Origin: a virus
Virus record (IMG/VR): IMGVR_UViG_3300035696_001556
Coordinates: 1-64,000 of that record
Length of the DNA: 64,000 nucleotides
Direction: 5' to 3' (one strand)
Part shown: one piece after another, positions 1-64,000 of the stretch
Layout: each line of letters opens with the position of its first letter
Position numbering within the stretch: the first letter of the stretch is position 1
Notes under the pieces: generated by a model
What the model was told of the DNA's origin: nothing
Seen by the model: the letters and a program-made list of their open reading frames with translations, nothing else
Databases searched by the model: none
Translations under genes and position numbers: made by a program

Positions 1-118
1 CTTCACTCACTTGATAGACTTAATAAATATACGCTGATTTTAAGAAAATGTCAAGGTTTGTTTTTGTTGTTCGCTTTCATCCCACGGCTAAAGCCGTGGG
101 CTTTCCCGCTCACAGATC
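1..118 (-). mobile_element. Left end of an IS200/IS605-family (IS1341-like) element that continues off the left edge
   Basis: Perfect hairpin cccacggctaaagccgtggg at 81-100. The minus strand reads TTAC|GATCTGTGAGCGGGAAAGCCCACGGCTTTAGCCGTGGGATGAAAGCGA, nearly identical to the left end at 12682-12730. Confidence 0.8.
26..54 (-). promoter_or_regulatory. Sigma70-type promoter inside the IS left end
   Basis: Minus strand TTGACA-17 nt-TATATT, pointing into the element. Confidence 0.7.
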
Positions 119-357
119 GTAAATTGAAAAAGGATTTTGTAGTTTCACAAGACGAGATCTACAAAAAGGGTACGCTTGCCATTGTGCCTGAAATCCATAG
201 AAAACATGATGGTTTTTGTTGTAGTGTTTTCTTTGTTGATGAAAAAGGTAAAGGTCTAAAAGGTCCTGGGGGACAGGCAGCATGGTTTTGTTTAAGTGCT
301 TTTAAACCTCGTAAAGCTTGGTTTTGTCGTAACAGATATCCTGCAACACTATTATAA
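119..357 (+). pseudogene. 3' part of a hypothetical phage gene cut off by the IS insertion
   Basis: ORF 58..357 has its first ~20 codons in IS end sequence. The remainder (KLKKDFVVSQ...PATLL) looks like normal phage coding sequence. Confidence 0.5.
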
Positions 358-377
358 CACAGAAGAAGGAGCCTCAA

Positions 378-701
378 ATGAAACTGTGTAATAAGCCATT
401 GACAGATTTTCAACTAACTGAGCAAGAATTAATAGAAGAGCGCCGATTTGGTTTAATAGCATTAATGTGCAACAAAATCCTTAGACTACAACAAAAGTGT
501 GAGAGAGATCTTTTTGTAGATTTGGACGATTTAAAAACAAAAAATGGTATGATAAGTTTTAATGTGTGGGAACGGGATAGAAAAGTGGGAATAAATAAGA
601 ATACTTTAGAGCTTGCAGTATTACATATAAATAAACACAACAAACCGGATGGATTAATATTTAAAGGAAGAGTTAAGAAGTTCAAAGATGCTAAAAGGTA
701 G
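378..701 (+). CDS. hypothetical protein
   Basis: 107-aa ORF with aaggag RBS, tightly packed with neighbours. Confidence 0.7.
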   Translation: MKLCNKPLTDFQLTEQELIEERRFGLIALMCNKILRLQQKCERDLFVDLDDLKTKNGMISFNVWERDRKVGINKNTLELAVLHINKHNKPDGLIFKGRVKKFKDAKR

Positions 702-704
702 CTA

Positions 705-1631
705 ATGCTGGACAAGACTGTAATAAAGAATAACAAAAGATTCCTGGTGAATAGCCCGGATACCTTCCTGGCAAATCTTTTTATTGAAGAGTGCATCGAG
801 GTGCATAAAGATTATGAATTAATGCCATGCTACGATTCGCAGACTTTTATTGAGACTTTAAATAGAGGAACTTTATTTAATTCCGGTAATAAGATGGTGA
901 CTCTGGCTGGGCTGACTGATGACATGGTGCAAGATATAGAATTTATATCGAACTATGAAACCGACGACATACTAATCCTGGTAGAAACATCAATCCTTAG
1001 TAAAAATAAAGCATACACAAAGCTGAAAGCTTCTTTTGTGTATCAGAAGCTTGAAAATCTGTCAGAGAAGGAATGTCGAACTTGGCTTCATACGTATATG
1101 ATCAAACAAAATCTTAAGTTTGTCCCCGAGATACCGGCATATATAATCAAGAAAAGAGGTACGGATTTAAGAGCCTTGGCTAATGAGGTTAAGAAGCTAA
1201 AACTCCTGGGAAAAGAAGTCACAGAGGCTTTGTGTGCCAACATAATCTCAGACTCTAACGAATCCGATTTTTATACTTTTATAGATCATTTTGAGCACAA
1301 ACGGATAATCGAATGCCTGCAAGAGTTCAAAAAGGTAGATGAGACCCAGTATATACAGCTGCTCCATTTTATGATAGGACATATCGAAAAACTGTATAAG
1401 GTATCTATTTTTAGGGAGCAGAAGAAAAGCTCTGAAGAGATCGCGGAGCTCATGGGGTTACCAAAGTTCGTGATAACTACCAAGTTTTATACTTCTATGT
1501 CTATTTTTGGAAAAGTAAAATTATTGATGATCCTTGACTTGCTGAATGAGCTAGATATTAAATTGAGATTAACTAAATATGATAATAAGCAGGTCTTTGA
1601 ATTCTATATGTTGAAGATGTTCAAGTTGTAA
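705..1631 (+). CDS. holA: DNA polymerase III delta (HolA)-like clamp-loader subunit
   Basis: Size and the motifs DLRALANEVKKLKLL and EIAELMGLPKFV...LNELDIKLR resemble HolA; a DnaX gene is nearby. Confidence 0.75.
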   Translation: MLDKTVIKNNKRFLVNSPDTFLANLFIEECIEVHKDYELMPCYDSQTFIETLNRGTLFNSGNKMVTLAGLTDDMVQDIEFISNYETDDILILVETSILSKNKAYTKLKASFVYQKLENLSEKECRTWLHTYMIKQNLKFVPEIPAYIIKKRGTDLRALANEVKKLKLLGKEVTEALCANIISDSNESDFYTFIDHFEHKRIIECLQEFKKVDETQYIQLLHFMIGHIEKLYKVSIFREQKKSSEEIAELMGLPKFVITTKFYTSMSIFGKVKLLMILDLLNELDIKLRLTKYDNKQVFEFYMLKMFKL

Positions 1632-1641
1632 GGAGAATAGT

Positions 1642-2025
1642 ATGAAAATGAAGATACAATATAAACGTGAGCCAGACGGCTGTATACATGTTTTTGATGC
1701 TAAAGCCGGATCACAGATTAGGCAGATAGATAGTAATTTAAAAGTAGAGATTACGGATAGATATACTTTTGGAAGAGTGTACCCGAATGTCATAAATTTG
1801 GGAGAAAAAGCACCAACAAAACATAAGGCTTATCAACAATTAGCAAGTTTAGAGTTGAAATTAGCAAAGAGATTGCGATTACCTAATGTGACAGTCGTCA
1901 GAACTTTCCATGACATAAACTATAAAGAAGCTGTAGGCTATCCAAAAAAACCTCATTTTGTATATCATATCGAACGAGTTGTTTGTATATACGGAATAAA
2001 AGAAAATAAGACGTTAAAGCTGTAA
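1642..2025 (+). CDS. hypothetical protein
   Basis: ORF with aaggag RBS. Confidence 0.7.
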   Translation: MKMKIQYKREPDGCIHVFDAKAGSQIRQIDSNLKVEITDRYTFGRVYPNVINLGEKAPTKHKAYQQLASLELKLAKRLRLPNVTVVRTFHDINYKEAVGYPKKPHFVYHIERVVCIYGIKENKTLKL

Positions 2026-2040
2026 CTGCAGGAGGGCTGT

Positions 2041-2586
2041 ATGGAAAACGAAAATATAGAAGCTTTGGAAAAATTTCCTCAAGCTAACATATGTCCTGGA
2101 CCGCCAGTTGAGATTGAAAAGAAGCTTAAAGAATTGCGAGAAAATCTTCCAAATGGAGCAATCCTCGAAGATATACAAAACGACTGTCTTGGACAGATTG
2201 TTAAGATGGAGATGCGTAATCCACATGACTGGGTTGCCTATATCTTACAGCAGCTGGTAGAAGCTACACCCGAATGGCCTTTGAATCACGATATTTTTAG
2301 AAAAAAAATGATCCGTGTAGCTGCTTTAGCTATAAAAGCAATAGAATGGATAGACAAAGATCAAAAGAAAGCCGATAAGTTAGAGAATGAGATAAAAGTT
2401 CAGTCGGATAGTAATCCTTACGAGATTGCTCTTGAGGTTCTTGAGAAATATCTCAAGACCCACGATATGTACTCGTCCGATGAGTGTGATTACAGGTTTT
2501 GGTGTTTAGAGCAACTCAACACAATTAAAGAGAGAAAAAGAAAATTAAATGTTTCCAACAATAGTGTGCCTCTGTGGATCGACTAG
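2041..2586 (+). CDS. hypothetical protein
   Basis: ORF with ggagg RBS. Confidence 0.7.
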   Translation: MENENIEALEKFPQANICPGPPVEIEKKLKELRENLPNGAILEDIQNDCLGQIVKMEMRNPHDWVAYILQQLVEATPEWPLNHDIFRKKMIRVAALAIKAIEWIDKDQKKADKLENEIKVQSDSNPYEIALEVLEKYLKTHDMYSSDECDYRFWCLEQLNTIKERKRKLNVSNNSVPLWID

Positions 2587-2890
2587 ATTTTTCAAGGAGT
2601 TTATGCTAGCCAACTATCAAGAGACGATGGCTGGCCGTATAGTTCTGTCTGTTGGGTTCTTTCCGCACTCTTCCGAAGAAGCCCACGGAGAGCATATTGG
2701 TATTACACCAGAACAAAAGATTCAGTTGGACGAACTCCATAAAAGGAAAATAGACTTGGCGGATGAGATCCTAGTACTTAATGTCGGTGGGTACATAGGT
2801 GAATCTACCCTTAGTGAAATAGCTTATGCTATTACAAAAGGGAAATGTATACGGTATTTGGAATCTCACGAAAAGAATCCTAGTTTATAA
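2549..2890 (+). CDS. Conserved phage protein, nucleoside-deoxyribosyltransferase/DUF4406-like fold
   Basis: IVCLCGSTRF...HKRKIDLADEILVLNVGGYIGESTLSEIAYA pattern. Confidence 0.65.
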   Translation: MFPTIVCLCGSTRFFKEFMLANYQETMAGRIVLSVGFFPHSSEEAHGEHIGITPEQKIQLDELHKRKIDLADEILVLNVGGYIGESTLSEIAYAITKGKCIRYLESHEKNPSL

Positions 2891-2901
2891 TAGGAGGTGT
2901 T

Positions 2902-3321
2902 ATGAAAGATTTTACCCTCATGGAAGCAGAAAAATATTTGAAAGAAACCATATCCCCCGAGCATCTATATATCACCCATCTTGTTATTGGATGGCTTCCT
3001 ATTTTTAGCATGCACCACCCTAAGAAAGACCTTATTTTAATAGGAAAACTCTCGAAGTTTATTCCAGCTAAATATGACAGCCATGGGAACGGGCACGGAC
3101 CTGAGGTAGTGTTGCAAATGCTTCACGATCTGCCTTGTCTCTTGCGCTCTATTAAAAGTAAAACGAAGCATTTAAGAAAGAAGTGGACAGCTTATATAGA
3201 GTTTTACAGTTGGCCTGATCTTAATGCTTCTGCCGGTCTTGTCTATATGTCGGCATGCATACACAAAGGGATGAACTCGAAAGATATAAGAAGGGATTTA
3301 AAAATTCATGGAGGATTCTAA
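2902..3321 (+). CDS. hypothetical protein
   Basis: aggagg RBS, 139-aa ORF. Confidence 0.7.
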   Translation: MKDFTLMEAEKYLKETISPEHLYITHLVIGWLPIFSMHHPKKDLILIGKLSKFIPAKYDSHGNGHGPEVVLQMLHDLPCLLRSIKSKTKHLRKKWTAYIEFYSWPDLNASAGLVYMSACIHKGMNSKDIRRDLKIHGGF

Positions 3322-3619
3322 GATAAAGATAGATCTTGATATTGATAAAGATCGAATTCGTGAAATCGTGGATGAAGCCTTAACAATGATCTATGAATAC
3401 GTTGGCGGCGACTATACTGTTACGAGGGAAGACGTACTTAAGGAGTTGGAGCTTTTTCTGAGTAATGGCCAGATATCTACTCATTTTTTTTTGAGATTGG
3501 GATGCAAGAAAATACCGGATCTCCTTCTCAGGATAGATCCAAGAAGAAGAAAAGTTCTTTGTACCTCTAGTTTAAAAAAAAGAGCCGCACATATAAATTA
3601 TTTTTTAAGGGCGCTATAA
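3308..3619 (+). CDS. hypothetical protein
   Basis: Overlapping operon arrangement. Confidence 0.65.
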   Translation: MEDSKIKIDLDIDKDRIREIVDEALTMIYEYVGGDYTVTREDVLKELELFLSNGQISTHFFLRLGCKKIPDLLLRIDPRRRKVLCTSSLKKRAAHINYFLRAL

Positions 3620-4116
3620 TGAAGGTTGAGCCTTTGTTTATACGTTATGCCAATGGACTCGTAGGGGCAGAAGAGATAGTGAATTCCTTTTTGGAGTCCA
3701 ATTTCGATAAACGTTCTGAAGAGATAGCCAAAGAAGCTCTTAAAAAGCTTCCGGATTTAGCTCTTTTTAAAAGGGATTTCTGTAATCTTTTGTTAGATAT
3801 AATAGATAACGGTATAAGAAAGCCTTCGATAAATTATGTAAATGACTATATGAAACCTTCTTTGGAAGAGATTGTTGAAGGGAGCTCAGCCAGCAGATCA
3901 GGAGAGAAACGGCAAATAATAATAAAAGCAAAAGATACCCCCTGGATAGAAGCCATAGTCTGTTACAACCTCTGTCTTTACATTAAGATGTTTGGTTTTC
4001 TTGAAATTAAGCATTGTCCGGTATGTGGAAAATTTTTCAGTCACAAAGGTAAATACGCGAAATACTGCAGCGACATTTGCAAAGGACCTAAAAATGAAAA
4101 GAAAGAAATCCACTAA
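3619..4116 (+). CDS. Protein with C-terminal CGNR-like zinc finger
   Basis: CPVCGKFF...KYCSDIC. Confidence 0.6.
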   Translation: MKVEPLFIRYANGLVGAEEIVNSFLESNFDKRSEEIAKEALKKLPDLALFKRDFCNLLLDIIDNGIRKPSINYVNDYMKPSLEEIVEGSSASRSGEKRQIIIKAKDTPWIEAIVCYNLCLYIKMFGFLEIKHCPVCGKFFSHKGKYAKYCSDICKGPKNEKKEIH

Positions 4117-4336
4117 TCTAAGGATGCAAGATATTCAAAGTCATCCTGAGAAGCATAAGCACGATTTTAATGGTCTGATGAAGTGCTGTAAAGTTATGAC
4201 AGATTTTAATGGATACATGATAGAAGCCTTTGATTTGAGTCTTTTAGAAGCCCATAAAAAATTAAATATAGGAATGAATGGCGGAGAGCGCTGTGATGTG
4301 GTAAAAGGACCTTGCGCCTGTGGAGTGTGGCACTGA
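4094..4336 (+). CDS. hypothetical Cys/His-containing protein
   Basis: In-frame ATG at 4094 after aagga; C-terminal CDVVKGPCACGVWH. Confidence 0.6.
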   Translation: MKRKKSTNLRMQDIQSHPEKHKHDFNGLMKCCKVMTDFNGYMIEAFDLSLLEAHKKLNIGMNGGERCDVVKGPCACGVWH

Positions 4337-4857
4337 TGAACCTCGTAATTTGTTGCGGCTTACAGAAGGCTTATTTGAATCCTAAGGGCTCTAGGTATCT
4401 TGGGGAAAAAGCGGACATTTTAGATATTAGGTTAAAGTCGTATTTTAAGTCTTTGAATTTACAGGAAAATGTAGTATATTTAGTACGAGAGATCCACCAG
4501 CCCGATGATAGCTTTTTCCTCAACAAAAAGTCAGGCTCACTCGTAGGGTCAGATGACATCGAAATACCAGAATTCTACAGAGCATACTCGAAACTCGTAT
4601 TTAACATCATGCGCTATAATGCGTTTTATCAGACCCCGTTGGATTCTGAGATCTATAAACTTAAACCAAGAACAGTTACAGTTATCGGGGTGGAGACACA
4701 CACAACGATATTATTTACGGCTGAAGAATTAAGAAACAGGGGATATAATGTAGTGGTTATTGAGCCACTCGTAACATCCAATGATGATTATCTACATAAC
4801 ATAGGGATAACCCTTTTGCATAACTTTTTAACTGTAAACATCCAACAAGCGGGGTAA
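4336..4857 (+). CDS. Isochorismatase/nicotinamidase-fold protein with degenerate catalytic triad
   Basis: Family pattern LQKAYL..G...REIHQPDD...G...RYNAFYQT.L...VTVIGVET...TA.E...RGYNV; TGATG coupling at 4334-4338. Confidence 0.7.
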   Translation: MNLVICCGLQKAYLNPKGSRYLGEKADILDIRLKSYFKSLNLQENVVYLVREIHQPDDSFFLNKKSGSLVGSDDIEIPEFYRAYSKLVFNIMRYNAFYQTPLDSEIYKLKPRTVTVIGVETHTTILFTAEELRNRGYNVVVIEPLVTSNDDYLHNIGITLLHNFLTVNIQQAG

Positions 4858-4860
4858 TCT

Positions 4861-5211
4861 ATGTCGTACGCCCAATATAAAGTTAGATGCACATCTTGCG
4901 AAACAGATACATACTTAGTGAGTCAAGAAAGTAATCCGATCATATACAGGTGTAAAGGCTGCAAAAGATACGTGGTTATATGGAATGATCGAGCGTTTAC
5001 TGTGAGTGAAAATTTTTTCTTAAAAGAAATACAGAAACATAATTTAAAGTATTGCGGACAGATTACCAGGATTTGTAAAGCAGATCCTAAACCAGCATCG
5101 GCCCCTAAAAAACCGGTAAAAAAGAATGAGATTACAGAAACAGACATCGAAGAACTTCGTGAATTCCTATCAAGAACCCAAGATTCCTCAGACATCATAA
5201 AAAAGTTGTAA
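4861..5211 (+). CDS. Zinc-ribbon protein
   Basis: CTSC...CKGC. Confidence 0.65.
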   Translation: MSYAQYKVRCTSCETDTYLVSQESNPIIYRCKGCKRYVVIWNDRAFTVSENFFLKEIQKHNLKYCGQITRICKADPKPASAPKKPVKKNEITETDIEELREFLSRTQDSSDIIKKL

Positions 5212-5304
5212 CAGCCACTTTAATTTAGCGCATAAACTGTATTATATTAAATAGATGGAGCTTGATATAGCTCTTCAAATAGTTAAAGAAGCATTTAAGG
5301 AAAA

Positions 5305-6501
5305 ATGCATAAATTAGCTCATTCTATTCGCCTTAACCCAACCAATACCCAGGAGACTTTCTTTAAAAAGGCTTGTGGCGTAGCTCGGGTAGCCTATAAT
5401 TATGGCCTCTCCGAGTACCAGAAAAAAAGAGCTTCTGGTGGAAAACCTGATATTTTAGAAATCAAAAAGCAGTCTAACCGAGAGAAAAAGACTTTGTTTC
5501 CTTGGATGTCCGAGACTAACAAAGACGCAAATCAACAACCCTTTGCGCATTTACAAGATGCCTTTTCTCGGTTTTTTAATCATCAAAACAGATATCCCAA
5601 ATTTAAAAAAAAGGGCAAAAAAGACTCCTTCTATATTTCTAATGACAAATTCGATGTGGAGGGAAACAAATTCTGGGTACCCAAACTGGGATGGGTCAAG
5701 GGAACAGAAGAATTGCGCTTCAAGGGAAAAATAACTTCAGCAGTTATCCGTAGAAAAGCTAATTATTGGTTCGTGGTAGTCAGTGTTGAAACCGACCAAG
5801 CATTTACGACTTGCGAGAACCAAGCAGTTGTGGGTGTGGATCTCGGAATTAAAACTCTGGCTATGCTGTCTGACGGAAAGTTTGTGGAGTCTGTTGGTCC
5901 TCTTCGTGCTCGGCTAAAAAGATTAAAACGACTTCAGAGATGGGCTTCTCGAAAGCTTCTGGGATCATCTAATCAAAGAAAAGCGAATCAGAAAGTGGCT
6001 AAGATCCACTATGAGGTTGCCTGTCTGAGAAAAGATATCCTTGATAAACTTACAAAATATCTCTGTGAGAATTATCAGGTGATAGTAATTGAAGATTTAA
6101 ATGTGTCGGATATGATAAAGAATCATAATTTGGCACTTTCAATATCTGATTTAGGTTTTGGAGAATTTAGGAGACAGCTTGAATACAAATCTGTACTTCA
6201 CGGAAACACACTCATCATAACTGACAGGTGGTTCCCATCAAGTAAGATTTGCTCAGGATGTGGACACACAAAAAAGACTCTGTTGCTTTCAGAAAGAGAA
6301 TATATCTGTGAGAATTGCGGACAAGTTATAGATCGTGACTTGAATGCAGCCATAAATCTTAGAAACTACGGTCTAAAACAAATAGGGATGGCGTGTCCCG
6401 AATTAACGCCTGTAGACATGGAAGCTCTGGCTTATTCGTCAGCAATTGGGATAAGTGAAACTTCCGTGAATGAAACAGGAATCGTTAGTGCTCACATTTG
6501 A
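5305..6501 (+). CDS. tnpB: TnpB RNA-guided endonuclease (IS607-like, N-terminal HTH_OrfB)
   Basis: ACGVARVAYNYGL; RuvC motifs GVDLG, IEDLN, DRDLNAA; zinc finger CSGC/CENC. Confidence 0.95.
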   Translation: MHKLAHSIRLNPTNTQETFFKKACGVARVAYNYGLSEYQKKRASGGKPDILEIKKQSNREKKTLFPWMSETNKDANQQPFAHLQDAFSRFFNHQNRYPKFKKKGKKDSFYISNDKFDVEGNKFWVPKLGWVKGTEELRFKGKITSAVIRRKANYWFVVVSVETDQAFTTCENQAVVGVDLGIKTLAMLSDGKFVESVGPLRARLKRLKRLQRWASRKLLGSSNQRKANQKVAKIHYEVACLRKDILDKLTKYLCENYQVIVIEDLNVSDMIKNHNLALSISDLGFGEFRRQLEYKSVLHGNTLIITDRWFPSSKICSGCGHTKKTLLLSEREYICENCGQVIDRDLNAAINLRNYGLKQIGMACPELTPVDMEALAYSSAIGISETSVNETGIVSAHI

Positions 6502-6540
6502 GCACTTAGAAAGTAGCAGATAAGATGGATAAGGATTTAG
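6370..6540 (+). ncRNA. Putative omegaRNA/right end of the 5305 TnpB (guide from ~6520)
   Basis: Overlaps the tnpB 3' end; hairpin gtgctcacatttgagcac followed by ttagaaagtagcag. Boundaries inferred. Confidence 0.6.
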
Positions 6541-6938
6541 AGCTGGACGGAAAACTCGTATATCTTACCAGGTACCAGGAGAAATGGTTTAAAGATCTGG
6601 ACGCTAAATTTGATGTCCCGATAACAAATAGATTAGCTAAGGTCGTAAAGGTCTTCGATTGGGAAACCGAAGAAGGAAAGATCTTATTAGCTGAACGCGA
6701 AAAAACCGGAAAGTGGGCGCGCTTAGACCCCAAAGCTTTCAAGTTTGTCTTAAAAGTTTATTATCCAGAGCTTGTTTTTAAAAATTCAAAAAGAGTTATG
6801 TTGGAAGAAGTAACCTCAAGATATTATCCCGGGACGACACATGAGATGTTTAGTCTGATCCCAGACTGGATGTTGAAGGATATCGTCAAAGAAGAAAAAA
6901 ATACTTTTAAAGTAGAATTAAAAGGCAAGAAAGATTAA
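6525..6938 (+). CDS. hypothetical protein
   Basis: 137-aa ORF translationally coupled to the primase. Confidence 0.75.
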   Translation: MDKDLELDGKLVYLTRYQEKWFKDLDAKFDVPITNRLAKVVKVFDWETEEGKILLAEREKTGKWARLDPKAFKFVLKVYYPELVFKNSKRVMLEEVTSRYYPGTTHEMFSLIPDWMLKDIVKEEKNTFKVELKGKKD

Positions 6939-7627
6939 TGTACTTAGATGAATTCGTCGAACGTGCTGGAAGGATGGTTTTTGAATACGAAGAGCCCTTG
7001 GCGTATCTGGAGGGCAGGGGTTTTACAAAGGAAGATATTAAGAGATTTGGCTTTGGATTTTTGAAGGTAGCGAAAATAAAGAAAGAAAACTCCCCGGATT
7101 ACAAGAAACTGCACGATGAGACATACGGATTTAGATCGTTAGAAAACCGTATTATCATACCTTTGAAAAATATTCTTGGCAGGGTAAACGGTTTAGTAGC
7201 AAGATCGATTAAGGATAAGAAATATAATCTGTATCTTTTAAAAGAAGGAAAAGATATAGGTGCCTGGTACGGTCTGTATGAAGCGTTACCGCACATAATG
7301 CAGACCAAAAAAGTGTTCGTACATGAAGGAGCTTTCAATTCGGCTTCTTTTTCTAAAGTTTTCCCAAACACGGTCTCTTCCCTAACATCTTTCATCAACG
7401 ATCAGCAATATGAATTAATACGAATGTTTGCGGACCTCATTATACTCGTCTATGATGATGATGAGGCGGGACAGATAGGGGTAGCTACTCTAAAGAAAAG
7501 ATATGGAAAATACATAGAGACTGTGTCCCTAGGGTATGAAGATGCAAACAGCTGCCTTCAGAAAAGAGGTCCCGCAGGATTTGAGAGTTACTTAAAAAGT
7601 AAAATACCTTTTCTACTTCAACACTGA
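6938..7627 (+). CDS. DnaG-like primase catalytic/Toprim domain (no zinc-binding domain)
   Basis: YLEGRG...FGFGF, NRIIIPL, VFVHEGAFN, LVYDDDEAG, EDAN. Confidence 0.8.
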   Translation: MYLDEFVERAGRMVFEYEEPLAYLEGRGFTKEDIKRFGFGFLKVAKIKKENSPDYKKLHDETYGFRSLENRIIIPLKNILGRVNGLVARSIKDKKYNLYLLKEGKDIGAWYGLYEALPHIMQTKKVFVHEGAFNSASFSKVFPNTVSSLTSFINDQQYELIRMFADLIILVYDDDEAGQIGVATLKKRYGKYIETVSLGYEDANSCLQKRGPAGFESYLKSKIPFLLQH

Positions 7628-7628
7628 G

Positions 7629-8996
7629 GTGAACATGTTTGGTGTAAAGTACAGACCTTTGGATTTTGATAGCGTATTAGGACTTGACAACATAAAAGAT
7701 GTCCTTAAAGCTACGATAAGATCTGAAGAAATAGACCCAGCGTATCTTTTTGTAGGAGACTACTCCACCGGAAAGACGACTCTGGGAAGGATCTTCGCTA
7801 GAAGCCTACTCTGCACCAACAGAAAAGAAGATATGTCTCCCTGCAACGAGTGCGAATCCTGTAAGGATTTTTTATCTGAAAGAAATCAGTCTTATATCGA
7901 AATAGACGCAGCTAATGGAGGGTCAAAAGAAAAGATCCAGGATCTGTTGGAGCTTCTGAAATATGATACGATATCAGGAAAAACGATAATTTTACTTGAT
8001 GAGTGTCAGGAGATAAGTAAAGCTGGAAAAGATGCTCTTCTTGTCGAACTGGAGAAAGAGAACAAAAACGTCATGTTTATTTTTTGTACGACAGAAATAG
8101 ACAAAATGCCTAAGACTCTTCGGTCTCGCTGCCAGGAGTTTCAAATCCCGCAACCTATCGAAGCGAATGTAATCAAAAAGTTGAAAACGATCTGTGAACT
8201 AAACAACCTTAAATACACGCCTGATGCCCTTTATACCTTGGTACAGGCTTCTGGACGGCATTATCGTGATGCTGAAAATAAACTTGGATTAACCTCTAAA
8301 CTAGGAGAGATAAATGAAGAAAATGTAGCAAAGGTCGCGGTTTCGTACAATAAAGAAATAAGTTTTCTTCTGGCGGCTATACCGTATGACCTTACCAAAA
8401 CCCTTAAAGCTGCGGAGTACTTAACCAGCAGAATGAATATAAAAGATATTTACGAAGGGATACTGAGAATCCTTAATGATACCATAAAGTATAATCAGGG
8501 ATTCGCGTTTGAGAATGCTACTTATGCCGAATATCTAAATATCTTATCAAAGCAATATGGTACTTCTGCATTTGAGGTTCTGGATTATCTTCTTACCAAA
8601 CAACGCCTAAATGATATTACGCTTTTCTACTCCGATCTGCTTATAATACATTACAAGTTTCTTCAGTGCCATTTTGATCCGAAAGTGATACCTTCAAAAG
8701 CTCAACCGACAGCGACGGATAAAAAAGAGCCTGAGAAAAAGATAGATCGGGCTCTGAGCATGGAATTCATTAATAAGCAGCCTCCGTGGGAAAAAGAAGA
8801 ACTCATAAGGAAAATCAAGCACAAAAAGTTGCAGGAACAAGAAGATAATCGTCAAACGGAAAAAGTCTCTCAAACATGGGGACCTCAATACCAAGAGCCT
8901 ACTGCTGATAAGAAAGCGCTACTTAGAGGGAAGCTTTCTTCAGATGAATTCAGCAAAGTAGTCAAGGGGTCTCAAAATGAGGAATTTAAAGTATAA
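7629..8996 (+). CDS. dnaX: DNA polymerase III gamma/tau (clamp loader ATPase)
   Basis: KYRPLDF, Walker A GDYSTGKTT, PCNECESC, EIDAA, LLDECQ, SRC motif. Confidence 0.9.
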   Translation: MNMFGVKYRPLDFDSVLGLDNIKDVLKATIRSEEIDPAYLFVGDYSTGKTTLGRIFARSLLCTNRKEDMSPCNECESCKDFLSERNQSYIEIDAANGGSKEKIQDLLELLKYDTISGKTIILLDECQEISKAGKDALLVELEKENKNVMFIFCTTEIDKMPKTLRSRCQEFQIPQPIEANVIKKLKTICELNNLKYTPDALYTLVQASGRHYRDAENKLGLTSKLGEINEENVAKVAVSYNKEISFLLAAIPYDLTKTLKAAEYLTSRMNIKDIYEGILRILNDTIKYNQGFAFENATYAEYLNILSKQYGTSAFEVLDYLLTKQRLNDITLFYSDLLIIHYKFLQCHFDPKVIPSKAQPTATDKKEPEKKIDRALSMEFINKQPPWEKEELIRKIKHKKLQEQEDNRQTEKVSQTWGPQYQEPTADKKALLRGKLSSDEFSKVVKGSQNEEFKV

Positions 8997-9621
8997 GAAA
9001 TCAAAGAAATTACGTAATCGTAAGATAAAAAAAGAAAAGAAAATAAAGAGGATAAAAAAAGCAGTAGAAAAAGAAACGCAGAAGGAGTTTCTTAGGCTAA
9101 ACTACTGTTTTAAAAATAATGATGAAAAATGGATGGCGATACTACTGAACGAAAATAGCCCTGTACTAGAGTTCCATCAGATAATCGAAAAAGAACTCGA
9201 GGAGCTTTTCGGGGATAGTGTCACCTACTTCATGCCGATATATCTGGATGAAAAGATTCCTGGGCTCGGTATACAACTATTTGATGGATATGTTTTTGTT
9301 AAATGTGACAAGGGGATTACAGAGAGCTCTTTCAGCAGGAAGACAGACCACTTAGACAGGATTTTGCATGAGGGATCTAATCCTTATTTTATCACAAACA
9401 AGAACATAAACAAGTTCAAAGCCCAGCTCAAAAGGGAGTTAGAGAAAAGGATTCCTGCCAAAGGATCTAGGGTGATATCGAATACCGGTACGTTCAAAAA
9501 CCAAGAAGGCAAAGTTATATCGGTGAGCAAGAGGAAGAAAACGGCGGTTATAGAGTTCCAGAAGAGGACGAGGATAGTTACGGCCAAACTGTCGGTTATA
9601 AACTTCGAAAAAATAAGATAA
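8977..9621 (+). CDS. NusG-family antitermination factor (NGN + KOW)
   Basis: LFDGYVFV and KOW-like GSRVISNTGTFKNQEGKVISV. Confidence 0.75.
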   Translation: MRNLKYKKSKKLRNRKIKKEKKIKRIKKAVEKETQKEFLRLNYCFKNNDEKWMAILLNENSPVLEFHQIIEKELEELFGDSVTYFMPIYLDEKIPGLGIQLFDGYVFVKCDKGITESSFSRKTDHLDRILHEGSNPYFITNKNINKFKAQLKRELEKRIPAKGSRVISNTGTFKNQEGKVISVSKRKKTAVIEFQKRTRIVTAKLSVINFEKIR

Positions 9622-9636
9622 CAAAGGAGGCATAAT

Positions 9637-10326
9637 ATGCACTGTAAGTACAAGATGTTAAATGAGTATAACTCCGAAAATATGGACAATATGGACGAGT
9701 GCACAAAGGATGTATGGATACCTGGTAAATGGAAAAGAAATAGTTGTGCATACAATAGCGGTCTACTAGCGGCCTATATGAATCCGGTACACGGAGATTA
9801 CCGTAAGCCTAGATTATGGGAGACAGAAGTAGACGGTTTGCAGGAGTTGGTTGGTTTAGCTTATAGATATCCTAAGTTAAGGATTGTCCACGAGATAAAA
9901 AACGTACCTGACACTTCTAAAATAACATCAGAAAAGCGCATAGAAGTAGCGATACATTGCCTTGTTGAATCTGGATTGTATAGGGACAGCTTTATTGTCT
10001 GGGCATTAAATTGGCTAGACGGAAGTGACCAGTCTATGGAAGAATTAAGAATCATGCGTGATGAAGAGATTTTGGCGGCTGGTGGATACGACATACCACC
10101 AGGAGGAAGAAGAACTACACCAACAGAGAATATTATTAGTGCAGCTATGTTTTTGAGTGTAAAAAACCAAGCCGCTGAGACTATAAAACTACTAGAAGCA
10201 GATAGAGCCTACGAGAAGGCAGCGTGTAGAACCGCTACCATAGCAACAAGAGAAATAGTAGAACAAGCCAGAGAAAGAGGTATTTATATATCTTTAGATA
10301 CTTTGATACAGGAGTTGTGCTATTAA
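9637..10326 (+). CDS. hypothetical protein
   Basis: aggagg RBS, 229-aa ORF. Confidence 0.7.
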   Translation: MHCKYKMLNEYNSENMDNMDECTKDVWIPGKWKRNSCAYNSGLLAAYMNPVHGDYRKPRLWETEVDGLQELVGLAYRYPKLRIVHEIKNVPDTSKITSEKRIEVAIHCLVESGLYRDSFIVWALNWLDGSDQSMEELRIMRDEEILAAGGYDIPPGGRRTTPTENIISAAMFLSVKNQAAETIKLLEADRAYEKAACRTATIATREIVEQARERGIYISLDTLIQELCY

Positions 10327-10327
10327 G

Positions 10328-11254
10328 ATGAACCACTTCATTATAGACGGCAATAACCTCATGTATCGTGCACATAGCGCGAACATGGAACTGAAAACGT
10401 CCCTGGGTAAGTACTCCGGGATGTTTTATGGTTTCGTTCGGACGCTGTTCTCCCTAAGAAAGAAATACCGAAATTTCAAGTTTATCGTAGTATGGGATAA
10501 CCGCGCCAAGGCTAAGTACGACATACAACCAGATTATAAAGCCGGAAGATCTATGCTATCTGGAACGATCTGGGAGCAAGTGACTGATATAAGGACATGT
10601 CTGTCTGTGATGGGGATCGATCAGTACGAGAAAAAAGAGTACGAAGCTGATGATGTCATGGCTAGTCTTACCAAGACTCTCAAGGCCGAAGGACAGGTTT
10701 ATATCTATACTAACGATAAGGATTTATTGCAGCTAGTCCAGGACGGAAAGGTTATAGTTTATAAACCTAAAGTGGGAGTAAATCCAGAGAAATTTTTTGA
10801 CGAGGAGGCGGTTAAGAATATGTTCGATGTACCTCCTAGCAAATTAGGGGTTTTTAGGAGTTTTGACGGAGACGATAGCGACAATATCAAAGGTATTTCC
10901 AGAGTACCAAGGAAAATAGTCGCAAGTTTGGTTAATGAGTATTCAAGTGTTGAGAACATATACGCTAATTTGGATAAAAAGGAGTTAACAGAGTTTCAGA
11001 AGAAATCGTTCGAAGAAGCAAAAGATCGCATCAAAAAGAATGTTAAAATCGTAATGTTAGATCAGGATATACAAGATCTTCAGAAAAATGAGAGTTCTTT
11101 CGACAAGGAGAAGTTAGAGGAGCTCCTACAGCGGTATGAAATAAAGTCCATTAAATCCAATGATCTCATAGATCTTTTTTCCTCTAATCTGGATGTTAGA
11201 TATTCAGATCCCGTAGAAGTCGTACAACTAGAAACGATTAGTCTTTTTGATTAA
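10328..11254 (+). CDS. 5'-3' exonuclease / flap endonuclease (Pol I N-terminal-like)
   Basis: IIDGNNLMYRA, YKAGR, EADDV, DKDLLQL, GDDSDNIKGI. Confidence 0.9.
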   Translation: MNHFIIDGNNLMYRAHSANMELKTSLGKYSGMFYGFVRTLFSLRKKYRNFKFIVVWDNRAKAKYDIQPDYKAGRSMLSGTIWEQVTDIRTCLSVMGIDQYEKKEYEADDVMASLTKTLKAEGQVYIYTNDKDLLQLVQDGKVIVYKPKVGVNPEKFFDEEAVKNMFDVPPSKLGVFRSFDGDDSDNIKGISRVPRKIVASLVNEYSSVENIYANLDKKELTEFQKKSFEEAKDRIKKNVKIVMLDQDIQDLQKNESSFDKEKLEELLQRYEIKSIKSNDLIDLFSSNLDVRYSDPVEVVQLETISLFD

Positions 11255-11267
11255 AGAAAGAAGCTTT

Positions 11268-11717
11268 ATGAAATTGCTCCCGATTAAAAAAGTTTTGGAT
11301 GACTCCTTCAGAATCATTAAGACTATGAAAACAAATTTTTGTAAAGAGATAAAGAAATCCTATGGGTTTTATAACACTATAAAGAGTAGTTCAGACCCAA
11401 TATTTTTTAACAAAGAATATGCGACAATAAAAATAGCTCTTCCACGACGTATGGGAAACACTACTTTAGCTTTGAAGTGCCTTAATCATTTCAAGAATTC
11501 AATTATAGTGGCATACAATAAGGAGAGCGCTTGCCGGTTTGAAGACTATCCCAATATTGGTTCATTTAAAAATAGGATATATACACCAAAAATGAAATCT
11601 TTGTGTGGAATTAACACCGATGTGTGTGTTGTTGATTGCGCTTCTTATCTATCTAAGAAGGATATAGATAGTATCTACAGAGGAGTTCATGCGGGATTTT
11701 ACGTTCTGTTAGGTTAA
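11268..11717 (+). CDS. Small degenerate P-loop-like protein
   Basis: PRRMGNTT and CVVDCAS resemble degenerate Walker A/B motifs. Confidence 0.5.
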   Translation: MKLLPIKKVLDDSFRIIKTMKTNFCKEIKKSYGFYNTIKSSSDPIFFNKEYATIKIALPRRMGNTTLALKCLNHFKNSIIVAYNKESACRFEDYPNIGSFKNRIYTPKMKSLCGINTDVCVVDCASYLSKKDIDSIYRGVHAGFYVLLG

Positions 11718-11757
11718 ATAATTCTGTATAAGGTAAAAACCACCAGAAAGGTATAAC

Positions 11758-12444
11758 ATGGTATCAATAAAACGCCGTGATGAATATCGCAGTATGGATC
11801 CCTATGAGTTACAGAACAGATTCCAGGATGAATCAGAACAAGGATTGGATGGTGATAGCTTGTTGGTAAGCTCCATATCGGAGCGCAATCTTTTTCGTTT
11901 TGAAGATTTCGAACCTTTCATAGAGAAACTTCCACAAAGGGAGCAGGATCTTATTGAGATGTATTATGAAGAGGATAAGAAACAGAAAGAGATAGCCGAG
12001 TTTTTTGGAGTAACCCAGGGAGCAATCTCACACAGACTTTCAAGAGCTATAAAACGCCTGAAGTTCCTTAAGAAAATGCCTAAGATCTCAGGAGACTTAC
12101 GGACTCTACTTAAGAGCCATTTTACTTCTTTCGAGATAGATCTCCTCGTCTTTATGATAGAAACTACCTGTCAGTCAAAGACGGCTGAGCTCTTGAACAA
12201 GAAATATAAGCTCCAGGAGAACGATAAGAACAAAATGACCCAGATTAAGGTTAGACACAAGTTTGATAGATATATTGAGAAGATGGATAAGCTTAAGAGG
12301 GTACATAAGGAGCTCCGGGATTGCTGCAAATTAGCTAAGTATATTAAGAAACATCTCTATATGCTCCACGAAGTGGTGCTTCCTCATTTTGACAAGGGCT
12401 ATAGAGTTAATTATCGAGAAAATATGAAAATTAAAGTTGGATAA
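11758..12444 (+). CDS. Sigma-70 region-4 HTH protein (phage transcription factor)
   Basis: KLPQREQDLIEMYY...QKEIAEFFGVTQGAISHRLSRAIKRL, plus a second HTH-like segment. Confidence 0.75.
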   Translation: MVSIKRRDEYRSMDPYELQNRFQDESEQGLDGDSLLVSSISERNLFRFEDFEPFIEKLPQREQDLIEMYYEEDKKQKEIAEFFGVTQGAISHRLSRAIKRLKFLKKMPKISGDLRTLLKSHFTSFEIDLLVFMIETTCQSKTAELLNKKYKLQENDKNKMTQIKVRHKFDRYIEKMDKLKRVHKELRDCCKLAKYIKKHLYMLHEVVLPHFDKGYRVNYRENMKIKVG

Positions 12445-12681
12445 GTGTATGTGGCAAGATCAAGGCACTAATGAGTTCGTCAATAAAGCAGTAAAAGTAC
12501 ACAAGGATAAATATGACTATTCTACTGTAAAATATAAAAACTCTGCAACAAAAATCAATATTTTATGTTTTAAACATGGAGCATTTAAACAAACACCTAA
12601 TAAACATTTAATGGGACAAGGATGCCCAAAATGTGCCAGAGAGCGAAAGTATTATAATGAATTAACAACAGAGAGCTTCAT
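12437..12681 (+). pseudogene. 5' fragment of a DUF723/zinc-ribbon-repeat endonuclease gene, interrupted by an IS
   Basis: EFVNKAVKVHKDKYDYS...C.KHG.F.QTP..HL.GQGCPKC; the IS left end follows. Confidence 0.75.
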
Positions 12682-13979
12682 GATCCTCCACGAGCGGAAA
12701 CCCACGGCTTTAGCCGTGGGAGGAAAGCGAGTATCTATCCTCGGCTATTCCCTTGGTGTAATACTCTATGCATATAATTTCCTTAATATATGAACCTAAT
12801 CAGATCAATATCCGTCAAGCTAAATGTCCCTTTAGGGGACGGCTTGCTCGACACTTTTAAAACCTACACCAAAGCCTATAATACTGTTTGTAAAATAGGC
12901 TGGGACTCTAAAGAATTTAATGGCGTCAGACTTCATTTTTTATCTTATCCTTTAATCCGTGAATCTCTCCCGGCTCAGCTTGCTATATCCGTAAGGATGA
13001 AAGCTACTGAGTCTCTTAAATCAGCCAAAACTAGATTAAAACAAAAGAAAAAAGTATCCTGTCCTAAATCTAATTTGTCCTCTATAAGGTTAGACGCAAA
13101 CTCCTACAATGTCTGGTTTGATAAGAACGAAATTTCTGTCCTCACTATACACGGTCGAAAAAGATTCAAGTTCCAATCCTACGAGTATCTTGAACAATTT
13201 TTGGATTGGAAAAGAAAATCGGCTGACTTGATTTATAATAAAGGAAAAATACTCCTTACTTTTATATTCGAAAAAACTGTCCCAGATAATCAAATCACGT
13301 CTGACACCTTTGTCGGTGTTGACAGGGGTATCAGACGTATTGCTGTTACTAGTAATCAATTGTTTTTTGGAGGAGGAAGAGTCAAAGCTGTCTCTAATAG
13401 GTATCAAAAACGAAGAGCTAATTATCAGTCTTGTGGGACTCGCTCTGCGAAAAGACACCTTCGTGTAATTTCCAAGAAGGAGAACCGTTTTCGAAGGGAT
13501 GAGAACCATTGTATATCTAAAAAGATAGTTGAGAGTCTTCCTGCTGGATCTACTATAGTACTTGAGGACCTCAAGTATATTCGAGAGAGGTGTAAACACA
13601 CAAAAGATCAGAGGGGTGAATTTCACAGTTGGTCTTTCTATCAGTTGGAGCAGTTTATCATATACAAAGCTATTGCCAAAGGCATTAGCGTTGTGTATGT
13701 CGATCCCCGGTATACTTCTCAAAAATGTTCTAAGTGTGGTCATATCAGTAGATCCAATCGAAAAAATCAGACTCAGTTTAAGTGTACAAAATGTGGTTAC
13801 ACTTTAAATGCTGATTTAAACGCCTCCATTAACATCAAAAATAATTACTTGGACTCTAAAGGATATCCAAGTAGGGCTCCAGTCAATGAGCCTATTGTAT
13901 CAGATATGACAGTGCGCGAAAGCGCTTTGTCGTATACCCGCTAGATACAAGCCCCCGACTTTAGTCGGGGGTAGTTGAC
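12682..13979 (+). mobile_element. IS605/IS1341-type non-autonomous element (tnpB only)
   Basis: Left hairpin cccacggctttagccgtggg (12701-12720) and right hairpin cccccgactttagtcggggg followed by tagttgac. The target motif TTCAT lies directly 5'. Confidence 0.9.
12790..13944 (+). CDS. tnpB: TnpB RNA-guided endonuclease
   Basis: RuvC motifs GVDRG, LEDL, NADLNAS; YTSQKCSKCG and CTKC zinc finger. Confidence 0.95.
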   Translation: MNLIRSISVKLNVPLGDGLLDTFKTYTKAYNTVCKIGWDSKEFNGVRLHFLSYPLIRESLPAQLAISVRMKATESLKSAKTRLKQKKKVSCPKSNLSSIRLDANSYNVWFDKNEISVLTIHGRKRFKFQSYEYLEQFLDWKRKSADLIYNKGKILLTFIFEKTVPDNQITSDTFVGVDRGIRRIAVTSNQLFFGGGRVKAVSNRYQKRRANYQSCGTRSAKRHLRVISKKENRFRRDENHCISKKIVESLPAGSTIVLEDLKYIRERCKHTKDQRGEFHSWSFYQLEQFIIYKAIAKGISVVYVDPRYTSQKCSKCGHISRSNRKNQTQFKCTKCGYTLNADLNASINIKNNYLDSKGYPSRAPVNEPIVSDMTVRESALSYTR

Positions 13980-14182
13980 TAAATACTTGTATTGAATATG
14001 ATGGTAGACAACATTTTTATCCAAGTAAATATTTTGGAGGTGTCCATAGTCTTAGCTTGACTAAGGCATTGGACGCTATTAAAAATAAATTTTGTGAAGA
14101 CAACGCTATTAATCTAATTCGAATATCTTATAAGAGAAAGAATCCTGAGTCTTTTTTAACGGAAAGATTAGATTTATCTTAG
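13979..14182 (+). pseudogene. 3' fragment of the interrupted endonuclease (Vsr/DUF559-like PD-(D/E)xK domain)
   Basis: Translates LNTCIEYDGRQHFYPSKYFGG...DAIKNKFCEDNAINLIRISY...DLS*, with no start codon. Confidence 0.75.
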
Positions 14183-14397
14183 AGTCTAAAAGTAAGCTTA
14201 ATATTTTGTACTAATTTGAATATCTCACACTAACAACTTGTTTAAAAATAGTTTGTTATAGACATACCTACTAATAAAGTCGCCCACTATTTTAAGTTCT
14301 ACTTAAATTTAAACAAAGTTTGAATGTAATACTCTTTTCATATTAAAAGATCATTAGAGTTTTAAACTGTTAAGTAAAATTCTAATGGTCTTTTATT

Positions 14398-14808
14398 ATG
14401 TACATTTCCGTGTCTGACAGACTAAGAAAAATAGCACGGGTCCTCTGTGCTGATTATGCTGACACGCAACAGTTTCCATATACTAATCCAGGTAACGAGT
14501 ACCCGTCTGACATAGGTTATGATATATGGCCAGGTGGATTCGAGAATAATAAAGAAAACGAACCTGCCTCTAAAAAAGACGATGAGAGCAAAAAGTGGGA
14601 TACCGTACGCCTAGGCCCTGGTCCTACTCAAACAGACTGGGTAGAAAAGGGTGAAGTTCCCCACTGGAAAGTAGAACAAGAGCCACCCAAGACGGACGAT
14701 CAGGCTAAGATGAGAGATTTTACTAAACCAAGGGGCGACGACAATCCTGACGAACAAGACAGAGAACTGTGGGTTGGAGAAGGTATCATCGATCCTTTCA
14801 GCTTTTAA
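14398..14808 (+). CDS. hypothetical acidic protein
   Basis: First ORF of the late region. Confidence 0.65.
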   Translation: MYISVSDRLRKIARVLCADYADTQQFPYTNPGNEYPSDIGYDIWPGGFENNKENEPASKKDDESKKWDTVRLGPGPTQTDWVEKGEVPHWKVEQEPPKTDDQAKMRDFTKPRGDDNPDEQDRELWVGEGIIDPFSF

Positions 14809-14817
14809 GGATCGGCC

Positions 14818-15477
14818 ATGAAGATCATAGATGGAAGAAAGTTCGAATGCATTAAGTGTGGTAAATGTTGCAAATGGAGTGGGTTTGTTTTCCTGGAGAC
14901 ATCAGATATAAACAGGATGGCGGACGAGCTTAATGATGGCAATGCTCCAGAATTTTTAGATGAGTACACGAAGAAGAAAGGCCAAGAAATAGTTTTAAAA
15001 GACAAGCCTGGTTCGAAAGAATGTTGCTTTTTAGAAAATAATAAATGTTCCATATACACATTTAAACCGAAGCAATGTAAAGATTATCCGTTAAGTTACA
15101 CATCTAGTTGCCCAGGGTTTAAAGCAAAAGAGGGTAAATCTATGGATAAAATGGCTGGAAAGGTCATCGAGATGTATAAAAAATTTGCTACAGAGGATTT
15201 TGAGAAAGCCATAACGAACAATTTGTATGTAGATCTTCAAAGAAATTTGAAAGCTTCTACGGTGGCTAGTAAGGCTCTTGAAGGTGGCGTGAGTATGTTT
15301 TTTGATCAAAATACGATCAAAATAGCCAGCTTGGATGATCTGTTCGCTTTCAATAGAGTTGATGATAAGCATATCATCCACAAATCCACTAACGATTTGT
15401 GGGCTATCGAATCCGATGAAAAAGGTGACGTTCACATAACCAGGCTTTTCGAATCCGGTAAACCTATTAAAGGATAA
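14818..15477 (+). CDS. YkgJ/CxxCxxCC cysteine-cluster domain fused to an unknown C-terminal domain
   Basis: FECIKCGKCC...CCFL..NKCSIY..KPKQCKDYP. Confidence 0.8.
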   Translation: MKIIDGRKFECIKCGKCCKWSGFVFLETSDINRMADELNDGNAPEFLDEYTKKKGQEIVLKDKPGSKECCFLENNKCSIYTFKPKQCKDYPLSYTSSCPGFKAKEGKSMDKMAGKVIEMYKKFATEDFEKAITNNLYVDLQRNLKASTVASKALEGGVSMFFDQNTIKIASLDDLFAFNRVDDKHIIHKSTNDLWAIESDEKGDVHITRLFESGKPIKG

Positions 15478-15481
15478 AAAC

Positions 15482-16162
15482 ATGGAAAGAACAAGAATAA
15501 CAGACCGTCTAATAACAGCTGCTTCTGAAGATCAGAAGAAAAAGAAAAGGGAAGAAGGCATCCACAGAGAACTCGATGGCTTTGATTATGACAAATCCAA
15601 AGCCAAAATCCTTAAGGATGGTCTTCATAACATGAATGTCGCCCTGGGAACTCTTTTGTCAGCTCAAAAAGATTTATCCATCCTACGGGGATCCGATATT
15701 ACTCCTGACGGAAAAATAGGCGGTCGTGGTTTTATAATGGAGTTCAGGGAGATCAAAAGCACCTTGAATAGAACAATAGAAGATCTCTCGAACGTCACAG
15801 ACTCGATAGCAGATGAACTCAAAAATCCAAAATGGGGACTCAAAGAAAAAGAAAAAGAGGTCGTCGAAAAAGAAAAAGAACTGGTAGAAGAAAAGAAAGA
15901 GGATGTACTAGATACACAGAATCCCCAGGATCTTACAAAGGATACTTCTTCTCAGGAAGTGAAACAATATCCCGAGGAACAGGGAAAAGTTTTTGAAGAG
16001 ATAATAAACGATAACGGTAAAAATGAAATCAGACCGGAAGATGTCAAAGACGCATCTTTCCTGAGCAAATATCATGATTTACTCGGAGATAAGGCTGCTG
16101 ACAAAGTAGCCAGTGTTTTAAGTAAAAGAGTATTAGCAAACATTACCATACAAGGAAAATAA
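15482..16162 (+). CDS. hypothetical protein
   Basis: 226-aa ORF in the operon. Confidence 0.7.
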   Translation: MERTRITDRLITAASEDQKKKKREEGIHRELDGFDYDKSKAKILKDGLHNMNVALGTLLSAQKDLSILRGSDITPDGKIGGRGFIMEFREIKSTLNRTIEDLSNVTDSIADELKNPKWGLKEKEKEVVEKEKELVEEKKEDVLDTQNPQDLTKDTSSQEVKQYPEEQGKVFEEIINDNGKNEIRPEDVKDASFLSKYHDLLGDKAADKVASVLSKRVLANITIQGK

Positions 16163-16173
16163 AGGAGCTTAAA

Positions 16174-18099
16174 ATGTCAGACAAACAAAGCGATATGACA
16201 GATTTCTTGGATGACAAGAATGCAGCGGCCATCAGAGTACCTGACCTCGATTGGTTGGCTCTAACGGCTGAAGATACTAAAAATATCCCAGTCCCGCTCA
16301 ATATCGAAGCTATCCCTGAGCTACAGGAGAACTGGAAGAGAACCGGCGAAGCAAACCTGAATTTCGTGCCTAATAAAATTAGGTCGGAAGAGACGCTTCC
16401 TTCGGAGAAAATATCTGAAGAGAACATACGAGATCTCGTATATGCTGCCAAGAAGGAAATGATGAAAGGCGTAACAGGAAAAGCTCTCGCACAGAAGCTC
16501 GCCTCAACCTATCCAAAAAATCTTATAAAAGCAGCAAGCGAAGAGCTGAAAAAACTTTCAGCCGAACAGGGGCTCCTGGGTAATGTTTATATCGACATAA
16601 GCCCATACGACAGCTGCGAAGAAGCGTCCCGTTTGCTTGGATCAAGCAGAATCCGTTTGGCAAAATATGTCGTTGGTAAACCCCGTAGACGCGTATGTTC
16701 ATCCCATAAGAACGGATATTGCAAAGAGCTTCATAAAAACGTTATGACTGAGATGCAATATACGCCAGATGTATTCAACAGTTATACTACACATCTCAGA
16801 ATGGCAGGATTAATAGGACCAGAAGATGTTATTGATTCCAAGGATTTGCTTAGGGATGCTTTCCTTAGATCTGCTCAAGAAAAGAAACCTGTGGAAAAGA
16901 AAGCAGAGACACAGCCTGAAGTTAAGGTTTCCCAGAAAGATCTTTCGGAAATGGTTCTTAAAGAGGCTGCAGTAGCTGAGAAAGATAAGGCCTTGATGAG
17001 GTTTATGAGTATCAGGCCAGTTTTGGCTTTTATCCAGAATGAAATGCTCAAAGGTAAAATTGGTAAAGCGCTCGAAGAAGTCCTCTTCAAAAAATATCTT
17101 AAAGAAGATTTGGCAAAATATGCCTCTGAGATAAAAAAAGTGGCATCTTTGCAAGGGCTTCTTGGTAATGTTTATGTAGATGTTTCTTTCTACAAGGACG
17201 CGGATGAAGCTATTAAAGCCATCAAAAATGCTTCAGTGCATCCTTCCTATCTTATCCAGTCATATAAGAAGGGTAGTTTCGATAATACCTTGGAAGTCGT
17301 GTCAGCGAATACTGGATGCGAGATTCTTCCAAGGAATGGTAAGATAGACAAGAAAGTGGCACGCAGTTATCTTGAGGATCTTCAGTTCTCACAGAGGATA
17401 TCCTCTGATAAGGCTATTGAGGCTAAGAGAAAACTGGAGGCCGGAGAGAATATCCTGGGAATCTTGAGAGAAGCTTTCTTGAGTACTCTTGAACATAAAA
17501 GACCAATCCGTGAAGGTGGGGTTCAAGCCAGCTTTTATCAAGACGATCCTGGCAGAAGAGTATCGAACAGAGACAAGCTCAAAGAAGCTACATATAAAGC
17601 CGTAGAAGCTGGTTTCCCGATAGAGAAGATCGAGGATAAGCTTATAAAGCAGATACCTACGGCTGAAGCTATAGGGATGGTTAGGACGGTTCTGGCGGCT
17701 GTTAAAGAGATCGATGCCAATGTCCTAACAAAGTGCGCCAAAGAGAAGTATCAGTTCAGCCTGGATGTAAGACTTAAGAAAGCCAAGAAATGCAGTGACT
17801 GCATTATGTGTGCTACAGGTGGTTGCACAAAGCTTGGATTGAAATTTGCAGCAGAGGACAAAAAAGAAGATAAGAAAGACGCTTCAAACTTGAATCTTGA
17901 TCCGCATACGGAAAAAGTGTTGTTCAGTGAGAATCCTGATATAAGCCAGATGAACATCCGCAAAGAGTTCGATATGCCTGATTACATTGGCTCGAATGTC
18001 AATGTTGCGCTGGATAAAATGCGCGGTCAGGAAAAGCTGAGTATGGAGATAACCTTCAATAATGAGGGCATCGATGAGAACTTGAAAAGTGTAGTTTAA
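16174..18099 (+). CDS. Large hypothetical protein with an internal duplicated domain and Cys clusters
   Basis: QGLLGNVY occurs twice in similar context; CSDCIMC...C near the C terminus. Confidence 0.75.
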   Translation: MSDKQSDMTDFLDDKNAAAIRVPDLDWLALTAEDTKNIPVPLNIEAIPELQENWKRTGEANLNFVPNKIRSEETLPSEKISEENIRDLVYAAKKEMMKGVTGKALAQKLASTYPKNLIKAASEELKKLSAEQGLLGNVYIDISPYDSCEEASRLLGSSRIRLAKYVVGKPRRRVCSSHKNGYCKELHKNVMTEMQYTPDVFNSYTTHLRMAGLIGPEDVIDSKDLLRDAFLRSAQEKKPVEKKAETQPEVKVSQKDLSEMVLKEAAVAEKDKALMRFMSIRPVLAFIQNEMLKGKIGKALEEVLFKKYLKEDLAKYASEIKKVASLQGLLGNVYVDVSFYKDADEAIKAIKNASVHPSYLIQSYKKGSFDNTLEVVSANTGCEILPRNGKIDKKVARSYLEDLQFSQRISSDKAIEAKRKLEAGENILGILREAFLSTLEHKRPIREGGVQASFYQDDPGRRVSNRDKLKEATYKAVEAGFPIEKIEDKLIKQIPTAEAIGMVRTVLAAVKEIDANVLTKCAKEKYQFSLDVRLKKAKKCSDCIMCATGGCTKLGLKFAAEDKKEDKKDASNLNLDPHTEKVLFSENPDISQMNIRKEFDMPDYIGSNVNVALDKMRGQEKLSMEITFNNEGIDENLKSVV

Positions 18100-18102
18100 T
18101 AT

Positions 18103-18939
18103 ATGGAAGATAATAATGTGAGCACTGAAAGAGATATAAGTATCGAGGATATACTGGAAAATCCTTCTCTAGATAATATAGGTGTCGCCGTTAAAAAGAC
18201 TAAAGAAAAAGAGAAAGAGAAGGAAAAGGAACCAAAGAAGGTTAAACCCGCTGTTGAGGAAACAGTGGATAAGGAATCTGAGTTCGTTCCAGAAGTTGAA
18301 AGTGTAGAAGAAGATAAACCGGTTGAGAATTTAGATGCTCTTTTGAAAACTTTGGATTCGGAAGAAAAAATAGTACCAAAAGAAGGATCAAATGAGATAA
18401 GACCACCAACAATGGATGTTGCCATAACTAATGATCCCGATGAGTTGCTTCAAGGGGCAGAAAATCCGGAGGCTATGGTAAAACAGTTGATGGAAGATCC
18501 CACTAAGAACGACAATCTTTGCACGGTATTCAAGCAGGAGGATAACACAGGGATACTCTTAGGCCATGTAATGGGTGAGATCGCTGAGGAGTTGGCTTAT
18601 CTCAAAGCGTATAGAAAGATACATTACATAGCAGAGGAAGATACCTCGGATATCTCTCTTAAGAGGACTAAAGCTTTAGAAACCCTTGTAAAAGCCCTTG
18701 TGGAGAAGGATAAGCTGAAACACGGAGCCGAGGGCAAGATAGATTTTTATGGAGAAAAGTTTGAAAAGATTATGGAATTTGTCCTTGGTATAGTGAAAGA
18801 TGCTTTTGAAAAAGTAGGAATCCCGGATCAATTCAATGATATCTTTTTTGTTCAGTTGGCTCAAGATTTGGAAGGCTTTGAGAAAAAAGTGGAGAAGATT
18901 TATTACGGTGTACCACAAACAAAAAGTTCTAAAAAATAA
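18103..18939 (+). CDS. hypothetical protein, possible terminase small subunit
   Basis: Helical acidic protein coupled directly upstream of the terminase large subunit; the call is positional only. Confidence 0.45.
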   Translation: MEDNNVSTERDISIEDILENPSLDNIGVAVKKTKEKEKEKEKEPKKVKPAVEETVDKESEFVPEVESVEEDKPVENLDALLKTLDSEEKIVPKEGSNEIRPPTMDVAITNDPDELLQGAENPEAMVKQLMEDPTKNDNLCTVFKQEDNTGILLGHVMGEIAEELAYLKAYRKIHYIAEEDTSDISLKRTKALETLVKALVEKDKLKHGAEGKIDFYGEKFEKIMEFVLGIVKDAFEKVGIPDQFNDIFFVQLAQDLEGFEKKVEKIYYGVPQTKSSKK

Positions 18940-20822
18940 TGACTATTTCAAAACTTTGTGCAAATTTCATAAAGAACACTACAAAGTCCACGATAACGGG
19001 CGAAAAGAATATCGTGGAGTTTTGTACTGCCGAATGGGGCCTTGGCTTAGGTACGGTTCAAGATGTCCCACCACTATCCCCAGCTCAAATGTTTATACTT
19101 AAATGCTATTACGGCCTTGAGCCAGATGATAGCAGCAATAGGAATATTATTATAAATGATCAATTTAATGAGGTTGAAAAATATCGTTTTAATGAAAAAG
19201 AATACATAGACTATCTTTACAATGAGGGAAGAATAAACGTAACGAATATAGAGCATCCTTATAATAACATTGTTCTAATTGCGGGAAGAAGAGGGGGGAA
19301 AACCCTGATTACGTCTTGTATAGTAGCGTATGAGACTTATAAGTTGTTAAGCAAATACAGTCCTCAGGAATTTTTTGGATTAATGCCGGAGTCTGATATA
19401 CGTCTTACGGGGATTTCTACAAGTAAAGAGACAGCCTCAGAGTTATTTAATGCTGTCACTGGTCATCTTGATAGGTCTGAATTTTTCAGAAGATATAGAC
19501 TACAAGGTACAAAGCAGTCCATGTATCTTCAGACTCAAAGGGATATAGACAAGTTTGGTAGAAATAATAGAGCTACCGTTTCGATACACATAGCTCCTTG
19601 CAGTGCTAAAGGTGTGCGCGGTCACAGCAACATAACCGTCTGTCTTGACGAGATGGCCCATTTTTTTGAAGACGAAAAATCAAAAGGTTTAGTTACTGGT
19701 AGCGATCATAACGATAGATCAATTTATAACGCGGTTACGCCTTCCATAGCCAGATTTAAAGGTGCCAAGGACAAAAAATTTTACGGAAAGATTATATGCA
19801 TCTCTTCACCAGGTGTGAAGGCAGGTAAATTTTATGAAGAATACGAAAGATCTTTTAAAAAGGATGTAAAGGATCTTTTGATGATGCAATTACCGTCATG
19901 GGAAATGTACCCAGATCTTTCTACTGAGTACTTAAGAAGTAAATTTAGTGAAAATCCAATAGTTTTTAGAGCGGAGCACGGAGCTGCATTTGACGATAGA
20001 TTGAAAGGTTGGATAGAAGATCCTGAAGTTGTACGCCAGAATGTCGTTCCAAGTTTAAGGTATAAGGATAGGTCGTCCGAACGTGTCCCTCACTTCATGG
20101 GGATCGATATAGGACTAAAAGGCGACGGTACCTCTATCTGTATTTGTCATCATGTCCAGGAAGTAGTTCAGGGTATCCGTGAAATTATGATAGAGATAGA
20201 TACTGCCGAAGTCCGTTATGCCGAAAAGGAAAACAAAGCGCGTTTTGTCCCAGATGAACTGGCGGATTGGATAGCTTCTTTTTGTCCAAGGTTTTACATA
20301 ATCAAGGGTCTTATGGACCAGTGGTATGGTATGAGCATAGTGCCAATATTAGAGGGCAAAGGCTTAAAACAGTTCGAGATGAGACAGTTTAATGAAAACT
20401 TGAACTCGACCATCTATCAGAATTTGTTGACCCATTTCATATCACAGACATTACACATACCGTCTGTGGATCGTATACAAGGTAAAGTAGACGCCGATAC
20501 GACGCTGATTGCGGAAATACTGTCTTTGCAATCTTATCAGAAATCCAAGTATATAATAGATGTGCATGCACCTGATCGTGAGGGAGCGCATGACGATTTA
20601 TCTGATGCTTTATCAAGAGCAGTATTGCTGGCTTCAGAGTACAAGTCAAAAGGATATGGGCATAGCCTAGGGACGATCATGACCGGGCAACAAAGGTCTT
20701 TCAGAATATCCAGGGCTAAAGAAATAATGAGAGCCAATCTTAATAGACCTTCAAGAGGCGGAATGACCGGTCGGGATATATTTAGCAGAAGTATACGAAG
20801 TGGCTTAACAAGAGTTAGATAA
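18939..20822 (+). CDS. terL: Terminase large subunit
   Basis: Walker A GRRGGKT, Walker B VCLDEMAHF, ISSP, nuclease motifs MGIDIG and HDDLSDA. Confidence 0.9.
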   Translation: MTISKLCANFIKNTTKSTITGEKNIVEFCTAEWGLGLGTVQDVPPLSPAQMFILKCYYGLEPDDSSNRNIIINDQFNEVEKYRFNEKEYIDYLYNEGRINVTNIEHPYNNIVLIAGRRGGKTLITSCIVAYETYKLLSKYSPQEFFGLMPESDIRLTGISTSKETASELFNAVTGHLDRSEFFRRYRLQGTKQSMYLQTQRDIDKFGRNNRATVSIHIAPCSAKGVRGHSNITVCLDEMAHFFEDEKSKGLVTGSDHNDRSIYNAVTPSIARFKGAKDKKFYGKIICISSPGVKAGKFYEEYERSFKKDVKDLLMMQLPSWEMYPDLSTEYLRSKFSENPIVFRAEHGAAFDDRLKGWIEDPEVVRQNVVPSLRYKDRSSERVPHFMGIDIGLKGDGTSICICHHVQEVVQGIREIMIEIDTAEVRYAEKENKARFVPDELADWIASFCPRFYIIKGLMDQWYGMSIVPILEGKGLKQFEMRQFNENLNSTIYQNLLTHFISQTLHIPSVDRIQGKVDADTTLIAEILSLQSYQKSKYIIDVHAPDREGAHDDLSDALSRAVLLASEYKSKGYGHSLGTIMTGQQRSFRISRAKEIMRANLNRPSRGGMTGRDIFSRSIRSGLTRVR

Positions 20823-20831
20823 GGATTAAAA

Positions 20832-23800
20832 ATGAGTTCAATACCATTTCACGGGAACTGGTACTCAGACATAATCGTCTATGACGAACGCCTGAAATAT
20901 TATTACATGTGGGCTCGTAAAAATAGACCGTTGCTAGACGATGAAGTCAGGAATATGAATTTGGAGATAGTGGATCAGATTAGAAGATCCATGCAGAAAA
21001 CTTATGGAACGGTAGGATCACCCACAGAAGTTTATTCCAATAGCTCAGAAACAGGTGCAAACAATTCTTTTGAAATAATTCAATCTGCTACGGACATCGA
21101 CAATAACTTTACGATAATTGGTGGTGCCGGGATAGAGAATCCAGCAGTCCTGTTTGCAAAAGGTTTTTATATCTTTCTAACTGGAAGTATTGATTATAAT
21201 CAACAGGGCGTAAGTGGAGCTATTACAGATCCTACATATACAGAAACGAATATCCCTTCTTTGACTACTCCTACATCTGAACGCGTAGATGTTGTTTACA
21301 TAGATCTTCATTTTTCTGAAGCATCCGCAGTTGAAGGACCTAATCAAAGCGAATATACTGATACAAATCTTAGAAATCCTATTATAGGAACTGAGACTGC
21401 AAATAGAGCCAGAGCCGTTTTTGATATACGTGTTTGGGAAAATTGGAGATTCTCAAATGCTGACGGTTCTCCTCGTACTTCTCCGTGCCCTCAGATAAAT
21501 GAAAATATTTTTACTTCTACGGATTTCTTAGGGGCTATTGATGCAGCAATGGTAAGCGATCCTAATCCGATGGATAAGCATTATCTTATCCCTATCGCTA
21601 TTTTGGATCGACCTGCCCTACAAAGTGAAATTTATAGTTCGAATATTCTGAACCTTTTGGATTTGTATAATAAAAGGACACTGAATCTTTCTGAAATTAC
21701 ATACAGAATAAATCATGGTGGTTTCACCCAGAACGATGTTAATGAAGTTAATTTAATGACCACGTATCCAGGTTTGACAGGCCTGGTGGTTGCGCGTTAT
21801 CCAGATGCGAAAGTAGACGAATCTGCATATGCCACGGGAGCCAATGAAGGCATAGGAACTGAATCTTTCAATACAGGCTCGGTTACTCCTCGTGTTTTGG
21901 ATAATACTGGTAAATTCGCCGTTGGAGGGATATTAATAGGTCGAGAGACGGGAACTTCTCTCTATCCTGTGACTGGACCTGAAAGCTTATGCCCAGGAGA
22001 ACTAGTAGCGAAAGATATCTCAGCCAAGTCTATTTATGTAGGATATGATCGTACCGTAACAGGAGTCCGTCAATATCTTGATCGTGTAAACATAAACATG
22101 CAGGGTATGACTGGTAACGCAGGCCTGAATATTATAAATACAACAGGAGCTACGGGTACATCCTGTCTTACCATCACAACAAATGAGACTGGTGGAAACT
22201 TCATCAGCGTAGATTATGAAGGAAGATTAGGTATAGACACAAACGTTCCTGGGTGGTCTGGTCCAGATGTCGATTGGCAGACGACAACTAGATTTACAGG
22301 GACATCTGATGTTGTCGACATAGTCCTTGATGTTAATGCTTCTACTCGCACAACTCAACATGCCTTTGTGGACAAAGATATTTATATTAAAAGAGATTCA
22401 TATGGTCTTTCCTGGAAGATACCAGGTTTGATAGGTAGCAATTGTCCTGTTGTTTTTGGTGTTACAGGTGTACCAAAATATGGTCTTACAGGATCTCCTG
22501 CAAGTTTACAGGTAGTTCCTGGTATAGCTGTTATGGGAGCAACCGGAGTTCTGAAAGGATATACCGGGAATTATGGTTTTTATGAAGCTTATGATGCAAA
22601 TGGTGCAAGACTCTATACTATAGGTAGCGAGGGAGATCCTTATGATAGACAAGTGCTTTCACTCTATGGTACTTCTGAGCGAGCCGTTTTTGAAGCATCT
22701 TTCACAGACTCTAGCAACGATACCTATGCTATAAATTTCTACAATTTTCCTACTGATTTAAGCATAAATCCAGTTTTTTACAGCACCCCGTTGGAAGTGG
22801 GAGATGTTATTAATTATGGCATTACATTGGAAGATGAGCCAGGTCTAACTGGATCTACTACAGTTACATGTGGAGGATATACTGGATTATACGAAGTTGC
22901 CTCCTATATCAATAGTCCGACAGGTCTTGGTTTCTACAGGATATTTGCAGCTACTGGGGCTCTAACCAGACCAGGATCTCCTCCAGGCTCTCCTCCTTAT
23001 ACAGGTCCGATAACATATTTTGGATATACAGGAACTGCAATTGGAGCTGCAGTGACAGATGATGGTAATTATCTACGTTTTCTTCTCAAATCTATGCCTG
23101 AAATCAATTTGACTGTAGAAAATTTGACGATGGATATCCAGAGAGCAGGAGTGTCCGGTGTCTACAATCTCCCAATAGGTTCTATACCGAGCGGATTTTT
23201 TGGCTCAGGTTTGTACGGCGGAGATATCGTAGATCTCAGGTTTGTGAAATTCGATCTTGGTGAAGGTGCAGATGCCTTCATGTTCAATGGAGATGTTTAT
23301 TTTAATGGCGGTGGTGTACTCAATAAAGTTACCTTTAGCCCAACAGCGATGTTCAGGGATAATGTATATGTCTATGGTACACTGTTCTCAGATATGTTGA
23401 TGATACAGCTTGCACAATTCATAAATTTGCAGGTATCCAGGGATATCCAGGTAAATGAATACATAAGCGTAGTCGACGGCTTAGCCGTAGGTTTCGGACC
23501 AACTGCAGTTGGTGGTATAAATGCTCTCCAGACGCTTTCTGGGACTCTTCTTGATACCCAGTATAATATTCTGGAGCTTGTGCAAGGTGGGATACGAGCC
23601 AACAATCTGAATCTATATTTTGGGCAGCAGTCGGATTACTCAGACTTCGGTATCAAATGGGACCTAGCTTGGTATCAAAACCAAGCCAACGTTACTGTCT
23701 ATGTTCTCATGAACGGTGGAACTATCTATGATTCGACAAAGCCTTTCGGCATACATATCATAGATAATAGACAAATCACTGAAGGATTTTATAACACTTT

Positions 23801-25106
23801 TGTTATCGAAGGTAGCGATAATTACGGTTCTCCACCTACTTATTTCGATGTTCTGTTGTGGGTCAAAGGAGATCTACAAGTAGGTACAACTGACTTGGGA
23901 AGCTCTGGTAATATCTGTGCTAAGAGTATTACTCTGGGTACAGGTTTAAGCCAGGACACTCAATATGTTCTGTCTTTGAAGAGCGGAACGGCTTTCATTG
24001 ATAGTCTGACTGTTAACAGTATCCAGTATTCGGCTACAAACCCGACGAGTGCAGCCTTTTTTACGAATCCGCAGAATATTATTGTGGTTCAGCCTACAGT
24101 CGGGGATGTCTCGTTCAATAAGACTCAAGGGATATTGCGTACCAAGGAGTTCTCATTTGATACATACACCAATCCTCCAGCGGTGTTGAGCAATCTACCG
24201 GCTCTTGGAGGAATATCTCAAACAGATCCTAACAACAATGATTATCACAGTATCGCTATTAGTACTCCTTCTTCTGGAAGCGGTGCTCGTTGGGCAAACG
24301 ATACTTTGTCATTTACTGAAGAACAAGTTTCAACATACTCTGCTAGCGGGACGGATATAGTAACCACTGACTTCAATACGCCTGCTAATAAAAATAATTT
24401 CTTACTCTACAGGGATAATTTTAACAGAATCATTGTTGCCAACTTCGGCACGCTGGATATTAAATGGTATGGATATTCTAACATACCAACAACGCCCGAT
24501 GACATAGTTGATTATCCTTTTGTTAACGGAGCCAGACAAATTCCTATATCTATTTTAACCCTCTCTAATCAGATTATATCATATACGTTTACTTCGTCTT
24601 TGTTTAAAGCAGATCAAAGCGGTAATAATACTTTTGATTGGCAGAGCCCTACAAACAACTTTGTTACGAGTGTTAAAGCAGCTTTTAATGATAATAATTT
24701 CTCAACGAATTCTCTGTTTATATTAAATAAAATGCTTGGAATATGTATACCTTTCGATGGGTGGTGGGTACATGAAACACAAACAGGGTCGTTCTATGAA
24801 AGAGTGCTTTATTATCCGTTTGTAAGCAGTAGAAATACTTCAAGTTCAATAGTTCTAAACTCTCCAAACAACTTTAACGTTGTGCCTTTTGATCAACAGT
24901 ATGAAGGTGGACCAGATATGTGGGAAATGGCGATATATCCAAGAATTGTAGAGCAGAAAGTTTATAATATAACTACTCAAAATTTAAATGTAAGTAGCCC
25001 TAATAGTATCTATGAGGGAATCTGGAATGTCGATGTAGTGATTTATCCTACAACTTCTGGAAGTCTTAATAATCTCGTGGGTAATTTACTAATATCCTAT
25101 ATGTAA
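20832..25106 (+). CDS. Large virion structural protein (baseplate/tail-fibre-like)
   Basis: 1424 aa, rich in Gly/Thr/Ser/Asn; N-terminal RPLLDDEVRN...R.DVVYIDL...ETANR pattern seen in baseplate/fibre proteins. Confidence 0.6.
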   Translation: MSSIPFHGNWYSDIIVYDERLKYYYMWARKNRPLLDDEVRNMNLEIVDQIRRSMQKTYGTVGSPTEVYSNSSETGANNSFEIIQSATDIDNNFTIIGGAGIENPAVLFAKGFYIFLTGSIDYNQQGVSGAITDPTYTETNIPSLTTPTSERVDVVYIDLHFSEASAVEGPNQSEYTDTNLRNPIIGTETANRARAVFDIRVWENWRFSNADGSPRTSPCPQINENIFTSTDFLGAIDAAMVSDPNPMDKHYLIPIAILDRPALQSEIYSSNILNLLDLYNKRTLNLSEITYRINHGGFTQNDVNEVNLMTTYPGLTGLVVARYPDAKVDESAYATGANEGIGTESFNTGSVTPRVLDNTGKFAVGGILIGRETGTSLYPVTGPESLCPGELVAKDISAKSIYVGYDRTVTGVRQYLDRVNINMQGMTGNAGLNIINTTGATGTSCLTITTNETGGNFISVDYEGRLGIDTNVPGWSGPDVDWQTTTRFTGTSDVVDIVLDVNASTRTTQHAFVDKDIYIKRDSYGLSWKIPGLIGSNCPVVFGVTGVPKYGLTGSPASLQVVPGIAVMGATGVLKGYTGNYGFYEAYDANGARLYTIGSEGDPYDRQVLSLYGTSERAVFEASFTDSSNDTYAINFYNFPTDLSINPVFYSTPLEVGDVINYGITLEDEPGLTGSTTVTCGGYTGLYEVASYINSPTGLGFYRIFAATGALTRPGSPPGSPPYTGPITYFGYTGTAIGAAVTDDGNYLRFLLKSMPEINLTVENLTMDIQRAGVSGVYNLPIGSIPSGFFGSGLYGGDIVDLRFVKFDLGEGADAFMFNGDVYFNGGGVLNKVTFSPTAMFRDNVYVYGTLFSDMLMIQLAQFINLQVSRDIQVNEYISVVDGLAVGFGPTAVGGINALQTLSGTLLDTQYNILELVQGGIRANNLNLYFGQQSDYSDFGIKWDLAWYQNQANVTVYVLMNGGTIYDSTKPFGIHIIDNRQITEGFYNTFVIEGSDNYGSPPTYFDVLLWVKGDLQVGTTDLGSSGNICAKSITLGTGLSQDTQYVLSLKSGTAFIDSLTVNSIQYSATNPTSAAFFTNPQNIIVVQPTVGDVSFNKTQGILRTKEFSFDTYTNPPAVLSNLPALGGISQTDPNNNDYHSIAISTPSSGSGARWANDTLSFTEEQVSTYSASGTDIVTTDFNTPANKNNFLLYRDNFNRIIVANFGTLDIKWYGYSNIPTTPDDIVDYPFVNGARQIPISILTLSNQIISYTFTSSLFKADQSGNNTFDWQSPTNNFVTSVKAAFNDNNFSTNSLFILNKMLGICIPFDGWWVHETQTGSFYERVLYYPFVSSRNTSSSIVLNSPNNFNVVPFDQQYEGGPDMWEMAIYPRIVEQKVYNITTQNLNVSSPNSIYEGIWNVDVVIYPTTSGSLNNLVGNLLISYM

Positions 25107-25135
25107 AAAGGAGCCTATAATTTAGGCTCCTTTTT
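25105..25135. terminator. Bidirectional intrinsic terminator
   Basis: aaaaaggagccta-taatt-taggctccttttt between convergent genes. Confidence 0.85.
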
Positions 25136-25148
25136 CTCTACTATCAAT

Positions 25149-26087
25149 CTACTTTATTAATATATTCAATCCTGCTACTTTTGATATATACACTCCTTTT
25201 GCGATAACTTGAGACGGTATTCGTCTTCCAAGAAAATTGTAGTATATGGTAGATGATGACGGTCGCTTAGATTCCGAAGGTTTTACAATAATTTTTGTAG
25301 ACATATAGATACGTTGGGTCGTCTTCCAGTTTGGATCAATCGCAACTTGATCCAGAAGAGAAGACACATTAGAGAGGCAATTGTAGTCTATACCTATTTT
25401 GGCGCTTTTATTCGCAAGGTCCTGTAACAGACTCACGGGTAGCGTGTAAAGATTATTGCTATCCAGATTTATTAGTTTGCAAACAGCCCCTACCGTTAGT
25501 CCGGAAATATCTGAAATGCTGTCACCCTGCAATAGCAAGTTCTGTATACTATCCAGTGCAAAAGAAAAAGATTTAAGACCTCTGTCGTGAGTTATTGCCA
25601 GCCCTTTTAAATAACTGAGATTACAATTTATGGCGCTGATATTAGAGGAATCAATATCAAGCTGAGTCATATATTTATTTATTCCACTGATTGAAGTTAG
25701 ATTGTGACATCCGAATATATCTAGCTCACCCAGGTAGAGGAGATTTCCTATATTACTGGTAATTTTCTTCAGCCAAGATGAACTTGTTATTACTATCTTA
25801 TAAATTCGATAAGTCCCTACTACGGCATTCAAAACATCAAGAGGAGCTTTAGTATCGCCAGTAATTGTGGTGATATAGGGAAGGCAAGAACCAGTGTATC
25901 CGTTACTGTCGAGAATAGCAGTAAGAACTAAAGTATCTTCTCCCCAAGCAGGATTTTCTACGGCTGATGTAGGATATCCATCCACCGCAGTGTTATAAAA
26001 ATAACTTAGAGTGGGACGTACTTGCCCCGCTCCCAAAGAAACAATCGCCAGAACCATCATCGCAATCACCGTGATACTCCTCTTCAT
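25149..26087 (-). CDS. Secreted leucine-rich-repeat protein with T9SS-type C-terminal sorting-like tail
   Basis: Signal peptide; LRRs (IGNLLYLGELDI, LINLDSNNLYTLP); tail YYNFLGRRI...KGVYISK. Confidence 0.65.
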   Translation of the reverse strand: MKRSITVIAMMVLAIVSLGAGQVRPTLSYFYNTAVDGYPTSAVENPAWGEDTLVLTAILDSNGYTGSCLPYITTITGDTKAPLDVLNAVVGTYRIYKIVITSSSWLKKITSNIGNLLYLGELDIFGCHNLTSISGINKYMTQLDIDSSNISAINCNLSYLKGLAITHDRGLKSFSFALDSIQNLLLQGDSISDISGLTVGAVCKLINLDSNNLYTLPVSLLQDLANKSAKIGIDYNCLSNVSSLLDQVAIDPNWKTTQRIYMSTKIIVKPSESKRPSSSTIYYNFLGRRIPSQVIAKGVYISKVAGLNILIK

Positions 26088-26095
26088 AAGGCCTC

Positions 26096-26569
26096 CTAAA
26101 ACGTTAAAGTTGGAATAAAATGAATGATTTTATACGTCTTCAAGACTCTTTTGGTATCGAAGTCCGATTCTTGCATCAGGATCTGAATAACAGAACTGAT
26201 ATAAGAGAAAGCTATGATGTTGGCTTTGGAGCCTCCGTAGGAATCCCCAATCCTTATACAAGTCTTCCCGTTGGTTTTTACGGCGTATCCAATCAAATAT
26301 GTGCGCCCATTACCGTATCCACCGGCACACTGCATGACTGTCACAGCAGCAGATTTCTTATCGTTGGAGATAGCCGTCAGCCCGTGGTTAAAATTGAGTT
26401 GATAATAGTCAGCATCAAAATCGCTGGAGTCCCTGTACGCTCCAGCAGTGAGCTGCATAGTGTCTCTACCGTCGATGAGAGTGGCTCCCAGGAGATCAGG
26501 TGTTGAGATCGTCTCCTGGCCATATACCAGGCTCACAAGAACCGTAAGACCTAAAAGAACCTTATTCAT
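26096..26569 (-). CDS. Secreted hypothetical protein
   Basis: Signal peptide MNKVLLGLTVLVSLVYG; ggagg RBS. Confidence 0.7.
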   Translation of the reverse strand: MNKVLLGLTVLVSLVYGQETISTPDLLGATLIDGRDTMQLTAGAYRDSSDFDADYYQLNFNHGLTAISNDKKSAAVTVMQCAGGYGNGRTYLIGYAVKTNGKTCIRIGDSYGGSKANIIAFSYISSVIQILMQESDFDTKRVLKTYKIIHFIPTLTF

Positions 26570-26597
26570 CTTACCCTCCTTCTACTCCCCTACCAAT

Positions 26598-26626
26598 AAT
26601 ATACTTTTTTGTAATGGCGAATCCAA
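26598..26626 (-). promoter_or_regulatory. Sigma70-type promoter for the minus-strand moron
   Basis: Minus strand TTGGAT-17 nt-TATATT. Confidence 0.55.
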
Positions 26627-26772
26627 GATAAATTTTTCATGATGGTTTATTTATACCTCGACGGTCAGTGTATCTGTTTTAGTTTCAATGAGTTATTGGA
26701 CTTGTAATAATCTAGTATTATAGTTTTATTATATAGAAACTACATAAATATAATAGAAAGGGCGCACACACC

Positions 26773-26919
26773 ATGAAGATGAAATCAATATCTTTTTCGG
26801 ACAAAGAGGTTAAACTTATCGAAGAAGAAGCAATAAAAGAAGAAAGATCTTTCACTGAAATAGTTCGGAAAATAATAGATAGATATTTTGAAGAAAAATC
26901 TAAACTAGAAAACTTATAA
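26773..26919 (+). CDS. Ribbon-helix-helix (CopG-like) repressor, 48 aa, not in the ORF track
   Basis: MKMKSISFSDKEVKLIEEEAIKEERSFTEIVRKIIDRYFEEKSKLENL*. Confidence 0.75.
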   Translation: MKMKSISFSDKEVKLIEEEAIKEERSFTEIVRKIIDRYFEEKSKLENL

Positions 26920-27202
26920 AACGTGTGCCTGGCGAGTTGCTAACTACCATTGCAAAGTGGTTTGAATCGTGAGATTCGACGTAAGAGTTGGTTAGAGGGC
27001 TTTTAAGAGGAAACTTTTAAATGCAGAAGTTTAAAGGAAAGTTAAAGTACACACCAGGGGATGCTCCACAAGTCCCTTGCTCTGTAAATCCTGTATTAAA
27101 CAGAGACCAAAGTCTCAGTGTACAGGGTAAAGTACGGACTTTAAACAACCTCGAAGTGGATCTACTCCAACATAGAGGAGGACAGGGCTCGAGAGTTCCT
27201 GT
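26920..27202 (+). ncRNA. IscB omegaRNA (HEARO-like): 5' guide ~26920-26938 plus scaffold
   Basis: Scaffold starts GCTAACTACC (cf. GTCAACTACC) and pairs with agttggt. It contains gatgctccacaagtcc, attaaacag...cagtgt, aacctcgaagtgga and the terminal hairpin acagggctcgagagttcctgt. Confidence 0.8.
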
Positions 27203-28406
27203 TATTATCTATGTACTAAATCAGAGGGGTCAACCTCTGATGCCTTGTTCGGCTCGAACAGCTAGGATTTTAGTCAAGAAAGGAGAAGCTAAAGTCGTCA
27301 AGACTAATCCGTTTTTTGTTATTCAATTGAAAAAAGCTACCGGAGAACAGATTCAAAAATGCTCTTTGGGAATTGATTCGGGTTACAAGTATGTAGGGTT
27401 TTCTGTTATTACGGATAAAAAAGAGATAGTATGTGGGGAACTTATTTTAGATGATAAAACATCTGAGAGATTAAGAGAACGAAGCATGTATAGAAGACAT
27501 CGTAGAAGGAGATTATGGTATCGTAAATCTAGGCGCAATAATAGAAAAGCGTCAAAGGTCAAAATTCGCGGATCCAATGTGAGAAAATTTAATACTCATA
27601 TTGATTTTATAAAAAGCATTAGAAAAATAATTTGCATAAATGTAGATAGTATTACAATAGAGACTGGCAGTTTTGATATTCAAAAAATAGAAAACCCGAA
27701 TATAACAAACTTACAATATCAACAAGGACCAATGTACGGATATAAAAATATGAGGAATTTTTTAATGGCAAGAGAATCTGGAAAATGCCAAATGTGCAAT
27801 AAAGAATTTAGTAGAGGAGATAAAGCCCACATTCATCACATAATACCTGTGTCTTCTGGTGGAACAGATAGAGAGAAAAATTTATCTTTATTACACGAAA
27901 GATGTCATGCCAGACTTCATAAAAAGAAATTGTTTAATGTTTTAAATAAGAACAATCAGTACAAAGAAGCAGGATTTATGAATACTGTTAGATTAAAATA
28001 TCAGAAAATTTTACCTGATTGTAGAATAACTTATGGATATGAGACTTCTGTTAAAAGAATTGAATTAAAATTAAAAAAAGCACACCATAATGATGCTTTC
28101 GTTATAGCGGGAGGAACCAATCAAAAAAGATCTAATCCCATAGTCTTAAAACAAAAACACAGAAATAATAGAATTCTTCAAGCCAACAATAGAAAAGGTT
28201 CTAAACCTTTAATTAGAAGATGTAGATATTCTATACAACCAGGAGATACTCTATTTGTCGAAAATAAGAAGTATTTGTCTAGAGGTTGTCATGGAAATGG
28301 TAAGATGGTTCGTTGTACAGACGGTAATAATTATTTAGATTTTTATTTTAAGAGAATAGAAAAAGTATTTCATGTCGGTTCTATATATCTAGATATGCCC
28401 CAATAA
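27021..28406 (+). CDS. iscB: IscB RNA-guided endonuclease (RuvC + HNH)
   Basis: PLMP motif, GIDSG, Arg-rich bridge helix RR.RRRRLWYRK, IET, HNH HIHHI...GGTD...N...CH, HHNDA. Confidence 0.95.
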   Translation: MQKFKGKLKYTPGDAPQVPCSVNPVLNRDQSLSVQGKVRTLNNLEVDLLQHRGGQGSRVPVIIYVLNQRGQPLMPCSARTARILVKKGEAKVVKTNPFFVIQLKKATGEQIQKCSLGIDSGYKYVGFSVITDKKEIVCGELILDDKTSERLRERSMYRRHRRRRLWYRKSRRNNRKASKVKIRGSNVRKFNTHIDFIKSIRKIICINVDSITIETGSFDIQKIENPNITNLQYQQGPMYGYKNMRNFLMARESGKCQMCNKEFSRGDKAHIHHIIPVSSGGTDREKNLSLLHERCHARLHKKKLFNVLNKNNQYKEAGFMNTVRLKYQKILPDCRITYGYETSVKRIELKLKKAHHNDAFVIAGGTNQKRSNPIVLKQKHRNNRILQANNRKGSKPLIRRCRYSIQPGDTLFVENKKYLSRGCHGNGKMVRCTDGNNYLDFYFKRIEKVFHVGSIYLDMPQ

Positions 28407-28435
28407 GATTGTCTTTAGTTCTACAGCTCTACAGT

Positions 28436-28453
28436 TAATACTCTTCTAATAAA
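28436..28453 (+). promoter_or_regulatory. 18-bp conserved intergenic motif (putative phage late promoter)
   Basis: taatactcttctaataaa; see findings. Confidence 0.55.
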
Positions 28454-28520
28454 GATTCATAACTGAATAGCCCCATCTAAGTATAGGTGTATAGGGTTGT
28501 TATTTGTATTGGAGGTTTTT

Positions 28521-28772
28521 ATGCCCCCTGGGGAGCTCGGGAATGAAGGCGGAGGAAGTGACGAAAGCCAGTTTGTTGGCTACTACGAGCACCGTTATAA
28601 GCCCGAACAAACCGCTATGGAAGATGACCGCTTTGTTCAGGAAAAGGAGGATTCTAAAAAAAGACTCACTCAACAGGAACGTTTGATTCGCAAATGGAAA
28701 AAGAAAATGTGTCAACCAGAACCAAAATCTTCAGGATTACCTGATGGTGGCCCCACGCCAGGAGTAAAATAA
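28521..28772 (+). CDS. hypothetical protein (apparent target gene of the IscB guide)
   Basis: ggagg RBS before the ATG at 28521; MPPGELGNEGGG. Confidence 0.7.
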   Translation: MPPGELGNEGGGSDESQFVGYYEHRYKPEQTAMEDDRFVQEKEDSKKRLTQQERLIRKWKKKMCQPEPKSSGLPDGGPTPGVK

Positions 28773-28773
28773 A

Positions 28774-29094
28774 ATGCCAGATAATATAAACAGATCAAAA
28801 AAAGAAGTAACTGATCTAACCGTTAAGACGCAAAAAGATCTCGCAATTTTGATGAACGCTTATGACAGATTTCAATCCGACATAGAGGAAAGATTCAGAG
28901 AAGAAATGCGCGAGCAAGACGGAAAAATAGACGGTCTGGAAGATTTTTATAGTCTCAATATGATCGTCAAAAGAAATGCCCAGATGATTAGCAACTCATT
29001 GGGCATGCTTAAAAGATTGAAAGACATATCAGAGTTTAACATAGAAGAAATGACTGATACCGAATATAAAAAGATAAAAGAACTTATAGAATAA
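28774..29094 (+). CDS. hypothetical protein
   Basis: 106-aa ORF in the operon. Confidence 0.7.
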   Translation: MPDNINRSKKEVTDLTVKTQKDLAILMNAYDRFQSDIEERFREEMREQDGKIDGLEDFYSLNMIVKRNAQMISNSLGMLKRLKDISEFNIEEMTDTEYKKIKELIE

Positions 29095-29104
29095 AGGAGA
29101 TAAT

Positions 29105-32100
29105 ATGCCAGATAATATTGCTGGAATCAATGCAGGAGCAGATGCTCCTAATCCAAAACCAAGGACTCGAGTAGTGAAAACTGCTTCAACCGCTTCAGAT
29201 ACGGCACACAGAATGGCAAGAGCAAAAAGAGCTGTAATAGTACAGCAAAACGGTCCCGTAGAGGATAAGCCCAAAGCTCAACCACTTACTAAAAAAGAAA
29301 TAGAAGCTAGGATGTACAAAAAGTACTCCACCACTAGCTTTGGATTTAATAGTAGGCAGGCATACAACGGAACAAGTAACATAGATGTAAGTGGAAGTTC
29401 ACAGGGTAACTTCTACTCTCCTCAGCTGTCTACAGACTTCCTGGAAAAACCCCAGAACCTCCGTGAAAGACGCGCATGGTACAGGACCTTCTACAACAGT
29501 AATGAATTCGTGGGACAAGCTGTAGATCTTCATTCAACATTACCCATATCCAAAATAAAACTTGATAAGCCAAAATCCAATAACCAAGATTTTGCTGATT
29601 ATGTTTACGATTTCTTTGTAGAAATGTGTAACGATATCAAGTTGACAAAAACACTTTTGGAAATAAGTCATGAATATACGATTATGGGTAATTGCATTCC
29701 GGAAAACTCAATTATAAGGTGTATAGATGAGAATAAGATTGCTAGAGAAGTATGTGAAGGGGACTACATCTTAACTAACAAAAACAGATTTCGTAAGGTA
29801 TTAAAAGCAGTAACAAGGGAAGCAAATAAACTTCTAGAGATAACGGTGTGCAAAACTTTTGAAAAAATAGAATGCACGCCGGAGCATCCTATAGAAGTGT
29901 TGAGAGATGGAAAGTTTAAATTTGTCCAAGCAAAAAATCTTACAGAGAATGACTATATAAGAATTGTTTGGCCAGAAGAAAAAAAGGACATACAATCTCT
30001 ATGTTATACAGACTTTGATAATCTACAAAAAAACGAAAACGGTTATCAGTATGATGTGACCATACCTCGTAAAAAGAGTAATTTGGCTCATAAAAATAGA
30101 TTGTCTTTTTTAGGTTGGGCTAAAAGCTTAAAAAAGCCTACAATAATAACTCGTGATAAGCTGTCGAAAAAATTAGATATGAGAAGAAAAGAACTAGATT
30201 CTATTGTTCTACAGTTAAGAAAAGAAGGTTTTGATTTTACAAAAAGATTAGGAGCTACAGGATACCAAAAAGGATCTCAAGTAGCGTGGTATCCTTTGGA
30301 CGGATGTAAGTGTGACCAGATGTATATAATAACACGTACGCATAAGGTTAGAGCTCCGCATAATATAGACATAGATAACGATTTCTGTTACTTAGTGGGG
30401 TATTGGTTAGGAGACGGTACTCTTGCTAGAGACAATTCTAGAATAACTTGGGGAAGGGGTTTGTGGCAGATAGGGTTTGGAAACGGTTCAGAAGGCCATA
30501 TCCCAAAAATAGAGTCCATAATAAAAGAAAAGTTAGGGGATAAATGTCTTAAAAAGTGGACTAGTAATGGTATAACTTATTTGAAAGTTAAAGGTAATCC
30601 AGCTTTTATCGAATGGTGGTCTGAGAATTTTGGTGAAACCTCTCACGGAAACATACCTAAGAAAATTCCACAATGGTTTGTCAATCTTCCTATAAGAAAA
30701 TTAGAGAACTTTTTGGCAGGGATTATTGACTCTGATGGTTGTGTGAGTAAAAACGAAGAAGGCAGTGTTCAAATAGCAATGTCTTCAAAACCTATTATGG
30801 ATATGGTTAAAGACATATCTTTGAAATGTGGAACAGTATTCAATTATAGAAAAGAATCCTCGAGATTAGTTAAAACTCCAAACGGTAAATATTCAATGTC
30901 AAAAGGTATGTACATGTTGTACACCTCAGATAAAGAATCGTGCCGGATATTTACAAAAAACACATTTAAAAAAATGTTACCAGATGCCATTTTCCCTACA
31001 AGTAATAGGTTTTTCAAGAGACTTGGTAAGAATCTGGCTTTTAAAATAAGAAGTATTAATGACCTTCCTGGCCAACAGGTTTACAACTTCGAAATAGAAG
31101 AAGATCATACTTATAGTGTTAACGGATTTAGCACGCATAATTGTTTTGTCTTTTGCGAAGATCACGATCCCTATAGTAAGCAAGATGAACAAGGTAAAGA
31201 GGTATTAAAGGAAAAAGGTAAAGCTAAAACAAAAGAGCTTTATGAGAAATTTAAGGTCATCGATAAGGATCCAAACTATCAAGGCTTCAGACAGCTAATA
31301 ATACTTCCACCAGATCAGGTTAGGGTAAAAAAAGTCCCGCTGTCCGATGATATCCTTGTCGAGTTCGTGCCGGATCCAGAAACTAAAAAGACTATCATGG
31401 GTATGGTGGAAGGCAGTCCACTCTCTTATGATTACAGAATTTCGGATATAGACAGACAAAAAATACAAGACAAGTTACCAGAAGTTTTGTTTGACAGATT
31501 GAAAGACGGCGGAGCTATCCCGCTTGATACCGATCCTTATAGCGGATCTCATGTGTACCATCTTGCTCGAAAGAAATCCCAATATGAGACCATGGGAGTT
31601 TCAATCCTTGAAAGATGCGTGAATACTCTTCTGTATCAGGATAAACTTCGTCAGGCTCAGACTTCCATAGCATCCAGGCACATGACGCCTATCAGGGTTA
31701 TATGGGCTGAGGGCATGAGTGATAATGATACCGATGTGCTCAGAGAACAAGTTGACTTGTCTCTTGTAGATCCCGACTTCTCTATTGTTTCAAACTTTGA
31801 AATTCACTGGGATGAAATGGGAGCCAACGGAAGGTTATTGGACCTTACATCCGAATTTGAACACATAGAGAACGCTTTATTTGCAGGGTTGGGTGTTACG
31901 AGAGAGATCCTTACCGGTGAGGGTACGTATTCTGGAAACAGAATAAATCTTGAAATCCTCAATACACAGTATATGCTTTTCCGTGATCAACTTCAGGATT
32001 TCGTAGAAAACAATCTTTTCAAGCCAGTAGCCAAGAAAAAGGGATTCGAGGAAGAGGATAAGTTTGGCCGCAAGAAACTTCTTTATCCACATCTAAGTTT

Positions 32101-32560
32101 TTCTCGTTTGGCTGTAAGGGATAACGATGCATTCTTCGACCAGGCCTTCAACATGTATAACAAAGGATCTCTTTCTAGTGACATCATTCTTGACTTGATG
32201 AATATTGACGCTAATTCGAATAAGAAGAAATTGGAAGCCGATCTGTTTACGGTCAATGACTCCGCTTTCAACCAATTCTTGCAGGCCTTATACAATGCCG
32301 TGGGACCTCTGATGGCTGAGAAATATGATTTGATTGAGAAACTCGGTGATTATCTAGACATACATCCTTTGCCTACGCCTCCTGGAGGTGAAGGTGGCGA
32401 AGCTGGCGGGGCAGCTGGAGCCGGAGGACTTCCAGGTATGGGAAGATTTTCGACCGGTGGGCTCAATAAGAGTCAAGTAGCGGTTTTGAACAGACTTATC
32501 AGTTCAGCTTTAAAGAACCCGCAGAAACTGGATAAGATAATCAAGTTTCTGAATGGCTAA
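29105..32560 (+). CDS. Portal protein containing an intein
   Basis: WYRTFY...FVGQAVDLHSTLP, EY..GN|CF, LPPDQV, H.ARKKSQYE.MGVSIL, AGLGV..EIL.GEGTYS; located in the head module. Confidence 0.8.
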   Translation: MPDNIAGINAGADAPNPKPRTRVVKTASTASDTAHRMARAKRAVIVQQNGPVEDKPKAQPLTKKEIEARMYKKYSTTSFGFNSRQAYNGTSNIDVSGSSQGNFYSPQLSTDFLEKPQNLRERRAWYRTFYNSNEFVGQAVDLHSTLPISKIKLDKPKSNNQDFADYVYDFFVEMCNDIKLTKTLLEISHEYTIMGNCIPENSIIRCIDENKIAREVCEGDYILTNKNRFRKVLKAVTREANKLLEITVCKTFEKIECTPEHPIEVLRDGKFKFVQAKNLTENDYIRIVWPEEKKDIQSLCYTDFDNLQKNENGYQYDVTIPRKKSNLAHKNRLSFLGWAKSLKKPTIITRDKLSKKLDMRRKELDSIVLQLRKEGFDFTKRLGATGYQKGSQVAWYPLDGCKCDQMYIITRTHKVRAPHNIDIDNDFCYLVGYWLGDGTLARDNSRITWGRGLWQIGFGNGSEGHIPKIESIIKEKLGDKCLKKWTSNGITYLKVKGNPAFIEWWSENFGETSHGNIPKKIPQWFVNLPIRKLENFLAGIIDSDGCVSKNEEGSVQIAMSSKPIMDMVKDISLKCGTVFNYRKESSRLVKTPNGKYSMSKGMYMLYTSDKESCRIFTKNTFKKMLPDAIFPTSNRFFKRLGKNLAFKIRSINDLPGQQVYNFEIEEDHTYSVNGFSTHNCFVFCEDHDPYSKQDEQGKEVLKEKGKAKTKELYEKFKVIDKDPNYQGFRQLIILPPDQVRVKKVPLSDDILVEFVPDPETKKTIMGMVEGSPLSYDYRISDIDRQKIQDKLPEVLFDRLKDGGAIPLDTDPYSGSHVYHLARKKSQYETMGVSILERCVNTLLYQDKLRQAQTSIASRHMTPIRVIWAEGMSDNDTDVLREQVDLSLVDPDFSIVSNFEIHWDEMGANGRLLDLTSEFEHIENALFAGLGVTREILTGEGTYSGNRINLEILNTQYMLFRDQLQDFVENNLFKPVAKKKGFEEEDKFGRKKLLYPHLSFSRLAVRDNDAFFDQAFNMYNKGSLSSDIILDLMNIDANSNKKKLEADLFTVNDSAFNQFLQALYNAVGPLMAEKYDLIEKLGDYLDIHPLPTPPGGEGGEAGGAAGAGGLPGMGRFSTGGLNKSQVAVLNRLISSALKNPQKLDKIIKFLNG
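29693..31141 (+). mobile_element. Intein (483 aa) with LAGLIDADG endonuclease in the portal
   Basis: N-term CIPENS, TPEHP, VGYWLGDG, LAGIIDSDG, C-term VYNFEIEEDHTYSVNGFSTHN|C. Confidence 0.92.
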
Positions 32561-32569
32561 AGGCTAATA

Positions 32570-32932
32570 ATGTTTAAATGTATTTCGCAATACGTGAGGA
32601 GCATAGCTGCAGGTCTTTTGGAGGATGATACTCCTTCGGACAGGGATATTAAAGAAAAAAGGAAAGTTAAGGATCCTGCACAAAGGCTCGAGACCATTCA
32701 AAACGAACCCGAAGAAAAATCCGAGACAGAAAACGAACCAGAAAAGCAAGCACTTCCGGATATCCAAACGAGAGATGAAAGGACTACCAAAAGGCCCTAT
32801 ATAAAACCTCCTAGAAGATTGCCCCCATTTAAATCTGAATGGAAAGGCGAAGATTCCAGGGAAAAACGCAAAGAATATCAGAAGGAATACAGGGCTGAAC
32901 ACGGCAGCGGATATTTTAGGAAAACAAAATAA
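32570..32932 (+). CDS. hypothetical protein
   Basis: ORF in the head operon. Confidence 0.65.
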   Translation: MFKCISQYVRSIAAGLLEDDTPSDRDIKEKRKVKDPAQRLETIQNEPEEKSETENEPEKQALPDIQTRDERTTKRPYIKPPRRLPPFKSEWKGEDSREKRKEYQKEYRAEHGSGYFRKTK

Positions 32933-32942
32933 GGAGTCGGTT

Positions 32943-33260
32943 ATGGGAAAGATACCAAGACCCTTGATTAAGCAGATAGAGAATTTCGATGAGATCATCA
33001 AAGCTCTAAATGGACTTATCGATGGTAAGATAAAGTTAGAGCACTATGATGATAAGTTTCTTGAAACTTTAGCAGATATCCGTAAAAAAGGATTAGAGCT
33101 GAGAGATGAGTTAGAGGTATTTAAGAACAAACTCGGTGTAGCGGTACAGGAAGAGTATGAAGCTGAACCAGAAGACCTAAGTTCAAGATTTGGATCAACA
33201 ACATCGGCAAAGAGTGTAATATCTTCATTTTTAACCAAAACAGTAGAATATAGATCTTAA
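32943..33260 (+). CDS. hypothetical protein
   Basis: aaggag RBS. Confidence 0.7.
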   Translation: MGKIPRPLIKQIENFDEIIKALNGLIDGKIKLEHYDDKFLETLADIRKKGLELRDELEVFKNKLGVAVQEEYEAEPEDLSSRFGSTTSAKSVISSFLTKTVEYRS

Positions 33261-33275
33261 TAACTTATTAATATT
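33258..33275 (+). promoter_or_regulatory. 18-bp conserved intergenic motif
   Basis: taataacttattaatatt. Confidence 0.5.
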
Positions 33276-33339
33276 GTTTCGAACTTTGTAGTATAAGCAC
33301 TTACTGGTGTTTGTGTATTGCTATCAATAAAGGATCACT

Positions 33340-34551
33340 ATGGCTAAAAAAGAAGAAAAGAAATCTGTTAAGCCTTCAGAAAAGAAAATGGTGAACAATA
33401 TCCTTTTGAAACATCCTGAAGTGCTGCACAGCGTTAGAAATCTGTTTAGAAACGAAAATGGTAGGACCATCGTTGAAGACAGAGTACCACGCGGTGATCC
33501 AGACCGTAAAGGCGTGGGACAACCGTTTTGTCAGGCTGATCTAACGGATCCTGATTTACGCAATCTAGCCAAATATGCTTCCGGTATCTTAGACGAACAC
33601 CTTCTCAAATACGACGAAAAAACGGCACACGAAGATGCGCTACATCGTGCTATAAATGAATTAGAGGGTGGAAAGTATGCCGGTAAAGTTAACACAAACA
33701 CTTTTAATTTGATTTTATCCACCATGGAGAAACGCAAGCCTAATCAACCAAGAAAAGCTAGTGATTATTCAGTATATCCAGAAAATACTTCCAATGAAGT
33801 TAAGGAGGATCCGATGTCCAGATCAGAAGAGATTAAAAGTTTAGAGGCAAAACTTGCCGGTCTTAAGAATCAGGAGACTATGGAGAGAATAGCTGATTTT
33901 ATAGTGAAGCAAACTCCTGAAGAGAGAGAAGTACTCAAGGCCATGATCAAAGCCGCTGCAGATCAAAACGATCCAAAGCGTTGGCAGAAGACCATGGATG
34001 CTATCGGCATGAAGGGTACTAAAGGCAAACAGGCTGCTGAAGAGTCCAAGGAAGACAAAGAAAAAGAAGAAAAGGCAGTAGAGAAAGCTACTGGAAAACC
34101 TCATGATGAAAGTGAGCCAGGTCACGAGGAAAAAGAGACAAAGAAGGAAAAAGAAATAGAGGAGAAGGCAGTTGGAGAGGAAGAGGGTCTTCAAAAAAAA
34201 GATAAGGCTAAAGGGGAAGAAAAAGATGCCTCGGCTGTAGTCAAGGAACTTGGAGAAATAGCCGGTGAACTAGAAGCTACAAAAGACTACGATCTCTTCA
34301 AAGTTGCATATCAGCTTGACCAGATTGCAGATGTTCTTGAAGGCAAGAAATCAGCTGCGACCCTGGACAGCGATCAGGATGAAAAATACATGAGGGAAGC
34401 TTTTCAGTGGACTGTATACAAGAAAGAGCCCGATGAAAAGTTTATGACTTCATTTGCGACAGATAAGACTCAAGAGATCTTCAAAGCCTATGAGAAACTA
34501 CCTTATGGGGTCGTAGATACTCCGCAAATGCAGGTTCCTAGTCTCAAGTAA
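33340..34551 (+). CDS. Charged head-associated hypothetical protein
   Basis: K/E-rich, several KxA motifs; possible internal start (aggagg-atccg-ATG near 33814). Confidence 0.7.
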   Translation: MAKKEEKKSVKPSEKKMVNNILLKHPEVLHSVRNLFRNENGRTIVEDRVPRGDPDRKGVGQPFCQADLTDPDLRNLAKYASGILDEHLLKYDEKTAHEDALHRAINELEGGKYAGKVNTNTFNLILSTMEKRKPNQPRKASDYSVYPENTSNEVKEDPMSRSEEIKSLEAKLAGLKNQETMERIADFIVKQTPEEREVLKAMIKAAADQNDPKRWQKTMDAIGMKGTKGKQAAEESKEDKEKEEKAVEKATGKPHDESEPGHEEKETKKEKEIEEKAVGEEEGLQKKDKAKGEEKDASAVVKELGEIAGELEATKDYDLFKVAYQLDQIADVLEGKKSAATLDSDQDEKYMREAFQWTVYKKEPDEKFMTSFATDKTQEIFKAYEKLPYGVVDTPQMQVPSLK

Positions 34552-34579
34552 TCTTGTAACTGTCGAGAGAGGTATTATC

Positions 34580-35143
34580 ATGCAGAACTATCCTCCGAAT
34601 AAATCTGCCGTAGCGACAACTTTCAAAATTGGTGACCCGGTTAAGTGGGTCATAAGCGAAACGCAGATTTCTCCTTATATCGGAGTAGTGACTGAGATAT
34701 GCCCGAATGTTAACAAACTTTGGATCGAATTCCCTATCGGGGGTAGCCAGCAGCTTTCTCCTGAAGATGTGATACTGGTACCCCCTGAACAAGGGATCCC
34801 CGTGATCCAGAGAGAGACAGGATACAGTAGCTTTGAAAAAGAAAGATCTAAACGTGACTATGGAGCTTTTGGATCCCCAAAGAACATAAAACTTGCCGAA
34901 GAGATCTTGGCAAAAAAGTTCAATATCGATGTAGACACTTATCGTTTCAGTAAAATGGCTGCTTCGATAGCCCGTAAATTTGCTACCGAAGTAGTGGAAA
35001 AAGTGGCCTCGGATATTTTAGGTTGTAAAGAGAGTGGTCTTACGGATATCCAAGCGTACCAAAGTATCTATAAAAGATATGCCTCGAAATGCTCCGATGG
35101 GTTTATAAAGCACGCTATTCAGAAGATCTATGAATTAAAATAA
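34580..35143 (+). CDS. hypothetical protein with SH3/KOW-like N-terminal region
   Basis: FKIGDPVKW...GVVTEI. Confidence 0.6.
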   Translation: MQNYPPNKSAVATTFKIGDPVKWVISETQISPYIGVVTEICPNVNKLWIEFPIGGSQQLSPEDVILVPPEQGIPVIQRETGYSSFEKERSKRDYGAFGSPKNIKLAEEILAKKFNIDVDTYRFSKMAASIARKFATEVVEKVASDILGCKESGLTDIQAYQSIYKRYASKCSDGFIKHAIQKIYELK

Positions 35144-35155
35144 GGTGTAATTTTT

Positions 35156-38074
35156 ATGGCAATGTATAGAAACGGATTCCATACTGCTGCTTTGGTAACA
35201 CCTATAGTAGATCCGTTTAAATGGGTAGAACAAAAAGTACCCGCCAGTAGAGTAAAAATAGCTCGTACTGCTATAGCTCATTATGACCCCTTCAGATGGC
35301 TTCTTAGCCATGCCACTATTATAGCCTCTGTTGATGTTGACTCTGCGGATTCCAAAGATAAAAAAAGCAACTATCTTATTAAACCCGAATATTCAGCTTT
35401 TGTAAATAATAATGGAGACTGTTGGGAAAGAGAGCTCCTGAAAGTTACCTACAAAACTTTCTTAGGTGCTGATAATTTTTGTTTTCCTGCTGGTACAAGA
35501 GTTTTGATGTCTGATGGAACATACAAGGCAATTGAACTTATTAAAGAAGGAGACAAAGTAATAAATCGTAAAGGTGAGATAGGAATAGTAACTAAAACTT
35601 TTACACGTGGAACAGAAGATTTAGTAGAACTCTCCGGTACTAATGTTTTATCCAGAAAGATATTTGCTACAGATAATCATCCTTTTTGGGTCTATAGAGC
35701 TCGTAAAACTTGCCCGAAAACAGGGAGGCCTAATCTTTTTGATAAGGACAAAGATTTTTGGCATCTTGATACTTGGAGAGGTTTTTCTGTTGGAGTTCAT
35801 ACAGATAAAGATGAAGAATATCCAAGTGGGTTGACCCCAGATTGGGTTAAAGCTTCCGAGATAGATTCAGATCATGAATTTTTCACCCATCCCATATCTT
35901 CTGTTGAAGTGTCAAACGAAGAAGTTAATATCAATAGAGCTGAATTAATAGGTTGGTTTTTGGCAGAAGGTTCGTATGATCAAAAAAACGTTTCTTCTGA
36001 GGAAGAATCAGGAGTGTCTTTTGCTTTAGGTAATGATGAGATAGATATAGCTAATAGATTATCAGAATTGTTAATTAAAGAGTTTGGAGATAATTTTAGG
36101 GCCGATTGCAAACCTAGAATATATGAAACTCAGTCTGGATCCTATACCCTTACCATAAGTAATAAAAAAGTTGCAGATTATTTTAAAAAATGGTGCGGTA
36201 AGTATGCCTGGGCTAAAAAGCTACCTGAAGAAGCTATGTGGCTTCCTAAAAACTTGCAGGCTGTAATTCTAAAGAATTGTATATGTGGAGATGGCTCTGG
36301 CGCGGTAGTTTCTAGAGGTTATTCTCTAGAAATGAAATCCCAAGCTTTAATACAACAGTTTAATTGGATATCTTGGAGATTAGGGTTACTTCCAACATAT
36401 AGAGAAACAGGTGTGCTCCCACGTTATACGGAATGTGAAATTGTCGACGGTTTTGAAATTTATTTAGATCCAAGTACTGGTAAAAAGTCAAGACCAGGAT
36501 ATTTGTTACGTTTTTCAACCAGAGATTCTAAAAAATTGAATGAAATAGTCGACATTGAAGATCTGTTGATGTCTGATAGACTGTCTAAAAAATATGCGCA
36601 TTCTTTTTATACCGAAGAAGGTAAATGGATCGTATCTAAAATAGACTATACTAAAGCAACAAAGCTTAGATGCACAGTCTATAATATCGAAGTGGAAGGG
36701 GATAACTCGTATGTTGTAGAGGGTGTTATAGTTCATAACTGTGAACACGTACAGATCCCAGAACTATCAAAAGGAAAAGTAATTGATGTTGCTTTAAGAG
36801 AAGTCCCAATAGGTAAAGATGTAAACGGTAAAGATATTAATACTTTGTATGTGGATATCCTTATAGCTACAAACAAAGATCATGTTGATTTAGTAGAAAA
36901 AATAAAAGATGGATCATACAATAGTGTGTCGATGGGTTGTTTAATTGCCTATAGTCAATGTTCCAAATGTGGCAGGATAGCTGCAGACGAAACTAAACTT
37001 TGCAACGACATTAAGTTTTATAAAAAAAATTATTTTTTTGACAAAAACGGAATTAAAAGGATTATAGCAGAGCTGTGCGGTAGGGCAGAAGATCCTGGTA
37101 GTTGTAAATTCATAGATGCATCTTGGGTAAGAAAACCAGCATTCGCAGGTGCAGTCCTTCGCAATTTAGTTGAGCCTTCCCCAGACATTTCCGAGAAGAT
37201 CACAAGATTTGTCAATGTGCCTTCATTTGAACCTCAGCCAGGTATGATTTTGAGAGCGGCTTCGGAAGCAGCTAGCTTGGTAAAAGAAATCAAAGCTCAA
37301 GATGAAAAGCCTCAGCCAGAAAAATCAGATTCTCCTCCAGTTCTTAAAGACCCAGCTGCTAAGGATCCGGCTGCTCCAGCAAAAGATGATACTGATTTCC
37401 CTGCAGGACCTGAGAGCGACACCCCATTGAAATTGGATGAGCCTCCAACAGAAGGTGCATCTCCAGGGACTCCGCCTGCGGAAGGTGCGGCTCCAGGAGC
37501 TCCTCCAGAAGGATCTCCGATGCCTCCGCCCGAGGGAGCACCAGCTGAACCTCAGATCCAAGAGCCTTCTGAAGATGCTACGGTAAAAGAAGTTGAGGAT
37601 ATGATGACGAAACAAATCCTCAACAAGATTAGGAGAAAGTTATTGAAAGATGAAGTACAACAGAAAATTCCTGAGAATGAAAGACCTATGGATAATACAT
37701 CCACAAACTCTACTTTTATCAAAGATGCCAACATTAGGGCAAAGTTAATTAAGTTGGCAAAGGATTCGGGGAATGAAAGATTACTGAACGGAATAATGAT
37801 ATTATCCAATATAAAGGATTGGAATAATTTCAAAAAATATGGTTACACGAAAAATGACGTAATAGGATTGTTGCACTTTGTGGACAAGAACATATCCGCG
37901 AATCCTATAGGGTCAGATGCTGTTATGGCTTTGTCTAGGATAAAAGCGGCAAGTGATGATCCTACAGCTTTTTTTACTGAGATGATTATAGAAACAGGTA
38001 GAAAACCTACAGTAAAAGAAGCTAAAAAGCTAATAAAGTGGGCTAAGATCATATCAAATTTTAAAGATGTCTAA
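35156..38074 (+). CDS. Prohead (maturation) protease with intein and Pro-rich linker
   Basis: NNNGDCW, NF|CEH, KGKVID, VSMGC, DASWV..PAF; lies upstream of scaffold and capsid genes. Confidence 0.75.
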   Translation: MAMYRNGFHTAALVTPIVDPFKWVEQKVPASRVKIARTAIAHYDPFRWLLSHATIIASVDVDSADSKDKKSNYLIKPEYSAFVNNNGDCWERELLKVTYKTFLGADNFCFPAGTRVLMSDGTYKAIELIKEGDKVINRKGEIGIVTKTFTRGTEDLVELSGTNVLSRKIFATDNHPFWVYRARKTCPKTGRPNLFDKDKDFWHLDTWRGFSVGVHTDKDEEYPSGLTPDWVKASEIDSDHEFFTHPISSVEVSNEEVNINRAELIGWFLAEGSYDQKNVSSEEESGVSFALGNDEIDIANRLSELLIKEFGDNFRADCKPRIYETQSGSYTLTISNKKVADYFKKWCGKYAWAKKLPEEAMWLPKNLQAVILKNCICGDGSGAVVSRGYSLEMKSQALIQQFNWISWRLGLLPTYRETGVLPRYTECEIVDGFEIYLDPSTGKKSRPGYLLRFSTRDSKKLNEIVDIEDLLMSDRLSKKYAHSFYTEEGKWIVSKIDYTKATKLRCTVYNIEVEGDNSYVVEGVIVHNCEHVQIPELSKGKVIDVALREVPIGKDVNGKDINTLYVDILIATNKDHVDLVEKIKDGSYNSVSMGCLIAYSQCSKCGRIAADETKLCNDIKFYKKNYFFDKNGIKRIIAELCGRAEDPGSCKFIDASWVRKPAFAGAVLRNLVEPSPDISEKITRFVNVPSFEPQPGMILRAASEAASLVKEIKAQDEKPQPEKSDSPPVLKDPAAKDPAAPAKDDTDFPAGPESDTPLKLDEPPTEGASPGTPPAEGAAPGAPPEGSPMPPPEGAPAEPQIQEPSEDATVKEVEDMMTKQILNKIRRKLLKDEVQQKIPENERPMDNTSTNSTFIKDANIRAKLIKLAKDSGNERLLNGIMILSNIKDWNNFKKYGYTKNDVIGLLHFVDKNISANPIGSDAVMALSRIKAASDDPTAFFTEMIIETGRKPTVKEAKKLIKWAKIISNFKDV
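35480..36739 (+). mobile_element. Intein (420 aa) with LAGLIDADG endonuclease in the protease
   Basis: CFPAGT, TDNHPF, IGWFLAEGS, CICGDGS, VYNIEVEGDNSYVVEGVIVHN|C. Confidence 0.92.
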
Positions 38075-38085
38075 AGAAGATTTTG

Positions 38086-38103
38086 TAATACTCTATTAAT
38101 ATT
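38086..38103 (+). promoter_or_regulatory. 18-bp conserved intergenic motif upstream of the scaffold/capsid operon
   Basis: taatactctattaatatt (consensus copy). Confidence 0.65.
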
Positions 38104-38166
38104 GATTTTTTAAGTGATTGTAAATTAGTCTTTGATTAGATATAAAAATTTACAGGAGGGTGCTAC

Positions 38167-39279
38167 ATGACGAGAGAACGCCTAACAAAAAGAGCTGCCG
38201 AAGCCATTGGTGACAAGGGCACAGGCATTATGAATGATCCGTATCAGGTTAACAATCCAGAGCACGAAAAGAACGACCCTAATTACAGCGAATATGCTAA
38301 GGGTGATCCTAGTGCTTGGGCCGAAGACGTTGTGACAGATCTTCCGGGTGGACCAAAAGACAAAAGAATTCCAGATCTACACGTTCCTGAGATCACAGCT
38401 AAGATGGCTGCAGAAGCTATTCAGGCTGGGCGTAAACTCGAAGAAAAAGCTGTGAAGTGCATTGTCGCCTCTCAGCGTATCCTTCCTGGAGCAGCCGATC
38501 CTGTTATCGAAAGCCAGGCTGCAGATCTTATGCATCTTCCGGACAACATGGTTGATTCTCTGCTAGGTCGTCAGGAAGAACTTGCAAACACTATCGCAAA
38601 AGCTGCTTCTGATTCTGCCGAGGAATCCAAAGAAGAGAAAAAAGAAGAAGGCGATAAGAAAGAAGAGAAGGATTCTGGAGAGATTCCTGAGGGTTTGAAG
38701 AAATTCCAGGAAGAGAAGAAAGAGGAAGGCAAGAAAGAAGACGATAAGAAAGAGGAGAAGGAAAAGGATTCAGCATCTGAATGCAAAGAAGAGAAGAAGG
38801 ACGAGGATAAGAAAGAAGAGAAGAAGGAAGAAAAAGATGCTGCCATGTCTCCTGAAGAGAAAAAGGCTTGGGGCGAGAAGATGAAGAAACTCAGAGATAA
38901 GAAAGCCGCCGTAGAAGCCGAAATAGCAGAACTTGAAAAGTCTTCAGCTTCAGAGGAAGATAAGAAGGAAGAGAAGAAGGAAGAGGACAAGAAGGAAGAG
39001 AAGGACGCAGGATCAGAGGAAAAGAAGGAAGAGGATAAGAAGGAAGATAAAGAAGCTGTTTGCAAAGAGGAGAAGGCAGAAGAGAAGGCAGAGGAAAAAG
39101 AGAAGGATGCTTCTCAGACTCTTCTCGATGATATCTTCTCAGGCGTTATCGCTTCCGATACCAAGAAAGGCGCAAAAAGCCTTAGTGGTCTGGTAAAGAA
39201 AGAAGCTTCGGAAACAAGTTCAGATCCTCTTAGCGGAGTATGGAGAACTGATCCGGACGTATCAGAATATTTCAAGTAA
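38167..39279 (+). CDS. Capsid scaffolding protein (K/E-rich)
   Basis: Low-complexity EEKKEEDKK repeats; lies between protease and capsid genes. Confidence 0.7.
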   Translation: MTRERLTKRAAEAIGDKGTGIMNDPYQVNNPEHEKNDPNYSEYAKGDPSAWAEDVVTDLPGGPKDKRIPDLHVPEITAKMAAEAIQAGRKLEEKAVKCIVASQRILPGAADPVIESQAADLMHLPDNMVDSLLGRQEELANTIAKAASDSAEESKEEKKEEGDKKEEKDSGEIPEGLKKFQEEKKEEGKKEDDKKEEKEKDSASECKEEKKDEDKKEEKKEEKDAAMSPEEKKAWGEKMKKLRDKKAAVEAEIAELEKSSASEEDKKEEKKEEDKKEEKDAGSEEKKEEDKKEDKEAVCKEEKAEEKAEEKEKDASQTLLDDIFSGVIASDTKKGAKSLSGLVKKEASETSSDPLSGVWRTDPDVSEYFK

Positions 39280-39353
39280 TCGAGGGATACAGGTTATACC
39301 CGCCAATAAGTTTTGGATAGGGTGAGTTTCACAAATCTTAAGGAGGTTTTACC

Positions 39354-39917
39354 ATGATCGGTGAAGCATCAGGCATAGTCCCAGATAGAGGCATGAACAT
39401 ACTCTACCGTGTGACTTTAAACTCTCTGGGTAAACTGACAGATGCCGGTTTGACTCAGAACAACTACTCCAGCACACAGCAACTAGCAAACACCCGTTTG
39501 AGCACTTCGACTCCGAAGGGTATCCTTGCTGGTAGTGTCGTTGCAGTAGGAACAGTTAGCGGGACCATCGTTGCAGCTACTGGTGGAGTTACGGGTGCAG
39601 ATTCTAATACTCCAGTCGGTATTGCTGAGAACAACGCAGTGGGTTATCCTTATGAGTCCATGTCAGGTGTTGGCTCAGGAAAGGCCCCATATCTTGCAGG
39701 TTCCGGTTCAGTTTTCGCAACAGATCTTTACGAGACCGCAAATGTTAGTGGTTCAGCCTATTCAACCGGATTTGTTTCTGGTTGCTTGGTCTATGCTTCT
39801 GCAAACGGTCTATTGTGCCCGGTCGAGGACACAGGTCGCGGTGGCACGGTTATCGGTGTTTGTTTAACAGCTCCGTCAACAACGGATCCGTTCATGGTCG
39901 TCCAGATGAGGATATAA
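39354..39917 (+). CDS. Capsid decoration/cement-like protein
   Basis: Small Gly/Ser/Thr-rich protein just before the capsid gene; G.LVYAS.NGLL...VIGVC..AP pattern. Confidence 0.6.
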   Translation: MIGEASGIVPDRGMNILYRVTLNSLGKLTDAGLTQNNYSSTQQLANTRLSTSTPKGILAGSVVAVGTVSGTIVAATGGVTGADSNTPVGIAENNAVGYPYESMSGVGSGKAPYLAGSGSVFATDLYETANVSGSAYSTGFVSGCLVYASANGLLCPVEDTGRGGTVIGVCLTAPSTTDPFMVVQMRI

Positions 39918-40003
39918 CAGTTAGGGGGTTAACGCCCCCATCTGTTTTACTTTTGGGCACATGAAATTGGGTATTTACAAAAGTTTTTAAGGAGGTTTTT
40001 ACC

Positions 40004-40885
40004 ATGGCAGAGATGATCAGTAACGAAGTCAAGCAGCAATTGATAGGTGATTATATCAAGACAGCTGCTGGACGTGCTAAACTGGCTGCATCCATGATTC
40101 AACCTTTGCGTGCACGTAGAGACTATACCTCAGTAGCGCGTAAGGCTTTCTTGGTTGAGCAGCTTCCTGATGGCGCACTCCCAATCTACGACAAAGACCC
40201 GAACGTAACGGCCTTTGTTATCGGTGAGGAAGGCGAAAACGTTCTTGCGATTATCAAACCACGTAGGGTTATATTCCCGTTGTTTGAAATCGCGTCCAAC
40301 CCTGAAATTCCATTGACACAGGTCAAGGAAAGACGTTTCGATTTGATCGAGCGTGCTCAGGACTTGGCAAAGGCTCAGATTCAGGCCGCTGAAGATGCCA
40401 GAGCTTTTGATGTTATGGATGCAGTGGCCACGGTTGGTTTTGATAACCTTGGTGCAGCCTATACAAATGCTCAGGTCAATGCTACAGCTCCTATCAAGCC
40501 TGCAGATTTTATCGATGCGTTTGCTCGCATTGAGACTCACGATCTACGCGTAGCCCGCATTTTCATGAATGCTTTGGATTACGCCGATGTTCGTAAGTGG
40601 GGTAGGGACGTTCTGGACATCGAGTCTCAGGCCAGTCTGTTGAAGACCGGTTTGATGGCGACTGTTTGGGGCGCACAGCTCATCGTCACTCGTAAGGTAG
40701 ATCCGGGTTATGCCTACGTGTGTGCAGAGCCCGAGTTCTTCGGTCGTATTCCCGTGAGAACCGAACTTACGGTGCTTTCAGCAGATGATCCAAAGGCAAG
40801 ACGTATTGGATTCTCATGCTTTGAGAACCTTGGAATCGGTTGCCACAACCCGCTGGCAGTTACCAGAATCACAATCGCTCGTTAA
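40004..40885 (+). CDS. Major capsid protein (HK97-like fold)
   Basis: Strong RBS, biased codon usage, position, and motifs PLFEIASNPEI, AQIQAAED, RIFMN, WGAQLIV, FENLGIGCHNP. Confidence 0.8.
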   Translation: MAEMISNEVKQQLIGDYIKTAAGRAKLAASMIQPLRARRDYTSVARKAFLVEQLPDGALPIYDKDPNVTAFVIGEEGENVLAIIKPRRVIFPLFEIASNPEIPLTQVKERRFDLIERAQDLAKAQIQAAEDARAFDVMDAVATVGFDNLGAAYTNAQVNATAPIKPADFIDAFARIETHDLRVARIFMNALDYADVRKWGRDVLDIESQASLLKTGLMATVWGAQLIVTRKVDPGYAYVCAEPEFFGRIPVRTELTVLSADDPKARRIGFSCFENLGIGCHNPLAVTRITIAR

Positions 40886-40907
40886 GCAATTAACGGACAG
40901 ATTGAAG

Positions 40908-40936
40908 AAGGCTGGAGAGACACTCCGGCCTTTTTT
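40908..40936 (+). terminator. Intrinsic terminator after the capsid gene
   Basis: aaggctggag-agaca-ctccggcctt followed by a T run. Confidence 0.85.
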
Positions 40937-40962
40937 ATTTATTATCTTTATCCAAAAAATTC

Positions 40963-40991
40963 TTGCAAAAAATTAGTATTCATGGTATATT
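40963..40991 (+). promoter_or_regulatory. Sigma70-type promoter with extended -10
   Basis: TTGCAA-17 nt-TATATT with TG at the extended -10 position, then aggagg RBS. Confidence 0.65.
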
Positions 40992-41009
40992 TAAGATAGG
41001 AGGTATTAT

Positions 41010-43133
41010 ATGCAATATGCTTTTAATAAACTGGATAAAGACAGTCTTTTGAAACTCTATACTGAATTTGGTTTCAGATTAAAAGAGATAGGAGCTATGG
41101 TAGGTATATCTGAAGACGCTGTGATTAAAAGAGTGAAGCTATACGGTATACCGACGATCCCCAGAGATAAAATAAAAGAAAACGTAGATGTCCTTTATAC
41201 AGGTAAAAAGAAAGACAAGAAAAAAGAATTAACAAACGATGAGCTGTTGCGTCTATGCAGGATTGGATATTCAGATGCGGCTATCGGTGAAATGTACAAT
41301 ATGACCGGCGAAGGAATTGCTTATAGAAGAAAAAAGGTGGGTATAGATTTATCCATAAAATTTAATGAAACAAAAGATAATGTAGCCAAATTAAAAGAGA
41401 CCCCAAAAGAAGTTCTTACCTTTGATTATTATAATTTAACTCAAGAAGAGTTTTCAGATAAATATGGTATATCCAAAGCTGTTTGGAGGCCCTATTTGAA
41501 AAGTTTGTGTATCAAAGGAAAAGAGGCCAATAGAATAGATAGTTATCCTCCTTTCAACAAAAGTCAAAGAGATCTTATTATTGGAGGTCTGTTGGGAGAT
41601 GGATCAGTAAGTCAAGGTGTTCGATACTATGAGTCTCATTCTAATAAACAAAGACTGTACATCCTCAAAAAATTCCAAATATTAGAACCATATTCTTCTG
41701 AGATACATCCTTGTGATGAAAATACCGGTTTAAGATTCTTGACTATTCATCATCCAAACTTCATGGAGTTTTATAATGTTTTTTATGAAAAAGGCCTAGA
41801 AGGAAAACTTATACCAGTTGAGTTTATTAAGAATAATTGGTCAGATGAAATTTTAGCATATTGGTTTTTGGATGATGGATACTATGATGACGAAGCCAAT
41901 GAGTTTTTTATAAGTAATCTGTGCCCAAAGATAAATCAGTTAGAGGATTTTTTGAGTTTTTTAAATGAGAGATATGGTTGGAATTTTCATTATTCTTTTT
42001 TTAAAAATATCTATAATATAATATTCTCAAAAGAATATTATAAAGATTTCGTGGATATAGTTCTCAAAGTAGCGACTCCAGATATGTATTACAAGATACC
42101 AGAGAAGTGCCTTACTCCTGTGATGGTTTCATCTGTGCCTTTTGAAGAGGCTTACTCGGTAAAACCTAAATTTTACAGATTAGCTTCCCTTGAGAATAAG
42201 ACTAAAATGGAGATTCTTCTTTTTAACTATTATAGAAAAAGGGGGTTTCCTTACTCTCGGGTAACGCCTAAAAGATTAGATTATCTTTTGAATTGTTTTA
42301 AAGATTTGGAAATTAAAGTAGAAGGCGGTAGGATCGCACACAATGCTTCCGGCATTAAGTTATGCGAAAATTTCTTTCCTAATCTATATGAATGCTACCA
42401 AAAAGGGCACAAGACACCTATAGATCAATGGAATGAAGACGGTAGCCTTCAAAGACTGATTAAAAATAGATTAGAATATGCTGATAGAATATCTGATGCT
42501 TCTGTTCGAACAGGAATAAAACTACTGTTTAACGCCGTCACCAATTTCAAGCCTATTATCGCTAAGTATCTTTATCAGAAGTACGCCAAGAACGGCAAAG
42601 TTTATGATTATAGCTGTGGCTTCGGGTCCAGGATGTTGGCGGCAATGTCTCTGGATATGGAATATGTTGGTTGTGAGCCAAATTTGAAGACTTACGAAAA
42701 TCTTCAAAAGTTTGGCGTATTCTTGGCAGAGAGGACAAAAGGAAGTTTTTTTGTTACTGATAAAGGATCTGAAGAGTTCATATATAAAGAAAGCTATTTT
42801 GATTTAGCTTTTTCTTCCCCTCCTTTTTTTGATTATGAAGTATACTCTCAAGATCCTGGGCAAAGCATAGTTAAATACTCAAACTACGAAGATTGGCTGA
42901 TAGGGTTTTGGAGAAAAGTAATAGAGAACTGTCGTACTATGCTTGTTCCGGGGGGACATTTTGGAGTATGTATAAGTCTTAATCAGCACGAGCATATGAT
43001 TAAAAAAACTATAAAATTTTGTGCTGAAATAGGCTTCATTTTGGTAGAGGAGCTCAGAGCGCCCTACAAGCAGTTATTCTCTAAGAATGAAGATAAATAT
43101 GATTTGATTTTAATCTATAAAAAATCAAACTGA
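41010..43133 (+). CDS. HTH repeats + LAGLIDADG endonuclease + amino-DNA methyltransferase fusion
   Basis: HTH-like LKEIGAMVGISEDAVIKR and DAAIGEMYNMTGEGIAYR; LIIGGLLGDGS and LAYWFLDDG; SAM motif VYDYSCGFGSR, GCEPN; catalytic FSSPPFF. Confidence 0.8.
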   Translation: MQYAFNKLDKDSLLKLYTEFGFRLKEIGAMVGISEDAVIKRVKLYGIPTIPRDKIKENVDVLYTGKKKDKKKELTNDELLRLCRIGYSDAAIGEMYNMTGEGIAYRRKKVGIDLSIKFNETKDNVAKLKETPKEVLTFDYYNLTQEEFSDKYGISKAVWRPYLKSLCIKGKEANRIDSYPPFNKSQRDLIIGGLLGDGSVSQGVRYYESHSNKQRLYILKKFQILEPYSSEIHPCDENTGLRFLTIHHPNFMEFYNVFYEKGLEGKLIPVEFIKNNWSDEILAYWFLDDGYYDDEANEFFISNLCPKINQLEDFLSFLNERYGWNFHYSFFKNIYNIIFSKEYYKDFVDIVLKVATPDMYYKIPEKCLTPVMVSSVPFEEAYSVKPKFYRLASLENKTKMEILLFNYYRKRGFPYSRVTPKRLDYLLNCFKDLEIKVEGGRIAHNASGIKLCENFFPNLYECYQKGHKTPIDQWNEDGSLQRLIKNRLEYADRISDASVRTGIKLLFNAVTNFKPIIAKYLYQKYAKNGKVYDYSCGFGSRMLAAMSLDMEYVGCEPNLKTYENLQKFGVFLAERTKGSFFVTDKGSEEFIYKESYFDLAFSSPPFFDYEVYSQDPGQSIVKYSNYEDWLIGFWRKVIENCRTMLVPGGHFGVCISLNQHEHMIKKTIKFCAEIGFILVEELRAPYKQLFSKNEDKYDLILIYKKSN

Positions 43134-43199
43134 TTAATTTTCTCTCAACTCTCCCCCATAATAACCTCATATTATTTTGATCTCTAAAAAGGGGATACT

Positions 43200-43655
43200 A
43201 TGAGGTCAAAATTCATGATTGCCGCTTTCGTTGGCTTTATTTTAAGCCTAGCTTTTGGAGCCATGAATGTACAGAAATATATGGTTCCTACCAAAGAAGA
43301 CCTAGGCGTCTACAAAAACGAAATCCATGAACTATATGACAAACCGGTTTTTACAGTAGGACCAGAAGACAGACTCCTGATCATATTTGAAAGCAGGCAC
43401 TACTATAAAGTCCAAACAACGGACAACAAATCTGGGTGGGTCGAGAAACAGTTTCTGGTTCCCGCAGTCAAAGTTAGAGCCAAACCTCTTGTGTTCGAAG
43501 ATGCCCAAGTTATAGGGTATCTTGATAATCCAGTCCTTCTCTATATCATAGATGCTAACAATGTCAACGCTGATCCTATTAAGTTAGATCGTTCGTTTAA
43601 GTACGAACTCCACCAAAATACCGATATGGAGACCATAGAGCGTCAAGCTAAGTAA
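43200..43655 (+). CDS. Secreted SH3-like domain protein
   Basis: Signal peptide; YYKVQTTDNKSGWVEKQFL. Confidence 0.65.
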   Translation: MRSKFMIAAFVGFILSLAFGAMNVQKYMVPTKEDLGVYKNEIHELYDKPVFTVGPEDRLLIIFESRHYYKVQTTDNKSGWVEKQFLVPAVKVRAKPLVFEDAQVIGYLDNPVLLYIIDANNVNADPIKLDRSFKYELHQNTDMETIERQAK

Positions 43656-43666
43656 CCCGTTCCCCT

Positions 43667-43684
43667 TAATACTCTACTATTATT
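43667..43684 (+). promoter_or_regulatory. 18-bp conserved intergenic motif
   Basis: taatactctactattatt. Confidence 0.6.
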
Positions 43685-43721
43685 TCTACCCAAATGTAGC
43701 ATATCCCGCGAAAGGGCTATC

Positions 43722-44414
43722 ATGAGACAGTTGATAACCTCACGTCTCCATATTATTGCCTCAGAAATGAAGGAAAAAGGAGAAACCGACGATCTTTTCA
43801 AAAAGATTAAAGATGAGTACGGTATAACCGTATTGCCAGATAATAAGTGTGAGAATGTAAAGAAACTATATGAAGCTCTTCAGAAGTTACCAGCGCAGTT
43901 AGTAAGAGATTGTAAAATAGATACCATGGATTTCAAGGATCTTGGACCATCGAGAAAATTCTATCCAAATCATGGCAGCTATAAAAAAGGAGTCCTTACC
44001 ATAAATGAGCGCATCTTGAAAGATCGATCCATGGAAGTGGATCCTTCTGGAAAGAAAATGTCTAAATTCGAGCAGACTTATTTTCATGAGTTAGGACATG
44101 GTTTTGACGAGAAGAAGAAGGGTGAATCGAAATGGCTGAGTCTCAAAGATGACTGGACTGAGTTATCCGGATGGTCTGAAAAACCTAAGCCTAGATTTAA
44201 AAGGCTTATAATAAGGGAAGAGGGCACGCCGGAAGTAAAAGGAGAGTGGTATTATTCTCCAGATGCTAAATTCCCGAGGTTCTATGGAAAGAGAAATCCC
44301 TGGGACGATTTTGCCGACAGTTTTTCGTATTACGTAGCGGGTTTGAGAAACTTTTTACCTGAGAATAAAAGAAAATATTTTGATGATCTTCTCAAAGAGT
44401 ACAAGATCAAATGA
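43722..44414 (+). CDS. Zincin-like metallopeptidase
   Basis: HELGH and YGKRNPWDDFADSF. Confidence 0.7.
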   Translation: MRQLITSRLHIIASEMKEKGETDDLFKKIKDEYGITVLPDNKCENVKKLYEALQKLPAQLVRDCKIDTMDFKDLGPSRKFYPNHGSYKKGVLTINERILKDRSMEVDPSGKKMSKFEQTYFHELGHGFDEKKKGESKWLSLKDDWTELSGWSEKPKPRFKRLIIREEGTPEVKGEWYYSPDAKFPRFYGKRNPWDDFADSFSYYVAGLRNFLPENKRKYFDDLLKEYKIK

Positions 44415-45310
44415 ATACCCTCGATGAAAAAGCAAGGATAGTCCTGCAGCCTGAATCTTTTGAGCACTATATAAAGGCACTCAACTTAGAACCAATAGAA
44501 AAGGTAAAAGAAAGATTCGAGAAGGTAAGGCCTGTCAATGAGATGATCCCGTATATAAACAATGGTCAGCTGGATAAAGATCGAACAAGATTAGAGTTGG
44601 AAACCGGTAAAGTCATAAATAAGAATCAGCCCGGAAAATTTTTGGTAAACATGAATCCAGAGCTTGTGAGAAGAATGTATAAGCCACAAAATGTTATAAA
44701 CTTCTACGAAAAAGAGTTAAAAACTGTCGGTAAGAGTGCAAGCTTAGAATCTCTTAATTGCAAGATAGCAGCTATTACTCTCCTTAATACTATAAAACCT
44801 AAACTCAGAGGATTTTCAAAATATATAGCGGCTCTTGATGAGGCTTCTTGGTATCTCGAGGAGGAGCCCCGAATAAGATCTTCGGAGAGGCTTTATAAAT
44901 TAAGTTCAAAACTTCCCAAGGATAAGTGTGCGAGTCAGATCGAACGCATAAAGACAGTAGCTGCCCAGCTTAATGATCCAGGCTATAAGGATCCAGGTAG
45001 AGTAACAACCAAGGGGCACCAGACTTTAGCCCAGCTTATGATAGAGACAAAAGGGACGGTACAAGAATTTCTTAAGAAAGTTGAAGAGTGGGCTAAACCT
45101 GAGGAGAAAGATACCTATAAGGACAGAATGGTCAAGCAGATTTATAATTTTTTCATCAAGCATATGGAACATCACAAGACGGATACACCTCAGGATATGA
45201 TAAAGGTAAACAAGGAAGCGGATGAGCTCGTTTCAGAGATCATAAAAGCTGCAAGCATATCACAGCAACTTATAGACAAAATTGAAAAATATAAGAGAAC
45301 ATTAAATTAA
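44411..45310 (+). CDS. hypothetical protein
   Basis: 299-aa ORF with ATGA coupling. Confidence 0.7.
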   Translation: MNTLDEKARIVLQPESFEHYIKALNLEPIEKVKERFEKVRPVNEMIPYINNGQLDKDRTRLELETGKVINKNQPGKFLVNMNPELVRRMYKPQNVINFYEKELKTVGKSASLESLNCKIAAITLLNTIKPKLRGFSKYIAALDEASWYLEEEPRIRSSERLYKLSSKLPKDKCASQIERIKTVAAQLNDPGYKDPGRVTTKGHQTLAQLMIETKGTVQEFLKKVEEWAKPEEKDTYKDRMVKQIYNFFIKHMEHHKTDTPQDMIKVNKEADELVSEIIKAASISQQLIDKIEKYKRTLN

Positions 45311-45328
45311 GATCAAATAGGAGGCTCT

Positions 45329-45799
45329 ATGAACAAGCTTGTTGGGATGTTCACAGGATCTGGTAAACCTGATGAAAAAATCAGCTCCATGAGAGTGGCA
45401 TCACTTGCTGTGGTGTTTGTAGTCCTTGCCATCTACGTTGCTCAAAACATCATTTCGATGGTACATAACGGAGGGATAGTATCTCTTAGCTGGGAAATGG
45501 TCTCATTGCTAACTGCAGTCCTTGGAGTGAAAGCCTATCAGCACAGAAACGAACTTATTAATGGCAACGGTAGTGGTGGAGATGACGATGACGACGAGAC
45601 TACCACTGCTGTGCGCCCTGAGCCTACTGTGCCAGCAGCGATAGTGGCTCCACCCGGAACACCTGTAGCGATAACACCGGTGCCTTCTAACATAACTAGT
45701 TCTGGATTATCTAATGTGAGTAAAATCGCCGCAGAAGTAGAGAATCCTAAAGTCCTTTCCGCTGTAGAAAAGGTTGCTGAGATGGTGGAGAAGAAGTAA
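45329..45799 (+). CDS. Two-TM membrane protein (holin-like)
   Basis: SSMRV followed by two hydrophobic segments ending LGVKAYQ. Confidence 0.55.
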   Translation: MNKLVGMFTGSGKPDEKISSMRVASLAVVFVVLAIYVAQNIISMVHNGGIVSLSWEMVSLLTAVLGVKAYQHRNELINGNGSGGDDDDDETTTAVRPEPTVPAAIVAPPGTPVAITPVPSNITSSGLSNVSKIAAEVENPKVLSAVEKVAEMVEKK

Positions 45800-45800
45800 A

Positions 45801-47243
45801 ATGCCACACGCAGGTAAGTTCAAAGTTAAAAAGAACTTCATGTCGAAATGCATGCGTACGACCAAACGTGAGGGTAAAAAACCCGATCAAAGTCTGGCGC
45901 AGTGCCTTTCGATGTGGAGAGAGAAACATAGGGGTAAGGATGCGGCGGATGAGTCTCTTGCTTATAAAGATCCTCACCCAAATTATGTGAAAGATCATGG
46001 AAACTGTCCTATATGTGGAGAACACTATGAGATGACATGCAAATGTCGATTAGGGAATAAAATATGCCCTAATAAACATGGATGGCACACATGTCCAATA
46101 CATAAAAAAGTTTTTATAGGAGATTCACACAGACTAGGTGTATTAAGAGCAGGGTCTAAATGCGTGTGCCCTATAGAAGAAGATAATTCTTTATCTCCTG
46201 AAAAAGATGCTTTCCAGAATTACTATGATCAAGAAGATGGCGGAGATGTAGCTCTACCTAAAGATTTAAAAAGTCGTAAAGATTTAAAAAATCGTAAACA
46301 AAAAGATGCTTCTGTAATAGACAGAGTCGCAGGTAATCTTGAAAAGACAATGGAGCAGGCCGAAAAATCCGATAAGCCTACAGTGTTCCTGGGAGGATCT
46401 TGCAAAGACAATAAGTGGAGAGAAGATCTAAAGGACGAGTTCAAGGACAAGCTCTTTTTTATAGATCCCTACGACCCTGATTGGGACCCCGAAGAAAACA
46501 TTTATAAAGAATTAGAAGCAATAGTTAATGCGGATCATAGTATATTTTATGATAGTGGGGAGGGCTCGGACAAGGAGATGGAGTTCCTAGATAATACAGA
46601 CAGGGATTATGAGGAGTTTGACGATTTAGAGGATTTAAAAGGTTATTTGAATAGGTTGGCAGAACCGGTAACTAAGAAAGCATGCGTTTCGGAAATGCTT
46701 AGGAGAGTAGCAAGACTCCTGGAATCCCATGAAAAATATGGATTTTTGGGAATCAAAGTACCGGATAACATAGCGAATAAGATTAAAGCCGTAGGCAAAG
46801 AAATCCCTGACAATGAGCTTTATCTCGATACCGAAGGTTATGGGTCTTCATCTAAAACAGGCCGAGAAAATGATACTCATATAACTTTAGTGTTCGGTTT
46901 AAGATTTAGTGATCCAGACATATTAAAAGAGGATTTTAAGGGCGTCGAACCTTTTACGGTAACGCTTAATAAAACATCTTTATTTACAGAAAATCCAAAA
47001 TGTGATGTGTTGAAGGTTGGAGTAAATAGCCCTGCTCTTCAGGATCTTCATGAGAAACTTAGAGAGAAATATCATCCTTCAAAAGAAAAAAGTAGTTATA
47101 TACCTCATTGCACAATTTCGTATATGAAAAAAGGTTATGCGGAAAAATATATAGACAAAGATTTCAGTGAATACACATTTAAAGTCAATGAAGTTTTCTT
47201 CTCATATGAAAGTAAAAAGACTACCATTAAACTGGGTAGATAA
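45801..47243 (+). CDS. Multidomain protein: Cys-rich modules + NDT-like domain + 2H phosphodiesterase (Acb1-like)
   Basis: PTVFLGGSC....WR...FIDPY..DW; GRENDTHITL and YIPHCTI (two HxT motifs). Confidence 0.75.
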   Translation: MPHAGKFKVKKNFMSKCMRTTKREGKKPDQSLAQCLSMWREKHRGKDAADESLAYKDPHPNYVKDHGNCPICGEHYEMTCKCRLGNKICPNKHGWHTCPIHKKVFIGDSHRLGVLRAGSKCVCPIEEDNSLSPEKDAFQNYYDQEDGGDVALPKDLKSRKDLKNRKQKDASVIDRVAGNLEKTMEQAEKSDKPTVFLGGSCKDNKWREDLKDEFKDKLFFIDPYDPDWDPEENIYKELEAIVNADHSIFYDSGEGSDKEMEFLDNTDRDYEEFDDLEDLKGYLNRLAEPVTKKACVSEMLRRVARLLESHEKYGFLGIKVPDNIANKIKAVGKEIPDNELYLDTEGYGSSSKTGRENDTHITLVFGLRFSDPDILKEDFKGVEPFTVTLNKTSLFTENPKCDVLKVGVNSPALQDLHEKLREKYHPSKEKSSYIPHCTISYMKKGYAEKYIDKDFSEYTFKVNEVFFSYESKKTTIKLGR

Positions 47244-47278
47244 TAACCAAATCAAATCCAAATGAAAGGGGTAAGGTT

Positions 47279-48406
47279 ATGGACAAGTACAAAGCGATTC
47301 AAGAGTTCAGAGTAAACTTCAGTAACGATTCGGTTACTGTAAAGCGTGGAACGACCTTTGATTTCGACGGAATGAACATCGAAGTCATGAATTGGGACGG
47401 CGAAATGAAAAAAGGCACTGCCCCGATGCTTAGAAAATGGGTCGGAACATGGTTGGTCCCGGTGAAACCGAAAGAGCCAGGGCTTTCAACATCTGCCACG
47501 GTTACACAAGGGCCTGTTACGCCTGCCCCTGTAGTTCGCACAGCATCTGCTATCGAACGCCAGGAAGTCAACGAACCAGACGAAGCCAAGGTAATCATGC
47601 AGGATGATGACGGTCTTGCAGCGATGATAGATAATTACGAGAAGAGTTCCCATCTGCAGGAGAGGAAGCACGCCACTGTCATCAATGACGATACTTCCAT
47701 AGTGAAACAAGTGAGAAAACTTGCAGGTGACAATCTTACAAAGAATACCTCAACTGTTCAGATCGAGGATTCGGAAGTGGGAAGAAGAACTGTTATCTCC
47801 AGAGAGCAACAGGTTGCCAAGAGCACTTCTTACAATCCGACCTTGGAAGCTTCCGAACCTAAGAAGCAACGCCGGGAAGTTATCTCTGACGGCGAAGGTG
47901 TAGTGGTGAAAAAGACAAGTACACAAGCCGTTTTCAAGAATGAGATCAATGAGTCCGTCAGGGTAACGGAGACAGAAAGCGGAGATACTATCATAGAAGG
48001 CGCGGTAGCAAAAGAAGTTACTTATGAGGCCTCTGATCCAGCGATTGTTACTGGATCGACGACACAGGCACAAACTGTTGGATCTAAAATAGGTTCGAAT
48101 CCTAAGAAGGCTGCAGAAGAAAAAGCCAAAAGATTGAAACAGGTTGGAGCAGTTATCTTGGATAAACAGGAAGGCGTAGTCGTTAAAAAAGTTCGTAAGG
48201 ATGAAGGAGAAAAAACTTCAGCCGAGGGATTTGTAGCCAAGCTCTCTGTTGGAAAAAATGAAGAGAAACGTGGAGAGGTTGAGTTTGGTGGAGATGTAGA
48301 CGGCATCATAGGTGGAGAAGCGACCGTCTCAAGCGGTGGACCTTCCGTCGTAGATGCTTCTGATGCGGGTGTAGATATATCTGATATCTTAGACAACATC
48401 AAATAA
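47279..48406 (+). CDS. hypothetical protein with repeated EGVVVKK-type units
   Basis: 375-aa ORF. Confidence 0.7.
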   Translation: MDKYKAIQEFRVNFSNDSVTVKRGTTFDFDGMNIEVMNWDGEMKKGTAPMLRKWVGTWLVPVKPKEPGLSTSATVTQGPVTPAPVVRTASAIERQEVNEPDEAKVIMQDDDGLAAMIDNYEKSSHLQERKHATVINDDTSIVKQVRKLAGDNLTKNTSTVQIEDSEVGRRTVISREQQVAKSTSYNPTLEASEPKKQRREVISDGEGVVVKKTSTQAVFKNEINESVRVTETESGDTIIEGAVAKEVTYEASDPAIVTGSTTQAQTVGSKIGSNPKKAAEEKAKRLKQVGAVILDKQEGVVVKKVRKDEGEKTSAEGFVAKLSVGKNEEKRGEVEFGGDVDGIIGGEATVSSGGPSVVDASDAGVDISDILDNIK

Positions 48407-48417
48407 GTAGGTTTAAA

Positions 48418-50052
48418 TTGACTGTCGCTGCCAGAAATGTTATTAGTCGATATTTCGAAGATGAGCAGGATAGTCTGGATCCTACCATTGATGAATTGGA
48501 TTTTGTCGAATATTTAAAGAAGCAGAATATAGGGTCCCCTTGGAAAGAAAAAGGGGACTCTACTTACAATCCTTATGATTACAAGGATCCTGACAGCAAG
48601 GTAAAAGATACTAAGGAATCAGAGCCTTTCTACAAAGACATCCCTGAAATGCCTTCATTCGGAAGAAAACGTGTCTTTAAAGATGAGATGCCATTAGAAT
48701 ATTGGCTTCGTACGAGAAGACAGGACGATACTCTTCCGGCACAAGAACAAGCACCGGCTATGAGTTTGGATAACAGGTATGCTTCCGTTCAGAATGTTGT
48801 AGCAGAATATTTGATGTCTCAAATACCTATCGTGGCATCTTTTAATGATCTCGAACAGGATAGTCATTCTAGAAAGTTTTATAGGACAGTAGCGTGTCTT
48901 GCTAAAAATGCAGCGACGCTTAATGAGATCGTTGCAAAGCATCACCATAAAAAGCACACAGTTGATTCCTTGGGCGCAGAGAATGTGCATGTTACGTGGA
49001 AAAGATCCAACAGCGCCGAGAACATCAAAAAGGGGTTTGTAGCTTTTACGGCAAGAAGTCCTGATTCTGGTGAGACACACACAGTCTACTTCCAATTTTT
49101 GAAGGATGATGAGGAAGATGTTACCGATCCCGACAAAGTGAAGAGTTATGCCGATATCCCGGTTACGATGGCTTGTACGTGTGAATCTTTTCTGTTTTAC
49201 GGAGCTCAGTGGTATGCTTTACAAGGTATGTACATGTACATGCCTGCATTAAGGAGATCTATACTTCCTCCTGTTCCAGAGACCAGAGTATCGAGAGTAC
49301 AAAGAGGGAAGGGATTAAACTTTAGGGTTTGCAAGCATATCCTGGCTTGTTATGACATAGTCAAGCAGTGGCAGATAAAGACTATCTTCAAAAATTTCAT
49401 GAAGTATACCCCATTGTCGAGGATCGTTAACCCTCAGCAATGGAAACAGTCTTTTGGGATGGATTTCACTTATACAAACATAATGGAATATCTGAAGAAG
49501 CCCTATCCTATCCCGATTGCTATAAAGAATTTCTATAGATATAAACAAGAATCACCAGAAGAAAAAGAGGCTCTGAAGGCTCTTAATGAGTATTTCAAGG
49601 ATAAGTGGTCCAGGAAATCTACAGGGGACAAGCTGGCCGTTCTAAAATCGTACATAAATCACCCAGAAGAGATTTTTTATTTTCTCATGAGAGAAGCAGT
49701 AGAAAAGCACGGGAATATTAATGAGAGACTGGCTAAAGAAGGCATTATCCTTATCTCTAAGACGGTAGATCCTAACTACGCTCAGGTTTTGATTAAAGGA
49801 GATCTTGAAGCTGTTCCTAAAGGTGTTCCTGTAGAGGAAGATGAAGAGAAGGGTGCGATAAAGACTGAAGAGAAAGGGATGCCTATAGTTAAGCCTCCTG
49901 AGGAGAAAGAGCCAGGAAAGAAGCTCTATAAGACTCCTAAGACTAAGAGATTCGAACCTGAAAAGAAAGAACCAGGTAGAGGAAGATTTGATGAGAATGT
50001 AAAGCACGCTCCTAAAGGAGTCAAACCTGTCAAATCTCCTTTAAAGATATAA
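48418..50052 (+). CDS. SWIM zinc-finger-containing protein
   Basis: ACTCESF...CKHILA; TTG start. Confidence 0.7.
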   Translation: MTVAARNVISRYFEDEQDSLDPTIDELDFVEYLKKQNIGSPWKEKGDSTYNPYDYKDPDSKVKDTKESEPFYKDIPEMPSFGRKRVFKDEMPLEYWLRTRRQDDTLPAQEQAPAMSLDNRYASVQNVVAEYLMSQIPIVASFNDLEQDSHSRKFYRTVACLAKNAATLNEIVAKHHHKKHTVDSLGAENVHVTWKRSNSAENIKKGFVAFTARSPDSGETHTVYFQFLKDDEEDVTDPDKVKSYADIPVTMACTCESFLFYGAQWYALQGMYMYMPALRRSILPPVPETRVSRVQRGKGLNFRVCKHILACYDIVKQWQIKTIFKNFMKYTPLSRIVNPQQWKQSFGMDFTYTNIMEYLKKPYPIPIAIKNFYRYKQESPEEKEALKALNEYFKDKWSRKSTGDKLAVLKSYINHPEEIFYFLMREAVEKHGNINERLAKEGIILISKTVDPNYAQVLIKGDLEAVPKGVPVEEDEEKGAIKTEEKGMPIVKPPEEKEPGKKLYKTPKTKRFEPEKKEPGRGRFDENVKHAPKGVKPVKSPLKI

Positions 50053-50070
50053 AATTTAGATTGAAATATT

Positions 50071-50373
50071 ATGATAAGCTACAGCCTAGAATGGCCTAAT
50101 ATTGATATAAGAGGAGCCGTATTGACTGGTTTTTCTTATATAGAGAACATGGATGAGATTGTTGGTTTTATAACTGCCCGTCCAGAGATAGTCAAGAAAA
50201 TACTCTTTGCTTTCCCAGAAGAATTCAAATGTGATTTCATACCGAGTGGTGGAGTAGGAATACTGCGCACCGCTTATGTATTATATCGATCTCTCAAATG
50301 GAATGAGATACGTTTCGTAAACAGGGAAAAAACTATAGAACTACAAGTTCTTCTTGTAGACAATCAAAGTTAA
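50071..50373 (+). CDS. hypothetical protein
   Basis: 100-aa ORF. Confidence 0.6.
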   Translation: MISYSLEWPNIDIRGAVLTGFSYIENMDEIVGFITARPEIVKKILFAFPEEFKCDFIPSGGVGILRTAYVLYRSLKWNEIRFVNREKTIELQVLLVDNQS

Positions 50374-50384
50374 AAGGAATTTTT

Positions 50385-50558
50385 ATGGAAGAGAACAGCA
50401 CCAGTTCAAAATCTATAATCCAAAGTAAGAATCCTAATATAGTTGTTTTTTGTTGCCCGAAGTGTAAATGTGAATTTGATGTTTTGATAAGTAAAAGTTT
50501 GGAGAAACAAAGCTGTCCTGATTGTTCTTATTCTGGTAAATTTAGGTTAATGAGATAA
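50385..50558 (+). CDS. Small zinc-ribbon protein (57 aa, not in the ORF track)
   Basis: aagga RBS; CPKC...CPDC. Confidence 0.55.
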   Translation: MEENSTSSKSIIQSKNPNIVVFCCPKCKCEFDVLISKSLEKQSCPDCSYSGKFRLMR

Positions 50559-50577
50559 CATATAAAATGGAGGCGTT

Positions 50578-51012
50578 ATGGTATACGACTATAAGTGTAT
50601 AAAATGCGGGAACGTTGAAGAACAGTACCACGGCATGAACGAGACCCCAGAATTTTTTTGTTCTAAATGTGATAGTCCCATGGAAAGGATATTCACTATT
50701 AATAGAACTGGATTCATTATTCGAGGAGAAGCTCCCAGCAAAGTAGTCAAAGAACAGCGATACAGACAAAAACATAATGCTGATTTGAGTGTAAAGCAGG
50801 TCGAACGTTATGGAACAGGCCCTAAGCCCGTTCCGAATGTGGGTGGGGAAGAGGTAGGCTCCTGGTCCGAAGCTGCCAAATTAGCAAAGGATAAAGGCCT
50901 CAATACATCTTCTTACGAACCCATGATCGCCAAGGAAAAAGCTACAAGTAAAATATCTGGTATAAATGATAGCGCGTGGAAAAAAGTCAAAGAAGCAAAA
51001 GAAAAAGTATAA
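50578..51012 (+). CDS. FmdB-family zinc-ribbon protein
   Basis: YDYKCIKCG..E..HGM....CSKC...MERI....GFI.RG. Confidence 0.8.
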   Translation: MVYDYKCIKCGNVEEQYHGMNETPEFFCSKCDSPMERIFTINRTGFIIRGEAPSKVVKEQRYRQKHNADLSVKQVERYGTGPKPVPNVGGEEVGSWSEAAKLAKDKGLNTSSYEPMIAKEKATSKISGINDSAWKKVKEAKEKV

Positions 51013-51040
51013 GGTAAATCAATGACTTAAGTGCTATTTT

Positions 51041-51058
51041 TGATTATCTATTAATATT
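51041..51058 (+). promoter_or_regulatory. 18-bp conserved intergenic motif
   Basis: tgattatctattaatatt. Confidence 0.55.
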
Positions 51059-51065
51059 AATTGCT

Positions 51066-51094
51066 AAGGTGTGTAGTTCATACACACCTTTTTT
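51066..51094 (+). terminator. Hairpin plus T run (terminator and/or RHH operator)
   Basis: aaggtgtgta-gttca-tacacacctt-tttt. Confidence 0.65.
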
Positions 51095-51109
51095 ATTTCT
51101 GAAATACAA

Positions 51110-51283
51110 ATGAAGCGTACAAACATACATCTGACGGAAGATGAGATTAAGAATCTCGACAAGATATCGGAGCGTTCGGAATTGAAAAAAGCTGAACTTA
51201 TCCGAAGAGCCGTTGATGATTTCATTGAGAATTATAAAATTTATGGTTTGACAATAAAAGGTATAACAGGAGTAGTGAGATGA
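51110..51283 (+). CDS. Ribbon-helix-helix (CopG-like) protein, 57 aa, not in the ORF track
   Basis: MKRTNIHLTEDEIKNLDKISERSELKKAELIRRAVDDFI...; ATGA-coupled to the glycosyltransferase gene. Confidence 0.8.
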   Translation: MKRTNIHLTEDEIKNLDKISERSELKKAELIRRAVDDFIENYKIYGLTIKGITGVVR

Positions 51284-54200
51284 CCACAGATAGTAAATTA
51301 CTTAGCCTGAATCTTATCGTAGGCCCCGGTGAAGAAAAGGAATTAAAGCGATGTTTAGAGTCTTGTAAAGGAGACCTCTTCGATGAGATTTGTGTCACGG
51401 TTGCTACTCCAGATCCAAGTGAATCCCTTACGGCTATAGCCCTCGAGTATACCACAAATGTTACCTATTTCAAATGGATAAAGGATTTCTCTGCCGCGAG
51501 AAATTTCAACTTTGCTCAATCACATTGTACACATGTGCTTTGGTTGGATGCAGACGACGTCATCAAGCCTGATAATTATCAAAAGCTTCTAGCGCTGAAA
51601 CCGTCCCTTGCTGGTTTCGATATTATTTTGCTTCCCTATGTCTATGCTCACGATGACAAAGATAACCCTGCAGTAGTTCTACCTAGAGAGCGTATAATCA
51701 AAAATTGTCCAGAGATTTCCTGGCACGATCCTATTCATGAATATTTGAACATGGAACCACAGTTCAAGATGAAAAAAGAAGAGAACATTTTCATAGACCA
51801 TTACAGGACAAAGCCATTTAATCCAAAAAGAAATTTAGACCTTTTAAAAATAGAATATGAGAAGCCTAACTGTTCCGCTAGGATAAAGTTCTATTATGGC
51901 AAAGAACTTGCGGATAACAACGAATGGGATGCAGCTGTTCCAGTCCTTGAGCAATTAATAAATTCCGGAGAGGGCTTCAGGGATAATCTGGTGATAGCAT
52001 GCATAAAATTGTCTAGATACTATCACACAAAGAAAAATTACAATGCTGCGAAAGCCATAGCTCTTAAAGGTATAAGTTTCAGTAACTGCTATGCAGAAAA
52101 CTATCTTCTTTTGGGAGATGTTTATTGGGAACAAAAAGACAGGGATAATGCGACAAAATATTATTTGGAAGCCATGACAAAGAAAGTTGGTACCGCAGGG
52201 ATGTCTCAAGAGGCAGATTATTATAGATTCCTACCGGCATGGAGACTGGCCCAGGTATACCGAGAAATGTATGACTTCAAAAAAGCTTTAAAATACTGCG
52301 ATATAGCGATAGAATGTAAGCCGGATTCGAAGGAGTTGAAAGATTATCGTAATGACCTGGTAAGAAGCTCTTCCGCAGTAAAAACAGATCTTGTTATTAA
52401 AGATGAGGTTGAAAAAGCTTTTGAGGATTTGGCTAAAAAAATGAATCTCCACATGGAAGTTGAAACTAACAACATAGAGTATGCTAAATTGAAGATCAGT
52501 AAAATAATGAAAATGAAAATTGCTTGGATGCTCCCTTCTCTAAATATGGCCGAGCCTTCTACAAGAATAAGAAGAATCAATATACATAAGTATTTTGAAA
52601 AAGTCGGGACAGAAAGTGTCATTGTCGATAATTATAGAGGAAAAAATATATATGAGTTAAGGAATAAAGTAGCTGATTCAGATGTGGTTATTTTTACAAT
52701 ATATGGTTTTGAAGAATTAGAGCTGATGAAATACTTCAAGTCTTTAGGTAAAAAAATAATTTTTGATTTCAATGAGGCTATTTTTGGATATCCACTGCAA
52801 CATGAGTGTTTTAATCAAACCGATGTCGTTGTTACATGTTCAACAGTCCTTGCAGAAATGACCGCCAAAAGCGGATACACTAAACCCATAGCAGTCATAA
52901 AAGATGCTGTGGAAGACACACCAGACAAGCCGTCTGCAGTTTATGAGAATAGATATGAGAAGCCTAAAGCACTTTACATAGGTATGGGAGGTAACAGCTT
53001 TCTCGCTTCGGAATATCTTAAGGATGCAATCGATAGGGCTGGATATGATTTGATAATGATAACTGAATGGGATAATGCTACCAAGAAATGGGACCTTAAT
53101 ACCTGGCCTAAAGATATGTGTGCCTGCGATGTGGTGCTATGCCCTCAAAGGGTGGACGTCCAGCCAGCTAAAAGTAATGTCAAGGTTACAACCGCTATGG
53201 ATCTTGGTATGCCGGTCATAGCTTCTCCTCTCCAAGCATACAAGGAAATTATCAAGGATGGAGAGAATGGGTTTCTGTGTGATAAACAAGAGGAGTGGTA
53301 TAACGCCCTTATTAAACTCAAGGATCCGGAACTCAGAAAAAAAATAGGATTGGCCGGTAAAAACTCTATAGATGAATATTCTTTGGAGAGTATCGCCAAC
53401 AACTGGAGGATGCTGCTGGAAACAGTAGTATATGGACGTGTAAAATCCGTAATAGACAAAGAGGAGATAAAAGAAAGCGAGACACCAGAAAAAGCAAGAG
53501 ATCAAGTAGATATTATAATCACAAACTACAATAATGTCGAGTATCTTAAACTATGTGTCAGTTCTATAATGATGAATACTCTCCACCCATTTAATCTGAT
53601 TATTTCTGATGCAGGTAGTGATAAAGAAACGTGGGATTATCTTAACAGCTTAAAAGGTGTCACCATTTTAGGTAAACAGGGAGAACGTAAAAATTTCTCC
53701 CAGACTTGTAACGCAGGCATAGGTCAATCTACGACCAAATATTTTGTCATAATGAATTCAGACTTGATAGTATCAAAATGCTGGTTAACTCCTCTCGTTG
53801 AGAAAATGAACGGCATTAACAGGTTGGCAGCTTGTGGAGTCCTATCTAATTGTGATAGGGGTTGGTTACATGGGGTGCCTGGAAAACCTACATATCCTAT
53901 GAAGCTTCCTAAAGCAGATATAGAATTAGTACCAGGAATGAAGTATGACCAGATTAAACCGCATCTAGATGAGCTATGTAGTTTCATGCAGGAATCTAAT
54001 AAAAATAATGCTGGAAAATATATAAAACAAGATTGGGTGGCGGCTTATTGCACGATTTTTGCAAAGAGCGCTTTAGAAGAAGTTGGATATTTTGATACTC
54101 AATTCAAAAACGGCTGTGAGGATCTCGATTTGTGCAGAAGATTAAGTAATTGCGGATATGAGATAGGTCAAGCTATAGACTCTTTTGTGTTTCACTTCGG

Positions 54201-56670
54201 AGGTGTCTCTAGAGGAGCCTATCAATCTGAAAATAGAGAGTCTTACGATAAAGAAGATCAAGAGAATCATTTAATGTTTCAGAGGAAGTGGGAAAGACAG
54301 AAAGTTGTAATCTGGACTGGTCCAGCATGGGAACCATGGTCGAAAAAAGAAGTAGATAAAGGGATGGCAGGGTCTGAGACTTGGGCAACTTATTTAGCTG
54401 AAGCTTTTGCTAGAAAAAATTATGAAGTTACTATCTATAATGATATCCCTGGGGATAAGAATGGCTATATTTTGGAGCCCGTAGAGGGACTCAATAATCC
54501 TGTAAAATACAGGGATCATACTAGATTTAATGAGGATATCCAGTTCCAATATGTGGATTATCTGATAAGCTCCAGAAGTCTTGAAGCCATAAAAGCGAAT
54601 GTACATACTCATCACAGATATGTCATGATCCACGATATTTGGATTTCGGGAGACCCTAATTTTGATATCATGTCCTGGAAGATTGATGGATATGCTTACT
54701 TAAGTGAATGGCACAAACAGTTTTTATTGCAGCACCATAAGATACCGGAAAATAAGATGTTTTTAACTGCTAATGGTGAAAATTTTAAAAATTATGAGGA
54801 TGTAGATAGCTATGTTAAAAAGAATCAAGCTGTCTACAGTTCGAGTCCGGACAGAGGACTTTACGAACTTTTAACTGTTTTGCCAGTAATAAGAGAAAGC
54901 GTGCCAGATTTTCAGATAGTTGTAGCATATGGTTTTTATAACTGGGAATCTATGTGCAAAGCTAGAAAAGATGAAAAAGGATTACAAGCTATAGCTACCA
55001 TAAAAAAAGCCATGGAGCAGCCAGGAGTAGTTTACGTGGATCGGATAGATAAAAAGACTTTGGCTAAATACCAGAAAGAATCTAAAGTTTGGTTGTATCC
55101 TACATGGTTTAGCGAAACACAGTGCTGCCTTCCTGGTACAAAAATTGTAACTAATAGTGGTTTAAAAAATATAGAAGATGTTACCTCAGAAGATTGTGTA
55201 TATACACATAAGGCTAATTATAAAAAAGTGTCTAAAGCCATGTCCAGAGAGGCAGATGAAGACATTTATGAGATAAAAGTAGAATATTTAAAAGACCCAT
55301 TAAGAGTAACTGGGGAACATCCTATTTATGTTCTACAAAAAAAGAATATAAAATGTTTGAGAATTAGTCATATGGTATGTACAAAGAGAGGGGATCATTG
55401 TAAAACTGATTTTTGTTATTCTAGCCATTATGGTAAAAAATATTATACACCAGGAGCTTGTAAAAATTTAATAGAGAACAAAAATCCTTGTTGGTTAAAA
55501 TCTTCAGAGTTGCATGAAAAAGATTATTTAATATATCCTATCAACAAACTAAACAAGGAATTGGAAGATTTCTCTAATTTTGTTGTTAGTGATAAGCTAA
55601 TTGATGGGGTTATCCGAACAAATAAAACAAAAAGGGGTAGGCCACACGGTATTGAAAATTTCACGATGAATGAAGACTTTTTGGAACTGTGTGGATGGTA
55701 TGTCTCTGAAGGCTGCTTCGATTCGATATCAAGAATCCATTTTGCCCTCAATAAAAAAGAAGAAAAAGAAGCAGTTTTTATAGAAACCCAACTTCAAAAA
55801 TTGAAGTTAAAAACAAAAAGATACTACGCGAAAGATACTAAATCTTTGAGCGTCTCCACTAGTTCCGTAGTGTTAGGTAGGTTTTTTGTGGATAATTTTG
55901 GTTCAGGTGCTGAAAACAAACATATACCTGAATGGATTAAAAATTTAGGACCACAATACCTTAAATACTTTTTGAAAGGTATACTAAAAGGTGATGGTAG
56001 TAAAAATGTTGGATGTACAGTTATTAACTCTGCTAGTGAAAATTTGATATATGATTTATTTGATATACTTTTGAAATTTAAATGTGTATCTTCTTTGGGT
56101 AATTTTGAAAAACCCAGACTTTATAAAATTAATGGAAAAGTTATGAGAGACTATACAGAAAAGTTAAAAGGGTATAGTCTGTCGTGCTCCATGTCACAAA
56201 ATCCAGAATTATTTAATTTTATTGGTTTTAAGGCTGTTGCGTCAAAAAAAATAAGTATTCACGGATTTTTTGACGAGGACAATGTTTATTTGCCTATTCG
56301 TAAAATATCAAAAAGTAGATATGTAGGTAAAGTCCACAATCTTGAGGTGAAAGAGGATAACTCCTATATTGCCAATGGTGTGACAGTTCATAACTGTATA
56401 ACCGCAACTACAGCTGGTTTGTCAAAATCTGCTATAGTTACTTCTAAATATGCCGGTTTAATTACCACTGTTGGAGATTCTGGCATACTTTTAGAGGGAA
56501 GCAGCACGTCTGCCGAGTATCTCAATAAATTCACTGAAGAAGCCATTAAACTTCTTAAAGACGAAGATTATAGAAGAACATGGGCTGAAAAGGCCTGGAA
56601 TAAGATGCAAATGTATTCTTGGGATAAAATAGCCAATGGATGGATAGAACAATTTAACAAGTTTAAATAA
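51280..56670 (+). CDS. Giant multi-domain glycosyltransferase (GT2-TPR-GT4-like-GT2-GT4-like) with intein
   Basis: DFSAARN, WLDADD, IHE; TPR helices; KSNVK...LGMPVIAS; DIIITNYN, MNSD, EDLDLC; GSE, SSPDRGL, YPTWFSET-CI. Confidence 0.88.
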   Translation: MTTDSKLLSLNLIVGPGEEKELKRCLESCKGDLFDEICVTVATPDPSESLTAIALEYTTNVTYFKWIKDFSAARNFNFAQSHCTHVLWLDADDVIKPDNYQKLLALKPSLAGFDIILLPYVYAHDDKDNPAVVLPRERIIKNCPEISWHDPIHEYLNMEPQFKMKKEENIFIDHYRTKPFNPKRNLDLLKIEYEKPNCSARIKFYYGKELADNNEWDAAVPVLEQLINSGEGFRDNLVIACIKLSRYYHTKKNYNAAKAIALKGISFSNCYAENYLLLGDVYWEQKDRDNATKYYLEAMTKKVGTAGMSQEADYYRFLPAWRLAQVYREMYDFKKALKYCDIAIECKPDSKELKDYRNDLVRSSSAVKTDLVIKDEVEKAFEDLAKKMNLHMEVETNNIEYAKLKISKIMKMKIAWMLPSLNMAEPSTRIRRINIHKYFEKVGTESVIVDNYRGKNIYELRNKVADSDVVIFTIYGFEELELMKYFKSLGKKIIFDFNEAIFGYPLQHECFNQTDVVVTCSTVLAEMTAKSGYTKPIAVIKDAVEDTPDKPSAVYENRYEKPKALYIGMGGNSFLASEYLKDAIDRAGYDLIMITEWDNATKKWDLNTWPKDMCACDVVLCPQRVDVQPAKSNVKVTTAMDLGMPVIASPLQAYKEIIKDGENGFLCDKQEEWYNALIKLKDPELRKKIGLAGKNSIDEYSLESIANNWRMLLETVVYGRVKSVIDKEEIKESETPEKARDQVDIIITNYNNVEYLKLCVSSIMMNTLHPFNLIISDAGSDKETWDYLNSLKGVTILGKQGERKNFSQTCNAGIGQSTTKYFVIMNSDLIVSKCWLTPLVEKMNGINRLAACGVLSNCDRGWLHGVPGKPTYPMKLPKADIELVPGMKYDQIKPHLDELCSFMQESNKNNAGKYIKQDWVAAYCTIFAKSALEEVGYFDTQFKNGCEDLDLCRRLSNCGYEIGQAIDSFVFHFGGVSRGAYQSENRESYDKEDQENHLMFQRKWERQKVVIWTGPAWEPWSKKEVDKGMAGSETWATYLAEAFARKNYEVTIYNDIPGDKNGYILEPVEGLNNPVKYRDHTRFNEDIQFQYVDYLISSRSLEAIKANVHTHHRYVMIHDIWISGDPNFDIMSWKIDGYAYLSEWHKQFLLQHHKIPENKMFLTANGENFKNYEDVDSYVKKNQAVYSSSPDRGLYELLTVLPVIRESVPDFQIVVAYGFYNWESMCKARKDEKGLQAIATIKKAMEQPGVVYVDRIDKKTLAKYQKESKVWLYPTWFSETQCCLPGTKIVTNSGLKNIEDVTSEDCVYTHKANYKKVSKAMSREADEDIYEIKVEYLKDPLRVTGEHPIYVLQKKNIKCLRISHMVCTKRGDHCKTDFCYSSHYGKKYYTPGACKNLIENKNPCWLKSSELHEKDYLIYPINKLNKELEDFSNFVVSDKLIDGVIRTNKTKRGRPHGIENFTMNEDFLELCGWYVSEGCFDSISRIHFALNKKEEKEAVFIETQLQKLKLKTKRYYAKDTKSLSVSTSSVVLGRFFVDNFGSGAENKHIPEWIKNLGPQYLKYFLKGILKGDGSKNVGCTVINSASENLIYDLFDILLKFKCVSSLGNFEKPRLYKINGKVMRDYTEKLKGYSLSCSMSQNPELFNFIGFKAVASKKISIHGFFDEDNVYLPIRKISKSRYVGKVHNLEVKEDNSYIANGVTVHNCITATTAGLSKSAIVTSKYAGLITTVGDSGILLEGSSTSAEYLNKFTEEAIKLLKDEDYRRTWAEKAWNKMQMYSWDKIANGWIEQFNKFK
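55123..56394 (+). mobile_element. Intein (424 aa) with LAGLIDADG endonuclease in the glycosyltransferase
   Basis: CCLPGT, TGEHP, CGWYVSEG, GILKGDG, VHNLEVKEDNSYIANGVTVHN|C; splicing restores ETQCITA. Confidence 0.92.
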
Positions 56671-56719
56671 ACCGTACTTATCTAGCCTTCCTGTTATTAT
56701 CCGCTGTATCTATAGCCCG

Positions 56720-56737
56720 TAATACTTTACTAATATT
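56720..56737 (+). promoter_or_regulatory. 18-bp conserved intergenic motif
   Basis: taatactttactaatatt. Confidence 0.6.
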
Positions 56738-56782
56738 TTTATTTCTAACAGAACCTATAAACCATTTGATAAAGGACTTCAG

Positions 56783-57196
56783 ATGATTGCTCCTAACGTG
56801 CATATATTTACTAACGCTCTAAAAATGATGGTTTATTGCGATTTCTTTTCATTTTACTCGGTTTATACAGCATACAATCTTTATTATTCATCGAGTTCTA
56901 GTTGGAGTGGAACACTTATCGGTAAATTTCCGAATGTCATAGATCTTCTATATTCAAAAAATCACGTTATGATTCCATTCACCAGGCCAGTCCCAGAAGC
57001 TTCTTCTTATTATCTGAGATTGGTTGGTGTCTTTTCCGGTGGAAGTGAAGATAGTAGCAATCCTGGCGCTATTAAGTATGTGCCAGCGGTATCCGAATCA
57101 CTTCCATTATACAAGCCAGTTCAGATTGAGGGCTTTGATGCAACAGATAATGTCTACAGGCCCGTCCTGGTTGATACCACTGGGAAACTTTTGTAA
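56783..57196 (+). CDS. hypothetical protein, probably structural
   Basis: 137-aa ORF. Confidence 0.65.
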   Translation: MIAPNVHIFTNALKMMVYCDFFSFYSVYTAYNLYYSSSSSWSGTLIGKFPNVIDLLYSKNHVMIPFTRPVPEASSYYLRLVGVFSGGSEDSSNPGAIKYVPAVSESLPLYKPVQIEGFDATDNVYRPVLVDTTGKLL

Positions 57197-57209
57197 CATT
57201 ATCGCAAGA

Positions 57210-57227
57210 TGATACTCTACTAATATG
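57210..57227 (+). promoter_or_regulatory. 18-bp conserved intergenic motif
   Basis: tgatactctactaatatg. Confidence 0.6.
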
Positions 57228-57274
57228 TGTTGAGTATTATCAGGATTAAACTGAATTTTTAACAGGAGGAAAAA

Positions 57275-57784
57275 ATGAGTGCCCCTTTAGTTAACACATT
57301 GAAGGTTTCCTATCTGGGAACCAATGTCGGAAAGATTTATCTTTCCGACCTGCAAAAGCGTCTTGGACTAGGTGGAGCCCAGGAAGGTGACTGGTACGGT
57401 GGTCAGGACGAGTACATCGTTTGGGGAGAAAAGAAAGTGCTTTTGCTTACTGGTGATGTTATTACCAGTATGACAAACGGTATTATAGCCCACTTCTCTA
57501 ATCCGACCAACACTGAGTGGAATACTTTGAATGGTGCCCCGCTTAGTCTTGATGTTGGCCTTCACACGGTTTACGAGAACCTACCAAGTATTCTGTTCAT
57601 GACCGGAACACTTCTTGGTCCTGCAGGTGGAGCCACAGGGATATGGGGTGGAACAGGCCTTGATTATGCGTGGTCTGATCAGTATCTTTCACAGTTGGCA
57701 ATAGACCAATGGGGTCCTGCAGTGAACGGCCCAACAGGAACTTGGGCAGGTCAAACAGGCTGGTATTACGGGAATGCGATCTAA
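57275..57784 (+). CDS. Probable virion protein (GxTG-rich C terminus)
   Basis: aggagg RBS, with its own upstream motif and terminator. Confidence 0.7.
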   Translation: MSAPLVNTLKVSYLGTNVGKIYLSDLQKRLGLGGAQEGDWYGGQDEYIVWGEKKVLLLTGDVITSMTNGIIAHFSNPTNTEWNTLNGAPLSLDVGLHTVYENLPSILFMTGTLLGPAGGATGIWGGTGLDYAWSDQYLSQLAIDQWGPAVNGPTGTWAGQTGWYYGNAI

Positions 57785-57801
57785 TTGGTGAGTCAATATC
57801 T

Positions 57802-57840
57802 AGAGGCTATCGGAATGTGATAGTTCTGGTAGCCTTTTTT
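57802..57840 (+). terminator. Intrinsic terminator
   Basis: aggctatcggaa...ttctggtagcct followed by a T run. Confidence 0.8.
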
Positions 57841-57862
57841 GCATATACAATGTAAATAGCAT

Positions 57863-58156
57863 ATGGGGTATAAAATGGGAATCCATGGAGATCTTATACA
57901 GACAGACGAAGGCACGAAGACTTGTGATTTATATCTGGCAGCATTTTTTGTATCGGTGGATTGCCAAGTTCTAAAAACATCACGCGAAGGAAAAAAAGTT
58001 TACTTTTTGTTTGACAAAAACGAAATGATAGAGAAACTGAAAGTCTCTTATTTTACCAGGCAAGCTAAAGTGGACGCATTAACATATGCAGATAATATCA
58101 AATCACTTAAAAGCTTGTGTGCCAGTATAGTACACCAGGATATACCGAGGGCTTAA
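57863..58156 (+). CDS. DUF5659-like small protein
   Basis: DLYLAAFF...REGKKVYFLF...Y......VDALTY...IKSLKS. Confidence 0.6.
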   Translation: MGYKMGIHGDLIQTDEGTKTCDLYLAAFFVSVDCQVLKTSREGKKVYFLFDKNEMIEKLKVSYFTRQAKVDALTYADNIKSLKSLCASIVHQDIPRA

Positions 58157-58159
58157 TCT

Positions 58160-58423
58160 ATGTTTGATACATATCAAGGGTCAATAGGATCGATATCCCC
58201 GGCCTTTGGTGGATATAGCGTAGATTTTTATATAAACATTGACCGCGATCCAGGGATTACCGGAACTGCCGGATATACTGGGCCTGATTCTTATACAGGT
58301 CCCGGAGCAGCAGGAGTTACGGGTACGGGGTCTTTGGAACTCTGGAAAGTTGCTACAGGCCTCAATCATGGTGCGACAGGAACCTTTACGAACAATAGAT
58401 CCGATGAAGAAATCTATTTTTAA
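58160..58423 (+). CDS. Small GxTG-rich protein
   Basis: GITGTAGYTGPDSYTGPGAAGVTG. Confidence 0.65.
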   Translation: MFDTYQGSIGSISPAFGGYSVDFYINIDRDPGITGTAGYTGPDSYTGPGAAGVTGTGSLELWKVATGLNHGATGTFTNNRSDEEIYF

Positions 58424-58435
58424 AGGGTAGAAAAT

Positions 58436-58948
58436 ATGTTACGCGTATCCGCTATAGAGGCCGCTAAGTTAGTTGTAGCGGCTTCATTTGTTTTAAAAGA
58501 CGATGTCAAGTTCGAAGGATTCGATGATGTCGGTGAGACTGAATTGTCTCATACCGTTAATGTTCGCAAAAACGGTGAGATGTCCGAGTACGAACAAGAA
58601 TTCAATCAACTGGATATATGGGCTGATCTGTCTTTGGGATTTACCGGAGAACCGCCAAACAGTTATAGAGTGTTTAATTCCATGATAGTTGACTGGGTCG
58701 ATGAACATGAAGATGAACTTAAAAAAATAATAAATCCAAAGCTTATACCATTTTTGAAAGAAAAATTTCCAGATTTGGATGTGTCGGATCTTAAAGAAGA
58801 TTTTGATGATTATATTTTTGAAGACCAGGTAGATTATGTTGCGGGTATTGATGAAGAGGATGGAAGGCTTCATTTTTGTATTGAGATGGTATTAGACATT
58901 GAGAATGAGGATGATGATAAAAATTTTGATAAAAAAGAGGAATCATAA
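58436..58948 (+). CDS. Acidic hypothetical protein whose last ~42 codons are a recoded replacement tail
   Basis: The C terminus is homologous to the orphan fragment at 60197-60331. Confidence 0.8.
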   Translation: MLRVSAIEAAKLVVAASFVLKDDVKFEGFDDVGETELSHTVNVRKNGEMSEYEQEFNQLDIWADLSLGFTGEPPNSYRVFNSMIVDWVDEHEDELKKIINPKLIPFLKEKFPDLDVSDLKEDFDDYIFEDQVDYVAGIDEEDGRLHFCIEMVLDIENEDDDKNFDKKEES

Positions 58949-58962
58949 AAATAATTAATATT

Positions 58963-60183
58963 ATGATAAATCGAGGATATAGAGTAGAAATAAAACCCAA
59001 CAACAAACAAAAGACTTTATTAAATAAGGCTTTTGGCGTGGCTCGCTTTGCCTATAATTGGGGCTTAGCGAGGCGTATAGAACTCTACAAAAATGAAAAG
59101 AAATCTTTGTCTGCTATAGATCAACACAAAGAATTGTGTATTCTTAAAAAAGAACAATTTCCTTGGATGTATGAAGTTTCAAAATGCGTTCCCCAAGAGG
59201 CTTTAATAGACTTAGAGGATGCATATAATAAGTTTTATAAATCTAATAAAAATTTTAGGTATCCTAAATTCAAAACCAAACACAAATCAAAAGATTCTTT
59301 TAGAGTATCTTCTGGAAATTTTTATATAACTGAATCTTCTATAAAGATACCAAAAATAGGACAAATAAAACTAAAAGAAAAGAGATATATACCAACAGCA
59401 GGTATAAAGTATAACTCAATCACAGTATCTAAAGACGCAAATAAATATTTTGTGTCCGTCCAGTGTGAAGTAGAAACCCCAGGTGTTACTGAGAAAAAAG
59501 AAACAGTTCTGGGTATTGATTTGGGGATAAAAACTTTACTTGTTTGCTCAAACGGTGAAATTTTTGATAACCCCAAAACAACCTATAAATATGAGAAAAA
59601 ACTGGCTCATGCCCAGAAAAACTTCAGTAGAACTAAAAAAGGATCTAAAAACAGAACCAAAGCCAATTTGAAAGTTCAAAAAATATACAGAAAAATTAAA
59701 AATAGTCGCATGAATAATCTTCACAGAGCTACCAGTGCCGTGGTGAAAACCAAGCCAAGATACATAGTTCTTGAAGATTTAAATGTAAAGGGTATGACTA
59801 AGAATCATCATTTAGCTAAAGCTGTTTCAGATGGATCTTTTGGGGAAATCTATAGGCAATTTAAATATAAAGCTTTATGGTATGGTTCTGAGATCATTGA
59901 CGCAGATAGATTCTATCCTAGTTCCAAATTATGTAGAAAGTGTGGACAGATTAAGGATGATTTAACCCTAGAGGATAGAGTCTATACCTGTGAGTGTGGC
60001 CATACCGAAGACAGAGATTTAAATGCGTCTATTAATTTAGAGGAATATGGTTTGAATACCCTCAGTTCGAGGGGAATTAAAGCCTGTGGAGAAAGTGTAA
60101 GACTTTTAGATGCTATTGATCTAGAAGCAGTTTCTACGAACCAGGAAGAAAACAATACAACTAATTTAGTTAGTTGTATATAA
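58963..60183 (+). CDS. tnpB: TnpB RNA-guided endonuclease (IS607-like)
   Basis: AFGVARFAYNWGL; RuvC motifs GIDLG, LEDLN, DRDLNAS; CRKC/CECG. Confidence 0.95.
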   Translation: MINRGYRVEIKPNNKQKTLLNKAFGVARFAYNWGLARRIELYKNEKKSLSAIDQHKELCILKKEQFPWMYEVSKCVPQEALIDLEDAYNKFYKSNKNFRYPKFKTKHKSKDSFRVSSGNFYITESSIKIPKIGQIKLKEKRYIPTAGIKYNSITVSKDANKYFVSVQCEVETPGVTEKKETVLGIDLGIKTLLVCSNGEIFDNPKTTYKYEKKLAHAQKNFSRTKKGSKNRTKANLKVQKIYRKIKNSRMNNLHRATSAVVKTKPRYIVLEDLNVKGMTKNHHLAKAVSDGSFGEIYRQFKYKALWYGSEIIDADRFYPSSKLCRKCGQIKDDLTLEDRVYTCECGHTEDRDLNASINLEEYGLNTLSSRGIKACGESVRLLDAIDLEAVSTNQEENNTTNLVSCI

Positions 60184-60217
60184 GTTTTTCAGAACGGAGG
60201 ACCAGGTAGATTATATG
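60055..60217 (+). ncRNA. Putative omegaRNA (scaffold ending ...gtttttcagaacgg at 60197; guide 60198-60217)
   Basis: IS607-like right-end pattern (gcctgtggaga...caggaa...gtttt.cagaacgg) overlapping the tnpB 3' end; 5' boundary approximate. Confidence 0.7.
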
Positions 60218-60331
60218 CCTGGCATTGATGACGAGGATAATCGACTTCGTTTCTCTATAGAGTTGGTGTTAGATATCGAGGACGATGAAGTAGCACCAGG
60301 GGATAAAGAAGAGCCAAAAACTAAGGAGTAA
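60197..60331 (+). pseudogene. Displaced original 3' end of the 58436 gene
   Basis: Translates EDQVDYMPGIDDEDNRLRFSIELVLDIEDDEVAPGDKEEPKTKE*; 21 of the first 28 aa are identical to the tail starting at 58820. Confidence 0.88.
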
Positions 60332-60337
60332 AATACA

Positions 60338-61621
60338 ATGAGCTTTATTGGACAGGGATTAACAGGTTTATCTCTTTATGCCAGCGTCACAGGATTAGTT
60401 TCTGGATATACTGGATATGGCGAACACGGTCTTACTGGTTTTTTCTATACTGAAGATGGTTCAGATGTAGGGAATACTGGTCTGTGGCGTATTAAGGGTT
60501 CAAAAGTGGTATCTGGAGACTCCTTTGAAGTTACAGGAGTTTCTGCCGAATATGTCTCTTCGCTTACCATTACTAACGATGGTAATGGATCAGCAACAGG
60601 ACCTAGTGTTGTAATAGATGGTGTGGCAACTCCTATCCTTGCCGTTCCAAATACTAATTATCAGTTTGCGCAATGGCTAGGTATCAGCGGAGCTATGTCC
60701 TTCAGCAGTCCTACAGGAGCTTCTTCCAATGTTACAGTTACTGGTGGAGACGCCACAATAGAAGGTACTTTTAAGTACCTTACATATTCATTGACGATAA
60801 CTAATGATGGTCACGGATCAGCCACAGGTCCTAGTACTGTAAACAGTGGCGTAGCAACCCCTATTCTTGCTGTTCCCAACGCCAACTACAGCTTCGCACA
60901 ATGGTTAGGTATCAGTGGAACTTCAACTTTCAGCAATCCTACTGGTGCTTCTAGTAATGTGACGGTCGTTGGCGGAAATGCCACCATAGAAGCTACCTTC
61001 AATCATAACACATATCTTCTCACAATGGCCAATGACGGAAACGGTACAACCGTTCCGACTACTGAAATAGTCTGGTCTGCTACAGGTATTAATGTTCTCG
61101 GTGTCCCAAATCCTGGTTATAGCTTCAATCAATGGGGGGTCACTGGAGGTGTAGTCCTTAGTGGTGCCACTGGATCTTTTGCTGTTGCAACGCTTACTGG
61201 CAATGCTACAGTAACAGCTACTTTTAGTAACAACACGTACACACTGACTATGGCTAATGATGGAAACGGTACAACTGTTCCATCTGGGGCTACAGGAGTA
61301 TTGTCTCACACACCTTTTAATATTTCTGCAGAACCAAGTGCAGACTATGTATTCAGCAATTGGACAGTTGCAGGGGATGCAGTAGTAGCTTCTCCAACAT
61401 CAGTTGTGACTACAGTACAACTTATAGACAGTAGTGATACAGTTACAGCTCATTTCACATTTTCGCAAGCTCGTGAAGGTCCTAATTTTAATACCAGAGA
61501 TTGGGACAGATCAAAACCAGATTTCTTTCAGGCAAATCCATATGCAGGTCAAATAGCACAGATTTGGGATAATCCAAGAGACGGTGAACGTGTCGCAGAA
61601 GAACGTCAGTATCAAGAGTAA
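60338..61621 (+). CDS. Divergent InlB B-repeat (Flg_new-like) surface/virion protein
   Basis: Four ~75-aa repeats LT.TNDG.G......I.A.PN..Y.F..W...A.I.ATF. Confidence 0.75.
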   Translation: MSFIGQGLTGLSLYASVTGLVSGYTGYGEHGLTGFFYTEDGSDVGNTGLWRIKGSKVVSGDSFEVTGVSAEYVSSLTITNDGNGSATGPSVVIDGVATPILAVPNTNYQFAQWLGISGAMSFSSPTGASSNVTVTGGDATIEGTFKYLTYSLTITNDGHGSATGPSTVNSGVATPILAVPNANYSFAQWLGISGTSTFSNPTGASSNVTVVGGNATIEATFNHNTYLLTMANDGNGTTVPTTEIVWSATGINVLGVPNPGYSFNQWGVTGGVVLSGATGSFAVATLTGNATVTATFSNNTYTLTMANDGNGTTVPSGATGVLSHTPFNISAEPSADYVFSNWTVAGDAVVASPTSVVTTVQLIDSSDTVTAHFTFSQAREGPNFNTRDWDRSKPDFFQANPYAGQIAQIWDNPRDGERVAEERQYQE

Positions 61622-61644
61622 GAAAACTTAACAAGGAGGATTTT

Positions 61645-61785
61645 ATGTCTACACCCGCAGATGGCCCAGATGTTTATAAGCCGCATGTAGATATCAATGG
61701 ACCAGCAATAACAACGATACGTAACGAAGTTACCACGAAGAGTGGAACCGTTATGGGTCAAAAAGAAGACTACATGGTCAATTAA
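61645..61785 (+). CDS. Small hypothetical protein (46 aa, not in the ORF track)
   Basis: Strong aaggagga RBS; MSTPADGPDVYKPHVDING... Confidence 0.55.
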   Translation: MSTPADGPDVYKPHVDINGPAITTIRNEVTTKSGTVMGQKEDYMVN

Positions 61786-61814
61786 TGAATTAGACCTAAA
61801 TCGTTCTTAAGAAG

Positions 61815-61846
61815 AGCCGAAGGACAGAGATGTCTTTCGGTTTTTT
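61815..61846 (+). terminator. Intrinsic terminator
   Basis: agccgaaggaca-gaga-tgtctttcggtt followed by a T run. Confidence 0.8.
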
Positions 61847-61848
61847 AT

Positions 61849-61866
61849 TGATAGTCTATTAATAAA
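61849..61866 (+). promoter_or_regulatory. 18-bp conserved intergenic motif
   Basis: tgatagtctattaataaa. Confidence 0.55.
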
Positions 61867-61904
61867 ATACCATATATAAATAAAGAAATCACAAAAAGGG
61901 ATAA

Positions 61905-62171
61905 TGGTGGCTACATATAGGTACAGGAACAGGCGCATGGGGAGCGGCTTCTGGCGGTTCCATGTCAGCAAACGGTGCACCTTTCTCATGTACTGTAAGT
62001 GCTGCAGGTACAATAGCACAATTTACTGTTTATGACTGTAATGGTAATCCAGTCTTTTCTGGAAGTGTTACATTGACAGGATCAGGTGGGGATATTCAAC
62101 TGTCATCTGTCACTTATAATGTAGGTGACACCATAGACATAACAAGTTTAACTTACACGGCACCAAATTAA
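61905..62171 (+). pseudogene. C-terminal part of a small virion beta-protein, apparently 5'-truncated or frameshifted
   Basis: The frame stays open upstream of the ATG at 61962 (IGTGTGAWGAASGGS) up to a TAA. The ATG at 61904, which has an RBS, is in another frame. Confidence 0.45.
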
Positions 62172-62197
62172 AATATGACCCTCCAAGGCGGTGAAGT

Positions 62198-64000
62198 ATG
62201 AAAACATTAGATCCTTCAGGGATTACTGGGCCTAATTTTCCATACCCTCCAACAAATGGTCAGATATTCGTTGATGAGACCGTAATCCCTCCCGTTACAT
62301 ATGTGTTCAATGCATTTAGAGAAGCATGGTATACATTTAGTGTAGAAGAGAATGCATGGATCATAGCGTATCAAGTATATACTTTTACTGGACCTATTGG
62401 CATACAGGGAATAACTGGATCTGATGGAGTTACTGGATCAATTGGAGTTCAGGGTGTCACAGGTTCTGAAGGAATTACAGGGCCTTCTGGATATGGTATA
62501 AGCGGAGTAACAGGTCAAAGTGGAATCACCGGATCAATAGGAATTCAAGGTATAACTGGCCAAAGCGGAATAACAGGATCAGTTGGAATTACAGGAAGTC
62601 AGGGAACGCAAGGAATAACTGGACCTAGTGGAATTACAGGCCCAAGTGGAGTTACAGGATCTACTGCTCCTACAGGAATTCAAGGAATAACTGGACCTAC
62701 AGGAAATCAAGGTATAACTGGATCAAATGGAATAACAGGTTCTGTCGGAATAACTGGATCTATTGGAATAACAGGTTCTGTCGGAGTAACTGGATCTTTT
62801 GGGATAACTGGATCTGGTGGGATAACTGGATCTGGTGGGATAACTGGATCTACTGCTCCTACAGGAATTCAGGGTATAACTGGATTTCAGGGAATTACTG
62901 GAACTGTTGGAATACAAGGTACAACTGGCACAAATGGAGTAACTGGATCAGTAGGGATAACAGGATCGGTAGGAATCACTGGGACTGGTGGAATAACAGG
63001 TTCTACTGCACCTACGGGGATTCAAGGTATAACTGGAAATAAAGGAGTACAAGGGGATACCGGATCTAATGGAATTACTGGTTCTGTTGGAGTTACTGGT
63101 TCTGTTGGAGTTACTGGTTCTGTTGGAGTTACTGGTTCTATTGGAATAACAGGTTCTACTGCACCTACGGGGATTCAAGGTATAACTGGAAATAAAGGAG
63201 TACAAGGGGATACCGGAAATAATGGAGTAACTGGATCTGTTGGAGTGACTGGATCTGTAGGAGTAACAGGTTCAGTAGGAATAACTGGTTCAACTGCACC
63301 TACTGGGGTTCAAGGAATAACTGGACCAACTGGAATACAAGGTATAGCTGGATCTAATGGAGTAACTGGATCAGTTGGATTAACTGGATCAGCTGGGGTT
63401 ACCGGCTCTATAGGAGTAACTGGCTCGATAGCACCTACAGGAATTCAAGGTATAACTGGACCTACTGGAATTCAAGGTATAACTGGAAATAACGGAGTAA
63501 CTGGATCTGTTGGAATTACAGGTTCAACTGCTACTACTGGAATTCAAGGTATAACTGGATTCCAGGGAATTACAGGATCTGTTGGAATACAAGGAATAAC
63601 TGGTCAAAATGGTATTACAGGTTCAGTTGGAGTAACTGGATCAGTTGGAATAACGGGATCTAGTGGAATAACCGGTTCAACAGCACCTACAGGAATTCAA
63701 GGTATAACTGGATTACAAGGAATTACTGGAACAGTTGGAATACAAGGAATAACTGGACAAAATGGAATAACTGGATCAACAGGTATTACAGGATCTGTTG
63801 GAGTCACTGGGTCACTTGGAATAACAGGATCAACTGCTCCGACTGGAGTTCAAGGTATAACTGGTACTAAAGGAATTCAAGGAGATACTGGCCCTAATGG
63901 AGTAACAGGCTCTGTTGGAGTTACCGGGTCAGTCGGAGTTACTGGCTCTGCTGGAATAACAGGTTCAACTGCTCCTACTGGAATTCAAGGTATAACTGGA
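62198..64000 (+). CDS. Collagen-like fibre protein (Gly-X-Thr repeats), incomplete at the window edge
   Basis: MKTLDPSGITGPNFPYPPTNGQIF..., then Gly-X-Y from 62390 (GIT GSV GVT GIQ) with no stop before 64000. Confidence 0.9.
   Translation, partial: MKTLDPSGITGPNFPYPPTNGQIFVDETVIPPVTYVFNAFREAWYTFSVEENAWIIAYQVYTFTGPIGIQGITGSDGVTGSIGVQGVTGSEGITGPSGYGISGVTGQSGITGSIGIQGITGQSGITGSVGITGSQGTQGITGPSGITGPSGVTGSTAPTGIQGITGPTGNQGITGSNGITGSVGITGSIGITGSVGVTGSFGITGSGGITGSGGITGSTAPTGIQGITGFQGITGTVGIQGTTGTNGVTGSVGITGSVGITGTGGITGSTAPTGIQGITGNKGVQGDTGSNGITGSVGVTGSVGVTGSVGVTGSIGITGSTAPTGIQGITGNKGVQGDTGNNGVTGSVGVTGSVGVTGSVGITGSTAPTGVQGITGPTGIQGIAGSNGVTGSVGLTGSAGVTGSIGVTGSIAPTGIQGITGPTGIQGITGNNGVTGSVGITGSTATTGIQGITGFQGITGSVGIQGITGQNGITGSVGVTGSVGITGSSGITGSTAPTGIQGITGLQGITGTVGIQGITGQNGITGSTGITGSVGVTGSLGITGSTAPTGVQGITGTKGIQGDTGPNGVTGSVGVTGSVGVTGSAGITGSTAPTGIQGITG
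62390..64000 (+). repeat. 9/18-bp coding tandem repeats with 99-189-bp higher-order units
   Basis: ggaataactggatc / ggagttactggttctgtt units; an identical ~75-bp block recurs 153 bp apart near 62990 and 63143. Confidence 0.9.

Follow-up and report, generated by a model that had tools for sequence, protein, structure and literature searches.

Anatomy of the locus

We analysed a 64,000-nt stretch (the window) of a 173,494-bp record from a large peat phage. The part that bears the cassette was present in only two low-depth peat metagenome contig sets, and neither set contained a cassette-free joint or a cassette-free sibling, an absence that carries no weight in either direction. The locus comprises, in order, an RHH gene, a 19-nt spacer, an omegaRNA scaffold, iscB, a late-promoter motif, a Shine-Dalgarno (SD) sequence, and gene 28521 (Table 1). 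Every part sits where an earlier reading of the letters alone (the sequence-only reading) had placed it. Gene 28521 lies two genes upstream of the portal gene; neither it nor gene 28774 had a match in Pfam or PHROGs, and blastn of the region against GenBank phages returned no match.

Table 1 Features of the IscB locus, in positions of the window.
Feature	Positions	Strand	Evidence or remark
Late-promoter-like motif TAATAATCTAGTATTATAG	26705-26723	+	~50 nt 5' of the RHH start; putative function
RHH (CopG-type) gene, 48 aa	26773-26919	+	Pfam RHH_1, E 8.7e-5
19-nt spacer AACGTGTGCCTGGCGAGTT	26920-26938	+	Read from the sequence
Presumed 16-nt omegaRNA guide	26923-26938	+	Directly 5' of the scaffold
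omegaRNA scaffold (HEARO, RF02033), full length	26939-27165	+	Overlaps the 5' part of the iscB frame
iscB	27021-28406	+	RRXRR (PLMP/RuvC) and HNH domains
Spacer 3' of iscB, with tandem TCTACAG-C-TCTACAG	28407-28435	+	Putative right edge of the cassette
Late-promoter-type motif TAATACTCTTCTAATAAAG	28436-28454	+	85 nt 5' of the gene 28521 start
SD of the resident gene, GGAGG	28511-28515	+	Read from the sequence
Resident (spare) gene head, ATG CCC CCT GGG GAG CTC (MPPGEL)	28521-28538	+	Sequence
Target gene, small conserved protein, 83 aa here	28521-28772	+	Homologues in L001 and others

The omegaRNA scaffold scored 95.4 bits (E 1.7e-19) over RF02033 model positions 1-211, above the gathering score of 83, and its 5' boundary agreed with those of 13 related scaffolds. 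IscB, for which more than 1000 homologues were found, matched the full PF14239 (RRXRR) profile (positions 1-174, E 2.9e-44) as well as PF01844 (HNH, E 1.4e-13). Its ORF opens at ATG 27021; the cluster entry of 416 aa corresponds, by arithmetic, to a start at GTG 27156. The protein aligned to the solved IscB chain 11hr, and OgeuIscB (7xht, 7utn) matched too. The catalytic motifs GIDSG, IETGSFD, HIHH, and HHNDAF are all in place in the alignment to solved IscB, where GIDSG, IETGSFD, and HHNDAF line up with the RuvC motifs of 11hr and HIHHIIP (HNH) lines up with HYHHVVP. By sequence the locus has the traits of the IscB class, namely a split RuvC with RRXRR, an HNH inserted in the RuvC, and an upstream overlapping HEARO RNA, and the IscB-omegaRNA system is intact in its predicted domains and scaffold.

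Hallmarks of a transposon were sought around this system. As the sequence-only reading had stated, there is neither a tnpA gene nor an IS hairpin after iscB: no match to the Y1 transposase TnpA (PF01797) occurred across the 173-kb record, and the 29 nt that follow iscB (28407-28435) contain no local inverted repeat and no IS-type hairpin. Because the record represents an estimated 37% of the genome, a transposase may still lie elsewhere in the phage. IscB and the omegaRNA each occur as a single copy in the record. The features by which IS200/IS605 (ISC) elements are recognised (TnpA, subterminal hairpin ends, several copies) were not found here.

The right edge of the cassette was placed within 28407-28435 by where the family promoter motif begins. 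Local alignments of the cassette flanks with the intergenic regions of L001 and L128 were not significant by shuffling and so gave neither exact edges nor a source for the spare head. A possible 20-nt direct repeat at 26593 and 28400, 75% identical, was rejected as too weak given the AT-rich DNA.

RHH gene and promoter motifs

The RHH gene had been taken for a repressor attached to the cassette, a view that the relatives contradict. An RHH_1 ORF lies directly upstream of the MPGEL gene, the counterpart of gene 28521, in L005, L009, L013, L138, L140, L143, L144, L146, L154, L163, and L167. Since RHH_1 stands upstream of the target gene in at least 10 IscB-free relatives, the RHH gene is the native left neighbour, here shortened to 48 aa from the 54-64 aa of the relatives. 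An RHH paralogue is found at genome position 76817.

A promoter-like family, TAATACTCTnnTAATA, precedes many genes in this genome and its relatives. The motif TAATAATCTAGTATTATAG is one base off the genome-wide motif TAATACTCT and resembles the one that, in relatives, runs across the stop codon of RHH. It likely drives a putative transcript of RHH, omegaRNA, and iscB; the interval from RHH to the omegaRNA showed no terminator-like site. The motif at 28436-28454 is of a type with ten or so intergenic instances in the genome. It has perfect 18-nt matches ahead of other late genes in relatives, and its counterpart there overlaps the RHH stop. This promoter after iscB is thus the family's ordinary late-type motif and may be either native or cassette-borne. 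Since it and the UTR look native, the cassette may sit upstream of an untouched gene and not within it.

Origin of the guide

Within the presumed guide, whose 16-nt length is an assumption taken from solved IscB systems, positions 26925-26938 read GTG CCT GGC GAG TT, the in-frame first five codons M/V-P-G-E-L. The stretch CCTGGCGAGTT (26928-26938) is identical at nine of 11 positions to CCTGGGGAGCT (28527-28537) in the resident head, and neither mismatch changes the amino acid in frame (GGC/GGG, Gly; TTN/CTC, Leu), in agreement with the sequence-only reading. By itself this 9/11 match is not significant: a further 17 such matches occur elsewhere in the genome, and 7% of random 400-nt windows did as well for a 12-mer. 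The family start, expressed as [AGT]TG CCN GGN GAR YT, occurs once in the 173,494-bp record (347 kb over both strands), at 26925, and this unique copy stops exactly at the guide/scaffold junction. The same pattern was absent from 1.55 Mb (both strands) of other IscB loci. The in-frame agreement between the presumed guide and the family start is far beyond chance.

Databases were also searched for another origin of the spacer. An 18-nt guide query had no match in IMG/VR, and its four matches in GTDB genomes belonged to unrelated bacteria, had no extended identity, and were within chance expectation. A longer perfect match elsewhere, which the sequence-only reading had named as evidence against itself, was therefore not seen. 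An exact scan of IMG/VR with ATGCCTGGCGAGTTNGG yielded 15 matches, most of them internal to unrelated genes, and none among those checked lay in a portal-type context. In the same scan, L044 begins MPGELGQG... A systematic test of 30 other IscB loci gave no guide match 3' of iscB above background.

Alleles of the downstream gene

Relatives were reached by searches with the portal N-terminus and by IscB alignment; single-protein scans of IMG/VR with gene 28521 or IscB yielded none. About 64 distinct alleles of the downstream gene from IscB-free relatives all begin (A/G/T)TG CCN GGN GAN NT, and their N-termini are MPGEL or MPGDL, with one MPGEI. GTG and TTG starts occur naturally among them (L187, L181). 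The closest to the guide is the L128 allele, CCT GGC GAA TT, which matches at 10/11 and 12/14 positions and continues with AGGTAATGAA (the bases 3' of CCT GGC GAA TT in L128 are also recorded as AGGTAATGAAG). It departs from the guide at one base near the TAM side (three bases from it) and at two distal bases, and no sampled relative matches perfectly. The question of whether IscB-free homologues begin (A/G)TG CCT GGC GAG TT has accordingly a divided answer, in that the family start is shared and the exact string is approached to 10/11 at best. With some 64 IscB-free alleles sharing this start, the earlier suggestion that the guide is a relic of a naive 5' end holds: the presumed guide reproduces the 5' end that the downstream gene has in IscB-free phages.

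The resident head differs from all of these. It alone, of about 64 alleles, has an extra Pro codon, CCC (MPPGEL), and it uses the rare codons CCC (9%), GGG (12%), and CTC (8%). Its GC content of 62%, against 43% in the remaining gene, bears out the GC-rich stretch noticed earlier. Compared with the 16-nt guide, it matches at 9/16 positions; counted from the TAM side, the mismatches fall at positions 2, 6, and 12-16. The resident CCTGGGGAGCT was carried by none of the relatives (~64 alleles), where its presence in iscB-free phages had been anticipated if the relic reading were wrong. The idea of an immune, recoded head fares less evenly. The head is indeed unique by its extra CCC codon; the two supposed recoding mismatches fall within natural variation, as in the L130 allele CCT GGG GAA CTC, and many natural alleles differ from the guide at 2-4 of 11 positions. 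The near-TAM mismatches are thus no more than those of many natural alleles, and the head may therefore not be purpose-built for immunity. Its immunity to cutting is a prediction.

Naive alleles read N GGN RAY GAR 3' of the target, which is the predicted TAM region. OgeuIscB has the TAM NWRRNA. Comparison of the two available naive sites, AGGTAATG here and ATATGCCA in the case of L159, gave no clear common motif, nor does NWRRNA fit either of them.

Parallel cassettes in relatives and in the same genome

Among ~110 portal-region relatives, none has IscB at the resident position, and only L159 and L162 have it at the next gene junction, between the target-family gene and the following gene. Their IscB is 60% identical to the resident one. 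Alignment with the empty sites of L156 and L161 (flanks 87-93% identical) revealed that the old SD and stop codon are now the guide, that an 11-nt stretch with the old start has been replaced, and that the cassette end provides a new SD; the new start is shifted by one codon. Other phage IscB cassettes are equally tightly packed between genes.

In the phage genome itself, a TnpB gene (58963-60183) has a copy of a gene tail on either side, and these two copies have diverged to 57% identity over 44 aa (E 3.5e-14). The duplicated, diverged tails that flank it uphold the earlier view that the IscB locus is its mirror image.

Proposed function and alternatives

We consider this locus to be, with reasonable probability, a cassette for RNA-guided homing or competitor cutting that lacks a transposase and includes a spare, mismatched gene head. 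Given its guide and the altered start of the phage's own gene copy, IscB probably cuts rival alleles and copies itself in. The cassette would be lodged at the 5' end of a small late gene (MPGEL) near the portal. The native head, presumably severed, abuts the omegaRNA scaffold and would therefore act as the guide, and the second, diverged head after iscB, with its own late-type promoter and SD, would keep the gene whole. Late in infection, a transcript of RHH, guide, omegaRNA, and iscB would give rise to an IscB ribonucleoprotein. In a mixed infection, related phages with a guide-like allele would be cut by it where this gene begins, at (A/G)TG CCT GGC GAG TT with a TAM in the codons just after (N GGN RAY GAR). 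The guide-encoding copy would be spared because it has scaffold, not TAM, on its 3' side, and the working copy by its extra codon and two TAM-proximal mismatches. A broken rival genome would be lost or repaired from the IscB-bearing genome; in the latter case it would acquire the mismatched head and, if resection reached further, the cassette too. A point against this reading is that just 14-18 nt of the relic head survive, fused to a shortened RHH gene and preceded by neither promoter nor SD, an arrangement that requires one or more additional rearrangements.

The alternatives differ in what they make of the guide. That the spacer is unrelated flank DNA happening to resemble a gene start is hardly credible: 9/11 matches are common in the genome, but the in-frame degenerate pattern is unique in 347 kb, ends at the scaffold junction, and is missing from the 1.55 Mb of other IscB loci, and the left neighbour is the gene's native upstream partner. 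It is also very unlikely that the guide serves regulation, by sending IscB to its own partly matching gene head (DNA or mRNA) late in infection and binding without cutting, in the manner of TldR. The 9/11 resemblance to the resident translation start region and a late-type promoter common to the RHH gene and the cassette would suit such a role, but catalytic residues are intact in both nuclease domains, unlike in nuclease-dead TldR, only 9/16 guide positions match the resident site with mismatches adjoining the TAM side, and the RHH gene, as a native neighbour, is present without IscB too.

The locus might instead be the scar of an old insertion, which we regard as unlikely on the whole. IscB would have entered the gene head, the gene would have been rescued by recombination, and the guide would record the old flank in a selfish or decaying passenger that has no cleavable partner today. 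Under this explanation a flank-derived guide is expected, as in any IS200/IS605-type IscB element, and so are a relic without promoter, SD, or ATG and a perfect target absent from ~64 alleles, IMG/VR, and the peat runs; the resident near-TAM substitutions, being within natural variation (L130), agree with it as well. It accounts poorly for the full integrity of IscB and omegaRNA when there is no transposase that could keep the element mobile, and for the 14 scaffold-adjacent nucleotides, which still fit all constrained positions of the family start although nothing to their left has survived. The unique extra codon of the resident head and the recurrence of the same logic at TnpB in this genome and at IscB in related phages also argue against a scar and for the homing or competitor-cutting cassette.

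Implications

OMEGA nucleases are understood as transposon helpers that put an element back into the site it has recently vacated. The present locus is a concrete natural case with no transposase in sight and with a guide traceable to a gene start conserved across the family. The phage that carries it has retained a spare, mismatched head, and the same logic appears in opposite polarity at TnpB in its genome. If cutting and biased inheritance are shown, RNA-guided homing would be a force in phage-phage competition and mosaicism, which would explain the persistence of intact IscB and TnpB genes in viruses. The locus would also offer natural design rules for compact cleave-and-rescue systems, such as protective mismatches and the length of gene end that has to be duplicated. 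As a tentative generalisation, for which the case is not quite even, huge phages may host transposase-independent OMEGA cleave-and-rescue cassettes, with a guide from a gene end and a diverged, uncuttable spare end, acting as natural gene drives between co-infecting viruses; one of each polarity would be present here and a third in a related phage.

Comparison with known systems

The closest known relatives are the IscB-omegaRNA elements of the IS200/IS605 (ISC) group, including OgeuIscB (7xht, 7utn) and GstIscB of G. stearothermophilus (bioRxiv 10.1101/2023.03.14.532601; review PMC13565253). They have the same architecture with intact RuvC and HNH and the same HEARO-type omegaRNA, which extends into the 5' end of the gene, and their guide likewise lies directly 5' of the scaffold and consists of insertion-flank DNA. 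The expected action is also common to both, namely cutting of the uninterrupted site and copying in by recombination. In contrast to ISC elements, the present cassette has no TnpA in the record and no hairpin ends, and is a single copy that lies in a late operon of a phage. A second, diverged head, which has a promoter of its own, keeps the interrupted gene whole, so that discrimination between self and target would rest on the insertion plus sequence differences. The cut rival would be a co-infecting phage, not a sister chromosome after excision. According to a 2026 review, such "non-restorative" homing into phages is only theoretical, with experimental support only from a plasmid population (PMC13565253).

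In its expected behaviour the locus resembles the free-standing phage homing endonucleases SegF, SegB, SegG, and MobE of T4, known for intronless homing and marker exclusion (PMC13565253, section 3.2). As in T4, a nuclease gene is wedged between conserved genes, here at a position where IscB is absent in ~110 relatives, and the putative target lies in the adjacent conserved gene of relatives. The resident allele differs from the target at the sequence level, and protection of the own allele by such differences is likewise proposed here. The expected outcome is alike: co-conversion of the nuclease gene and the resistant allele, or killing of the competitor. Unlike in the T4-type systems, recognition here would be by a 16-nt RNA guide plus TAM, not by the protein, and the target sequence is written in the element as a gene-head relic.

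TldR proteins, repressors derived from TnpB that have lost catalysis (PMC10705468), have a fixed guide to a specific gene and an adjacent alternative allele, as here; at the present locus, by contrast, neither nuclease centre is degraded, and all motifs of RuvC and HNH are present.

The TnpB cassette of the same phage (58436-60337) is also a transposase-less OMEGA nuclease inside a gene, with the severed gene end at the place of the guide and a diverged duplicate end that keeps the gene whole. Its polarity is opposite to that of the IscB locus, with the guide 3' and the gene tail duplicated, and it keeps a whole 44-codon relic tail, whereas the IscB locus keeps only 14-18 nt of head.

Synthetic cleave-and-rescue (ClvR) drives combine an RNA-guided nuclease aimed at a needed gene with a recoded, uncuttable copy of the targeted part. 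The IscB locus would follow the same logic of a linked nuclease and uncuttable copy, but in a natural form, in a virus, and with rescue of the gene head only.

Anatomy of the IscB locus

The record is a single virus of 173,494 bp with 39% GC from peat metagenomes, and the window is its first 64 kb; its CheckV completeness estimate of 37% marks the record as part of the genome of a huge phage. OmegaRNA and IscB occur in a single copy, and no Y1 transposase was found in the whole record. The RuvC and HNH catalytic motifs of IscB line up with those of an IscB chain of solved structure, and its matches include OgeuIscB.

Coordinates of features at the IscB locus and at compared loci (window positions unless a locus is named)
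Feature	Position	Remarks
Late-promoter-like motif	26705-26723	
RHH gene, 48 aa	26773-26919	Pfam RHH_1
Spacer, 19 nt	26920-26938	
HEARO/omegaRNA scaffold, full-length	26939-27165	95.4 bits, E 1.7e-19
iscB	to 28406	RRXRR and HNH domains
Stretch after iscB, 29 nt		hairpin-free
Late-type promoter motif	28436-28454	
SD GGAGG	28511-28515	
Target gene, 83 aa	from 28521	N-terminus MPPGEL
106-aa gene, then portal gene (probable intein)	downstream of 83-aa gene	
L159-type cassette	L159:2088-3576	L162, same coordinates
Empty counterpart sites	L161:726-752; L156:3547-3573	
TnpB gene-tail copies	ending 58948; ~60196-60330	tail of 170-aa gene; relic after TnpB

The portal gene (29105-32560) encodes 1151 aa here versus 643-665 aa in the relatives L001 and L159. 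The extra part, with Cys at its start and ...HNC at its end, is probably an intein, which would be a second selfish element less than 1 kb from the IscB cassette. The 106-aa gene (28774) and the portal gene (29105) both open ATG CCA GAT (MPD), and the gene targeted at its start region in L159-type phages likewise has MPD as its native start (L161:750). IscB may land preferentially at conserved gene starts.

Origin of the guide

Taken alone, the match between the guide and the gene start is not beyond chance. CCTGGCGAGTT and CCTGGGGAGCT are identical at 9/11 positions, the genome has 17 further 9/11 matches, and 7% of random 400-nt windows score equally well with the guide's last 12 nt. Relatives fetched via the portal N-terminus (33 viral and 80 metagenomic loci) gave some 64 different alleles of the gene two upstream of portal, all of which begin with a start codon and then CCN GGN GAN NT. 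These family starts read MPGEL or MPGDL, with a few Ile variants and a single Pro codon in all, and GTG and TTG are natural start codons among them. The 14 nt touching the scaffold (GTG CCT GGC GAG TT) fit in frame at every constrained family position. The stricter pattern [AGT]TG CCN GGN GAR YT occurs once in the whole record (both strands), at 26925, ending at the guide/scaffold junction, and had no match in 1.55 Mb of other IscB loci (both strands). In L128, one of the two closest relatives, the gene opens ATG CCT GGC GAA TT followed by AGGTAATGAAG, matching the guide at 10/11 and 12/14 positions, and when the whole left flank was aligned locally to L128, the top alignment covered this guide-like stretch plus ACGTG just upstream.

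The family alleles, the unique in-frame pattern at the junction and the near-match in L128 together indicate that the guide is a real copy of the target gene head as present in IscB-free phages. The sequence-only reading had derived the guide from the downstream gene's naive start, and the family comparison bears this out; longer guide matches elsewhere, which it would have taken as counter-evidence, numbered none in IMG/VR and four, all unrelated chance matches, in 596 Gb of genomes.

The resident gene starts ATG CCC CCT GGG GAG CTC. Its extra Pro codon is found in the resident head only, among the ~64 alleles; CCC (9%), GGG (12%) and CTC (8%) are rare codons in this phage, and GC is 62% in the first 50 nt versus 43% in the remainder of the gene. 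With the guide taken as 16 nt, the resident site matches it at 9/16 positions, with mismatches at positions 2 and 6 counted from the TAM side and at each of the five distal positions. Both near-TAM differences, first read as potentially synonymous recoding, lie within natural variation, the L130 allele reading CCT GGG GAA CTC, which makes recoding too strong a term. The distinctive feature of the resident head is the extra codon. Two heads are thus present in the phage, a 14-18-nt relic serving as guide and a working, mismatched one.

Flanks of the cassette

A listing of the ORFs whose ends lie shortly before the family gene revealed an RHH_1 protein of 54-64 aa in at least ten relatives, which tblastn had missed. 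The late-promoter motif, ~50 nt ahead of the family-gene ATG, overlaps the stop codon of this RHH gene. The window RHH aligns gap-free to these proteins but is shorter, and just 5 nt separate it from the relic head, with neither promoter nor SD between. Since relatives carry RHH upstream of the family gene, the scaffold's left flank (RHH, then gene head) is native DNA, which fits an IscB element that takes its guide from adjoining DNA. RHH is accordingly a native neighbour and not, as first proposed, a repressor belonging to the cassette. A paralogue (46% identical) lies upstream of an actin-like gene at ~76.8 kb of the genome; at genome 76817-78026 it directly precedes this actin/ParM-like gene behind the recurrent TAATACTCTATTAATA motif, and the two may form a ParR/ParM-type pair.

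The motif after iscB belongs to the family TAATACTCTnnTAATA, which precedes ~10 intergenic gene starts in this genome by 50-90 nt (window 14327, 28436, 38086, 43667, 56720, 57210; genome 76770, 134080) and is conserved in related phages; it is a candidate for the late promoter in this family of phages. Perfect 18-nt matches to it stand before other late genes in relatives, and it is the counterpart of the motif at their RHH stop. The right-side promoter, UTR and head may be cassette-borne, recombined from a relative or simply the untouched native gene; the flanks are too diverged to give a significant alignment to relatives.

Parallels at other loci

In the metagenome relatives L159 and L162, omegaRNA and an IscB (60% identical) lie between the same family gene and its downstream neighbour. 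L156 and L161 have empty sites whose flanks are 87-93% identical. By comparison with these, the former SD plus stop codon (CCAGGAGGTTTAAAT) now adjoins the scaffold as guide, and other sequence stands in place of 11 nt that included the old start. A new SD (AAAGGA) and a start displaced by one codon, from MPDLNN to MELNN, come from the end of the cassette.

The proposed mirroring of the TnpB cassette (58436-60337) also held: TnpB (58963-60183) is flanked by two diverged gene-tail copies (57% identity over 44 aa, E 3.5e-14). By this comparison the TnpB cassette repeats the spare-end logic of the IscB locus in the reverse polarity.

Thirty other phage IscB loci were tightly packed between genes with flank-type guides, and none had a guide match downstream of iscB. 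At L054, L086, L052 and L066 (~4730-4780 each), the frame of the upstream gene continues across the guide and terminates in the scaffold's first bases; such cassettes are therefore located at the 3' ends of genes, the scaffold giving the stop codon. At L053:4711-4735, the 15 nt before the scaffold open with GTCAAC, resembling a scaffold start, and the Rfam RNA start is 15 nt too early; this stretch may be what is left of an earlier junction. In peat run X2, a loose end at window 26958 leads to a contig whose omegaRNA 5' part and guide (...AAATGTTTGA before GTCAATTGCC) both differ, so the same community contains a second IscB element.

Proposed mechanism

Only the anatomy is observed, and from it we infer the later steps. 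An IscB element would have entered the gene head in an ancestor, its flank becoming the guide, and a second head would have kept the gene whole or made it whole again; sequence left of the relic able to form a direct repeat with the right-hand copy would later have been lost. The main rival stops here, taking the locus for a scar of such an insertion with no cleavable partner remaining; we consider this less likely, though a serious contender. A homing-type role, in which IscB cuts rivals' alleles, seems to us the most probable reading, if with only moderate confidence. In this homing-type role, the present-day ribonucleoprotein would cleave alleles resembling the guide in co-infecting relatives. 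It would spare its own genome because scaffold follows the guide copy and the working copy does not match fully. With the carrier as repair template, the mismatched head would be handed over, plus the cassette given enough resection.

Comparison with known systems

IscB, its omegaRNA and post-excision OMEGA homing are already known (bioRxiv 10.1101/2023.03.14.532601; PMC13565253). Copying into homologous phage DNA is treated as theoretical in a 2026 review, with a plasmid experiment as sole support (PMC13565253). Our literature search found no account of a transposase-less phage IscB with the severed head of a conserved gene as guide and a spare head kept. The proposed mechanism follows the logic of the intronless homing and marker exclusion of the T4 Seg and Mob nucleases (PMC13565253, sections 3.2, 6.1), from which this locus would differ in that recognition is RNA-guided.

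Follow-up and report, generated by a model that had tools for sequence, protein, structure and literature searches.

How a tnpB gene lacking any transposase came to stand between two versions of the end of one phage gene, and whether this arrangement may serve the spread of tnpB between phages, are the questions raised by the locus described here. It lies in a window of 64,000 nucleotides, corresponding to bases 1-64000 of a 173-kb virus record, whose completeness is estimated at 37% by CheckV.

Anatomy of the locus

All features of the locus lie on the plus strand. The host gene (58436-58948, 170 aa) is conserved in large phages, where it is represented by 41-42 homologs, as well as by syntenic copies free of the cassette. 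It is now a hybrid: residue comparison and tree assign its native 5' part (58436-58756) to the same lineage, indicated as A, as the orphan tail found on the other side of tnpB, and its end (58817-58948) is a foreign replacement tail. The two parts are joined within the interval of the inferred left crossover (58757-58817, codons 108-128), directly upstream of the target; its limits are the last clear lineage-A residue, K108, and the first residue typical of a second lineage, indicated as F, namely F128. The stop codon of the host gene is followed, after only 14 bp, by tnpB (58963-60183), which encodes 406 aa and has the RuvC residues D186, E271 and D352 intact. The omegaRNA scaffold, which forms the right end of the element (60055-60197, the 5' limit being provisional), overlaps the 3' end of tnpB and ends in the GG core at 60196-60197; the predicted guide (60198-60217) directly follows. 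The orphan native tail extends from 60197 to 60331, with 44 codons open to their own stop. The downstream gene (60338-61621), featuring Flg_new_2 repeats, is found directly 3' of the host gene in cassette-free phages; its ribosome-binding site, AAGGAG (60323-60328), sits in the last codons of the orphan tail.

The orphan tail includes a 92-nt direct repeat of 58820-58911, 75% identical (blastn E 4.5e-12 in the genome), and shares with the resident tail 21 of 28 amino acids over E129-E156. The predicted guide matches the resident gene at 17 of 20 positions, in a protospacer-like site located at 58821-58840 (mismatches at positions 2, 18 and 20). The size of the gap, the 21/28 relationship and the 17/20 guide match had all been reported in a first-pass annotation, and were reproduced here. 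When compared with chance, the flank-versus-flank score was 115, against a maximum of 58 among 492 GC-matched mismatched pairs. The cassette is confirmed as a real feature, and its anatomy is well supported.

A possible sigma-70 promoter (58926-58955, 10 of 12 positions) overlaps the last codons of the replacement tail and, if used, would produce a nearly leaderless tnpB transcript; promoter-like sites are within chance counts (5 found, 8.2 expected), and this one is a lead only.

As to the host gene product, no match was found in Pfam, PHROG, PDB sequences or INPHARED. Structure models were evaluated both for the product itself (pLDDT 76) and for its homolog P0177 (pLDDT 92): Foldseek, VIA and Atlas searches with the two models gave no significant match (best Z 4.4). 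A tail-terminator-like identity, suggested by weak rows in a first structure search, disappeared when the better model was used. The family may be described as one of conserved acidic proteins of large phages, without significant match to the solved or predicted folds searched. In the structure model, the replacement tail supplies the last two predicted beta strands, so that truncation at this point would probably destroy the protein. Elsewhere in the window (51280-56670), a 1796-aa multi-domain glycosyltransferase contains an intein at about residues 1309-1705.

The empty site and the origin of the two tails

According to the first-pass annotation, alleles free of the cassette should read W-E-D, with a TGGG preceding the guide match, and should run directly into a tail of the orphan type. 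Both expectations hold in the cassette-free syntenic phages. The closest of these (L003 and L005, 84% identical at the amino acid level) have no tnpB: the gene runs directly into the Flg_new_2 gene, and its tail resembles the orphan. Tryptophan is found at position 128 in 39 of the 41 homologous sequences covering the site. Of 30 distinct DNA alleles, 28 have TGGG directly 5' of the sequence matching the guide; for one of them (L001) the match is complete (20/20). Tryptophan has a single codon, TGG, and the following glutamate codon starts with G: the TAM is therefore fixed by the protein, and only an amino acid change can remove TGGG. Such a change is found in the resident allele, where W128F turns the TAM position (58817-58820) into TTTG, lacking the G at -3, and one seed mismatch (position 2) is added; the loss of the naive TAM had been correctly anticipated. 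By analogy with the characterised IS607 TnpB (PMC10690162), we infer that the resident site is immune to its own TnpB. No self-target combining TGGG and the seed is present in the genome record. A 13/13 match to the guide seed is found at G000 C1:117494-117517, where it is preceded by CCGG, without the G at -3, and is probably due to chance.

The right end falls within W-E-D-Q-V-D-Y, the best conserved motif of the gene, at the GG of TGGG. An alignment of 11 scaffolds, conserved up to the sequence ...AACGG and divergent thereafter, sets this end at 60197, with the guide starting at 60198. The characterised IS607 TnpA integrates at GG/TGGG, with a strict requirement for GG, and its TnpB needs a TGGG TAM, of which the -3 G is most strictly read (PMC10690162). 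Because of the TGGG empty site, of this TGGG preference of the characterised enzymes and of a relative bearing tnpA (L008), the right junction is, as judged from its sequence, an IS607-type insertion. An unrelated tnpB (30% identical) is also found about 180 bp downstream of the stop of the 20/20 naive allele (L001:4001-5741).

The left side is different. No end repeat was seen and no left end preceded by TGGG is present: a coding replacement tail is found there instead. No serine transposase lies upstream of tnpB, and no Resolvase (PF00239) match was obtained in the 173-kb record, which is 37% complete. The reported absence of tnpA and of a recognisable left end is therefore upheld by the upstream genes, by the PF00239 search and by the search for repeats. 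A transposase copy acting in trans is possible. As deduced from the sequence, the replacement tail stands where the left end and the transposase were, eliminating the TAM and making the protein full-length again.

The two tails have different relatives. In its core, the orphan is identical to L003 at 27 of 29 residues and has a lineage-A ending; in the trees, both the 5' part and the orphan are found with P0002-5/P0007, while the resident tail groups with P0013/P0014, with weak support (80/66). Informative residues favour lineage A by 26:1 in positions 1-127 and by 5:0 in the orphan; in the resident tail, from 128 on, the F lineage is favoured by 3:1. The discordance between the resident tail on one side and the 5' part and the orphan on the other is significant (Fisher p=0.003, F128 itself being counted). 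In DNA, the 5' part is 67-69% identical to F-lineage alleles and the tail 77-78%, and a single difference from L075 is found in 27 nt around the target. The rise in identity and the informative sites indicate that no more than about 60 bp separate the start of the foreign segment from the target, a proximity predicted for homing co-conversion. The orphan, in turn, is by its sequence relationships the native end of the gene. It shows no decay, so that the arrangement is recent; constraint also acts on part of it, which contains the guide and the ribosome-binding site of the next gene.

The replacement tail had been described as recoded, a claim which must be withdrawn: synonymous differences between the tails affect 8 codons and non-synonymous ones another 8, and F alleles exist without any cassette (P0014 and the distant P0174). 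For these reasons the tail is best read as a natural allele captured from another phage lineage, not as a recoded copy. Cassette-free F128 alleles are found in L075, L266 and L267; they may belong to the type which donated the immune tail, or be the scars of earlier cassettes, lost by recombination between tails.

Two similar tails in direct orientation might also result from a simple duplication of the gene end in tandem, with tnpB inserted later and the copies then drifting apart. This explanation, to which we assign almost no probability, had been named in the first-pass annotation as one that, if seen in relatives, would refute its proposal. It is excluded: no cassette-free relative shows such a duplication. 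Moreover, the tails are 25% divergent, as are those of separate phage lineages; the orphan has no stop or frameshift, remains close to a working allele in the residues compared above, and begins exactly at the right end.

The nuclease and its RNA

TnpB matches the Pfam families HTH_OrfB, OrfB_IS605 and TNB. The three catalytic residues and four zinc cysteines, invariant in 45 relatives, are all present. Among NCBIfam models, the general guided_TnpB is passed, with scores below the cut-off for both IS607_TnpB (241 bits, cut-off 350) and IS200_TnpB (340, cut-off 425). The clade is a mix of copies linked to an IS607 tnpA, copies linked to an RHH gene and solo copies: L008, whose TnpB is 62% identical, has a complete IS607 tnpA, and among the nearest TnpBs (67-71%) some are linked to an RHH gene and others stand alone, at unrelated sites where tail duplication was not detected. 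In the two nearest relatives (L082 and L083, 70-71%), a 50-aa ribbon-helix-helix-like gene overlaps the start of tnpB, in place of tnpA.

The omegaRNA scaffold is the same as in the tnpA-bearing L008 and L254 and keeps a covarying 5-bp hairpin; the region 60030-60217 folds with a z of -3.5. Protein-free or truncated copies of the same scaffold, with intact right ends, are found in three viral contigs (L258, L261 and L263); tail duplication was not detected in L261 and L263. Two further TnpB genes are present in the window. One (5305-6501) features no tail duplication; the other (12790-13944) has hairpin ends of the IS200/IS605 type and, on visual inspection, seems to break an ORF that has not been repaired.

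Of 163 conserved columns, 14 are altered in the TnpB of the cassette, as compared with 6 in its closest relatives; three residues are also deleted near positions 93-97. On the basis of this comparison, some decay of the protein is possible. Its dN/dS relative to other TnpBs is about 0.1-0.15, but dS is saturated and the value is silent on the time elapsed since the cassette was formed.

Since IS607 IStrons with TGGG TAMs exist (PMC10690162), and the guide matches the resident gene at 17 of 20 positions, the locus might be an IStron, or might encode a nuclease-dead repressor of the TldR type, guided by RNA to the upstream gene. Either identity is highly improbable: Rfam finds no group I intron at E<=1, only 14 bp are available between the stop codon and tnpB, and the gene is complete without splicing; as to TldR, the catalytic residues are intact and the resident site has no TAM.

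A possible mode of spread

We consider it somewhat more probable than all other readings together that an IS607-derived tnpB-omegaRNA has been turned into a free-standing, RNA-guided, intronless homing or marker-exclusion cassette, whose immune tail is co-transferred. To judge from its sequence, the cassette looks like a natural element that cuts the rival copy and keeps the gene working. During co-infection, the nuclease would cut the naive allele of a sibling phage and spare its own, at 15-21 bp from the TAM, if the value determined for ISDra2 TnpB (PMC8612924) applies. Repair off the donor would rely on pairing in the long 5' homology of the gene on one side, and in the orphan tail on the other. 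Any product in which TGGG and the seed persist would be exposed to renewed cutting; the immune tail would therefore always travel with tnpB, and the gene would stay whole.

It had been proposed that the cassette adopts the tail of each recipient as its guide. For the seed this is unlikely: with a cut at the ISDra2 distance, the first 15 or so positions of the guide would be located between the TAM and the break, and would therefore come from the donor, not from the recipient. The guide seed would thus stay that of the donor, and targets would be limited to alleles having matching wobble bases. A full match to guide positions 1-12 is found in no more than 6 of 28 naive alleles; over these positions, the three naive alleles that are closest and syntenic have 3 mismatches each.

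The best guide matches (19-20/20) are found in distant phages (L001 and L002), with host proteins only 44-48% identical, too divergent for efficient recombination; phages of this kind would be cut without efficient copying, resulting in exclusion. They might suggest that TnpB is kept only as a weapon, cutting the gene of co-infecting phages with the cassette rarely transferred, and the killing of competitors by homing endonucleases has been described (PMC13565253). The matches come, however, from one related group and may stem from shared wobble bases; the guide, moreover, is no more than the native flank and bears no trace of retargeting. A role of this kind without copying is regarded as improbable, with roughly one chance in nine.

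A more serious competitor, although still an unlikely one, is a one-off repair. A transposase provided in trans would have inserted a non-autonomous IS607 element at TGGG, breaking the gene; a single recombination with a related phage would have provided a working tail and removed the left end, the F allele being selected against self-cutting, and tnpB would since have been inherited vertically, without spread. In agreement with it, the cassette copies are all identical, natural F alleles occur without cassette, few sampled alleles match the seed, the departures of TnpB from conserved columns are mildly raised, and solo, RHH-linked and protein-free derivatives of the element family are common in phage contigs. 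A single repair would account for the same anatomy, but predicts less well the position of the crossover, right at the target and not anywhere upstream, and the arrival of an allele of the rare immune type (2 of 41). The intact nuclease and scaffold and the independent recurrence of the layout also weigh against it. An origin by one-off repair is also compatible with later homing.

The distribution of the cassette was evaluated in several searches. Six further contigs contain it, all 100% identical to the window, and the five contigs with the orphan peptide are likewise identical. No second occupant of the site was found in viral, metagenome and genome contigs, with about 30 DNA alleles compared; a search for the DNA pattern of right end plus guide gave two matches, both unrelated, and a short-protein profile search for orphan tails revealed no second occupied allele. 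The cassette is known from one genetic background only; the crossover next to the target is suggestive of homing.

The first-pass annotation had also proposed a screen for tnpB loci whose 3' flank translates to a paralog of the upstream gene end. Among 166 TnpB loci, one independent second case was obtained, L111 (1745-3240 of IMGVR_UViG_3300035698_023615), in which a solo tnpB (1989-3152) follows a 51-aa cysteine-rich gene. The target gene is different and the TnpB is 42% identical to that of the window. A twin of the last codons of the gene is found directly after the apparent right end; it differs mostly at silent sites, and its mismatches fall early in the predicted guide. An empty allele of L111 was searched for and not found. 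Two other high scorers, L194 and L240, were discarded as GC-rich low-complexity matches. In 94 viral loci, solo tnpB is common: a tnpA607-like gene is found upstream in only 18.

Taken together, the homing reading is favoured by TGGG in 28/30 alleles and W128 in 39/41, by the cassette-free syntenic phages, the intact RuvC site and scaffold, the concordance of 5' part and orphan, the crossover at the target, the lack of a self-target with TGGG, and L111. Counted against it are the complete identity of all copies and the lack of a second occupied allele, the seed mismatches in the closest naive alleles, the column departures of TnpB, the frequency of solo tnpB and the 80/66 tree support.

A wider proposal, which we advance tentatively and hold less probable than its negation, is that phages repeatedly convert TnpB into transposase-free "home-and-rescue" drives, composed of an immune gene end, tnpB and omegaRNA. 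The displaced native end would act as guide template, and the targets would be conserved codon pairs hard-coding the TAM, such as W-E for TGGG. Recombination between the two tails could pop the cassette out, leaving an immune cassette-free allele and closing the homing life cycle.

Comparison with known systems

The closest likeness at the right end is to the IS607 TnpB of the C. botulinum CboIStron (PMC10690162): in both cases the right end is CGG at the GG core, TGGG is found at the empty junction and the guide derives from the right flank. IS607 TnpB cleaves where TGGG precedes a match to the guide, repair of the break then resulting in homing, and that of CboIStron can home in this way without TnpA (PMC10690162). 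Unlike CboIStron, the window has no tnpA, left end or intron: the gene is made whole in the DNA itself, by a foreign tail and not by splicing, and self-protection would rest not only on the insertion but also on W128F.

Spread into empty homologous sites, dependent on TnpB and independent of TnpA, is also a feature of the plasmid gene drive based on IS200/IS605 TnpB (PMC11870625), termed "non-restorative homing" (PMC13565253), to which the cassette is proposed to be similar. There the unit is an intact IS and the gene stays broken, whereas the unit in the window includes host coding sequence which mends the gene.

Free-standing homing endonucleases such as SegF, SegB and MobE of T4 (PMC2988022, PMC13565253) lie, like tnpB here, beside a conserved target, distinguish self from non-self by sequence differences and co-convert the flanks. 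As in such cases, the nuclease is found beside a conserved gene and is absent from syntenic relatives, and the resident recognition site differs. The T4 enzymes, however, are protein-guided and have no duplicated target end, while in the window an RNA guide is predicted to come from the displaced native end.

In layout, the locus resembles the mobile ORFs of fungal mitochondria (Allomyces atp6; Glomus atp6, atp9, cox2 and nad3; PMC3630166), where a foreign in-frame C-terminus, derived from another lineage, is followed by an endonuclease gene and by the displaced native C-terminus. Those elements encode LAGLIDADG or GIY-YIG enzymes and reside in organelles, with mobility shown for Allomyces; the window features a putatively RNA-guided RuvC enzyme in a phage, for which the displaced end would also provide the guide. 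No description of this layout for TnpB was found in the literature searched, which mostly leaves out subscription journals. The cassette lies outside the IS607, IStron, TldR and mitochondrial mobile-ORF families, as these are defined.

An engineered gene-drive design named "home-and-rescue" exists. If active, the cassette would be its natural counterpart, built from the ancestor of Cas12. It would also account for the persistence of solo tnpB within conserved phage genes in the absence of transposase or intron. The locus offers a ready-made test pair, in which both the target allele and the immune allele are natural. Activity of the cassette would join the homing of TnpB transposons with intronless or gene-hybrid homing, two processes treated separately in the literature searched.
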